Below are positions 1-38,351 of a stretch of DNA of 38,351 nucleotides, one piece after another. Numbering within the stretch: the first letter of the stretch is position 1; each line of letters starts with the position of its first letter. A program made the position numbers and the translations under genes. The stretch comes from Candidatus Rokubacteria bacterium GWA2_73_35 (GTDB lineage: Bacteria > Methylomirabilota > Methylomirabilia > Rokubacteriales > CSP1-6), in the NCBI GenBank assembly GCA_001790205.1, contig MGBU01000059.1, positions 1 through 38,351 of the forward strand. The letters run 5' to 3'. A model generated the notes under the pieces. That model was not told the origin of the DNA, searched no databases, and saw nothing but the letters and a program-made list of their open reading frames with translations.

Positions 1-2
1 CT

Positions 3-100
3 GTGAACGAATCGCGGTGTCGAGGGGCGCCACGGCTGCGCCGGGGCGCTCCGAGCGTCGGGGGGTTTGGGGGGCGCCCGGAGCCCCCCATGAAGTCAGT
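3..100. repeat. Copy A of a GC-rich dispersed repeat, abutting and including the murJ stop codon
   Basis: Aligns by eye with 33190..33315. Shared blocks are gtgaa[c/g]gaatcgcg, tgtcgaggggcgccacggc (19/19), and ggggcgcccggagccccccatga[a/c]gtcagt (one mismatch). The tca at 96-98 is the murJ stop. The copy may extend past the window edge. Confidence 0.8.
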
Positions 101-1691
101 CCGGCCGGCCGCGGCGGGGCAGCATCTGTAGGAGTTCCGCGCGCTCGGGCGCGCGCAGGAGGGAGCTCGCCGTCCAGAAGATCGCCCCGCCGCCGGCGAT
201 CGCCGCGGCGAGCCACGCGGCGTCCACCCACGCGCGGACCGGCGGCGCCGGCCAGAGCGCCTGCACGAGCGCGCACCAGCCCGCGAGCGGCACCGCCGCG
301 GCCGCGGTCCGCGCGGCGCTCAGGAGCAGCGCCCGCCCGCCGAGCGGCCCGAGACGCCACCGCGCGGCCCAGAGCAGGCCGAGGAGATTGACGTACGCGC
401 CGAGGGAGGCGGCGCCGGCGAGCCCCGCGTGGCCGAGCGGCCCCATCAGGGTGAGCGCGGCGACGACGTTGGCGCCCACGGCCACGATCCCCCAGCGCAC
501 GGCGGTCCCGGCCTGGCCGAGCGCGTAGAAGGCCTGCGCGCTGATGCGCGCGCCCGCGAAGCCGGCGAGGCCCGCGGCGTACCAGGCGAGCGCGAGGGCG
601 GTCGCGGCGGCCTCCGCCGCGCCGAACCGGCCGCGCTGGAAGAGGACCCGGACGATCGGCTCGCGCAGGAGCACGAGGCCGACCGTCGCGGGCACCGCCA
701 CGTAGAGGGACAGGCGCAGCGCGAAGCCGAGCGTGGCCGCGAGGGCCCGCGGCTGGCCCGCGGCCGCCTGGCGGGCCATCAGCGGCAAGGACGCCGAGGC
801 GAGCGCGATCCCGAAGACGCCCAGCGGGAACTCCATCACCCGGTCCGCGTAGTAGAGGAACGAGATCGAGCCGGGCGGGAGCAGCGAGGCGAGCACCGTG
901 TTGACGAAGACCATCACCTGCACCGCGGCCAGGCCGAAGACCGCCGGCACGAGGAGCCGGCCGATGCGCGGGAGCGCCGGGTGGCGGAGCTCACCCGAGG
1001 GCGGGACGAGGAGCCCGAGCCGGCGCAGGTCCGGGAGCTGGACGAGGAGCTGGCCGACGCCGCCCGCGAGCACGCCGAGCGCGAGCGCCAGGATCGGCGG
1101 GTCCACGCGCGCGGCGAGCGCCAGCACGCCGGCGATCATCCCGACGTTCAGCACGGCCGGCCCGACCGCGCTCGCGAAGAAGCGGCCGTGGGCCTGGAGC
1201 GCGCCGGCCGCGAGCGCCGAGAGGCCGACGAGGACGAGGTACGGGAACATCACGCGGGTCAGGCGCACGGCGAGCGCGGCCTGGCCGGGCTCGCCGGCGA
1301 ACCCCGGGGCGATCGCGTCGAGGATCCACGGCGCGCCGAGGACGCCGAGGAGCGTCGTGAGCCCGAGCGCCACGAGCCCGAGCGCCAGGACCGCCCGCAG
1401 CATCCGGCGCGCGTCCGGCGCCGAGCGCGTCACGAAGTACTCGGTGAAGACGGGGATGATCGCGGTCGAGAGCGCCCCCTCGGCGAGGAGCCGCCGCAGG
1501 ATGTTCGGGATCCGGAAGGCGACGAAGAACGCATCGGTGGACGGGCCGGCCCCGAAGGCGCGCGCGACGAGCACGTCGCGCGCGAAGCCCAGCACGCGCG
1601 ACAGGAGGGTGGCGCTCCCGATCGAGCCGAGCGCGCGGACGACCTGCCGCTCGCCGGCGCTCACCTTGAAATCCCCGGACCGTTCCGGCAT
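96..1691 (-). CDS. murJ: Lipid II flippase MurJ (MviN family)
   Basis: 531-aa polytopic membrane ORF. The N-terminus (LGSIGSATLLSRVLGFARDVLVARAFGAG..TDAFFVAFRIPNILRRLLAEGALSTAIIPVF) is the characteristic MurJ signature. Confidence 0.9.
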   Translation of the reverse strand: MPERSGDFKVSAGERQVVRALGSIGSATLLSRVLGFARDVLVARAFGAGPSTDAFFVAFRIPNILRRLLAEGALSTAIIPVFTEYFVTRSAPDARRMLRAVLALGLVALGLTTLLGVLGAPWILDAIAPGFAGEPGQAALAVRLTRVMFPYLVLVGLSALAAGALQAHGRFFASAVGPAVLNVGMIAGVLALAARVDPPILALALGVLAGGVGQLLVQLPDLRRLGLLVPPSGELRHPALPRIGRLLVPAVFGLAAVQVMVFVNTVLASLLPPGSISFLYYADRVMEFPLGVFGIALASASLPLMARQAAAGQPRALAATLGFALRLSLYVAVPATVGLVLLREPIVRVLFQRGRFGAAEAAATALALAWYAAGLAGFAGARISAQAFYALGQAGTAVRWGIVAVGANVVAALTLMGPLGHAGLAGAASLGAYVNLLGLLWAARWRLGPLGGRALLLSAARTAAAAVPLAGWCALVQALWPAPPVRAWVDAAWLAAAIAGGGAIFWTASSLLRAPERAELLQMLPRRGRPD

Positions 1692-1723
1692 GATGCATCG
1701 GGTACGTCGAAAGGAGCGACCAG

Positions 1724-1975
1724 GTGGCCAACATCAAGTCGGCGATCAAACGGATCAGGCAGAACGAGAAGCGGCGGCTGCGCAACCGGGCCGTCCGCTC
1801 GAAGGCGCGCGGCGCGGTCAAGGCGGCCCGCGCGGCCGGCGCCGAGGCGCAGCCCGCGGCCGTGCGCGCGGCCATCCGCGTGCTCGACAAGGCCGTGACC
1901 AAGGGCGTCCTGCACAAGAACACCGCCGCCCGCCGGAAGTCCGCGCTCGCCCGCCTCGTCGGCGCTCACCGCTGA
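1724..1975 (+). CDS. rpsT: 30S ribosomal protein S20
   Basis: 83 aa starting MANIKSAIKRIRQNEKRRLRNR. GTG start with AAGGAG Shine-Dalgarno 7 nt upstream (1711-1716). Confidence 0.93.
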   Translation: MANIKSAIKRIRQNEKRRLRNRAVRSKARGAVKAARAAGAEAQPAAVRAAIRVLDKAVTKGVLHKNTAARRKSALARLVGAHR

Positions 1976-3312
1976 GCCCCCGCCCCGACCGATCGGATCA
2001 GCGCTGACGCCGCCCGCGTGACGAGCGCGCCGGCGTCCGGGCCGTACAGGCTCCCGCACGCGACGTACGCCACCCGCGGGTAGTCCTCCGCCGCGAGGAG
2101 ATAGCCGAGGTAGTCGTTCGAGTAGCCCGCGACGAACCCCCGCGCGCCGCTCGCGCGCGCCGCCTCCTTCACCTCGCGGCCGAGCCGCGTCTGGAGCTCT
2201 CCCGGCACGGTCACCCACGCGGCGCCGCCGAGCGCGCCGGCGACGAGCTCGGCGTCGCGCGGCAGCGCGCGGCCGAGCGGGAGCGTGAGCCCGCGCGGCA
2301 CCCAGCGCCCCAGGCAGTTCCGGACTGAGACGTAGGGCGCGGGCAGCGCGACGCGCGCCGTGCCGAGCGCGAGCGCCCGCACCGGGGCGGGCGCCGCGCG
2401 GCTGAAGGCCGCCTGGGCGGCGTCGGCCAGGGCGCGGCCGGCGGCGAGCGCCGCGGGCTGGCCGTGGCCGCGCGGGCTCACGTCGCCGGTGGCGCCGTTG
2501 ACGAAGAGCGCGGGGACGCGGAGCCGCCGCTCCAGCTCCTGCGAGGCGACGCCCATCACGTCGCCCGAGTACCGGAGGTTGCGCGGGCCGAGCATCGTCC
2601 CGTGGATCGCGTAACTCCAGACGAGGGCGATCGGGACGCCCGCGGGCGAGGCGAGCTTCAGCACGACGAGGTCCGGATCGACCGGCTGGCCGAGCCGGCC
2701 GCGGGTGAGCGGCGGCGCCTGCACGACCCGCACGCCCGCCCACGCGGCGACCTTTCCCGCGTCCGCCCGGCGCGCCGCCTCGGCGACGGCGTCGAGCAGC
2801 GCGCTCCGCACGGCCTCCTCGTACCGGTCCGTCGCCACGATCCCCATCAGCCCCGATTCGACGAACGCGCCGGGCCCCGAGTGGGTGTGGGACGCCGACA
2901 CGATGAGGGCGCCCGGCGGCACGCCGGCGGCCTCGAGCCGCCGCCGCGCCGCCGTGACGAACGCGCGGTCCACCGCGACCAGGTCCACCGCCACCCAGAC
3001 GAGCCGCGCCCGGCCGTCGTCGAGAACCAGGGCGCGCGCGCCGAGGGGGTCGAGCTCGCCCTCGTGCGGCTTGAACCAGAAGGCGTACGGGCGCAGGCCG
3101 AAGACGTCGGGGAAGAGCAGGCGGCGGCGGACGCTGCCGTACCCGGCGATCGGCGTGCCCGCCGGCACCCTGAAGGCCGCCCGCGCGGCGCCGGCCCGCA
3201 GGGATCCGGCGGGCGGCGCCACGCGCTTCGCCCCCGGGCCACCCTCGGCGGCGGCGGCCACGACGCTCCCGGCACAGAGGACGATCGCGAGCGCGACCGC
3301 CCGAGCGGTCAT
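1966..3312 (-). CDS. Secreted neutral/alkaline ceramidase-like hydrolase
   Basis: I use the internal ATG at 3312 (MTARAVALAIVLCAGSVVAAAAE, a signal peptide). Family-like motifs present: PIAGYG, ARALVLDDG, SASHTHSGPG. The ATG overlaps the holA TGA (ATGA). The upstream part of track ORF 1966..3801 is Arg/Pro-rich and overlaps holA, so I discard it. Confidence 0.6.
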   Translation of the reverse strand: MTARAVALAIVLCAGSVVAAAAEGGPGAKRVAPPAGSLRAGAARAAFRVPAGTPIAGYGSVRRRLLFPDVFGLRPYAFWFKPHEGELDPLGARALVLDDGRARLVWVAVDLVAVDRAFVTAARRRLEAAGVPPGALIVSASHTHSGPGAFVESGLMGIVATDRYEEAVRSALLDAVAEAARRADAGKVAAWAGVRVVQAPPLTRGRLGQPVDPDLVVLKLASPAGVPIALVWSYAIHGTMLGPRNLRYSGDVMGVASQELERRLRVPALFVNGATGDVSPRGHGQPAALAAGRALADAAQAAFSRAAPAPVRALALGTARVALPAPYVSVRNCLGRWVPRGLTLPLGRALPRDAELVAGALGGAAWVTVPGELQTRLGREVKEAARASGARGFVAGYSNDYLGYLLAAEDYPRVAYVACGSLYGPDAGALVTRAASALIRSVGAGAQR

Positions 3313-4247
3313 CGGGCGGCGCACAGCTCGGCGACGAGCGCGGTCAGCTCGGCGCGCGCCGGGCATCCCGACTTGAGCCGGTCCTCCACCTCCCAGCACC
3401 GCCTGAGCCGCCGCGCGAGCGCGGCCTCCGGCTCTCCGCCCGCGCCGCGCCCGACGGCCTCGACGACCGAGGGCGGGCGGTGCAGGGTGCGCGCGATCTG
3501 CTCGGTCGGCGCCCCGCGCGCCCGCAGCGCGGCGACGCTCCAGGCCGTGCGCGTCTCGCCGGTGAGGAGCGCGAGCAGGCGCAGCGGCTCCTCGGTGGCG
3601 AGGAGCCGGTCGAGCGTGCGCAGCGCCCCGCCGGCGTCCCGCCGGGCGACCGCGCGCGTGAGGTCGAACACGCCGGCGAGGCGCTGCTCCCCGACGACTG
3701 CGGTCACCTCGCGGACGCCGACCGCCCGGGCGTCGGGCCCGGCCGCGAGCGCGGCCTTCCGGGCCTCGCCGAGCAGGCGCGCGGCGTCGTCGCCGACCCA
3801 CTCGACCAGCAGGCGCGCGGCCTCCTCGGAGACCGTGAGCCCCTCCGCCGCCGCGCGCTGGCGGAGCCAGCCCTCGAGCGTGCGCCCCTCGCGCGCCGCC
3901 AGCGCGACGCGCGCGGCCCCGGGGACCACGCCGAGGAGCCAGTGATCCGCGCGCCGCTCGCGCCCCGCGGCGAGGCCCTCCTCCGAGACGAGCACGAGAC
4001 GGGTGGCCGGGTTCGGGTCGCGCACGTACGCCGCGAGCCGGTCGGCGTCGCGCGCCGGCAGCGCGTGACAGCGCCGGACGACGACGAGGCGCGTGGGCGT
4101 CATGAACGGCAGCGTCTGCGCGGCCTGGACGATCGCGTCGACCTGGGCCACCTCGCCGTCGAACACCTCGCGCCCCGCGGCGCGCGTGCCCGGGTCGGGC
4201 AGGAGCCGGCGCGCCACGGCCGCGAGCGCGTCGTCGAGGAGCTGCAC
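3309..4247 (-). CDS. holA: DNA polymerase III delta subunit (HolA)
   Basis: HolA-like sequence in the conserved leuS-lptE-holA order. Coordinates follow the longest GTG-initiated ORF. The frame stays open and HolA-like upstream (..IPPVVLLHGPD) to about 4322, so the true start is probably further upstream (see finding). Confidence 0.8.
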   Translation of the reverse strand: MQLLDDALAAVARRLLPDPGTRAAGREVFDGEVAQVDAIVQAAQTLPFMTPTRLVVVRRCHALPARDADRLAAYVRDPNPATRLVLVSEEGLAAGRERRADHWLLGVVPGAARVALAAREGRTLEGWLRQRAAAEGLTVSEEAARLLVEWVGDDAARLLGEARKAALAAGPDARAVGVREVTAVVGEQRLAGVFDLTRAVARRDAGGALRTLDRLLATEEPLRLLALLTGETRTAWSVAALRARGAPTEQIARTLHRPPSVVEAVGRGAGGEPEAALARRLRRCWEVEDRLKSGCPARAELTALVAELCAAR

Positions 4248-4324
4248 GTCGGGCCCGTGGAGGAGGACGACCGGCGGGATCTCGCCCTGCTCGATCCGCG
4301 AGAGGAAGCTCGCGTAGTCCAGCG

Positions 4325-4827
4325 CTAGAACCGCTCGACCGCCAGGCTCACGATCGCCCGGGCGATGTCCACCGCCGCGGCGCCGAGCGCCGACTCCTCA
4401 CGGGCGATGGTCTGCGAGGCGGCGCCGACGACGCGGAAGTCGGCGCGCTCCTGGAGGCGCGACTCCTCGAAGAGGACCTCGTTGCGACGGGTGTCGCGGA
4501 AGCGCAGGTTGAGCGTCACGACCAGCCGGTACTGGCGCACGCTGGCCTGCGCGTCGAAGGCGAGCGCCTGGACCTCGTAGCCGATCACCTCGCCCTCGAG
4601 CACCGCGTCGGCCTCCTCGGGCCGGACGACGCGCAGCCGGCCGTTGGTCGAGAACGCTTCGACGACGGCGCGGGTCAGGAGGTTCTCGACGCCGGGCTCG
4701 GGGGTGCGGTTGGCGAAGACCGGGACCGCGACGGTCCGGATGTGGTCCGGGAGCGTGCCCCGGAACGCATAGCCGCACCCCGCCGCGAGGAGTGCCACGC
4801 CGAGCGCGAGCGCGAGGGGCCGCCGTC

Positions 4828-4831
<4 letters not shown>
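4325..4831 (-). CDS. lptE: LPS-assembly lipoprotein LptE
   Basis: GTG at 4831 overlaps the leuS TGA (GTGA). Lipobox LLAAG|C in VRRRPLALALGVALLAAGCGYAF. 168 aa, positioned between leuS and holA as in E. coli. The rest of the 640-aa track ORF is out-of-frame leuS sequence. Confidence 0.8.
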
Positions 4832-7566
<2,735 letters not shown>

Positions 7567-7669
7567 AATTGGGCTAGAGTTTTACATACTTAGGGGCCAC
7601 AGACAAGAAGTGCCACGAGACATCGGGAGAGGGCGGCGCCCCGAGGGCCGCCCGCCCCCTCCCGCCGGG

Positions 7670-7924
7670 CTACTGCCTGGTCACGCCGAGCGCCTCGAGG
7701 CCCTCGTTCGCGGTCTTCACGGAGTCCGCGTGCTTCCCCTGCTTGTGGAGCGCCTCGGCCTGGTCGAGCTTGGCCCGGGCGCCCTTCACCTTGGCGTCGT
7801 TCGCGTCCATCTTCGCCGCGGCCTCCCGGCCCTGCTTGATCAGCTTCGGGCACTGAGAGGCGTACGCCGCGCCGGCGCCCAGCACGAGCGCCGCCGCCAC
7901 CACCGCCGCAGTCAGCTTCTTCAT
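7670..7924 (-). CDS. Small secreted hypothetical protein
   Basis: Starts MKKLTAAVVAAALVLGAGAAYA|SQ (signal peptide), with GGGGGTGAGAGG just upstream of the ATG at 7924. The mature part is Lys/Ala-rich and looks helical. No family recognised. Confidence 0.5.
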   Translation of the reverse strand: MKKLTAAVVAAALVLGAGAAYASQCPKLIKQGREAAAKMDANDAKVKGARAKLDQAEALHKQGKHADSVKTANEGLEALGVTRQ

Positions 7925-7962
7925 CCTCTCACCCCCTCGCCGAGCCATGGAGGCTCCCCCAG

Positions 7963-9792
7963 CTAACCGTCGGCGGGCGGCGCCGGTTCCACGGGCGCGG
8001 GGTGGAAGTGGGCGAAGATCCGCTGCGCCAGCTTCGGGGTGACCCTGGGCACCGCGGCCAGCTCGGCCACCGACGACTCGCGGACCCGCCGCGCCGAGCC
8101 GAGCGTCCGGAGCAGGCTCGTGCGGAGCGTCGGCCCGACCCCGGGAATCGCGTCGAGCTCGGACCGGAGGGTGCGCCGGGCGCGGAGCTTCTTGTGGTAG
8201 GTGATCGCGAAGCGGTGGGCCTCGTCGCGGATCCTCATGAGCGTGTGGAGCGCGGGCGAGGTCCGGTCGAGGACGAGCGGGTGCAGGCTCTCGCCCACGT
8301 AGACCTCCTCCTCACGCTTGGCGAGCGCGGCGACGGGGACCCAGTCGAGGCCGAGGTCGCCGAGCGCCTTGAGCCCGGCGTTGAGCTGGCCCCGTCCGCC
8401 GTCGATGAGGACGAGGTCCGGCAGCACGTCGCCGTGCTCGAGCGCCCGGGCGAAGCGCCGCCCGAGGACCTCCCGCAGGGCCGCGAAGTCGTCCGCGCCC
8501 GCGACGGTGCGGATGCGGAAGCGCTTGTAGTCGTCCTTCTTCATGCCGCCGTTCTCCCAGACGACCAGCGAGCCCACCTGCTCCGTGCCCTGGATGTTCG
8601 AGATGTCGTAGCCCTCGATCCGGTTCGGGGGCCCGGGCAGGCTGAGTGCCTGCGCCAGCTCCTCGAGCACGAGCTGCTGGCGATCGTCGCGCGAGAGCAG
8701 GTGGCTCTGGAGCGCGAGCGCCGCGTTCTCCTCGGCCATCGCGACGAACTGCCGGCGGGCGCCCCGCTGGGGGGCCGTGAGCTGGACGCGGCGCCCGGCG
8801 AGGCCCGTGAGCCACTCGGCGACCAGCTCGGCCTCGGGGATCGGCTCGGAGACGAGGATCTCCGGCGCGGGCGCGACCGCCTTGCCGTAGAACTGGCGCA
8901 CGAACGCCGACAGGATCTCGCCGTCGGACCAGCCGGCGACCTTGTCGAGGAAGAAGGGCTCCTGCCCGACGAGCCGGCCGCGGCGGACGAAGAACAGCTC
9001 GACGCAGGCGTCGCTCCCCTGCCGCACGACGCCGATCACGTCCTGGTCCAGCTCCTCGGTCGAGATGATCTTCTGGCGCTCCCGCACCTTGTTGAGCGAC
9101 TGGATCTGGTCGCGGAGCACCGCGGCGCGCTCGAACTTCAACTCGCCGGCGGCGGCCTCCATCTCCCTGGTCAGCGTCAGCGCGAGGTCCTCGTCCTTGC
9201 CCTCGAGGAATCGCCTGACGTCACGGACGGTCTTCGCGTAGCCCTCCCGGGTCTCCCAGCCGGTGCAGGGTGCGTTGCAGCGGTGGATGGCGTGCTGGAT
9301 GCACGGCCGCTCGAGGCGCCCGTCGATCGGGATCGAGCAGGTGCGCAGCGGGAAGAGCTGCCGGGCCAGGCGCAGCGTCTCGCGCATCGCCGTCGCGGGG
9401 TAGAACGGGCCGTAGTAGGTCGCGCCGTCGTCCTGGACGCGCCGCGCGACGACCAGCCGTGGGAACTCCTCGTCGGTCGTGAGCTTGAGGAACGGATAGT
9501 GCTTGTCGTCGCGCAGGATGATGTTGTAGCGGGGGCGGTGCCGGCGCACGAGGTTCGCCTCGAGCATGAGCGCCTCGAGCTCGTTGTCGGTCACCACGTA
9601 CTCGAGGTCGCGGATCTGCCGGACGAGCGCGTCGGTCTTGGGGTCCCGCGGGCGCGAGTCCTGGAAGTACGAGCGCACGCGGGTCCGGAGCGACGCGGCC
9701 TTGCCCACGTAGAGGACCTGCCGCTTGGCGTCGCGGTACAGGTAGACGCCGGGGCGGTCCGGCACGCGCGCGAGCTTCTCCGCGAGCGTCAT
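7963..9792 (-). CDS. uvrC: Excinuclease ABC subunit C
   Basis: 609 aa. GIY-YIG N-terminus ([15 protein letters not shown]) and C-terminal HhH region. The ATG overlaps the uvrB TGA (ATGA). Confidence 0.95.
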
Positions 9793-11771
9793 GCGAGCTG
9801 CCGCTTGCGGAGCGACCGGATCCGGTCGCGCAGCTCGGCCGCCTGCTCGAAGTCGAGCCGCCGCGCGGCCTCGCGCATCCGCCCCTCGAGCTCGCCGATA
9901 CGCCGGGCGAGCGCCGCGGGCGAGTCGAAGGTCTCGGCCGGCGCCTCCTCCACCGGCACCGTGTAGTAGTCGCGCTCGTACACCGTCTGGAGCAGCTCGC
10001 GGATGCTCGAGCGGATCGTCTCGGGCGTGATGCCGTGCTCGCGGTTGTACGCGGCCTGCAGCTCGCGCCGGCGCTCCGTCTCGCCGATGGCCGCGGCCAT
10101 CGAGTCGGTCACGCGGTCGGCGTACATGATCACTTGGCCGTTGACGTTGCGCGCGGCGCGGCCGGCGGTCTGGATCAGCGAGGTGGACGACCGGAGGTAG
10201 CCTTCCTTGTCCGCGTCCAGGATCGCGACGAGCGCGACCTCCGGGAGGTCGAGCCCCTCCCGGAGCAGGTTGATGCCGATCAGGCAGTCGAACTTGCCGA
10301 GCCGGAGGTCGCGGATGATCGCCACGCGGTCGAGCGTGTCGATGTCCGAGTGCAGATACCGCACGCGGAGCCCGACCTGCTGGTAGTACTCGGTGAGGTC
10401 CTCGGCCATGCGCTTGGTGAGCGTCGTCACGAGCACGCGCTCCTCGCGCTCGGCGCGCGCCCGGACCTCGGCGAGCAGGTCGTCCACCTGCTCCTTCGCG
10501 GGCCGCACGCTAATCTTCGGGTCCGTGAGGCCGGTGGGACGGATCACCTGCTCGGCGACGGCGTCGCCGGCCAGCCCCAGCTCGTACTCGCTCGGCGTCG
10601 CCGAGACGTAGACCGTCTGGCCCGTCGCGCGCGTGAACTCCTCGAAGGTCAGCGGCCGGTTGTCGAAGGCCGAGGGCATCCGGAAGCCATACTCGACCAG
10701 CGCCTCCTTGCGCGAGCGGTCGCCGTAGTACATGCCGCGGATCTGGGGCACCGCGACGTGACTCTCGTCGATGACGATCAGCGCGTCCTTCGGCAGGTAG
10801 TCGATGAGCGTCGGTGGCGGCTCGCCCGGCCGGCGACCCGTGAGGTGGCGCGAGTAGTTCTCGATCCCGTGGCAGAAGCCGAGCTCGCGGAGCATCTCCA
10901 TGTCGAAGAGCGTACGCTGCTCGAGCCGCTGGGCCTCGAGGAGGCGGGTGCGCTGGCGGAGGAACCGGAGCCGGTCCTCCAGCTCCTCCTGGATCGTCGC
11001 GAGCGCGCGCTCCAGCTGCCCCGCCTCGGTGACGTAGTGGCTCGCCGGGTAGATGTGGACCCGCTCGACGCGCTCGATCGGCGCGCCCCGGAGAGGGTCG
11101 ATCCGCGACATCGCGTCGACGACATCGCCGAACAGCTCCACCCGGAGGGCGACCGTCTCCTCGTTCGCCGGGAAGATCTCGACCACGTCGCCGCGGACCC
11201 GGAACGTGCCGCGGTGGAAGTCGTAGTCGTTCCGCTCGTACTGCACCGCGATCAGCCGGCGGATGATCTCGTCGCGGTCGATCCGGTCGCCCTGCGCGAG
11301 CTCCAGGTGGAGTCCCTGATAGGTGTCGGGCTCGCCGATGCCGTAGATGCACGAGACCGAGGCGACCACGAGCACGTCGCGACGCTCCAGCAGCGACTTC
11401 GTCGCCGAGTGGCGCATCCGGTCGATCTCGTCGTTCACGAGCGCGTCCTTCTCGATGTACGTGTCGGACTGCGGGATGTACGCCTCGGGCTGGTAGTAGT
11501 CGTAGTACGAGACGAAGTACTCGACCGCGTGGCCGGGGAAGAACGCCTTGAACTCGCCGAAGAGCTGCGCGGCGAGCGTCTTGTTCGGCGAGATGACCAG
11601 CGTCGGACGGCCCGCCTCGGCCACCACGTTGGCGATCGAGTAGGTCTTGCCGGAGCCGGTCACGCCGCGCAGCACCATGTGGCGCCGGCCGTCGCGGACG
11701 AAGCGGGCGAGCGCGGCGATGGCCTGCGGCTGGTCGCCGCGGGGCGCGTACTCCGAGGAGAGCCGGAACAC
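9789..11771 (-). CDS. uvrB: Excinuclease ABC subunit B
   Basis: I use the in-frame GTG at 11771, giving 660 aa beginning (M)[17 protein letters not shown], the canonical UvrB N-terminus. Walker A GSGKT and helicase motifs are present. The longer ATG at 11966 would overlap the HNH gene with an Arg/Pro-rich extension. Confidence 0.9.
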
Positions 11772-11785
11772 GGCTCGGGGCGGCG

Positions 11786-12316
11786 TCAGGACGGGGTCGG
11801 GACCGCGATCAGGTACTTGCGCCAGGAGTCCAGCAGCGAGCTCGCGTGCGGGTGGCGGAGCATGTGCGTGGAGAAGACGAACTTCGGGTGCACCGGCTCG
11901 CGGATCAGGCGCATCCCGACCTCGTCCGGCAGCCGGCTGCCCTTCCTGAGGTTGCAGCGCAGGCACGCGGCGACGACGTTGACCCAGGTCGTCTCCCCGC
12001 CGCGCGAGCGCGGCACGACGTGGTCCACCGTGAGCCGCTCGCCGCGCCGGTTGCAGTACTGGCAGGTGTAGCCGTCGCGGCGCAGGATGTTCTTCTTGTT
12101 GAACGCGACCCGGTCGAGGAACGGCTTGCGGATGTAGATCGCCAGGCGGATCACGGCGGGGAGCGCGAACGTCACCGACGGCGACCGCACCACACGCGGG
12201 GAGGCCTCGACGGCTTCGGCCTTGCCGGCGAGGAGGAGCGTGATGGCGCGGCGGGCGTTGGTGAAATGCAACGGCTCAAAGGTGTAATTGAGCACCAGTA
12301 CCGCGATCTCATCCAT
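11786..12316 (-). CDS. HNH endonuclease family protein
   Basis: 176 aa containing [42 protein letters not shown] (an HNH/zinc motif with paired Cys). Confidence 0.8.
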
Positions 12317-12352
12317 CTCGCATAGCTAGCATAGACGGCGGCCCGCGGGGTG

Positions 12353-13297
12353 TCAAATGACGGGCGGGCCGGCGCCGGCCCCGAGCGCGTCCAGCAGGAT
12401 CCCCTCGCGCAGCCCCCAGTCGCTGACGGTGAGCGCCGGGGCGTCGAGGCACTCGAGCGTGGCCTGGACGATCGCGACGCCCGGGACGATCAGGTCGGCG
12501 CGCCCCGGCGGGAGGCACGGCAGCGCGCCGCGGTCGGCGAGCGGCAGCGCCCCGAGCCGCCGGAGCTGCGCGTCGATCGCCGCGCGCTCCAGGCGGTGGC
12601 CCTGGACCCGCGCCGCGTCGTAGCGCGCGAGCCCGAGGTCGAGCGCCGCGAGGGTCGTCACCGTGCCGGCCGTGCCGACGAGGGGGGCGCCCCGCGCGGC
12701 GCGGATCGCCGTCGGCAGCTCGCGCGCGAGCCGGTCACGGACCTCGGCGCGGAGCTCGGCGTAGCGCGCGAAGTCCACGGCCTCGGGGAAGGCGAAGCGC
12801 TCGGCGAGCGGGACGACGCCGAGGCGGAGACTCGCGACCGCGCGGACGCGCGCGCCCTCGGCGAGGATGTACTCGGTGCTGCCGCCCCCGACGTCGAACA
12901 CCACGAGCGGACCGGCGGGGTCGCCGAGCCCCCGGCGGACGCCCAGGAGCGTGAGCCGCGCCTCCTCCTCCCCGCTGACGACCTCGAGCGCCACACCCGT
13001 CGCCCGCCGGACGGCGCTCGCGACGGCGCGCCCGTTGGCCGCCTCGCGGACCGCGCTCGTCGCGACGATCCGCACCCGGGTGGCCCCCTGACGTCGGCCG
13101 CGCTCGGCGTAGGCCCGCACCACCTCGAGGGTCCGGGCGATCGGCGCCGCGCCGAGCGCGCCGGTGGTCGCGAGCCCCTCGGCCAGGCGCGTCACCGCCT
13201 GCGCCTCGTCGGCGACGCGCCAGGGGTCGGGCCCGGCCACGTCGGCGACCAGGAGGCGCACCGTGTTGCTCCCCACGTCGATCGTCGCGATCCGCAT
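12353..13297 (-). CDS. Ppx/GppA family phosphatase
   Basis: Internal ATG at 13297 gives MRIATIDVGSNTVRLLVADV, followed by DVGGGSTE, the ASKHA-fold Ppx/GppA motifs. 314 aa. Confidence 0.85.
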   Translation of the reverse strand: MRIATIDVGSNTVRLLVADVAGPDPWRVADEAQAVTRLAEGLATTGALGAAPIARTLEVVRAYAERGRRQGATRVRIVATSAVREAANGRAVASAVRRATGVALEVVSGEEEARLTLLGVRRGLGDPAGPLVVFDVGGGSTEYILAEGARVRAVASLRLGVVPLAERFAFPEAVDFARYAELRAEVRDRLARELPTAIRAARGAPLVGTAGTVTTLAALDLGLARYDAARVQGHRLERAAIDAQLRRLGALPLADRGALPCLPPGRADLIVPGVAIVQATLECLDAPALTVSDWGLREGILLDALGAGAGPPVI

Positions 13298-13306
13298 GTC
13301 GACAGC

Positions 13307-13336
13307 AAAACGCCCCGCCGGCGAGCCGGCGGGGCG
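13307..13336 (-). terminator. Candidate intrinsic terminator after the cytochrome c gene
   Basis: On the minus strand: CGCCCCGCCGG-CUCG-CCGGCGGGGCG, an 11-bp perfect stem, followed by UUUU. It lies between the cytochrome c stop (13360) and the ppx start (13297). Confidence 0.5.
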
Positions 13337-13359
13337 GGGCGAGGAGGCGCCGCCTCGCG

Positions 13360-13761
13360 CTACTTCTTCTTGAGGGAGCGGATGAAGTTGACCAGCTCCC
13401 ACCGCTCTTTCTCGGGCAGGTGCTTCCAGGGCGGCATCGCGCCGCGCCCGTTCGAGATCTTCCAGAAGATCTCCCCGTCCGCCTGCTTCTGGACCGCGTC
13501 GGCCGTCCAGTTGGCGGGCTTGGGCGGGGGCAGGGCTGCGGCGGCCGGGCCGTCGCCCTTGCCGGAGTTGCCGTGGCAGGAGCCGCAGTTCGTCGCGACC
13601 GACTTCTGGGCGCTGCCGACGCCCTTCACCGGGTTCTTCAGCTTCTTGGCGTCCGCCGGCGCGGCCCACGGCCCCTGCGCCCACGCCGGCCCGACCCCCG
13701 TCACCGCGACGAGGGCTGCGGCGGCGGCGACCGCTGTGAGGGACTTCCCGAACGCGCTCAT
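13360..13761 (-). CDS. Class I c-type cytochrome, periplasmic
   Basis: 133 aa from the ATG at 13761, with strong SD GAGAGGAGG. Signal peptide, heme motif CGSCH, distal Met context GAMPPW. Confidence 0.85.
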   Translation of the reverse strand: MSAFGKSLTAVAAAAALVAVTGVGPAWAQGPWAAPADAKKLKNPVKGVGSAQKSVATNCGSCHGNSGKGDGPAAAALPPPKPANWTADAVQKQADGEIFWKISNGRGAMPPWKHLPEKERWELVNFIRSLKKK

Positions 13762-13787
13762 GGCGCCTCCTCTCGTACGGCTGATCG

Positions 13788-13799
13788 TGACCGCGTTCA
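13788..13799. promoter_or_regulatory. TGAC-N4-TTCA box upstream of the cytochrome c gene (weak FNR/CRP-type candidate)
   Basis: tgaccgcgttca matches the TGAC-N4-GTCA palindrome seen upstream of nirK at 7 of 8 positions. Its centre is about 33 nt upstream of the ATG. Confidence 0.25.
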
Positions 13800-13841
13800 C
13801 AACGGAATCCGCGCCATTTAACACACGTGTGACGAGGCAGG

Positions 13842-15248
13842 TCAAGGCGATATTCGGCCGCGTCCCGCCTCGCGGACGGCCGCGAGCGACGCCAGGCCGG
13901 CGAGCGCGCCGTAGGCGCCGGCGAGGCGCGCCGGCACCGGGGACGCCACGCTCCACGGCCAGAAGAGCGCGCCGCTCGCGAGTGGCGAGTGGATCACGCC
14001 GAAGAGCGTCGCCAGGCTCGCCACGGCGAAGAGCGCCGCCGTCAGGGTGAGCTGCCGCTCGACGATCGTCACCACCGCCCAGCCCCAGAGCACCGAGGTC
14101 AGGATGAAGCCGTTGCCGAGCACGAGCAGCGCCTGGTGGGTCGCCGCCCCCTCGCCCGTGAGCGCGGCCGCCGACTGGCCGAGCGCCGCGAGGAGAGCCC
14201 CGGTCTCGATGAGGACGACGGCGGCCGCGACGGGCACGAACGTCAGGGCCACGGCCGCGCCGTGCCGCGGCGGCGAGGCCAGGAAGGCCTGCGCGGTGAT
14301 CTCGAGGCCGATGAACACCAGGATCGGCGCGATCGCCGCCTCGGGCAGGACCGCGACGAGGAGCGAGAGCGCCCCCACCGCGGCGCCGCCGCCGATCACG
14401 AGGCCGGTGGCGAGCGTGTAGCCCGCGCGCGCGCCCATCGCCTTGTACGCGGGGTGGCCGATGTAGGGCGTGTTCTGGACGACGCCCCCGCAGAGCCCGG
14501 CGAGCACGGTCGCGCCGGCCTCGACCAGCAGCATGTCCCGCGCGCGGTACTCGTCGCCCGCGGCCGCGGCGCTCTCCGTGTTGTCGATGCCGCCGATGAT
14601 CGTCACGAGCGCGAACGGGAGCGCGATCGACAGGTACGGCAGGGTCGCCGGGAGGGCCTCCACCCACGCGAGCGTCGGCCACGGGATCGCGAGCCCGAGC
14701 GCCGCCGGCGCGACGACCGCGCCCGGGCCGGCGCCCCACGCGGCGCGGAGCCAGAAGATCGCCGCGCCGGCCAGCACGGCGGCGAACGCGCCGGGCAGCC
14801 CCCACGGCATGCGGACCCCGCCGAGGAGTGCCAAGAGCAGCACGCCGAGGGCGACGAGGCCCACGAGCGGGTCGCGCAGGATCTTGAGCGTCGGCAGGAA
14901 CGCGATCAAGAGGATGGCGACGCCGGCGATCGAGCCGAGCAGCGCCGCCCGCGGCACGACCCGCCGCGCCCAGTCCCCCGCGAGCGCGAGCAGGACCTTG
15001 ACGACGCCGATGGCGAGCGTCGCCCCCATGCCCACCTTCCAGGCGAGCACGGGGTCGCGCGTGGCGAGCATGACCGGGCCGAGCACACCGAAGACCATCG
15101 CGAAGAGCGTGGGGGTGTCGATCCCGAAGGGCATCGCCGTGACGTCGTCGCGGCCCGTGCGGCGCGCGAGTCGGAGCGCGAGCCACGTGTACGCCAGGTC
15201 GCCCACGAGGACGCCGAGCGCGGTGCCCGGCACCATCCGCCCCAGCAC
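13842..15248 (-). CDS. NCS2/AGZA-like (xanthine/uracil/vitamin C type) permease
   Basis: Polytopic membrane protein containing RMVPGTALGVLVGDLAYTWLALRLARRTGRDDVTAMPFGIDTP. The family assignment is from memory of similar permeases. The N-terminus probably extends upstream (see finding). Confidence 0.6.
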   Translation of the reverse strand: MLGRMVPGTALGVLVGDLAYTWLALRLARRTGRDDVTAMPFGIDTPTLFAMVFGVLGPVMLATRDPVLAWKVGMGATLAIGVVKVLLALAGDWARRVVPRAALLGSIAGVAILLIAFLPTLKILRDPLVGLVALGVLLLALLGGVRMPWGLPGAFAAVLAGAAIFWLRAAWGAGPGAVVAPAALGLAIPWPTLAWVEALPATLPYLSIALPFALVTIIGGIDNTESAAAAGDEYRARDMLLVEAGATVLAGLCGGVVQNTPYIGHPAYKAMGARAGYTLATGLVIGGGAAVGALSLLVAVLPEAAIAPILVFIGLEITAQAFLASPPRHGAAVALTFVPVAAAVVLIETGALLAALGQSAAALTGEGAATHQALLVLGNGFILTSVLWGWAVVTIVERQLTLTAALFAVASLATLFGVIHSPLASGALFWPWSVASPVPARLAGAYGALAGLASLAAVREAGRGRISP

Positions 15249-15375
15249 GAGGTCGGGCGGGAACCCGAAGGCGCCGATGAGGAGCGAGGAGAGGATGACG
15301 AGCTGGGTGACGTTGTCGAGGGCGAGCCCGAGGAACCCGTTGAGGTCCCCGGCGGCGAGCCAGCGCGGGGAGCGG

Positions 15376-15681
15376 CTAACGCGCCCGGGCGTCGGCGCTT
15401 CCCCGTCCGGCGACGAGCGCGCGGGCGAGGCCCGCGACGCGCTCGGCGAGCGCCGCGCACCAGGCGAGGCTCGCGCGATTGCGCGCGACCTCGGGGTACT
15501 CGAGCTCGAGCGCGTCCGAGGTCCGCTCGTCGAGCCGCAGCCGGGCGCGGTACCGCGACTCCGCGCGCTCGTCGCCCGCGTCGAGCAGGACCTCCACGCG
15601 CGGGCTCACGCGCTTGGCGTGCGCGGTGAGGAAGTTCCTGAGCCAGCGCGTGACCTCGGGACGGCTCCCGCCCGCGAACAT
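15376..15681 (-). CDS. Hypothetical protein (101 aa)
   Basis: ATG-initiated ORF 9 nt downstream of the M48 gene stop, with GC-rich third positions. No recognisable motif. Confidence 0.4.
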   Translation of the reverse strand: MFAGGSRPEVTRWLRNFLTAHAKRVSPRVEVLLDAGDERAESRYRARLRLDERTSDALELEYPEVARNRASLAWCAALAERVAGLARALVAGRGSADARAR

Positions 15682-15690
15682 GGCGGGATT

Positions 15691-17190
15691 CTAGCCCGCA
15701 TCGTTCGCGAACGGTAGTGGCCGCGCCGGGGTCGCCTCGCCGGCCCCCGCGCCCACGGCGGGGACCAGGCCGAGCTGGCGCGCGAGCAGGTAGTGCTCGA
15801 CCTCGGTCAGCTCCCGCTCGAGCCGCTCGTAGTCGGCCACGAGGGTCGCGGCGGGCTCCGCCGGGGTGACCTGGAGCGCAGCCTCCCGCACGCCCGCCAG
15901 GGGGACGCCGAGGCCCTCGAGCCGGAGCGCGAGCGGCGGGTGCGAGTCGGTCGGATGCTGGAGCCGGCGCTCGCCGAGGCCCTCGAGCGCCGCGGGCGTG
16001 GCCTGCCGCCGCGCGAGATCCGAGAACAGCGCGCTCGTGTTGGCGAAGGCCTTCCCCTGCCCCAGCGCCTCGCTCATCCCGCTCTGGACCGTCGGCCAGC
16101 AGCCCGCGAAGGCGTGGACCTTGACGAGCGCGGCCGCCGCGACCGGCGCGCCGACGAGCCCGGCGCCGATCCGGTCGGCGGCGAGCTCTCGCTCCCGGCT
16201 GATCGTGCTCTCCGCGACGGCGAAGCACTCGAGGAAGTACCCGAGCAGGGCGACGGCGGGCAGGAGGATGAGCGAGCCGAGGCTCTGGCCGATCGAGGCG
16301 TGGAGCCCCTGGAGGCCGTCGACCGTGCCGCGGTAGATCGGATAGAATCTCTGGCTCCAGAGCGTGTCGCGGCCCTTGTAGTGTCCGAGCTCGTGGCCGA
16401 CGATAGCGCGCAGCTCGTCGAGGGTCAGGATGCGCGAGAACGGCAGCGACAGGAACATCGTCCGGCCCTTGAGCTGGCCGTCCACCGTCCCCACCCGTGC
16501 CTCGGTCACGAAGAAGCTCGGCGCGAGCCCGACCACGATGTGGTGCGGCGGCACCGCGCTCGCCCGCCGCGCCGTCTCGCGGACGAAGCGCCAGAGCGCG
16601 GGGCTCTGCTCGTCGGTCACCTTCCGGCCGATGACCGTGGTGGTCGCCGTCTGCACGATCGAGAGCGAGGCGCGCGCGAGCGTCACGACGCCGGCCAGCG
16701 CCGCGAGGCCGATCCCCGCGAGGATCCCGACGTGGACCCGGCCGAGCAGGGCCGCCTCGAGGGCGTAGAGCGCCGTGACCGCGAGCGCGGCCTGGGCGGT
16801 GAGGAGGAGGATCAGGAACGCGTTCGTCAGGTGCAGGCCGCTCTTGAAGATCCGGAGCAGGAGCGCGCGGCTCCGCCGCGCCCAGCGCCCGGCGCAGGCC
16901 AGGAGCGCGAGCCAGGCGAGGCCGGCCACGCCCGTGGCGATGGAGGCGCCCCGCATGAGCCCGAGGCGACCCACGCGCGCGCACGCCGCGGCGACCTGCT
17001 GGCGGACCTCGGGCCGGGCGCACGCCGCCTCGAGCGTGAAGGCCTGGCGCCGCTCGAGGCTCACGGAGGGATTGGTCGTCGCGAGCATCGCCTGCCAGGC
17101 GCGCTCCTCGCTCCGGAGGAGCCCCCAGGCGACGGCGAGCGCGAGCGCCGGCACCGCGAGCACGAACAGGAGGAGCGTCGGCCTCGGCAT
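15691..17190 (-). CDS. M48-family (HtpX-like) membrane zinc metalloprotease
   Basis: HEXXH motif in IVGHELGHYKGRD, plus several N-terminal TM segments. The ATG at 17190 is preceded by GGGGGAGGG. The longer start at 17283 lacks an SD and runs through the direct repeats. Confidence 0.8.
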   Translation of the reverse strand: MPRPTLLLFVLAVPALALAVAWGLLRSEERAWQAMLATTNPSVSLERRQAFTLEAACARPEVRQQVAAACARVGRLGLMRGASIATGVAGLAWLALLACAGRWARRSRALLLRIFKSGLHLTNAFLILLLTAQAALAVTALYALEAALLGRVHVGILAGIGLAALAGVVTLARASLSIVQTATTTVIGRKVTDEQSPALWRFVRETARRASAVPPHHIVVGLAPSFFVTEARVGTVDGQLKGRTMFLSLPFSRILTLDELRAIVGHELGHYKGRDTLWSQRFYPIYRGTVDGLQGLHASIGQSLGSLILLPAVALLGYFLECFAVAESTISRERELAADRIGAGLVGAPVAAAALVKVHAFAGCWPTVQSGMSEALGQGKAFANTSALFSDLARRQATPAALEGLGERRLQHPTDSHPPLALRLEGLGVPLAGVREAALQVTPAEPAATLVADYERLERELTEVEHYLLARQLGLVPAVGAGAGEATPARPLPFANDAG

Positions 17191-17217
17191 GGCGCCCTCC
17201 CCCACCGAGGTGGAGGC

Positions 17218-17280
17218 GACCAGCGACTGGTTCCCCTTCTCGGCCCAGCGCAATGGGGGGACCCAGCGACTGGTTCCCCC
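17218..17280. repeat. Two copies of GAC(C)CAGCGACTGGTTCCCC, each with an internal ACCAG-N3-CTGGT dyad
   Basis: Copies at 17218..17236 and 17260..17280, in the 117-bp gap between the nrdJ stop and the M48 start. Confidence 0.6.
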
Positions 17281-17307
17281 CATTTCCCCCCTGGGCCCTG
17301 GGCTAGG

Positions 17308-20300
17308 TCAGCATTCGTTGAAGCCGCACGACAGGCACTTCTTGCAGCCCTCCTCGTAGACGAAGGTCGCCTGGCCGCACTCCTTGCACAGGTCGCCGAT
17401 CCGCTTGCGGGCCTCGCCACCGCCGGGCGGCAGCCCGCTCGCCGGCTTCACCTGACCGGTGTGCTCGGCCAGCGTGCGCGCGAGCGCGTCCGGAAGCGAC
17501 AGGGTCTTGGCCGGCCCGAACCCCGTCGGCTGGCCGCCGCCAATGCGCGTGAGCTGGCTGATGACCTCTTCGAGTCGGCGCTGAGCCGACAGGTGCGAAG
17601 GGAGCCTCAGCGTGAGCGAAATCAAGCGGCCCAGCGCCTCGGCCACCGCCATCGTGTCCGAGCCCCCCTTGCCCACCTGGACGAACACCTCGAAGGGCTC
17701 CCCGTCGGGCGTCTCGTTGACCGTGATGAACGCGGTCCCGATGGGCGTCTCGGTCCGGTAGGTCGAGCCCGTGAGGCTCTTCGGCCGCGGGCGGATGACC
17801 GCCTGCCCGGTCGCGGCCGCCCCGGCGGCCTGGGCCTCCTTCTTGGCGCCCACGCCGACGTTCAGCACCTGCTCGCCCTTGCAGCCGTCGCGGAAAACGG
17901 TGATGCCGAGGCACCCGAGCTCCCACGCCAAGCGGTAGGCCTGGGCGACGTCCTCCTCGGTCGCGCCGTTCGCCAGGTTGATCGTCTTGGAGACGCCGTT
18001 GTCCGTGTAGCGCTGGAAGGCCGCCTGATGGCGGACGTGCCACTCGAAGGCGATCTCGTGCGACGTCTTGAACACCCGCGCGGCCCGCTCGGGCGCGCCG
18101 GGGATCCCGTGGAGGGCGCCGCGCCGGGCGATCTCCTGCATGAGCGCGTCGGAGTAGAAGCCCTGTTCCTTGGCGATGCGCTCGAAGGTCTCGTTGACGA
18201 ACGTGAGCACCCGCTCACCGTCCGGCTGCTTGACCCGGTGCTCGAAGGCAAGGGCGAAGATCGGCTCGACCCCGGACGAGCAGCCCGCGATCATCGAGAT
18301 CGTCCCGGTCGGCGCGATCGTCGTGACGGTCGAGTTCCGCATCGGCCGGTCGTTCCGGTAGATCGAGTGGCTCCAGTTCGGGAACGGCCCGCGCTCCTCG
18401 GCGAGCTTGGCCGACTGGTCGTGGGACTTCTCCTTCACGAACGCCATGAGGCGGTCGGCCAGGTCGATCGCCTCCTGGCTGTCGTAGGGGATGCCGAGCG
18501 TGAAGAGGAGATCGGCCCAGCCCATGATGCCGAGGCCGATGCGCCGGTTGGCCTTCACGGTGGCGTCGATCTCGGGCAGCGGGTACGGGTTCATCTCGAT
18601 GACGTCGTCCAGGAAGCGCACGCCGAGCCGCACCACGCGCTCCATCTCCTCCCAGTCGATGCTCCACTCGCCGTCCTCGCCCCGGCGGGCGAACTTGGAG
18701 ACGTTGAGCGAGCCGAGGTTGCAGGCCTCGTTCGGCAAGAGCGGTTGTTCACCGCACCCTCTGGACACATACCCATCGGTAAGCCAGGTGTCCGTTTCCG
18801 GCTCATAGAGATCGTACGTCGTCGCGGTTCCCGCGGGCTCGACGCCCAGGATCTTCGCACTGCCCGGCACCCCGGCGTGGAGGGTCTGGACCTCGTCACC
18901 GACCTTGCACCGATCCAATCGGAGCGGCGCAAAACCACAACCCTCCCGAGAGACGTAAAACTGATGACCGGCGGTCGCCCGGACAGCCCCGCCGTCCGAG
19001 AACCGCACGTCAAAGATGGGGGTATCCGAGTAGACTTCGACCCGCTCGACCCGACGCGGCCCCTTGACGGTCGTGATGAGATCGCCTGGGCGCACACCAT
19101 CGACGCGGCGTGGCCCCGCCGGGGTCGCCACCATGGTGTCGCCGGTAACGCACGGATTCGTCGCCTCGACCATGCCGATCTCGGGCGTCGGGTTCGCCGG
19201 GCTCGCGTTGATCCGGTCGATGAACACCATGCCCGGGTCGCCCGTCCGCCACGCCGCCCGCACGATCCGCTCGAAGACCTCCCGCGCCGACAGGCGCTCG
19301 ACGACCTGCCCCGAGTGAGGGTTGACCAGGTCGTACTCGGCGCCCGCCGCGAGCGCGTCCATGAACGCGTCGGTGGCGGCCACGGAGATGTTGAAGTTCG
19401 TGATGCCCCCGTCGAGCTTGCAGTCGATGAACTCGAGGATGTCGGGGTGATCGACCTTCAGGATGCCCATGTTCGCGCCGCGGCGCGTCCCGCCCTGCTT
19501 GACGGCCTCGGTGGCGCTGTTGAACACGCGCAGGAAGGAGACCGGCCCGGAGGCGCGGCCGCCCGTCGAGGCGACGATGTCGTCCTTCGGACGGAGGCGG
19601 GAGAAGGCGAACCCGGTGTTGTGAACGAACGCCATGCCGTGCGTTCCCGCGGCATACGTGTTCCATCCCTCGACGGAGAGGTCGTAGAAGGCCTTGGGCG
19701 CCGGTGCCCGGCGGACGGCTGCGATCTCCAAGCCACGGGTCGCCGCGCGCCGCAGCAGCCGTCCGAGACCGGCGTCGCGTGATGCGACCGTGTCCGCGAT
19801 CGCGAGCAGATCATCACGGCGGCACCGCCGGTTCTGATTGCACGACCACCGGCTCAGCTCTGCATGGCATGGGCCGGCGCCGTGACGAGACGATCCGATC
19901 ATACCGAGACCCCTGAGGCGATCGCGCCACGCGCGGAACGGCAGCCGAAGCGCGGTCTGCTTCCGGCTCGCCGACGTGAGCCGGACCCGCTTGTGCTCGC
20001 TCGCGACGTACGCTTCGATGTCGCCTCGCAGGTCATCCACCTGCGGGAGGGTGCAAAGCTGGACGTTGTGGATCGGCCGCTTCCCCCTCCTGTGGGGTGG
20101 CTTCACCGTCAGCGAGGGCTGATACCCGAGGAGGCTCATCAACCCCGCCAGGTCCTCAGCCATTTCACGGCTGGCCGTCGCGTAGGAAGGGCTGCCGTCG
20201 GGGGCCACGTACCCGTCGCTGTCGAGGAGGCCGGCCACGAAGGCGCGGACCACCGGCAGCGGCGACTTCGCGATGACCTCGGGGACGCGCACCCGCTCGT

Positions 20301-21369
20301 CTTTGGCGCCGACCTTCTGGAGCCCGCAGGCCTCGAGCATGTCGAGCACGAAGCGCTGGGTGAGGGTCGCGACACTGAGCAGGCCACGGCGGTCTTGCTG
20401 CATCGAGACGTTGATGCCGCACCCTGCCAGGACCGCCCGGACCTTGTCGAGTACGTCCGGCTCGCCGGAGAACCAGCGGAGCCGGTACTGGCGGAGCGCA
20501 GGAACGTACCCGAAGGAGCCATCGCCGAGGGTGAACCCGACGAGCCACCCGATGGATTCATCGATGACCAGGCTCCCGGACCGCTGGCGGGTCGTGTGTG
20601 GCCAGTAGCCGTCGGGGCGATCAGGGGCCAGGATGATGTCGCCGGCCGCCAGGTCGTCCGCGCGCACCTCCACGAGACCCTCCGGTCGCACGACCATGAA
20701 GGGATGCCACGCGCTCGTCTGGACCCGCGTGCCGTCGCGGGTCTCGACGAGCACTTGCGAGGCGGCCGGGACCTCGAATCGCCAGACGTGAGTCACATGA
20801 CGAAGTCCCGTCTGCCCAGTCTTCGGATCCATCGAGGCCGTGTTGATGTTCAGATCGCTCACGTCGAAGGCCACGCCCGCGCCATGCTGCGCGCCCGGTC
20901 GGCCGTCGGCCGTCGCTCGATTGACGAGAACCTCGATAGGCTCGAGACCGCAGAACGTGGTCCAGACCCGTGTATCTCCCGAGATACATCCCCCGCCGGA
21001 CTTATGAATGATCGCCGCGGCCTTGACGGAGTCGAAGATCTCCTCCATCGAGTCGCCGACGGGCAGCACGTAGCAGGCGGAGTACTGGAGCCCGTTGCCC
21101 TTCCCGGCGTTCATGAGGGTCGGCGAGTTCGGCAGGAAGTAGCCGTCCACCATGATGTCGTAGAAGGCGCTCGCGATCTCGCGCACCGCGGCCTGGCTCC
21201 GCCCGTACCGCGCCTCGCCCGCCGCGATGGAGCCCGCCACCCGCCAGCACATCTCCTCCGGGGTCTCGACGACCTCGCCCCCCTCCCGCATCAGGTAGCG
21301 CTCCCGGAGCACGCGCAACGCGGGCTCGGTCCACTTGCCTACCTTCGACGGGCGAGTCTCAGACAGCAT
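17308..21369 (-). CDS. nrdJ: Class II (adenosylcobalamin-dependent) ribonucleotide reductase precursor with two inteins
   Basis: 1353-aa ORF. The extein motifs match NrdJ: HKSGGG|[14 protein letters not shown]|[16 protein letters not shown], and a C-terminal CxxC..CxxC tail. The predicted spliced product is 764 aa. Confidence 0.93.
18757..19152 (-). mobile_element. Mini-intein (132 aa) at the NP|CGE catalytic-loop site, with a non-canonical C-terminus
   Basis: It begins CVTGDTMV (block A) and has TAGH (block B TxxH). Block F/G reads [21 protein letters not shown], followed by CGEQ. It therefore ends in Arg-Gly rather than His-Asn. Confidence 0.8.
19618..20988 (-). mobile_element. Full-length intein (457 aa) with a LAGLIDADG homing-endonuclease domain at the GGG|TGF site
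   Basis: It begins CISGDTRV and ends GMAFVHN|T. The two LAGLIDADG motifs are [11 protein letters not shown] and [13 protein letters not shown] content and codon usage are visibly lower than in the flanking extein. Confidence 0.9.
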
Positions 21370-21571
21370 GCGCCGCCTCCTTCGTCTTGTGGCCGGGCTT
21401 GACGATGTGCGTCAAGAACACAGTGCTCAGAGGCACAATGAATATCCTCCCATATGTTGTGGTGACCGCGAATCTAGCACGCAGAATCTAGCGGTCGTCA
21501 AGAAAAAAGGTATCCACCGGCCATCCACGGGATGTCCCCGGATCGACGGGGCCCGGTGGGGGTCGCGTGGT
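21370..21571. promoter_or_regulatory. Divergent nrdJ / TolC-family control region
   Basis: This is the only clearly AT-enriched stretch in the window. It holds two TTGACG -35-like hexamers, a T-tract, the palindrome CTTGACG-N5-CGTCAAG (21398..21416), a split dyad CACAA.ATAT..ATAT...TTGTG (21434..21461) and a 9-bp direct repeat gaatctagc (21470 and 21484). Confidence 0.5.
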
Positions 21572-22933
21572 ATGCTTCTGGCCGTCATGAGACCGCTCAT
21601 CCTGGGTGCGGCGCTGGTCGTGGCCGCCCTGGCCGTCCGGATCCCCACCGTGTCCGCCCAGCAGCAACCCGCCGCCCCCGGGCCCGTGTCCGCGCCGCCC
21701 TCCGTGGTCGGCCGCGTGCTCACGCTCGAGGAGGCGATCGCGATCGCGCTCGAGACCCAGCCGCAGATCCAGGCGCGGCTCTCGGACTACGCCGCCGCCC
21801 AGTTCCGGGTGGACCAGGCCCTGGCGCCCCTCCTGCCCCAGATCAGCGGCTCCTGGACCGGGGCGCGGGCCCAGAACGTCGTCGGCTCGCCCGGCACGGG
21901 CTCGACCGGCACGGAGATCACGCGCACGCGCACTTTCTGGACGGACACGACGCTGGCCCGGGTCAGCGGCTCCCAGCTCCTGTTCGACTTCGGCAAGACC
22001 TTCGCGGCAACCGACGTGGCCAGGAAGAACGCCGAGGTGACGCTCGAGGACGTCGAGCTGCAGCGCCAGCTCGTGACGCTGGCGGTCAAGGAGGCCTACA
22101 CCAACATCAATTTCGCCGGGCGGCTCATCAAGGTCCAGCTCCAGGCCCTCGAGCGGGCCGAGCTGAACCTCAAGTCGGCGCGCGGGTTCTTCGAGGTCGG
22201 CACGCGGCCCAAGTCCGACGTGACGCGGGCGGAGGTGGACGTCGCCAACGCGCGGCTCGGGGTGATCCAGGCGCGGAACGCCGAGCGGGTCGCCCGGGTC
22301 GCCCTCAACACGGCGATGGGGATCGCCGCCGACACCCCGACCCAGATCAGGGACAACCTCGTCTACCAGCAGGCGGAATTCGACCGCCGCCAGCTCCTCC
22401 CGGAGGCCCTCGGCCGCCGGCCGGAGTACAAGCAGGACCAGCTCCGCGTCGACGCCGCCGAGGCGTTCGTCCGGCAGACGTTCCGGAACTTCCTGCCCGA
22501 CATCACGGCGGGCGGCTTCTACGGGGCCCAGCGGGCCGACATGAACGAGGTGTGGGAGCTCAACATCGGCCTCACGTGGTCCATCTTCGACGGCGGCAAC
22601 CGGATCGCCCGCTACCGAGAGGCGAAGGCCTCGGTCGAGGCGGCGCGGTCGCGGGTGAAGGCGCGGGAGCTCGACATCTCCCGGGAGGTCGAGCAGGCCC
22701 AGCTGACGCTCGCCGAGACCGAGGAGCGCATCCAGGCCGCCCAGGCGGCCGTGGCCTCGGCCCAGGAGAACTTCCGCCTCGCCCAGGGGCGATTCGACGC
22801 CGGCGTCGGCACGATCCTCGAGCTCACCGACGCCCAATTGGCCCTCACCCAGGCGCAGAACACCGAGGCCCAGGCGCTTGCGGACAACCGGATCGCCGTG
22901 GCGCGGCTCGAGCGCGCCCTCGGTCGCCGCTGA
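21572..22933 (+). CDS. TolC-family outer membrane efflux protein
   Basis: I chose the ATG at 21572 (MLLAVMRPLILGAALVVAALAVRIPTVSAQ, a signal peptide). The two-repeat coiled-coil/beta-barrel OMP pattern is typical of TolC/OprM-type proteins. Confidence 0.85.
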   Translation: MLLAVMRPLILGAALVVAALAVRIPTVSAQQQPAAPGPVSAPPSVVGRVLTLEEAIAIALETQPQIQARLSDYAAAQFRVDQALAPLLPQISGSWTGARAQNVVGSPGTGSTGTEITRTRTFWTDTTLARVSGSQLLFDFGKTFAATDVARKNAEVTLEDVELQRQLVTLAVKEAYTNINFAGRLIKVQLQALERAELNLKSARGFFEVGTRPKSDVTRAEVDVANARLGVIQARNAERVARVALNTAMGIAADTPTQIRDNLVYQQAEFDRRQLLPEALGRRPEYKQDQLRVDAAEAFVRQTFRNFLPDITAGGFYGAQRADMNEVWELNIGLTWSIFDGGNRIARYREAKASVEAARSRVKARELDISREVEQAQLTLAETEERIQAAQAAVASAQENFRLAQGRFDAGVGTILELTDAQLALTQAQNTEAQALADNRIAVARLERALGRR

Positions 22934-22975
22934 CGCCCGGTAAATAGCCGGATTCCCTCCACCGTCTCACCCATC

Positions 22976-24601
22976 ATGAAGCGGGCGCTGTCGCTCCTGG
23001 TCGTCGGCGTGCTCGCCGGCGCGGCGGTGTGGGGCTACCTCTACACGCAGAGCGGCGGCAGCGGTCCCCGCTACCGCCTGGCACGGGTCGAGCGCGGCCC
23101 CCTGACGGCCGCGGTCTCGGCCACGGGCAACCTGAACGCCGTCATCACCGTCCAGGTCGGCAGCCAGGTCTCCGGCCAGATCAAGGAGCTCCTGGCCGAC
23201 TTCAACTCCGTCGTCAAGAATGGCCAGGTCATCGCCCGGATCGACCAGGACATCTTCCGGGCGAAGGTCGACCAGGCGAGCGCGGAGCTCGACGCGGCCC
23301 GGGCGAGCGTGCTGAACCAGCAGGCGCAGGTCGAGCGGGCGCGGGCCGACGTCGAGAACGCCCGGGCCGCGCTCGCCGAGGCGAAGGCCCAGACGGCCAA
23401 GGCCCAGGTGACCGTGCTCGACGCCCGCCGCGACCGCGACCGCAAGGCCGAGCTCTTCGCACGGCAGCTCATCGCCCGGAGCGACATGGACAGCGCCCAG
23501 GCCAACCACGACTCGTCCGCCGCCCAGCTCGAATCGGTGCGCGCGCGCGAGCAGGCCCTCGCGTCCGCGATCAACTCCTCGCTGGCCCAGCTCCGCGTCG
23601 CCGACGCGGGGCTCGCGTCGGCCCGCGCCACGGTGGAGCAGCGGCGCGCCTCGCTCGAGCAGGCGCGTGTGGACCTCGATCGCACCACGATCCGCGCCCC
23701 GGTGGACGGCGTCGTCGTCTCGCGCCAGGTGGACGTGGGTCAGACCGTCGCCGCGAGCCTGCAGGCGCCGGTCCTCTTCACGATCGCCCAGGACCTGACC
23801 AAGATGCAGGTCGAGACGAGCGTGGACGAGGCCGACATCGGCCGGATCCGCCTCGACGACCGCGCCACGTTCACCGTGGACGCCTTCCCGGGCGAGACGT
23901 TCAGCGGGACCGTCGTCCAGATCCGCAAGGCCGCGCAGATCGTCCAGAACGTCGTCACCTACATCGTCGTGGTGGCCGTCGGCAACCCGAGCGGGCGCCT
24001 CCTGCCCGGCATGACGGCGAACGTCAAGCTCGTGGTCGCCGAGAAGCCGAGCGTGCTCAAGGTGCCGAACGCCGCGCTGCGCTTCCGTCCCGCCGGCGCG
24101 GAGACGCCCGCCGCCGGCGCGCCGCCCGCGGCTCCCGGCCGCGCGGGCGCTCCCCCCTCCACCGAGAGCACGCGCGAACGGCTCGTGCAGGGCCTCAAGC
24201 TCACCGAGGAGCAGCAGCGGCGGCTCGACCCCATCCTCCAGGACACGCGCCAGCAGCTCATGGAACTCCAGTCCCAGGGTCTGCCCGAGGCCGCGCGCCA
24301 CGCCCGGGCCCAGAAGATCCGCGAGGCCTCGCGCGCCCGGATCCGCGCGATCCTGACGGCGGAGCAGCAGGCGCGCTTCGACGAGAGCGCGGGCGGTGGC
24401 GGCGGCGGCGCGGCCGGGCGCGTCTTCGTGCTCGGCCCCGACGGCAAGCCCGCCGCGGTCACCGTGATGCTCGGGATCAGCGACGGCACGTCCACCGAAG
24501 TGGTGCGGGGCGGCCTGCGGGAGGGCCAGGAGGTCGTCGTGGGCGCGGCGGCGGGGGGCAGCGGTCGCCCGGCGGCCGGCGGGCCGCGCCTCCGGCTCTG
24601 A
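22976..24601 (+). CDS. HlyD/MacA-type periplasmic adaptor with a roughly 110-aa insertion
   Basis: N-terminal TM segment, then the lipoyl / alpha-hairpin / beta-barrel order typical of MacA-like adaptors. 541 aa. The insertion (about residues 372-481) carries two LTxxQ motifs. Confidence 0.85.
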
Positions 24602-24603
24602 GC

Positions 24604-25343
24604 GTGACCACGCCCATCATCGTCACCGAGGGGCTGACGAAGGACTACCACCTCGGGCCGCACACCGTCCACGCGCTGCGCGGGGTCTCGGTCACGATCG
24701 AGCGCGGCGAGTTCGCGGCCGTCATGGGGCCCTCGGGCTCGGGCAAGTCCACGTTCATGAACCTGCTCGGCGGCCTCGACACGCCGACGGCCGGGCGCTA
24801 CGTGCTCGACGGCGAGGACGTCGCCGGGCTGGGGTCGGACCGGCTCGCCCGCGTCCGGAACGCCAAGATCGGGTTCGTGTTCCAGCAGTTCAACCTGCTG
24901 CCGCGGACCAGCGCGCTCGAGAACGTCGCCCTGCCGCTCCTGTACGCGGGGCTCGGCGCCCGCGAGCGCCGGGCGCGCGCCCGCGCGCGCCTGGCCGACG
25001 TCGGCCTCGCCGACCGCGAGGACCACCACCCGAGCCAGCTCTCCGGAGGCCAGCAGCAGCGCGTCGCCATCGCGCGCGCCCTGGTCAACGACCCGTCCGT
25101 GATGCTGGCCGACGAGCCGACGGGCAACCTCGACACGCGCACGAGCGTCGAGCTGCTGGCGCTGCTGCAGCGGCTGAACGGGAGCGGTCTCACGATCGTG
25201 CTGGTCACCCACGAGCCCGACATCGCCGCGTACGCGGGCCGCGTGCTCACCTTCCGGGACGGCCGGCTGCGCGGCGACGAGCGCGTCCCCGCGCCGCGGG
25301 ACGCCCGCACGGCGCTCGAGGCGCTGCCCGAGGAGGCCCTGGC

Positions 25344-25347
<4 letters not shown>
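24604..25347 (+). CDS. ABC transporter ATP-binding protein (MacB/LolD type)
   Basis: GTG at 24604. Walker [10 protein letters not shown], signature LSGGQQQR, Walker B MLADEPT. 247 aa. Confidence 0.9.
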
Positions 25348-26576
<1,229 letters not shown>

Positions 26577-26592
26577 CCGCGCCGCCCGCAAC

Positions 26593-26721
26593 GGGCCCGG
26601 GGAAGGCGGCGCGCGCTCCTCGACCACGCGAGCTCCACCGCTTGTGCCCGGGACCACGGTTGGCGGCTCTGGTCACCCTGACAACACGGGTCTCGGAGCA
26701 CACGCCGCCTTCCCCGGGCCC
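26593..26721. repeat. Perfect 19-bp inverted repeats flanking 91 bp
   Basis: gggcccggggaaggcggcg (26593..26611) is the exact reverse complement of cgccgccttccccgggccc (26703..26721). It lies in the convergent gap between the permease and the acyl-CoA dehydrogenase. Confidence 0.8.
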
Positions 26722-26778
26722 GCCCCCGCGACGCGGCTCCCCCGGCGGCACGCCGCGATCGGCCGCGCCGCGGCCGCG

Positions 26779-27969
26779 TCAGTCCTTGGGGAGGCCGAGG
26801 ACGCGCTCGCCGAGGATGTTGCGGTTGATCTCGGACGTGCCCGCCGCGATCGTGTCGCCGCGCGAGCGCAGGAAGCGGAGCTGCCAGAAGCCGTCGTCGA
26901 CCGCCCGCGCGCTCCCCTGCGTCAGCATCGCGTGCGGGCCCTCGATCTCGAGCATCAGCTCGAGCACGCGCTGGACGGCCTCGCTCCAGAACAGCTTCGC
27001 CGCCGAGCCCTCCGGCCCGGGCGGCTCGCCGCGGAGCATCCGCGTGAGCGCACGCAGGTTCGAGAACCGGAGCGCCTCGCCGTCGATCACGAGCTGGGCG
27101 AGGCGCTGGCGGATCACGGGGTCGGCCGCGGCGGGCGCGCCGCCGCGCTCGGTGCGCCGGGCCATCTCCAGCGCGGCGTCGATCGCGTGGCGCAGGTGGA
27201 GCTGCCGGGAGATCGTCCGCGGGCCGCGCTCGAACATCAGGGTCGTGATCGCGACCTCCCAGCCCCCGTTCACCCGCCCGACGACGTTCTCCACCGGCAC
27301 CCGCACCCCGTCGAAGAACATCTCGTTGAACTCGGGCTCACCGCTGATCTGCCTGAGCGGCCGCACCGTGACGCCGGGGGCGTGCATGTCCACGAGGAGG
27401 AACGTGAGCCCCTTGTGCTTCGGCGCGGCGGGGTCGGTCCGGGCGAGCAGGATGCACCACTCCGCGTACTGGGCGTACGTCGTCCACACCTTCTGGCCGC
27501 TGACGACGAAGTGGTCGCCGTCGCGCACGGCGCGCGTCGCGAGCGCGGCCAGGTCCGAGCCCGCGTCGGGCTCGGAGAAGCCCTGGCAGAAGATCTCCTC
27601 CGCCGAGAGGATCTTCGCCAGGTGCGCCCGCTTCTGGGCGTCGGTGCCGTGGGCGATGAGGGCCGGGCCCGCCATGTCGAGGCCGATCACGTTCGGCAGC
27701 TCGGGGGCGCGCGCGCGGGCCGTCTCCTCGTAGAAGATCGCCTGCTGCATGATCGTCGCGCCCCGCCCGCCGTACTCGCGCGGCCACGAGAGCCCCACCC
27801 AGCCGGCGTCCGAGAGGCGGCGCTGCCACCGCCGCAGGAAGGCGAACTGCTCGTCCTGCGAGCGGAAGCGGCTCCGGACGCGGGCCCAGTCCTCCGGCCA
27901 GTTGGCGCGGAGCCATGCCCGCAGCTCGTCGCGGAAGGTGCGGTCCCCGGCGCTCACCTCGAAGTCCAT
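26779..27969 (-). CDS. Acyl-CoA dehydrogenase family protein
   Basis: 396 aa with FCQGFSEPDAGSDLAAL, GQKVWTT and C-terminal GTSEINRNILGERVLGLP, all typical ACAD motifs. Confidence 0.9.
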   Translation of the reverse strand: MDFEVSAGDRTFRDELRAWLRANWPEDWARVRSRFRSQDEQFAFLRRWQRRLSDAGWVGLSWPREYGGRGATIMQQAIFYEETARARAPELPNVIGLDMAGPALIAHGTDAQKRAHLAKILSAEEIFCQGFSEPDAGSDLAALATRAVRDGDHFVVSGQKVWTTYAQYAEWCILLARTDPAAPKHKGLTFLLVDMHAPGVTVRPLRQISGEPEFNEMFFDGVRVPVENVVGRVNGGWEVAITTLMFERGPRTISRQLHLRHAIDAALEMARRTERGGAPAAADPVIRQRLAQLVIDGEALRFSNLRALTRMLRGEPPGPEGSAAKLFWSEAVQRVLELMLEIEGPHAMLTQGSARAVDDGFWQLRFLRSRGDTIAAGTSEINRNILGERVLGLPKD

Positions 27970-28005
27970 GGGGGCTCTCCTCCGATCTGCTATGTTCTAG
28001 CGGCG

Positions 28006-28485
28006 ATGGCCCGGGCCCGTCCACCGAAATCGCGCCGCGCGCGGCCGGCCGCCCCGCGCGCCGCGGGCCGTGCGCGCGGCGCGCGCCCCGCCCCCGCCGA
28101 GCGGCGCCTCCTCGAGCTCGCGCGGGAGCTCGGCGCGCTCGGGCGCGACGCGCGGGCTGGCGCCGACGCGCTCCGCGCGGCCCTCGAGCGCCTCGCGGGC
28201 GCGTACGCCCCGGGCGCGCCGCTGGCCGCCGACCTCCACCGCGCCTGGCTCGACAGCCGGGGCGACAAGACCGCTGCGCTCGCGCTCGCGTGGGCGCGGG
28301 AACAGGTGCGCCTGGCGCTCGAGGAGCTGGTCGCGCTGGCGCCGCAGGAGGCGCGGCGGCGCGTGGACGCGCCGCCCGACGCGGTGGCATGGCTGCTGCT
28401 GGCCGCCTGCGAGGCGATCGGATGCGAGCCGCCGGCGGCCGCGGCGGACCGCACGCGCACGCTCCTCGAGCTCACCGGCCGCTGA
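28006..28485 (+). CDS. Hypothetical protein (159 aa)
   Basis: This is the only part of the 613-aa track ORF that is not antisense to the ACAD gene. It starts at an ATG with a basic N-terminus followed by an Ala/Leu-rich helical region. No motif recognised. Confidence 0.3.
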   Translation: MARARPPKSRRARPAAPRAAGRARGARPAPAERRLLELARELGALGRDARAGADALRAALERLAGAYAPGAPLAADLHRAWLDSRGDKTAALALAWAREQVRLALEELVALAPQEARRRVDAPPDAVAWLLLAACEAIGCEPPAAAADRTRTLLELTGR

Positions 28486-29359
28486 GCGGGGCGAGGAAGC
28501 GCAGGAGCAGCGCGTTGACGCGCGCCGGCGCCTCCTGCTGGACCCAGTGGCTCACGCCCGGCAGCCGTACCAGGCGGAACGGCCCGCCGAAGTGCCGCCG
28601 CATCCCCCCGAGAAGCGCCGGACCGAGGAAGTGGTCGGCCGTCCCCCAGATCACGAGCGTCGGCGCCGCGATCGGCGGGTAGCGCCGCCCCGCCTGCGGG
28701 CGACGGAACATCGCGCGATACCAGTTGAGGGCGCCCGTGAGCGCGCCCGGCTTGGCGAACGCCTCGACGTACCGGACCACGTCGCGCCGCGTGAACGTGC
28801 CGGGCCGCGCGTGGTCCCAGGCGAGGCGCCGGAGCAGGCGGAACTCCCGGGCGGCGAGCAGCGCCTCGGGCGCGTCCGGAAGCTGGAAGAAGAACATGTA
28901 CCACGATCTCCGGAGCTGCTCGAGGTCGCCGCCCCAGATCGCGCGCGCGAACGCCGCCGGGTGGGGGCAGTTCAGCACCGCGAGCCGCGCCACCAGCTCC
29001 GGCCGGAGCATCGCCATGGCGTAGGCGACGGCGCCGCCCCAGTCGTGGCCGACGATCGCCGCGGGCCCCGCGCCCAGCGCGCGCACGAGCCCCGCGACGT
29101 CCTCGACGAGCTCGGTCATCCGATACGCCGGGACGCCCGGGGGCTTGTCGGAGTCGTTGTAGCCGCGCAGGTCGGGCGCCACGACGCGGAAGCCGGCCGC
29201 GGCGAGCGCCGGGATCTGGTGGCGCCACGAGTACCAGAACTCCGGGAAGCCGTGGAGCAGCACGACGAGCGGGCCCTGCCCCGCCACGACCGCGTGCAGG
29301 CGGACGCCGTTCGTGCCCACGAAGCGGTGCTCGAGGGGGGCCCGGGGCGCGCGCCTCAC
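28472..29359 (-). CDS. Alpha/beta hydrolase, epoxide-hydrolase-like
   Basis: HGFPEFWYSWRHQ and the nucleophile motif GHDWGG. The GTG at 29359 overlaps the TGA of the upstream LLM gene (GTGA). 295 aa. Confidence 0.85.
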   Translation of the reverse strand: MRRAPRAPLEHRFVGTNGVRLHAVVAGQGPLVVLLHGFPEFWYSWRHQIPALAAAGFRVVAPDLRGYNDSDKPPGVPAYRMTELVEDVAGLVRALGAGPAAIVGHDWGGAVAYAMAMLRPELVARLAVLNCPHPAAFARAIWGGDLEQLRRSWYMFFFQLPDAPEALLAAREFRLLRRLAWDHARPGTFTRRDVVRYVEAFAKPGALTGALNWYRAMFRRPQAGRRYPPIAAPTLVIWGTADHFLGPALLGGMRRHFGGPFRLVRLPGVSHWVQQEAPARVNALLLRFLAPLSGR

Positions 29360-30279
29360 ACCCACGGCAGCACCCGCGCGGCGAACGTCTCGAGCATGGC
29401 CGTCTCGGGGAAGTCGGCGAAGCCCAGCATCAGGTCCGTCGCGCCGGCCTTCGCGTACGCCGCGATCCGCTCGACGACCGCCTCGGGGGGCCCGGCGAGC
29501 ACGCTCCCGAGCAGCGGATGCTCGGCGCCGATCCCGCGCGTCGCGCGGAAGCGGGCGAGTGCGGCGGCCGCCGCGCGCGGGGTGCGCCCGAGGACCACGT
29601 CCACCTCGACGGAGCGCCGCACGTCGCCGGGCGCGCGCCCGTAGCCATCGAGCAGCGCGTCGAGCGCGTGGCAGCGGGCGGCGAGCGGCTCCGGCGCCAC
29701 GTACGACGCCTCCCAACCGTCGGCGAGTCGCGCGGCCAGGGCGAGAGCGGCCGGCCCCATCGCCGACACCCACACGGGGGGCCCCGGGCGCTGGACGGGC
29801 GGCGGGGCGAGCCGCGCCCCGCGCAGCGGGCCGAAGGCGCCGTCGTGGTCCACGGCCTCGCCGCGCCAGAGCGCCCGCACGATCCCGATCGCCGCCTCGA
29901 GCCGGACAAGCCGCGTGCGCGCGCCGGGATACTCGATGCCGTGGCACGTCCACCCGGCGGCGGTCGCGGCGTCCCCGGCGCCCACGCCGAGCCGCAGGTC
30001 GAGGCGGCCACCCGAGAGGTGGTCCACCGCGACGGCGCGCTTGGCGAGCCACGCCGGGTGGTGCGCGGCGCGGTCGAAGGCGTAGGTCACAGCCGGGCCG
30101 ATCCGCGCGCGCCCCGTCAGGACCGCGAGGGCCCCGAGCAGCGTGAAGCCGTCGTGCGTGAAGCCGAAGAGGCCGTCCCCGTACGTGATGCGCGCGTAGC
30201 CGAGCGCGTCCGCCGCGCGCCAGTAGCGGGCGAGGGCACGCACGTCGGTGGACCACGTCTGGACGCCGATCGCGATCAC
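29356..30279 (-). CDS. Luciferase-like (LLM class, probably F420/flavin-dependent) oxidoreductase
   Basis: GTG at 30279 gives (M)IAIGVQTW. TIM-barrel LLM pattern with LSGGRLDLRLGVG. 307 aa. The start is uncertain because no clear SD is present. Confidence 0.75.
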   Translation of the reverse strand: MIAIGVQTWSTDVRALARYWRAADALGYARITYGDGLFGFTHDGFTLLGALAVLTGRARIGPAVTYAFDRAAHHPAWLAKRAVAVDHLSGGRLDLRLGVGAGDAATAAGWTCHGIEYPGARTRLVRLEAAIGIVRALWRGEAVDHDGAFGPLRGARLAPPPVQRPGPPVWVSAMGPAALALAARLADGWEASYVAPEPLAARCHALDALLDGYGRAPGDVRRSVEVDVVLGRTPRAAAAALARFRATRGIGAEHPLLGSVLAGPPEAVVERIAAYAKAGATDLMLGFADFPETAMLETFAARVLPWV

Positions 30280-30296
30280 GCGAGGAGCATACCCGA

Positions 30297-30325
30297 TTGA
30301 CGCCTCCGGCGCCCCGGGGTAGAGT
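30297..30325 (+). promoter_or_regulatory. Sigma70-type promoter for the gene at 30334, leaderless or nearly so
   Basis: TTGACG (30297-30302), an exact 17-nt spacer, then TAGAGT (30320-30325). The ATG lies 8 nt after the -10 hexamer and no SD is present. Confidence 0.5.
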
Positions 30326-30333
30326 GCCCGGCG

Positions 30334-31068
30334 ATGCGCCCCGCGCTGCTCGCCGTGATCCTCCTCGCGCTCCTGGTACCGCCGGCCCGGGGCGAGACGC
30401 CGGTCGAGGCGGCGCGGGCCCTCGTCGCGCGCTACCACGAGGACCGCGCGGTGCTCGACCGGGCGCGCGACGTGCTCGAGGCGGCCCTCCAGCGGGAGCG
30501 CCAGGTCGAGACGCTCGTCGCGCTCTCCTACGTGTACTTCCTCCAGGGCGACGTCCGCGCGACCACCACGGAGGCGAAGCTCGCCGCCTACGACCGGGGC
30601 CGCGAGCTCGGGCGGCGGGCCATCGAGCTGGCGCCGAAGAGCCACGACGCCCACCTCTGGTACGCGATCAACACGGGCCGCTGGGGCCAGACGAAGGGCG
30701 TGCTCCGCTCCCTCTTCCTGCTGCCGACCGTGCGCGAGGAGATCGACGTCCTGCTCGAGCTGGACCCGCGCTCCGTGCGGGCCCACGCGTTCGCCGGCAA
30801 CGTCTTCCTGGAGGTGCCCCGCCTGTTCGGCGGCGACCGCGAGAAGGCCGCGGGCCACTTCAAGAAGGCGATCGAGCTCGACCCGCGCTTCACGGTGGCC
30901 CGCGTGGACCTCGCCCGCCTCCACATCGCCGAAGGCCGCTGGGCCGACGCCCGCCGCGAGCTCGAGCGCGTCGTCGCCGAGCGCGCGCCGAGGGTCGTCG
31001 CGGACTGGACCGTCAAGGACCTGCCACGCGCCCGCACGCTGCTCGAGTCCATCGCCGACAAGAAGTAG
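30334..31068 (+). CDS. Secreted TPR-like protein (TatT-like family)
   Basis: Signal peptide MRPALLAVILLALLVPPARG. Helical-repeat sequence with the pattern WYAINTGRWGQ..LELDP..FGGDREKAAGHFKKAIELDP. The family call is from memory. Confidence 0.45.
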   Translation: MRPALLAVILLALLVPPARGETPVEAARALVARYHEDRAVLDRARDVLEAALQRERQVETLVALSYVYFLQGDVRATTTEAKLAAYDRGRELGRRAIELAPKSHDAHLWYAINTGRWGQTKGVLRSLFLLPTVREEIDVLLELDPRSVRAHAFAGNVFLEVPRLFGGDREKAAGHFKKAIELDPRFTVARVDLARLHIAEGRWADARRELERVVAERAPRVVADWTVKDLPRARTLLESIADKK

Positions 31069-31079
31069 CGATCGGCGAG

Positions 31080-31712
31080 GTGCTGCGCCGGCTCCGCCGG
31101 ACGGCGCCGCGCTGGAACCCCACGGCGCTCGCCGTGATCGCCGAGGGCACGCGCGACCCGTTCCGCGTCCTCGTCGCCTGCATCCTGTCGCTGCGCACCC
31201 AGGACACGACCACGGGGCCCGCCTCCGCGCGCCTCTTCGCCGTCGCCGACACGCCCGCGGCGATGCGCCGCCTGGCGCCGCGGGCGATCGAGCGCCTCAT
31301 CTACCCGGTCGGGTTCTACCGGACCAAGGCCCGCGTCATCCTCGGCCTGTGCCGTGACCTGCTCGCGCGCTGGGCCGGGCGCGTGCCCGACGACCTCGAC
31401 GAGCTGCTGACGCTCAAGGGCGTCGGCCGGAAGACCGCGAACCTGGTCGTCACGATGGGCTACGGCAAGCCGGGCATCTGCGTGGACACGCACGTCCACC
31501 GCATCTCCAACCGGCTCGGGTACGTGCGGACGCCGAGCCCGGACGCGACGGAGACGGCCCTCCGCGCCAAGCTCCCGCGGCGCCACTGGATCGGCTACAA
31601 CGACCTCCTGGTCGCGTTCGGCCAGAACGTCTGCACCCCGATCTCGCCGCGCTGCTCGGCCTGTCCGGTGCGCGGCCTCTGCCGTCGCGTCGGCGTCACG
31701 ACCTCGCGCTAG
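31080..31712 (+). CDS. nth: Endonuclease III
   Basis: HhH-GPD motif LKGVGRKTANLVV, catalytic DTHVHRISNRLG, and the 4Fe-4S ligands CTPISPRCSACPVRGLC. GTG start. Confidence 0.9.
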   Translation: MLRRLRRTAPRWNPTALAVIAEGTRDPFRVLVACILSLRTQDTTTGPASARLFAVADTPAAMRRLAPRAIERLIYPVGFYRTKARVILGLCRDLLARWAGRVPDDLDELLTLKGVGRKTANLVVTMGYGKPGICVDTHVHRISNRLGYVRTPSPDATETALRAKLPRRHWIGYNDLLVAFGQNVCTPISPRCSACPVRGLCRRVGVTTSR

Positions 31713-32202
31713 TCGCGGAGCCTCCCGGGTCCGTCCCCGGCGGCGAGCCGAGGGGGCCGACCAGCTCGCCGAGGCGCGCGGTCCGGTAGTCCCAGAGCGC
31801 GCGCAGCACGCGCCGGACGAGGAGCCCGTGCGCCGCGCGGCCGAGCGGGCCGAGCGGCAGCCGGTACGTCACCCGGTCCTCCACCCACGTGCCGCCGGCC
31901 TCCTCCAGGAAGCGGTGGCGATGCTCCCAGCGCGCCCACGGCCCGCGCACCTGGACGTCGACGAAGCGGTACGGCGGATCCCACTCGCGGATGAACGCGC
32001 GCCACCGCACGGGCAGGCCGCGCCACGCCAGCCGGAGGTCGAGCACGGCGCCCGCGGCGAGCGCCGCCGGCGCGGACACGATCTCGAGGCGGTAGGCGGG
32101 CGGGGTGAGGCGGACGAGCGTCCCGGGATCGGCGAAGCACGCGAACACCTCGGCGCGCGCCCTCGCGAGCCACACGCGCGACTCGAGGATGTGATCGGCC
32201 AT
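31696..32202 (-). CDS. SRPBCC (cyclase/dehydrase-like) domain protein
   Basis: The ATG at 32202 gives MADHILESRVWLARARAEVFACFADP. 168 aa. The 3' ends of this gene and nth overlap convergently by 17 bp. Confidence 0.7.
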   Translation of the reverse strand: MADHILESRVWLARARAEVFACFADPGTLVRLTPPAYRLEIVSAPAALAAGAVLDLRLAWRGLPVRWRAFIREWDPPYRFVDVQVRGPWARWEHRHRFLEEAGGTWVEDRVTYRLPLGPLGRAAHGLLVRRVLRALWDYRTARLGELVGPLGSPPGTDPGGSATSARS

Positions 32203-32226
32203 GGCGCGCGGCCTTATGATAGGCGG

Positions 32227-33120
32227 GTGCCCGCGCTCAGTCAAACGCGCGCCTACCTCGCGCTGCTCGTGATCGTGGCGTTGTGGGGCAGCTATCCGGC
32301 GACGGCGAAGCTCGCGCTCCGCGACTTCTCGCCCTTCTTCCTCACCGCGGCCCGCTGCACGCTCGCCTCGGGCTTCCTCGTGGTCCTCCTCCTCCGCACG
32401 GGCGGCGCGGCGGTGCGCGCCGTGGAGGCCCGGACGCTCCGCATCTTCCTCGTCCTGGGCCTCGCGGGCATCTGGGGCTCGACGCAGTTCACCTATGTCG
32501 CGCTCCACTACACGACGGCCGGCAACGCCGTGATCCTCCAGGCCGCGGCGCCGGTCGGGGTCGCGCTGATGGCCCGCGCGTACCTCGGCGAGCGGCTCTC
32601 CCGCGCGCAGTGGCTCGGCGTCGGCGTCTCGGCGTTCGGCGTGCTGCTGGTCGTGACGAGCGGCCGCCTCGCCGCGCTCCGTCTCGAGGAGCTGCGCGCG
32701 GGCGACTTCCTCACGCTGGCGGCGCTCGGCGGGTGGTCCGTCTACACCGTCTACGGCAAGCGCGTGCTCGGCGAGCTGTCCCCGGCGCTCGCGACGACGG
32801 GCGCGTACGTCACCGGCACGCTCCTGATCCTGCCGACCGCGCTCCTCACGGCGCCCTTCTACCCCGCCCCGCGGCTCGCCTCGCCGGTCGCCTGGGCCGT
32901 CGTCTTCTACCAGGGGCTCCTTGGCGCGGTCGCGCACATCTGGTGGTACCGCGCGGTCCAGGTCGTGGGGCCTAGCCGGTCGGCGGTGTTCATGAACTTC
33001 CAGCCGATCGTCGGGATCGCGCTGGCGGCCGCCCTGCTCGCCGAGCCGATCGGCGCCTGGCAGCTCGGCGGCACCGCGTGCGTGCTCGCCGGCGTCGCCC
33101 TCACGACGCGCACACGCTGA
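32227..33120 (+). CDS. EamA/DMT family transporter
   Basis: Ten-TM, two-repeat layout (LWGSYPATAKLAL.. / ..FMNFQPIVGIALAAALLAE). GTG at 32227. A TATGAT hexamer at 32214-32219 suggests another short or leaderless 5' end. Confidence 0.8.
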   Translation: MPALSQTRAYLALLVIVALWGSYPATAKLALRDFSPFFLTAARCTLASGFLVVLLLRTGGAAVRAVEARTLRIFLVLGLAGIWGSTQFTYVALHYTTAGNAVILQAAAPVGVALMARAYLGERLSRAQWLGVGVSAFGVLLVVTSGRLAALRLEELRAGDFLTLAALGGWSVYTVYGKRVLGELSPALATTGAYVTGTLLILPTALLTAPFYPAPRLASPVAWAVVFYQGLLGAVAHIWWYRAVQVVGPSRSAVFMNFQPIVGIALAAALLAEPIGAWQLGGTACVLAGVALTTRTR

Positions 33121-33189
33121 CGCCCGCCGACGTGAACCGGGCGGCGCCCGTCCCCGCGCTCGGGCAGAGCGCCGTCCCGCTCAGAGGGC

Positions 33190-33315
33190 GTGAAGGAATC
33201 GCGCCTACGCGATCCCGGTGAGGGGGCGCGTTGTCGAGGGGCGCCACGGCGCAGCATCGGCGCCCCGAGCGCTTGGGGGGCTTGTGGGGCGCCCGGAGCC
33301 CCCCATGACGTCAGT
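33190..33315. repeat. Copy B of the GC-rich dispersed repeat, abutting and including the nirK stop codon
   Basis: It has the same blocks as 3..100 plus a roughly 26-nt internal insertion (33204..33229). It contains the 8-bp inverted pair GGGGCGCC / GGCGCCCC. The tca at 33311-33313 is the nirK stop. Confidence 0.8.
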
Positions 33316-34360
33316 GGCCGCCGGCGCCGCGTGCGGCGGCGTGCGGCGTGAGCGCCCGGAAGATGTCCGGCCGCGCGTCGCCGCTCACGACCAGCGCGCC
33401 CAGCGCCCCCTTGTCCATCGCGCGCGAGAGGCTGTGGTCGACGAGCAGGAAGCGCCCGGGCACGTCCACCTTGAAGTCCACGATCGCGGCGCCTCCGGCG
33501 GGAACGAGCGTGGTCTGCACGTTGCGCTTCACGTCGCCGCCCACCGAGGCTTCCGGCCACACGCGATCGAACACCTCGCCGATCACGTGGAAGGACGCCA
33601 CGAGGTTGGGGCCGCCGTTGCCCACGTAGAGCCGCACCGTCTCGCCGGTCCGGGCCTGGAGCGCGCCGCCCTCCAGGAGCGCCCCGACGCGGCCGTTCCA
33701 GACCACGTATTCCGGCCGCTCGTCGCGCGCCTTGTCGGCGTCGAAGCGCTGCAGGCCCGGCACGCCGGTGCGGCCCCTCGTGTAGAACTCGCCCTGCATC
33801 ACGTAGTACTCGCGGTCGACGCGCGGCAGCCCCTCCTTCGGCTCCACGAGGATCAAGCCGTACATGCCGTTGGCGACGTGCGTCGGGATCGGGGGCGTGG
33901 CGCAGTGGTAGACGTAGAGGCCCGGGTTCAGCGCCTTCCACTCGAAGGCGCCCGTCTGACCGGGTACCACCTGGGTCACCGCGGCGCCGCCGCCCGGCCC
34001 GGTCACCGCGTGCAGGTCGATGGAGTGCATGAACGTGCTGGTGTCGCGGTTGCGCAGCCGGATCTCCACCGTGTCGCCCTCGCGCACGCGCAGCATGGGG
34101 CCCGGGACGCTGCCGCCGAAGGTCCAGAAGGTGTACTCGACGCCGCTCGCGAGCGTGCCCTTCTCCTCGGTCGTCTCGAGGTCCACCAGCACCCGCGCCG
34201 GCCGCGTGCGCTCGATGGCCGGCGGGACCATCGGAGGCTTGAGCAGCGCCGCCTTCGCCTCGGTCGCCGAATCCGCTCGCTGCGCCTTCTGCGCCGCCAC
34301 GGCGCCGGCCATCAGACCGAGGACCGCCACTGCCGCGATCACGCCCAGGGGCCGCTTCAT
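33311..34360 (-). CDS. nirK: Copper-containing nitrite reductase
   Basis: ATG at 34360 with SD GAGGAGGA and a signal peptide. Cu-ligand motifs HSIDLH and [20 protein letters not shown]. Two-cupredoxin layout, 349 aa. Confidence 0.88.
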
Positions 34361-34412
34361 GGTCGTCGTCCTCCTCGAGCCCACTCTCGCAGGACGGACG
34401 GCCACGCCGTTA

Positions 34413-34438
34413 TGACGCACGTCATCTGACTCGCGTCA
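34413..34438. promoter_or_regulatory. Two tandem TGAC-N4-GTCA boxes (FNR/CRP-family type) upstream of nirK
   Basis: tgacgcacgtca (34413..34424, within the 14-bp dyad atgacg..cgtcat) and tgactcgcgtca (34427..34438). The centres are 14 bp apart, roughly 58 and 72 nt upstream of the nirK ATG. Confidence 0.45.
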
Positions 34439-34490
34439 CAAGGGGGCGAGGACCGGCGCGGTGGGCGGCGGCCAGGAGACCCCGCGCGGG

Positions 34491-34961
34491 CTACCCGAGC
34501 TTCTTGACCTCGGCGAGGATCTTGTCCGGCTGCGGCAGCTCGCCCTTGGCGTACCGCTCGACGAACCGCACCCGGCCCGTCGGGTCGAGGACGAACGTGG
34601 CGCGGACGTTGGCGTTCCAGTCGGGCCAGTAGACGCCGTAGTCCTTCGCCACCGTCCGCTGCACGTCGGACAGCAGCGGGTAGCGGCTGATCCCGACCGA
34701 CTTCGCCCAGTTCTCGTGGCTGAAGGGGCTGTCCGTGCTGATACCCAGCACCTGGGTATTCGCCGCCTCGAAGTCGCCGACGCGCCTGTCGAAGGCGGGC
34801 ATGCAGGTGCTTCAGCCCGGGGTCCAGTCGAGCGGATAGAAGAGCAGGATGACGTTCCTGCCCCGGTAGTCCCGGAGGGAGATTTCCTTGAGCCCGATCG
34901 TCTTGAGCGTGAAGTCGGGCGCGGTGTCCCCCACGTTGAGCGTCTTGGTGTCAGCGCTCAC
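34491..34961 (-). CDS. AhpE/BCP-like peroxiredoxin with in-frame TGA (predicted selenocysteine, U50)
   Basis: Track ORFs 34812..35741 (C-terminal part) and 34491..34802 share one frame, separated only by TGA (34812-34814). The joined product reads ..NVILLFYPLDWTPG-U-STCMPAF..VLGISTDSPFSHENW..ATFVLDPTGRV. The GTG at 34961 has SD AAGGGGGA and overlaps the MBL gene stop. Confidence 0.7.
34741..34811 (-). promoter_or_regulatory. Candidate bacterial SECIS structure directly 3' of the UGA
   Basis: In mRNA numbering from the UGA, nt 4-11 (AGCACCUG) pair with nt 61-68 (CAGGUGCU). Nt 17-23 (CCGCCUU) pair with nt 46-52 (GAGGCGG). Nt 24-27 (CGAC) pair with nt 34-37 (GUCG), closing the loop AGGCGC about 25 nt after the UGA. 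Confidence 0.45.
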
Positions 34962-35884
34962 GAGTGTTGTCCCCCTTTCGAGAATTTGCGCGGCGTGCGC
35001 GCGATGATACCACGCTCCTCCCGGGCCTTCGCGGGCGGCTTGCGCGCGGCGGCCCAGGCGCGGTCGCGTCGGCTCTCGAGCGCCGCGTCGGGGAGGCCCA
35101 GGTGGCGCGCCGCGGTCACGACCCGGCCGGTGGCCCAGAGCCGCTCGAAGCGCCGCTCCCAGCGCGTGTCGCGCAGCGCGTGGTGGTCGAGAATCACGCG
35201 GCACCCGGTCGCGTCCACGATCCGCAGCAGGTTCTCGACGCCGCGCTCGATCAGCGCCGCGCCGAGCTCCCGCTCGATGTAGGAGGGCGGGCCCGACACG
35301 TAGAGGAGCGTCGGGCGCTCCCGCACGAGGTACGCCGCGGCGACCGGCGAGATCGGCCCCTGCACGTCGGACGCGAACACGAACCGCTCGCGCGCATCCT
35401 CGTCCTCGACCGTGAGCGCGAGCACCGCGCCCAGCGCGGTGCCGTCGGGGCCGTGCGGCAGCGGCGGCGAGACGCGGAGCGTGAGCCCCTCGCGGCGCGC
35501 CGCCAGGCCGTCGGCGCTCTCGACGCGCGCCACCGGCGCGAGCGCCTTCCAGAGGTCCGCGGCCCGCCGCGCCTGGCGCCCGCTCACCATGCGCCGCGGG
35601 TCCTTCACGAGCACGCGGCGGCCCGCGTAGGTCGCCGCGTCGGAACGGAAGTGGTCCTCGTGGTAGTGGCTCACGAAGACGAGCGTCGCGCGCGTCGCCC
35701 ACGCGGAGATCCGGTCGTTGGCGCGGCGGAGCGCCTCCCACTCCTCCTCGGTCGGCGGCAGCCCGAACCGCGCGGGCGCGAGCGTCGCCCCGGGGTCGAT
35801 CAGGAGGCCGGCCCCGTGGAGCTCGACGTAGGTCGCCATGGACCGCACGCCGAGCGACTCGGCCGCGAGCGGAAGGACCTTCAC
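34958..35884 (-). CDS. MBL-fold metallo-hydrolase
   Basis: 308 aa with the HxHxDH motif (VSHYHEDH). The stop overlaps the peroxiredoxin GTG (GTGA). Confidence 0.75.
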   Translation of the reverse strand: MKVLPLAAESLGVRSMATYVELHGAGLLIDPGATLAPARFGLPPTEEEWEALRRANDRISAWATRATLVFVSHYHEDHFRSDAATYAGRRVLVKDPRRMVSGRQARRAADLWKALAPVARVESADGLAARREGLTLRVSPPLPHGPDGTALGAVLALTVEDEDARERFVFASDVQGPISPVAAAYLVRERPTLLYVSGPPSYIERELGAALIERGVENLLRIVDATGCRVILDHHALRDTRWERRFERLWATGRVVTAARHLGLPDAALESRRDRAWAAARKPPAKAREERGIIARTPRKFSKGGQHS

Positions 35885-35888
35885 GGGC

Positions 35889-36650
35889 TCAGATGCAGCG
35901 TCCGCCGTCTACTTCGACGCAGCTCCCCGTGATCATCGCGGCGTCGTCGGAGGCGAGGAAGACCGCGGTCCGGGCGACGTCCTCGGGCTGGTTGAGGCGG
36001 CCGAGCGGCACGGTGGCCCGGTAGCGGGCCATGCCCTCGGCGTCGATCGCCTTCTTGCCCATGAACGTCGGCAGCATTGGCGTCTCGGTCGCGACGGGCG
36101 CGATCGCCACGACGCGGACGCCGTGGGGCGCCGCCTCGAGCGCGAGGCTCTTCGCGAGGGCGACCACCGCGCCCTTGGAGGCCGCGTAGGTCTGCCCGCC
36201 CGGGCGCGGCCGGATGGCCGCGGTCGACGCCGTGACGAGGAAGACGCCGCGCTCCTGCCGCTTCATGACCGCGAGCGCGTACTTGGCGCCGAGCCACACG
36301 CCCTTCACGTTGACCGCGATGATGCGGTCGAAGGTCTCCTCATCCTGCTCCTCGATCGGCCTCGGGAACTGGGGCACGCCGGCGTTCGCGAAGAACACGT
36401 CGAGGCGGCCCCAGGTGGCCACGGCGCGCTCGACGAGCGCCTGGTTGTCCGCGGCGCGCGTGACGTCGGCGCGCACCGCGAGCGCCGCGCCGCCCGCCCG
36501 CTCGATCCGCTCGCTCACCGCCTTGGCGCCCGGCTCGTCGATGTCCGCCACGACGACCCGCGCGCCCTCCGCGGCCATCGCCACGGCCGAGGCCGCACCG
36601 ATCCCCGAGCCCGCCCCCGTGATCACCGCCACCCTGCCCTCGAGTCGCAT
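35889..36650 (-). CDS. SDR-family oxidoreductase
   Basis: The ATG at 36650 gives MRLEGRVAVITGAGSGIGAA (TGxxxGxG), followed by NAG and YxxxK (YAASKGAV). 253 aa. Confidence 0.9.
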   Translation of the reverse strand: MRLEGRVAVITGAGSGIGAASAVAMAAEGARVVVADIDEPGAKAVSERIERAGGAALAVRADVTRAADNQALVERAVATWGRLDVFFANAGVPQFPRPIEEQDEETFDRIIAVNVKGVWLGAKYALAVMKRQERGVFLVTASTAAIRPRPGGQTYAASKGAVVALAKSLALEAAPHGVRVVAIAPVATETPMLPTFMGKKAIDAEGMARYRATVPLGRLNQPEDVARTAVFLASDDAAMITGSCVEVDGGRCI

Positions 36651-36667
36651 GGCCCTCTCCCTCGCCT

Positions 36668-37687
36668 CTACAGCACCAGCTCCGCCATCGTGCGCACCGC
36701 CACCCGGTCGCCCGCGACCATGAGCGTCGTCACGCCGGAGCCGCGCCACACGGACAGCAGCTCACGGATCCGCTCCCGTGGCCCGCAGAGCGCGACCTCG
36801 TCCACGAGCGCGTCGGGCACGGAGGCCTCCGCCTCGGCCTTGCGGCCGGCGAGGTAAAGGTCCTGGATGGTCCTCGCGGCCTCCACGTAGCCGTAGCGGC
36901 AGGCGATGTCGTGGTAGAAGTTGCGGCCCCGCGCGCCCATCCCGCCCACGTAGAGCGCGAGCTTGGCCTTGACCGGCGCCCGGCAGGCGGCCACGTCGTC
37001 GCCGACCACGACGGCCACCATCGGCATCAGGTCGAACTGCGCCGGCGCGCCGCCGCGCGCCCGGAAGCCCGCGTCGAGCCACTCGCGGAACATCGCCATC
37101 CGCGCGGCCGAGAAGAACGTCGGGATCCAGCCATCGGCGATCTCCGCGGCAAGCGCGATGTTCTTCGGCCCCACCGCGGCGAGGTAGATCGGGATGTCCC
37201 CCCGCCCGTGCAGGATCGACTTGAGCGGCTTGCCGAGGCCCGTCGCGTCGGGGCCCGTGTAGGGGACCTGGTAGTACTCCCCCCGGAACTCGAGCGGCTT
37301 CTCGCGCCGGAGGATGCGGCGCACGATCTCGACGTACTCGCGCGTGCGCTGGAGCGGCCGGCCGAAGGGCTGGCCGTGCCAGCCCTCGACGACCTGCGGC
37401 CCCGAGACCCCGAGCCCGAGCCGGAAGCGGCCGCCCGAGAGTGCGTCGAGTGTCATCGCGGTCATCGCGGTCGCCGCGGGCGTCCGCCCGCCCATCTGCA
37501 TGATCCCGGTGCCGACGTGGATGCGCGTGGTGCGCGCCGCGATCCAGGCCACGGGCGTCACCGCGTCGGAGCCGTAGGACTCGGCCGACCACACGGAGTC
37601 GTAGCCGAGACGCTCGAGCTCGAGGACCTTGTCCATGTCGATCGACATCCGCGCGCCCGAGTAATTGAGCGTCAGCGCCAGTCGCAT
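36668..37687 (-). CDS. Luciferase-like (LLM class F420-dependent type) oxidoreductase
   Basis: ATG at 37687 with [57 protein letters not shown]. 339 aa. Confidence 0.85.
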
Positions 37688-38013
37688 GCGAGCCCTCCTC
37701 GTGTCGCGAGCGTTCCGCGCCCACGCCAGGCGTGGGCGCTCAGGACGACCCGCCCGCGGCGAAGCGCGACACCCTCCTGCGCGAGCCGGATCCGCTGGGT
37801 CAGCATGCCGCTCATCCGGGCGCGCGGGCTGACCCCGCCCCGCGCGTTCACCACGCGATGCCACGGCAGGTCGCCCGGCGCGCTCCCGAGCGCGCGGCCC
37901 ACCGCGCGCGCCGCGCGGGGCCGGCCCAGGAGCGCCGCGATCTGCCCGTACGTCGCCACGCGGCCGCGCGGGATCCGCCGCACGAGCCCGAACACCGCGG
38001 CCCGGAAGCTCAT
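37672..38013 (-). CDS. atl: Alkyltransferase-like (ATL) protein, an MGMT-family DNA-binding domain without the acceptor Cys
   Basis: 113 aa with [13 protein letters not shown] and PWHRVV, where Trp replaces the PCHRV Cys. The ATG overlaps the ABC gene stop (ATGA). The 3' end overlaps the LLM gene start by 16 nt. Confidence 0.75.
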
Positions 38014-38351
38014 GGCGGCGCCGCGCCGCCCTGGAGCTCCCAGAGGCGCGCGTAGAGGCCGCCCCGGCGCAGCAGCGCGGCGTGCGAGCCCTCCTCGTGG
38101 ATGTGGCCGCGGTGCAGGACGAGGATGCGGTCGGCGGCCTGCACCGTCGAAAGGCGATGCGCGATCGTGATGCTGGTCCGACCCGCCAGGAGCCCCGCCA
38201 TCGCTCGTCGAATGAGCGCTTCGGATTCCGCGTCGACGCTCGACGTCGCTTCGTCGAGAACGAGGACGGCCGGATTGTACACGAGGGCCCGCGCGATGGC
38301 CAGGAGCTGGCGCTGCCCGTGCGAGACGTTGCCGCCCCGCTCGGTCAGCTC
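38010..38351 (-). CDS. ABC exporter ATP-binding domain, C-terminal fragment (gene continues past the window edge)
   Basis: Signature-like [15 protein letters not shown], Walker [11 protein letters not shown]-loop ITIAHRLST. The frame is open to position 38351. Confidence 0.85.

Follow-up and report, generated by a model that had tools for sequence, protein, structure and literature searches.

Inteins ending in glycine at the catalytic cysteine of class II ribonucleotide reductases, and a candidate route to splicing that would not need cyclisation of the last residue

In all textbook and review schemes of protein splicing known to us, the last residue of the intein, Asn and rarely Gln, Asp or Glu, cyclises to close the reaction. 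The penultimate His (block G position G:6) is common in inteins but not universal. Reviews list the intein termini as Asn, Gln, Asp and Glu (PMC4031507) or as Asn, Gln and Asp (PMC10663303, 2023), in agreement with the first-pass annotation of the locus described here, according to which only cyclisable substitutes for Asn are known. Atypical C-termini of this kind are found, for example, in the CIV RNR and Pab Pol II inteins (Amitai et al. 2004, as summarised in PMC4031507), and in Gln-, Asp- and Glu-ended inteins the last residue can still cyclise, to an anhydride or glutarimide, which Gly cannot do. According to PMC4031507, both the terminal Asn and the tetrahedral intermediate are acted on directly by the block F His (F:13), and a residue at F:13 is thus expected to lie beside the scissile bond. 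Class 3 inteins, such as that of Mycobacteriophage Bethlehem DnaB (PMC2807308), have no N-terminal nucleophile and are marked by a WCT triplet (Trp in block B, Cys at F:4, Thr at G:5). They offer a precedent in which a catalytic nucleophile has moved from the junction into block F with splicing kept; there it is the step 1 nucleophile that has moved, from Cys1 to Cys F:4, and the C-terminal Asn is retained.

The window (the whole stretch of DNA analysed, 38,351 bp of contig MGBU01000059.1 from Candidatus Rokubacteria bacterium GWA2_73_35) contains an nrdJ gene with two inteins, one of which ends in Gly. The features are listed below, with a slash marking splice junctions here and throughout.

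17308..21369, minus strand: nrdJ open reading frame, 1353 aa, a class II (adenosylcobalamin-dependent) ribonucleotide reductase (RNR) with two inteins (ORF list, Pfam, NCBIfam)
19618..20988, minus strand: intein 1 of nrdJ, 457 aa, CISGDTRVW...AFVHN/TGF, ending canonically in His-Asn and carrying a LAGLIDADG domain
18757..19152, minus strand: Gly-ended mini-intein, 396 nt, 132 aa, residues 740-871, CVTGDTMV...DGYVSRG
19150..19152, minus strand: Cys1 (TGC), the block A nucleophile, present in 97/97 Gly-ended inteins
19036..19038, minus strand: Glu39, a clade-specific acidic residue (coordinate computed from codon numbering)
18964..18975, minus strand: block B TxxH (T60-A-G-H63), residues that canonically serve the N-terminal acyl shift; T in 93/97, H in 96/97
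18811..18816, minus strand: block F Y113-D114; Asp at F:4 in 97/97
18784..18792, minus strand: D121-T-W123, with Asp in place of the block F His (position -12, equivalent to F:13)
18757..18765, minus strand: S130-R131-G132, the end of block G, here non-canonical; Gly invariant in 97/97
18745..18756, minus strand: start of the C-extein, C(+1)-G-E-Q, comprising the thiyl-radical Cys of the RNR and its catalytic Glu

The NrdJ product has the Pfam domains Ribonuc_red_lgN, Ribonuc_red_lgC and TSCPD, matches NF006417 at 982 bits as well as TIGR02504, and has intact extein catalytic residues (SAC97..., N-P-C-G-E and NEAC). Read directly, the mini-intein interrupts the NPCGE loop, where it separates Pro739 from the thiyl-radical Cys (ATNP/132 aa/CGEQ). 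The first-pass annotation had placed a 132-aa insert at 18757-19152 between ATNP and CGEQ, and this holds to the base, both by direct reading and by comparison with the syntenic ortholog in L001, an allele that is intein-free at NP/CGE and sets both boundaries. The sole ambiguity in these is a TGCG duplicated in the DNA. A true C-terminal boundary elsewhere with a canonical Asn, for which the annotation had allowed, was looked for and is excluded by the L001 empty site, which permits only a shift by the duplicated Cys codon; the shifted parse (V...C, with Gly at +1) is without nucleophiles. The intein 1 site is also empty in L001 (GGG/TGFAFS). Cys+1, the +1 nucleophile, is encoded by TGC at 18754-18756 and opens a C-extein of 482 aa of conserved RNR sequence, and it is preceded by AGA for Arg131 (18760-18762) and GGG for Gly132 (18757-18759). 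A sequencing or assembly error at AGA GGG TGC is ruled out, since 12 independent genomes share the motif and differ synonymously in its codons. No second RNR is present within the 38-kb window.

The insert is a genuine intein that ends in Gly and not in Asn. It is an in-frame insertion at a conserved site, with the Cys1, TxxH, F:4 Asp (Asp114), Cys+1 and HINT fold of class 1 inteins, and its clade relatives include members with a nested homing endonuclease. Canonical class 1 inteins occupy the same site (L020 and L023, ...THSFIANGIVVHN/CGE; L019, L025 and L026, ...HN/CGE) and have in common with it the insertion point, the CVTGDTMV start, the HINT fold, Cys1, TxxH, the block F Asp and Cys+1, with a LAGLIDADG domain as an option. 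In the window intein Cys1 and the TAGH block B are intact, as the first reading of the locus had it. The C-terminal ends differ: the canonical same-site inteins have His or Asn at -12 and end in His-Asn, whereas the window intein has Asp121, Arg131 and Gly132, and most of them have Tyr or Phe where it has Glu39. Alignment with L020 and L023 confirms the three replacements reported at the outset (block F His to Asp121, penultimate His to Arg131, Asn to Gly132); Asp121 aligns with the F:13 His of the ...THSF...VHN same-site relatives, Arg131 occupies G:6, and Gly132 stands at G:7 in place of Asn, Gln, Asp or Glu.

An AF2 model of the mini-intein has a confident HINT fold (pLDDT 89.8, pTM 0.83), with a strand at residues 128-131, and Foldseek matches it with probability 1.00 and TMq of 0.74-0.79 to the Ssp DnaB, gp41-1 and Npu DnaB inteins. 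A PDB profile search likewise matched intein chains, and the PDB sequences closest to the Gly-ended clade are the class 3 DnaB inteins 6rix and 6bs8. The mini-intein is nonetheless not of class 3, as Cys1 is present, F:4 is Asp114, G:5 is Ser130 and there is no WCT triplet; relative to class 3, the Gly-ended clade keeps Cys1 and the F:4 Asp and is altered at step 3. Kinship with Pyrococcus RNR inteins was considered on the strength of a partial PRK08332 match and rejected: in the PDB profile search PI-PfuI (1dq3) was matched only weakly (E 1.6e-07), over profile positions 43-320, which stop short of the C-terminal block.

Other Hint domains were also compared. Hedgehog/Hog proteins carry a C-terminal Hint module followed by a sterol- or adduct-recognition region and undergo N-terminal cleavage only, with no C-extein, and bacterial intein-like (BIL) domains belong to proteins that are variable and not conserved, and usually have neither a +1 nucleophile nor a homing endonuclease. 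Both share their fold with the mini-intein (TMq 0.75 for 1at0 and 0.70 for the BIL domain 2lwy), and the scissile bond in Hedgehog processing is also Gly-Cys. However, these domains lie outside conserved sites of essential enzymes, have no relatives with a homing endonuclease, and their usual reaction is cleavage, not splicing, whereas the mini-intein is inserted precisely at a catalytic residue and has an empty-site allele and LAGLIDADG relatives. The C-extein of 482 aa rules out a Hedgehog/Hog identity, the likeness to 1at0 being one of fold only, and the conserved NrdJ catalytic Cys site, Cys+1 and relatives with LAGLIDADG motifs rule out a BIL domain.

The first homolog search returned 6 matches, and the Gly-ended family surfaced through a contig scan and an exhaustive search of representatives. 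Alignment of homologues and a count of unusual termini, as the first-pass annotation had suggested, was run on 118 distinct inteins parsed at the NP/CGE site, 97 of which end in Gly; what had been taken for a single odd element is instead one member of a large family. Asp is found at -12 in 97/97 of the Gly-ended inteins, whereas the Asp-ended inteins at this site have Leu there (8/8) and the Asn- or Gln-ended ones (n=8) have His, Asn or Ser. In a neighbour-joining tree the 97 form a single clade with no other member inside. Pairwise identity within it has a median of 0.56 and a minimum of 0.37, and the mean top-residue fraction per column is 0.49-0.61, yet the N-terminal catalytic residues are all kept, and besides the Gly end used for grouping the only fully invariant residues are Cys1, Asp114 and Asp121 (n=97). 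Position 39 is Glu in 93-94 of the 97 (two alignments) and Tyr or Phe in most Asp- and Asn-ended same-site relatives; Glu39 is a candidate second catalytic carboxylate. The penultimate residue is variable (Arg in 75, Gln in 15 and Val in 5 of the 97).

These comparisons indicate that the Gly-ended inteins make up a large clade, not recognised before, at the catalytic Cys of class II RNRs, and that the Asp/Gly covariation reflects one clade and one evolutionary event, i.e. joint conservation rather than repeated co-evolution. The covariation of Asp(-12) with Gly(-1) did not figure in the earlier annotation, and suggests where the missing chemistry may have moved. The Asp-ended same-site relatives (including P0092, P0097 and P0109, ...ETLTWITNGFISLD/CGE) have the site, a Trp at -10 and a Ser at -3 in common with the Gly-ended clade, to which their median identity is 49%; the carboxylate is on their last residue, with Leu at -12, and in the Gly-ended clade it is at -12, with a last residue that has no side chain.

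The clade includes 37 minis and 58 full-size inteins (at least 300 aa) among the 97, and LAGLIDADG-type motifs (e.g. LLGDGCYT, LDGLxxTDG) are present in 10/10 full-size members read; L018 also has a LAGLIDADG motif, and PF14528 matches are present among the precomputed domain annotations. The C-terminal motif ...DTW[IL]TxGY[VI]SRG/CGEQ recurs in 12 genomes that are independent at species level. Loci with this C-terminal motif lie within RNR ORFs that are long and intact in Methylomirabilota, Gemmatimonadales and Anaerolineae, and in RNR genes of 17 viral contigs of 26-60% GC; the clade is present in at least three named bacterial lineages. The span of host GC content is from 26% (viral contigs) to 74% (bacteria). 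Among cluster names and homolog search matches the carriers are MAG or metagenome entries only, none cultured or named, and no clade members were found in phage GenBank records.

Both intein and extein are under purifying selection. Against 10 Rokubacteria and Gemmatimonadales loci, intein dN/dS is 0.07-0.22 in the comparisons for which dS can be estimated, and the flanking extein gives similar values against relatives (0.03-0.2). The key residues are encoded by different synonymous codons, with GAC in 7 and GAT in 6 cases for Asp121, and GGG in 9, GGC in 3 and GGA in 1 for Gly132; four codons are used for Arg131, and both TCN and AGC for Ser130, a switch between codon families that indicates selection for Ser. 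L001 has a free-standing copy outside nrdJ in which Asp is replaced by Gln, Trp by Ser and Gly by Arg at exactly these residues, and which serves as a natural control freed of selection. Free-standing Hint ORFs derived from the NP/CGE intein are found in L001 (next to nrdJ), L004, P0129 and P0138; such copies are rare and partly degenerate.

We consider it very likely that the mini-intein splices, and rather likely that it is a functional self-splicing element in which C-terminal cleavage proceeds via the block F Asp and not via cyclisation of the last residue. Gly-ended inteins thus probably complete splicing by chemistry absent from the searchable reviews and papers. Steps 1 and 2 would follow canonical class 1 chemistry, with an N-to-S acyl shift by Cys1, aided by block B Thr60 and His63 and block F Asp114, and passage of the N-extein to the Cys+1 thiol. 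In step 3 the Gly132-Cys+1 bond would be cut without side-chain cyclisation of the last residue, the catalytic group having moved to the block F position that normally holds the Asn-activating His, and the Asp121 carboxylate filling the space left by Gly132. Attack of Asp121 on the Gly132 carbonyl could give a short-lived mixed anhydride, comparable to the succinic anhydride that has been proposed where inteins end in Asp. Alternatively, Asp121 could activate water for direct hydrolysis, possibly with Glu39. The usual S-to-N shift would then seal ATNP-CGEQ and restore the RNR finger loop. Carboxylate attack on an unactivated amide, or assisted hydrolysis of one, is demanding chemistry, and for the specific proposition that Asp121 drives step 3 we hold the case to be evenly balanced.

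In peptide chemistry, Gly-Cys ranks with the junctions that undergo an N-to-S shift most readily, a point in favour of an alternative route; Gly/Cys is also found at many intein N-junctions. In a double N-to-S acyl shift, Gly132-Cys+1 would act as a second N-terminal-type junction: the intein C-terminus would pass onto the Cys+1 thiol, the freed alpha-amine would attack the Cys1-bound N-extein thioester to form the extein bond, and the intein-Gly thioester would be resolved by water or by Cys1, in the latter case giving a head-to-tail circular intein, with Asp121 and Glu39 as acid/base catalysts. The invariance of Gly just before Cys (97/97) and of Cys1 and Cys+1 favours this route, as do a HINT fold that brings both junctions together and the Gly-Cys N-to-S shift of Hedgehog processing (PMC3207474). 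We nevertheless judge it unlikely: no intein is known to take the steps in this reversed order, the invariance of Cys+1 is uninformative because the RNR active site already demands this residue, and the route leaves unexplained the Asp-ended same-site relatives with Leu at -12, a pattern pointing to a carboxylate-based step 3. Attack on the Gly132 carbonyl by the -3 side chain, with Asp121 merely a general base, is more doubtful still. The position is always polar and nucleophile-capable (Ser, as in Ser130, in 51, Gln in 33 and Asn in 12 of the 97), the Ser130 codon switch fits such a role, and residues i and i+2 of a beta-strand share a face (strand 128-131 of the model); however, the kind of residue varies while Asp121 is invariant, an 11-membered cyclic transition state would be needed, and Ser at -3 is also present in the Asp-ended relatives and is therefore not specific to the Gly end.

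The absence of all three canonical step 3 residues would be expected if the branched intermediate were stuck and NrdJ inactive, with another RNR sustaining the cell, and the first-pass annotation had raised two such outcomes, a reductase that is trapped unspliced and dead, and a decaying intein kept because another RNR exists. Neither agrees with the comparative data. The motif is invariant in 97 sequences that have diverged to 37% identity, some of them with LAGLIDADG motifs, and it is present in viral contigs; dN/dS points to purifying selection on intein and extein, and the key codons vary synonymously. Decay is rejected on account of this conservation, dN/dS and the LAGLIDADG motifs of the full-size relatives. 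The extein catalytic residues are moreover intact, a canonical second intein is kept in the same gene, and the L001 copy that is truly free of selection has mutated at exactly these residues; we regard a dead or decaying element as highly improbable. The annotation's remaining suggestion, that the element might splice or cleave by an undescribed route, gains support as regards splicing, though only of an indirect kind, from conservation, dN/dS and mobility. A trans-acting factor (a host protease, thiol cofactor or partner Hint protein) might effect excision, or cleavage alone might yield a two-piece reductase without autonomous ligation, and the free-standing Hint ORFs (L001, L004, P0129, P0138) could be read in this light. 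The host range, from viral contigs of 26% GC to bacteria of 74% GC, argues instead for autonomy, the free-standing copies are few and partly degenerate, and activity is not to be expected of a finger loop that is broken at the radical Cys; we attach very little weight to either version.

No description of Gly-ended inteins was found in open-access full text, and a prior description is possible. Should these Gly-ended inteins splice, cyclisation of the last residue would not be obligatory and the HINT fold could cut the C-terminal junction another way. Classes 2 and 3 being the earlier examples, this would be the third time that the catalysis of inteins is seen rewired, and in a clade that we view as large, ancient, still mobile and always Gly-ended. 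Whether it constitutes a fourth mechanistic class is a question on which we lean neither way; in such a class the branched intermediate would be resolved without last-residue cyclisation, the carboxylate having migrated to Asp121, possibly paired with Glu39 as a protease-like dyad, and Gly-Cys+1 would be cut via an inter-residue anhydride or direct hydrolysis or, in a radical variant, via a second N-to-S shift that releases a circular intein. Because the mini-intein sits on the RNR thiyl-radical Cys, splicing would directly gate dNTP synthesis. As a tool, a compact Asn-free intein of 132 aa would avoid succinimide and iso-Asp by-products, and may provide separately controllable C-terminal cleavage or intein circularisation.

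Gly-ended inteins fall under the curated cut-offs of both Hint_2 and the intein N-terminal model; the mini-intein scores 21.3 bits with Pfam Hint_2 (cut-off 28.4) and 18 bits with NCBIfam intein_Nterm (cut-off 24.5). Some inteins of the clade are named 'LAGLIDADG family homing endonuclease' or 'hypothetical protein' at NCBI. With such scores and names, RNR genes of uncultured bacteria and viruses are mis-described.

The nrdJ gene of the window (73.7% G+C) encodes a class II (adenosylcobalamin-dependent) ribonucleotide reductase (RNR), identified by Pfam (Ribonuc_red_lgN, Ribonuc_red_lgC and TSCPD domains) and by NCBIfam (982.6 bits to NF006417, cut-off 961). The reading frame has two interruptions, both inteins (a slash marks a splice junction):

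17308..21369, minus strand: nrdJ ORF, 1353 aa, class II RNR
19618..20988, minus strand: intein 1, 457 aa (nrdJ aa 128-584), CISGDTRVW...AFVHN/TGF, LAGLIDADG domain, canonical
18757..19152, minus strand: Gly-ended insert, 132 aa (nrdJ aa 740-871), starting CVTGDTMV, between ATNP and CGEQ

A classical intein and a Gly-ended one sit next to each other in the gene, and every catalytic residue of the RNR extein is kept. Intein 1 is fully canonical (Cys1...VHN/Thr) at its GGG/TGF site; judged from N-extein lengths it is seemingly present in the close relatives L007, L010 and L017, and it is missing from L001 (read directly) and seemingly from L013, L014 and L016 (by length). Examination of the gene content of the 38-kb window revealed no second RNR gene; the other genes include MurJ, HolA, LeuRS, UvrC, UvrB, an HNH protein, an M48 peptidase, and OEP/HlyD/MacB and similar. 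The HNH endonuclease ORF (176 aa, 11789..12316, minus strand; PF01844, E 5e-15) lies immediately upstream of uvrB and shares ~180 nt with the beginning of the called uvrB ORF (9792..11966).

The boundaries of both inteins are fixed by an empty-site allele in the syntenic locus L001, where the divergent OEP/RND/ABC genes upstream match those of the window and nrdJ is intein-free at both sites, reading ...GGGTGFAFS... at that of intein 1. Read directly on the minus strand, the junction codons are AGA GGG/TGC, as the first-pass annotation gave them. Its claim that all three canonical C-terminal splicing residues are replaced is also borne out by alignment with the canonical Asn-ended inteins at the same site in L020 and L023 (...EPxTHSFIANGIVVHN/CGE): Asp121 takes the place of the block-F His, Arg131 that of the penultimate His and Gly132 that of the terminal Asn. 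Of the class 1 features, the insert shows an exact insertion point matched by an empty-site allele, as well as Cys1, TxxH, the F:4 Asp, Cys+1, a HINT fold and relatives bearing LAGLIDADG motifs; what it lacks is the His at F:13, the His at G:6 and, most importantly, a cyclisable residue at G:7. With most of the defining features present, the insert to all appearances behaves as an intein.

An AlphaFold2 model of the mini-intein with 10-aa flanks is all-beta (mean pLDDT 89.8, pTM 0.83), and a Foldseek search of the PDB matches it to the Ssp DnaB mini-intein, gp41-1 and Npu DnaB (probability 1.00, TMq 0.74-0.79), followed by class 3 DnaB, Mtu RecA and Mxe GyrA inteins, a BIL domain and the Hedgehog Hint domain (1at0). 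The PDB sequence-profile matches are inteins only, with no member of the Gly-ended clade among them. A class 3 identity is rejected, as the WCT triplet of those inteins is absent here and Cys1 is present; BIL and Hedgehog identities are rejected by the context and the association with homing-endonuclease motifs. Matches of the insert to the Hint_2 and intein N-terminal models both fall below the curated cut-offs, and clade members are named in the databases as 'LAGLIDADG family homing endonuclease, partial', 'hypothetical protein' or plain 'ribonucleotide reductase'. The intein C-termini given in reviews from 2010, 2014 (PMC4031507) and 2023 (PMC10663303) and in the MEROPS lyase paper are limited to Asn, Gln, Asp and Glu, and full-text searching of the open-access literature turned up no account of a Gly-ended intein. 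The clade may have been missed because every carrier found is a MAG, a metagenome or a viral contig.

The finding is not confined to this one insert but extends to a large clade. Scanning one genome for each GTDB species recovered 12 full-length relatives (L006-L017; 47-78% identity) in Methylomirabilota/Rokubacteria, one Gemmatimonadales and two Anaerolineae, all 12 in nrdJ at ATNP/C and all 12 ending ...TDTW[IL]TxGY[VI]SRG/CGEQ; a full-size version in L018 has the LAGLIDADG motif LLGDGCYT and the same C-terminal end. When 1.84 billion representative proteins were searched exhaustively with a profile, 3474 matched at E<1e-3, and among the best 150 of these most parsable inteins at the NP/CGE site end in x[RQ]G. 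Pooling all sources yielded 118 distinct inteins at NP/C.../CGE (5 of them mis-parses), and the terminus outside Asn, Gln and Asp noted for the single insert recurs, as Gly, in 97 of the 118.

C-terminal end types at the NP/CGE site
End type; residue at -12 (F:13); last residue; number
Gly-ended; Asp (97/97); Gly; 97/118
Asp-ended; Leu (8/8); Asp; 8/118
Asn-ended; His, Asn or Ser; Asn; 8/118 together with Gln-ended, same -12 residues

In a neighbor-joining tree the Gly-ended inteins, all 97, descend from one ancestor that no other member shares (pairwise identity minimum 0.37, median 0.56). They include 37 minis and 58 full-size inteins, and LAGLIDADG-type motifs are present in all ten full-size members read. 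Inteins with the same C-terminal motif are carried by 17 IMG/VR viral contigs (L035-L051; GC 26-60%, up to 340 kb) within long intact RNR ORFs; these are possible vectors for spread between phyla.

Mean column conservation within the clade is only 49-61%, and besides the Gly end by which the clade was grouped, only Cys1, Asp114 (block F:4) and Asp121 are invariant in 97/97; Thr60, His63, Gly13, Glu39, Tyr113, Trp123 and Gly127 are at least 95% conserved. The class 1 N-terminal apparatus (Cys1, Thr60, His63, Asp114) is thus intact; just as well conserved is a particular alternative set of C-terminal residues. In comparisons of the window with ten Rokubacteria or Gemmatimonadales loci, intein dN/dS is 0.07-0.22 where dS could be estimated, about equal to that of the flanking extein (0.03-0.20). 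Across 13 loci synonymous codons are used for Asp121 (GAC 7, GAT 6), Gly132 (GGG 9, GGC 3, GGA 1), Arg131 (AGA, CGA, CGG and CGC) and Ser130 (both TCN and AGC). Intein dS against L006-L015 (0.9-3.2 or saturated) is consistently greater than that of the flanking extein (0.4-0.9), suggesting that the intein alleles predate the host-gene lineages or are exchanged independently of them.

The insert is very probably splicing-competent. A selfish element that kills its RNR could hardly spread across bacterial phyla and viruses, an argument resting on the homing-endonuclease motifs, the insertion at the RNR radical Cys and the wide distribution. The same distribution of an element interrupting that Cys makes a dead element highly improbable. 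Of the three outcomes proposed by the first-pass annotation, splicing by an undescribed route is best supported, if indirectly (by the clade, its conservation and dN/dS), and a dead or decaying element is disfavored.

Since Cys1, Thr60, His63, Asp114 and Cys+1 are retained, steps 1 and 2 are expected to follow canonical chemistry; step 3 by cyclization of the last residue is one that Gly132 cannot perform. The F:13 residue deprotonates the terminal Asn and stabilizes the tetrahedral intermediate (2014 JBC review, PMC4031507), and the -12 residue should therefore abut the scissile bond. In the simplest reading, to which we give an even chance, the working carboxylate of Asp-ended inteins would have shifted from the C-terminal position into block F (Asp121), with Gly making room; Asp121 could attack the Gly132 carbonyl to form an inter-residue anhydride, hydrolyzed later, or could activate water. 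Glu39, a second acidic residue specific to the clade (Glu in 93-94 of the 97 and Tyr or Phe in most same-site relatives), is a candidate to complete a protease-like carboxylate pair with Asp121. Class 3 inteins offer a conceptual precedent for a catalytic group moving into block F (PMC2807308). A second, Hedgehog-like N-to-S acyl shift at Gly/Cys+1, possibly releasing a circular intein, is unlikely, and a nucleophilic contribution by the -3 residue, which in the clade is a polar S, Q or N, is more doubtful still; we give very little weight to a trans-acting factor or to cleavage without ligation. With relocation of the carboxylate or another such route, the insert would be an intein whose third step has been rewired, and a candidate for a new mechanistic class.

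Free-standing copies of the intein also occur:

L001 6001..6456: intein ORF, 151 aa; nrdJ at 6513..8858
L004 669..1265: second copy, 198 aa, ...GATNR/CVTGDTRV...EGYVSRG/CGE, then TAG

The L001 ORF, identical in three samples (L001-L003), consists of the first 16 nrdJ codons (MLSETRRAKDDGWTEP), an intein copy of 65% identity, CGE and a TAG stop. It is immediately upstream of the intein-free nrdJ, which starts at a new ATG after AGGAGG. The cassette comes after codon 16 (WTEP/), and two diverged versions of the nrdJ leader and 5' end are present. The ORF has the look of an intein cassette copied to an ectopic place and now decaying. Its end, ...ETQTSIIDGYVCRR/CGE, has Asp replaced by Gln, Trp by Ser and Gly by Arg; this copy, moved out of the RNR active site, is a natural control in which precisely the key residues are altered. 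The L004 copy is in an unrelated context, adjoining HEPN_AbiU2 and HepT-like genes, and its Asp...Gly motif is intact. The DNA just past the two stops is alike (TAG(G)CCGG(G)AGG), which suggests a common free-standing ancestor. Two more stand-alone relatives, P0129 and P0138, are short and degenerate.

In L005 (6001..6828; protein P0005) nrdJ is called as four separate ORFs and the ftsZ of that contig is broken up as well, so this is probably a frameshift-prone assembly, and the apparent internal deletion in the P0005 intein (CVTGELVSGDSF...) is therefore probably an artefact; the end of that intein, ...SDTWITEGYVSRG/CGEQ, is intact. In L009 and P0171 another intein is found 11-12 residues downstream of the Gly-ended one (~11 aa in L009), at the second Cys of the active-site loop, with junctions ...PLLPNEAC/FAPGTRITT... 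and ...LLSYEPC/FAPDTMITT..., and there are thus two insertion points within ~12 residues of the RNR catalytic loop.

Follow-up and report, generated by a model that had tools for sequence, protein, structure and literature searches.

A conserved in-frame UGA at the peroxidatic position of a Rokubacterial peroxiredoxin gene, with two selected RNA hairpins downstream, points to a probable selenoprotein

The window, a 38,351-nt stretch of DNA from Candidatus Rokubacteria bacterium GWA2_73_35, carries on its minus strand a short peroxiredoxin (Prx) gene that is divided by an in-frame TGA (Table 1). A sequence-only reading of this DNA had joined the two same-frame open reading frames on either side of the TGA into a complete 156-aa peroxiredoxin, and the coordinates, the translation and a profile search all agree: with the TGA read as Cys, the product covers positions 1-123 of the 124 in the PF00578 (AhpC-TSA) profile at an E value of 1.2e-40. 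The protein is of the short, AhpE-sized AhpC/TSA type and bears the motif P-L-D-W-T-P-G-U-S-T-C. Its GTG start overlaps the TGA stop of the upstream partner gene in the sequence GTGA (34958-34961), and the PRK04286-family partner is found upstream of Prx in 181 loci and in all synteny tables. The adjacency to nirK noted in the sequence-only reading is real in the window and has no general significance, as nirK adjoins Prx only here and in one 97%-identical relative (2 of about 180 loci); because the adjacency is confined to these two, a functional link between the genes, built on a peroxynitrite idea, was dropped.

Table 1. Features of the peroxiredoxin locus in the window. RNA positions are numbered from the U of the UGA as +1; Cp, peroxidatic Cys.
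Feature	Position	Strand	Remarks
Peroxiredoxin CDS	34491..34961	(-)	GTG start 34959-34961, TAG stop 34491-34493; 156 codons including the proposed Sec
In-frame UGA, residue 50, Cp position	34812..34814	(-)	only in-frame TGA of the CDS
Cys53 codon UGC, U-x-x-C, candidate resolving residue	34803..34805	(-)	three residues past the proposed Sec
Hairpin H1, +17..+52 (extendable +14..+55)	34763..34798	(-)	loop about +34..37
Hairpin H2, +56..+74	34741..34759	(-)	AUACCCAG-GUG-CUGGGUAU, 8 bp, candidate SelB-binding apex
H2 triloop G64 U65 N66	34751-34749	(-)	
Competing outer helix, +4..11 AGCACCUG with +61..68 CAGGUGCU	34747..34811	(-)	window-specific
Upstream partner, PRK04286-family hypothetical protein	34958..35884	(-)	conserved
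SD-like AAGGGGGA	34970-34977		

A structural model was built for a Cys orthologue of the Prx (pLDDT 75.9, moderate confidence). The best mutual structural match of this model was Mycobacterium tuberculosis AhpE, with a TM score of 0.86 by query and 0.85-0.87 by target (4X0X/4X1U/1XVW), and scores against the Prx1/2, AhpE and Bcp4 structures ranged from 0.81 to 0.86. Both the predicted fold and the size of the Prx are therefore AhpE-like, as judged from the Cys-orthologue model.

In alignments, full-length Cys homologues have the Cys of their TPGC in the TGA column, where solved Prx1/2/4 (FYPLDFTFVCPT) and AhpE have their peroxidatic Cys; P-L-D-W-T-P-G-[UGA] lies against FYPLDFTFVC of solved Prx. 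The proposal that the TGA sits exactly at the peroxidatic Cys thus agrees with the Cys homologues and with the solved structures. To follow this codon across relatives, 504 metagenome and 109 species-genome sequences were gathered. Of 171 related loci, 170 retain the TGA and have an unbroken frame before and after it, namely 91/91 from metagenomes and the window and 79/80 from named genomes, which belong to Rokubacteria/Methylomirabilota; chance would come nowhere near such retention. Purifying selection is equal on the two sides, with pN/pS of 0.27 upstream of the TGA and 0.26 downstream, and the codon directly after the TGA always encodes Ser, by AGC (54), TCC (19) or TCG (4). The gene is intact, its UGA at the peroxidatic position is conserved, and the coding sequence before and after this codon is under selection; the argument that a nonsense mutation would be unlikely to account for this UGA is borne out by both the retention and the equal selection. 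TGA is also the usual stop in the window, terminating 12 of 14 genes, and so recoding would be site-specific, with no change of the code.

Gene callers treat this TGA everywhere as a true stop, which would leave either a pseudogene or a 49-residue N-terminal peptide and a 103-residue C-terminal fragment re-initiated at an ATG four codons on, and an ATG is indeed present at +13..15. Against this stand the equal purifying selection on both halves and the conservation, as amino acids, of the three codons between the TGA and the ATG (Ser across AGC/TCC/TCG; Cys in 77/77). The Met of the ATG belongs to the family sequence and appears also in the Cys forms (CSTCMPAF), in the window the ATG has no SD ahead of it, and neither fragment would contain the catalytic residue. 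Termination at this codon is accordingly extremely unlikely. The expectation that standard callers would split the gene was correct: in a collection of 5.8 billion proteins the gene is represented by hundreds of fragments of 102-104 aa under the names "peroxiredoxin", "AhpC" or "hypothetical", and none of the matches listed is a full-length U entry. The gene is therefore stored as fragments yet present in at least 79 species genomes of Rokubacteria/Methylomirabilota, and once the halves are joined, what looks like a core antioxidant enzyme in an abundant, uncultured phylum of soil and groundwater regains its catalytic residue.

Syntenic orthologues carry TGC or TGT at the position of the UGA, forming a Sec/Cys pair, and one close relative (L091/L117) has TGC. 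As TGA is one base from TGC, and this close relative has TGC, an error of sequencing or assembly hiding a real TGC or TGT might be considered, but about 170 assemblies, made independently in many studies and on many platforms, show the same TGA, which makes the chance of such an error negligible.

The UGA might instead be recoded, through the SECIS and SelB, to Cys by a Cys tRNA that resembles tRNA-Sec (tRNA-ReC/SelC*), either always or at low selenium. Such tRNAs have been reported to read UGA as Cys when a SECIS is present and to occur in a number of soil and sediment phyla (PMC13582414), and the Cys orthologues indicate that the enzyme works with Cys here. However, no such tRNA was found in the related DNA searched, and the reported tRNAs occur mainly in genomes with UXXU motifs and not in Methylomirabilota specifically (PMC13582414). 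Retention of a costly UGA and SECIS in about 170 lineages would also be hard to explain when TGC is one base away, a change that did take place in L091/L117. We regard Cys insertion as very improbable. Calls by ARAGORN of 93-95 nt tRNAs near some loci were considered as allo-tRNA/tRNA-ReC and rejected, as they have poor cloverleaves and appear to be GC-rich false positives.

The window contains no tRNA, no Rfam family and no SelA, SelB or SelD domain in any supported ORF. Searches by tblastn with E. coli SelA/SelB/SelD and by ARAGORN found no selA, selB, selD or tRNA-Sec in 1.7 Mb of related DNA, a result that is uninformative because the DNA covered consists of Prx neighbourhoods only. No further selenoprotein genes were found in 0.48 Mb of related DNA, where every other candidate proved to be an ordinary stop with an in-frame neighbour behind it. 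At the level of the phylum, the literature supports the use of Sec by this lineage: a Methylomirabilota MAG with 63 predicted selenoprotein genes has been described (PMC13188914), as have Sec-type hydrogenases in Methylomirabilota (PMC13582414). No paper directly on Rokubacteria and selenocysteine was found in the literature searched. Taken together, the data suggest that this is very probably an intact gene for an AhpE-like Prx of 156 residues, belonging to Rokubacteria/Methylomirabilota, whose peroxidatic UGA codon is decoded as selenocysteine; judged from comparative sequence, the residue inserted at the UGA is almost certainly Sec.

The RNA just past the UGA is constrained beyond its coding content. 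Synonymous divergence is halved across codons +1..+24 after the UGA, and fourfold sites that lie in pairs are frozen, including those of the rare codons GGT (77/77) and AAT (72/76), while unpaired wobble positions vary. Two adjoining hairpins account for the pairs. In H1 the lower stem, CCGCCU[U]CGA/UCGAGGCGG, carries a bulged U, and the apical part is variable. This hairpin lies within the MFE fold of 49 of 56 sequences, the wobble positions in its pairs are frozen (CCC 76/77, GCC 77/77, GCG 73/73), and 93% of its cells are paired, with pair 18-51 occurring as CG, GC, UG and UA. H1 is also rebuilt from other sequence in the distant homologues L195 and L196. H2, in which the frozen rare codons AAT and GGT lie, is 99% paired, shows compensatory changes at pairs 58-72 and 63-67, and is the sole helix retained by RNAalifold de novo. 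Its loop begins G-U in 109/109 distinct Sec sequences, and it occurs once in the window, where it is unique. The position and loop of H2 are the same in L195 and L196 despite different stem bases, and distant homologues of 41% GC and 63% GC carry it at the same place with compensatory stem changes. Two further distant Sec homologues, L193 and L198, have no H2 and seemingly use a short hairpin at +23, so that H2 is not shared by the whole family.

Scored together, H1 and H2 have 95% of cells paired, compared to 32-39% in slid controls. Fourteen cells are doubly changed, a number reached by 0/500 shuffles, with the caveat that related sequences can outdo shuffles without any structure; strong conservation of the region keeps the covariation counts modest. 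RNA-level selection acts on both hairpins. The Cys lineages separate the two: H2 is degraded in 4/5 of them by synonymous changes (CUC/CUU, GGA) that leave the amino acids unchanged, whereas H1 is unchanged in every Cys orthologue. Syntenic orthologues that went to Cys, with H2 then decaying by synonymous changes, amount to a clean natural experiment in Sec/Cys evolution.

The sequence-only reading had described three stacked helices in the RNA after the UGA. A structured RNA under selection is indeed present, but the outermost helix (+4..11 with +61..68) is not conserved: it appears in the free MFE fold of the window, is 77% paired across relatives, and does no better there than shuffles. When +1..13 were held single-stranded, as they would be inside the ribosome, the outer helix vanished and H1 and H2 formed. 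A single long hairpin was accordingly rejected, the conserved structure being the two adjoining hairpins. Two further details did not hold, in that the apical loop placed about 25 nt downstream lies at +34..+37 in the window fold, about 30 nt past the UGA, and the hairpin with a SelB-type loop lies at +64, outside the SECIS spacing that had been invoked.

Both hairpins were compared with the bSECIS consensus (bSECISearch; PMC13188914), which specifies a loop of 3-9 nt, an upper stem of 4-16 bp, an MFE of <= -7.5 kcal/mol, a distance of 16-37 nt from UGA to apical loop, and a G at one or both of loop positions 1 and 2. A loop pattern of N1-G-[G|U]-N-N2 has been published (PMC13188914), and a stem of 6-8 bp with a conserved loop G has been given as a generalisation (PMC4605307). 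In E. coli the SECIS spacing is tight, with the loop G about 20 nt downstream (PMC4605307). H1, with loops of 3-8 nt and dG of -11.5 to -23.7, stays within the loop, stem and energy limits in 109/109 sequences, as does H2, with loops of 3-5 nt, stems of 7-8 bp and dG of -7.9 to -13.6. H2 also fits the published loop pattern in 109/109, as G-U-N closed by G-C, A-U or G·U, whereas 41/109 H1 loops lack a G at both position 1 and position 2. For spacing the reverse is true: the H1 loop, starting at +30..34, falls within 16-37 nt in 109/109 and the H2 loop, at +63/64 and thus about 60 nt away, falls outside in 109/109. Neither hairpin alone stays within all of the bSECIS limits in all 109 sequences.

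H1 alone might serve as a canonical SECIS, with SelB bound to its apical loop at +34..37 and H2 as an accessory that may block the pairing of +61..68 with +4..11, pause the ribosome or stabilise the mRNA. Spacing, loop size, stem and energy are all in keeping with this, as are the RNA-level selection on H1 and its rebuilding in distant homologues. The H1 loop of the window is GUCG, with G first, and about half of the sequences have a competing outer helix for H2 to counteract. On the other hand, the H1 apical loop varies widely (GUGA, AUCG, AUCC, ACCC, CAU and others), and it is H1 that persists in Cys orthologues and H2 that decays, while the loop of H2 does not vary and agrees with the consensus for SelB loops. 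We therefore consider recognition of H1 alone possible but rather unlikely.

The alternative that we favour is a decoding model in which the ribosome would arrive at the UGA with the first ~13 nt downstream inside the mRNA channel, and the RNA beyond would fold as H1 (+14/17..+52/55) and H2 (+56..+74). SelB with Sec-tRNA(Sec) would bind this RNA and, competing with release factor 2, bring Sec to the A site. The contact of SelB would most likely be made at the apex of H2, an assignment that we prefer with some reserve. H1 would then be a looped-out spacer that places H2 where the hairpin of a canonical bacterial SECIS sits; with H1 skipped, G64 would effectively lie at about +22..28. In this bipartite arrangement H2 could reach the mRNA entrance of the ribosome because the intervening ~40 nt fold separately as H1.

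We know of no documented functional bacterial SECIS at a linear distance of about 60 nt, and no report of a distal or tandem bacterial SECIS was found in the literature searched. The full bipartite reading holds that the UGA and a SelB-binding H2 are ~60 nt apart, about double the accepted maximum, and that this layout is ancient, being common to Rokubacteria and to unrelated lineages of 41% GC and 63% GC, and exists beside a canonical SECIS at +23. The case for this whole set of claims we judge to be evenly balanced. Comparative data strongly support the two-hairpin signal, and its layout makes simple geometric sense. About 13% of selenoprotein genes escape current bacterial SECIS models (BSepDB), and a bipartite SECIS, if true, could account for part of the ~13% that lack a canonical SECIS; as a candidate missing SECIS class, it could improve gene finders.

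Catalysis by the enzyme would proceed by peroxide reduction via a selenenic acid at Sec50. The U-x-x-C motif picked out in the sequence-only reading is kept throughout the Rokubacterial Sec forms: the Cys53 codon is TGC in 77/77 distinct Rokubacterial Sec sequences, and Cys is found in all 79 genome Sec forms. Distant Sec homologues are missing the Cys at Cp+3 and have U-T-K-E, U-S-R-E or U-T-V-Q instead. In the Cys-orthologue model, Cp and Cp+3 are predicted to sit in the first turn of a helix beginning at Cp. Within the Rokubacterial clade, Cys53 probably resolves Sec50; the selenenylsulfide so formed would be intramolecular and would lie in the first turn of the active-site helix.

Among known proteins, M. 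tuberculosis AhpE (1XVW/4X0X) is similar in length (~155 residues), shares ~35% identity with the modelled Cys orthologue and gives a sequence match at E 1e-21, but it has Cys at Cp, no Cys at Cp+3 and no recoding. The Cys conserved at Cp+3 in the Rokubacterial clade suggests a resolution step that differs from that of 1-Cys AhpE.

For the RNA, the closest likeness is to the SECIS of E. coli fdhF, which has been defined by experiment. The H2 apex, CA-G·GUN·C-UG (CA-GGUCA-UG in some genomes), resembles GCA-GGUC-UGC of fdhF, and in both the loop G is 8 nt from the hairpin base. The fdhF loop lies at +22..25, however, whereas that of H2 lies at +64..66 with the ~40-nt hairpin H1 between. H1 has a bulged U and H2 does not.

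PrxU of Eubacterium acidaminophilum is an example of a Sec-containing Prx (TxxU). The PrxU equivalog NF040737 was not reached by the 156-aa Prx (81.3 bits against a curated cut-off of 270), and membership in PrxU was rejected on this score; none of the other NCBIfam peroxiredoxin equivalogs reached its own cut-off. The window Prx, at 156 aa, is much shorter than PrxU, whose profile spans 233 positions; it also carries an additional Cys at U+3, is confined to Rokubacteria/Methylomirabilota MAGs, and has two hairpins as its signal, the consensus-type loop lying at +64. Prx-like thiol:disulfide oxidoreductase selenoproteins have UXXC rather than TXXU and are only distantly related to Prx (PMC1088965). 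Like them, the window Prx is PF00578-related and has a U-x-x-C as in thioredoxin-type redox motifs, but its TxxU is intact with U at Cp and its U+3 Cys is clade-specific, and it was not placed in that family, which was compared by description only. The wider Sec-Prx family, abundant in Sargasso Sea/GOS data (PMC13188914; PMC1088965), is a better fit. It has the PF00578 fold, Sec in place of the peroxidatic Cys in PxxxTxxU, widespread Cys homologues, and a SECIS inside the coding region just past the UGA (PMC13188914; PMC1088965). The window Prx likewise has a complete AhpC/TSA domain, a UGA at Cp and conservation of that UGA with a Sec/Cys pair. The Sec-Prx (TxxU) class is long known and already described, as had been recognised from the start, and it is the two-hairpin layout of the candidate SECIS that is unusual here.

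The peroxiredoxin gene (Prx) of the window was translated with Cys in place of its single internal stop, and the 156-residue product matched PF00578 (AhpC/TSA) over profile positions 1-123/124 (E 1.2e-40). The residues around the TGA read F-Y-P-L-D-W-T-P-G-[TGA]-S-T-C-M-P, and in a phmmer search of all PDB chains this active-site stretch aligned to FYPLDFTFVCPT of Prx1/2/4 and also to AhpE of M. tuberculosis, so that the TGA falls in the column of the peroxidatic Cys (Cp). The reading frame, the Pfam span and the PDB-chain alignment thus bear out the sequence-only reading, which had placed an in-frame TGA at the Cp column of a complete peroxiredoxin. The GTG start shares GTGA (34958-34961, minus strand) with the TGA stop of an upstream PRK04286-family gene, and 4-nt overlaps of the two genes also occur in L001-L010 and L091, related loci retrieved from metagenomes and named genomes. 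This start/stop overlap suggests that Prx may be translationally coupled to the upstream gene.

Coordinates of features at and around the Prx locus. Positions with + are RNA numbering, in which the U of the UGA is +1 and the window coordinate is 34815 - n.
Feature	Position	Strand	Detail
Prx ORF	start GTG 34961-34959, end TAG 34493-34491	minus	sequence and translation
In-frame TGA	34814-34812	minus	sole internal stop of Prx ORF
SD-like AAGGGGGA	34970-34977	minus	5' of Prx start
Hairpin H1	+17..+52	minus	lower stem CCGCCU[U]CGA/UCGAGGCGG, variable apical part
Hairpin H2	+56..+74	minus	AUACCCAG-GUN-CUGGGUAU
H1+H2 tandem, distant homologues	L195:234-310, L196:349-425		G-U-N loop at +64
NirK, copper-containing nitrite reductase	33311-34360	minus	TIGR02376, 357 bits, above cut-off
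TPR protein	30301-31068	+	Pfam
EamA transporter	C-terminal part of 31411-33120	+	Pfam

A search among 5.8 billion predicted proteins returned about 22 homologues of full length (155 aa) carrying TPGCSTC, together with hundreds of 102-104 aa proteins that start at a Met four codons past the TGA. TGA occupied the Cp codon in 10/10 loci in the DNA behind one truncated protein, in 80/80 metagenome relatives (best 80 of 504 found) and in 79/80 species genomes (best 80 of 109 found), and the 48 codons 5' of it were intact and in frame at every locus of these three sets. Codons flanking the TGA differ synonymously (CCC/CCG/CCA, GGC/GGT), and the codon after it always encodes Ser, as AGC (54), TCC (19) or TCG (4). 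Retention of Ser across codon families indicates selection for the amino acid itself, at a codon that would not be read if translation ended at the TGA. A nonsense mutation, already discounted in the sequence-only reading, is ruled out by this codon switching, the conservation of the TGA and the similar pN/pS on its two sides (0.27 5' and 0.26 3'). A reassigned genetic code is likewise ruled out, as TGA is an ordinary stop in the window, ending 12/14 supported genes; the stop of Prx itself is TAG rather than the TGA of those 12. The Prx locus is very probably a true selenoprotein gene from a family already known, near-universal in the phylum and stored in databases as fragments. When the C-terminal fragment was searched against a representative library, many entries of ~100-108 aa with 35-50% identity started at the same Met, indicating that selenocysteine (Sec) forms of this type are widespread beyond Rokubacteria.

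Relatives with a Cys codon at the TGA position lie in a syntenic block that they share with the TGA forms, in the order luciferase-like monooxygenase, tRNA_edit, SDR, ~315-aa PRK04286-family gene and Prx. The two forms are therefore orthologues that have exchanged Sec and Cys, and such Sec/Cys pairing is a standard SECIS-independent criterion for calling selenoproteins (PMC13188914). The conserved unit consists of SDR, the PRK04286-family gene and Prx, with the upstream gene present in 181 loci and SDR in 146. The PRK04286-family protein has only sub-threshold NCBIfam "hypothetical protein" matches and lacks a Pfam match. Prx does lie directly upstream of nirK in the window, as noted earlier, but this arrangement recurs only in L011, a 97%-identical metagenome contig, and the adjacency thus has no general meaning; in other lineages the slot 3' of Prx holds Polyketide_cyc or EamA genes. 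A gene with a weak match to GRDB (PF07355, glycine reductase selenoprotein B family) lies 3' of the Sec-Prx of a distant 63%-GC lineage (L196:748-1428), which hints at a possible selenoprotein-rich neighbourhood there.

By literature definitions, Prx is a member of the "Prx" family of selenoproteins, which has TxxU; membership in the "Prx-like" family was rejected by definition, as that family has UxxC instead (PMC1088965). Identity with the PrxU equivalog was also rejected (NF040737, score 81 bits, cut-off 270), and none of the NCBIfam peroxiredoxin equivalogs reached its cut-off. In the closest Cys orthologue as modelled by AlphaFold (pLDDT 75.9), the active-site helix begins at the Cp residue; AhpE was the best mutual-coverage structural match (TM 0.86/0.85-0.87), with Prx1/2 and Bcp4 close behind. 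The Cys at U+3 is invariant among Rokubacterial Sec forms and missing from distant Sec homologues and one Cys orthologue, making U-x-x-C a clade feature. A selenenylsulfide between Sec and this Cys could plausibly form within the first turn of the helix.

Named genomes with the locus are nearly all Candidatus Rokubacteria, Rokuibacteriota or Methylomirabilota MAGs, and the closest named relative among the best matches is RIFCSPLOWO2_02_FULL_73_56 (89%). Seven contigs (L118, L126, L139, L167, L170, L171 and L177) carry a Rokubacteria-type SDR/PRK04286/Sec-Prx locus under the MAG labels Verrucomicrobiia, Binatia, Actinomycetota or archaeon Nitrosocosmicus; these are probably mis-binned, reflecting binning contamination. 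The G+C content of the window is 73.7%, and long overlapping ORFs occur on opposite strands (29356-31296 minus with 30301-31068 plus; 31411-33120 plus with 31696-33180 minus). Antisense ORFs of this kind are typical at 74% G+C and make naive ORF lists misleading here, as does an ORF in the Prx frame (34812-35741) that crosses the upstream gene. The 1367-aa ribonucleotide reductase large subunit (17308-21411, minus) contains an inserted intein with a LAGLIDADG homing-endonuclease domain (Pfam Ribonuc_red_lgC, Intein_splicing and LAGLIDADG_3).

No tRNA, Rfam family or SelA/SelB/SelD domain was found in the window, nor were SelA/SelB/SelD or tRNA-Sec detected by tblastn with E. coli proteins and by ARAGORN in 1.7 Mb of related flanks, which cover the Prx neighbourhood only. 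ARAGORN called 93-95 nt "tRNAs" with ordinary anticodons (L117:833-925, L132:5028-5122, L137:4921-5014, L142:13776-13868), which we rejected as allo-tRNAs; with poor cloverleaves lacking a canonical T-loop, these are taken to be GC-rich false positives. At NCBI, Rokuibacteriota and Methylomirabilota are two distinct candidate phyla, whereas GTDB places Rokubacteria within Methylomirabilota. A Sec machinery is indirectly supported by a 2026 review (PMC13188914), in which a cited Methylomirabilota MAG has 63 predicted selenoproteins, a phylum-level statement with the taxonomy used unstated; given the differing taxonomies, this MAG may or may not be a Rokubacterium. Sec-type [NiFeSe] hydrogenases have been reported from Methylomirabilota, also at phylum level (PMC13582414). 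SECIS-dependent insertion of Cys at the UGA by a tRNA-ReC-like tRNA (PMC13582414) would be another way of decoding the codon, which we consider unlikely.

The single long hairpin proposed from sequence is indeed the free MFE structure of the window (z = -2.5), but its outer helix (+4..11 with +61..68) is unable to form in many relatives and is 77% paired, no better than shuffles. Conserved among relatives is instead a pair of neighbouring hairpins, H1 and H2. When +1..+13 are kept unpaired, as they would be within the ribosome, the window folds as H1+H2, and H2 forms in 107/109 distinct sequences. De novo RNAalifold retains H2 alone. Fourfold codons show 1.0-1.6 bits of synonymous entropy gene-wide, while paired wobble bases are frozen (CCC 76/77, GCC 77/77, GCG 73/73, ACC 77/77, CAG 76/77, CTG 76/77). 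Two rare codons, GGT (77/77) and AAT (72/76), are frozen as well, while GGC and AAC are used in the remainder of the gene. Wobble positions that do not pair are free at Val+21 (H2 loop), Val+11 (H1 loop) and Ala+17 (linker), and synonymous divergence is halved at codons +1..+24 (pS 0.22 against 0.43 in the rest of the gene). Across 76 distinct genome sequences, 95.3% of H1+H2 cells pair, compared with 32-39% for slid partners, and the 14 doubly changed cells were reached by 0/500 shuffles. Pair 58-72 occurs as A-U, G-C and G·U, and pair 18-51 as C-G, G-C, U·G and U-A; codon +18 varies among N, H, D, S and G yet stays xAU or xGU, so pairing is kept while the amino acid changes. Selection on H1 and H2 acts on the RNA.

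In the published bacterial SECIS consensus the loop measures 3-9 nt, lies 16-37 nt from the UGA and has a G at its first or second position; the stem counts 4-16 bp and dG is <= -7.5 kcal/mol (PMC13188914). Both hairpins agree with it in loop size, stem and energy. The spacing fits H1 and not H2 (loop at +63/64), which would support the conventional assignment of H1 as the SECIS with H2 as an accessory; this assignment is possible but doubtful, as the H1 loop lacks the G in 41/109 sequences (AUCG, AUCC, ACCC, CAU and others), whereas H2 has it in 109/109 with an exact N1-G-U-N-N2 pattern. Moreover, H1 persists in the five Cys lineages compared (7-9 of 9 pairs), whereas four of them have a damaged H2. 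L187 and L100 keep the residues T-Q-V/I-L-G-I with CUC/CUU and GGA codons that collapse H2 (dG -0.8 and -2.4), in L098 the loop has become CUA, and in the L092 group the closing pair is broken; H2 is kept in L091/L117, a near-identical recent TGA-to-TGC variant. Two distant Sec homologues, L195 (41%-GC organism, TYT-U-SREMP) and L196/197 (63%-GC organism, TPV-U-TVQMP), carry H1 and H2 at the same coordinates, built from other nucleotides than the Rokubacterial hairpins (H2 ACACUCAA-GUA-UUGGGUGU and AUGCCCAG-GUU-CUGGGCAU, respectively), with fold z-scores over +14..+75 of -2.4 and -5.8 (window -2.7). L193 (1489-1570) and L198 (989-1070) are distant Sec homologues without H2 and have a short hairpin with covarying stems and the loop UGGAG at +23..27. 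The wider Sec-Prx family thus seems to use two SECIS layouts, the +23..27 hairpin and the H1+H2 tandem.

Taken together, the decay of H2 in Cys orthologues, its distant recurrence and its likeness to the experimentally defined apex of E. coli fdhF (GCA-GGUC-UGC) favour H2 as the Sec-specific element, and we lean towards a bipartite decoding signal with H2 as the candidate SelB-binding hairpin. Such a predicted two-hairpin signal, with a consensus-type loop ~60 nt from the UGA, is of specialist interest and is supported by synonymous-site freezing and covariation as well as by this recurrence and decay. The distance from hairpin base to loop G is 8 nt in both H2 and fdhF, but the fdhF loop lies at +22..25 and that of H2 at +63/64. 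If H1 were looped out, ~10-13 single-stranded nt would lie between the UGA and the junction of H1 with H2, and the effective position of G64 would be ~ +22..28, comparable to the canonical SECIS, in which the loop G lies ~20 nt downstream on a stem of 6-8 bp (PMC4605307).
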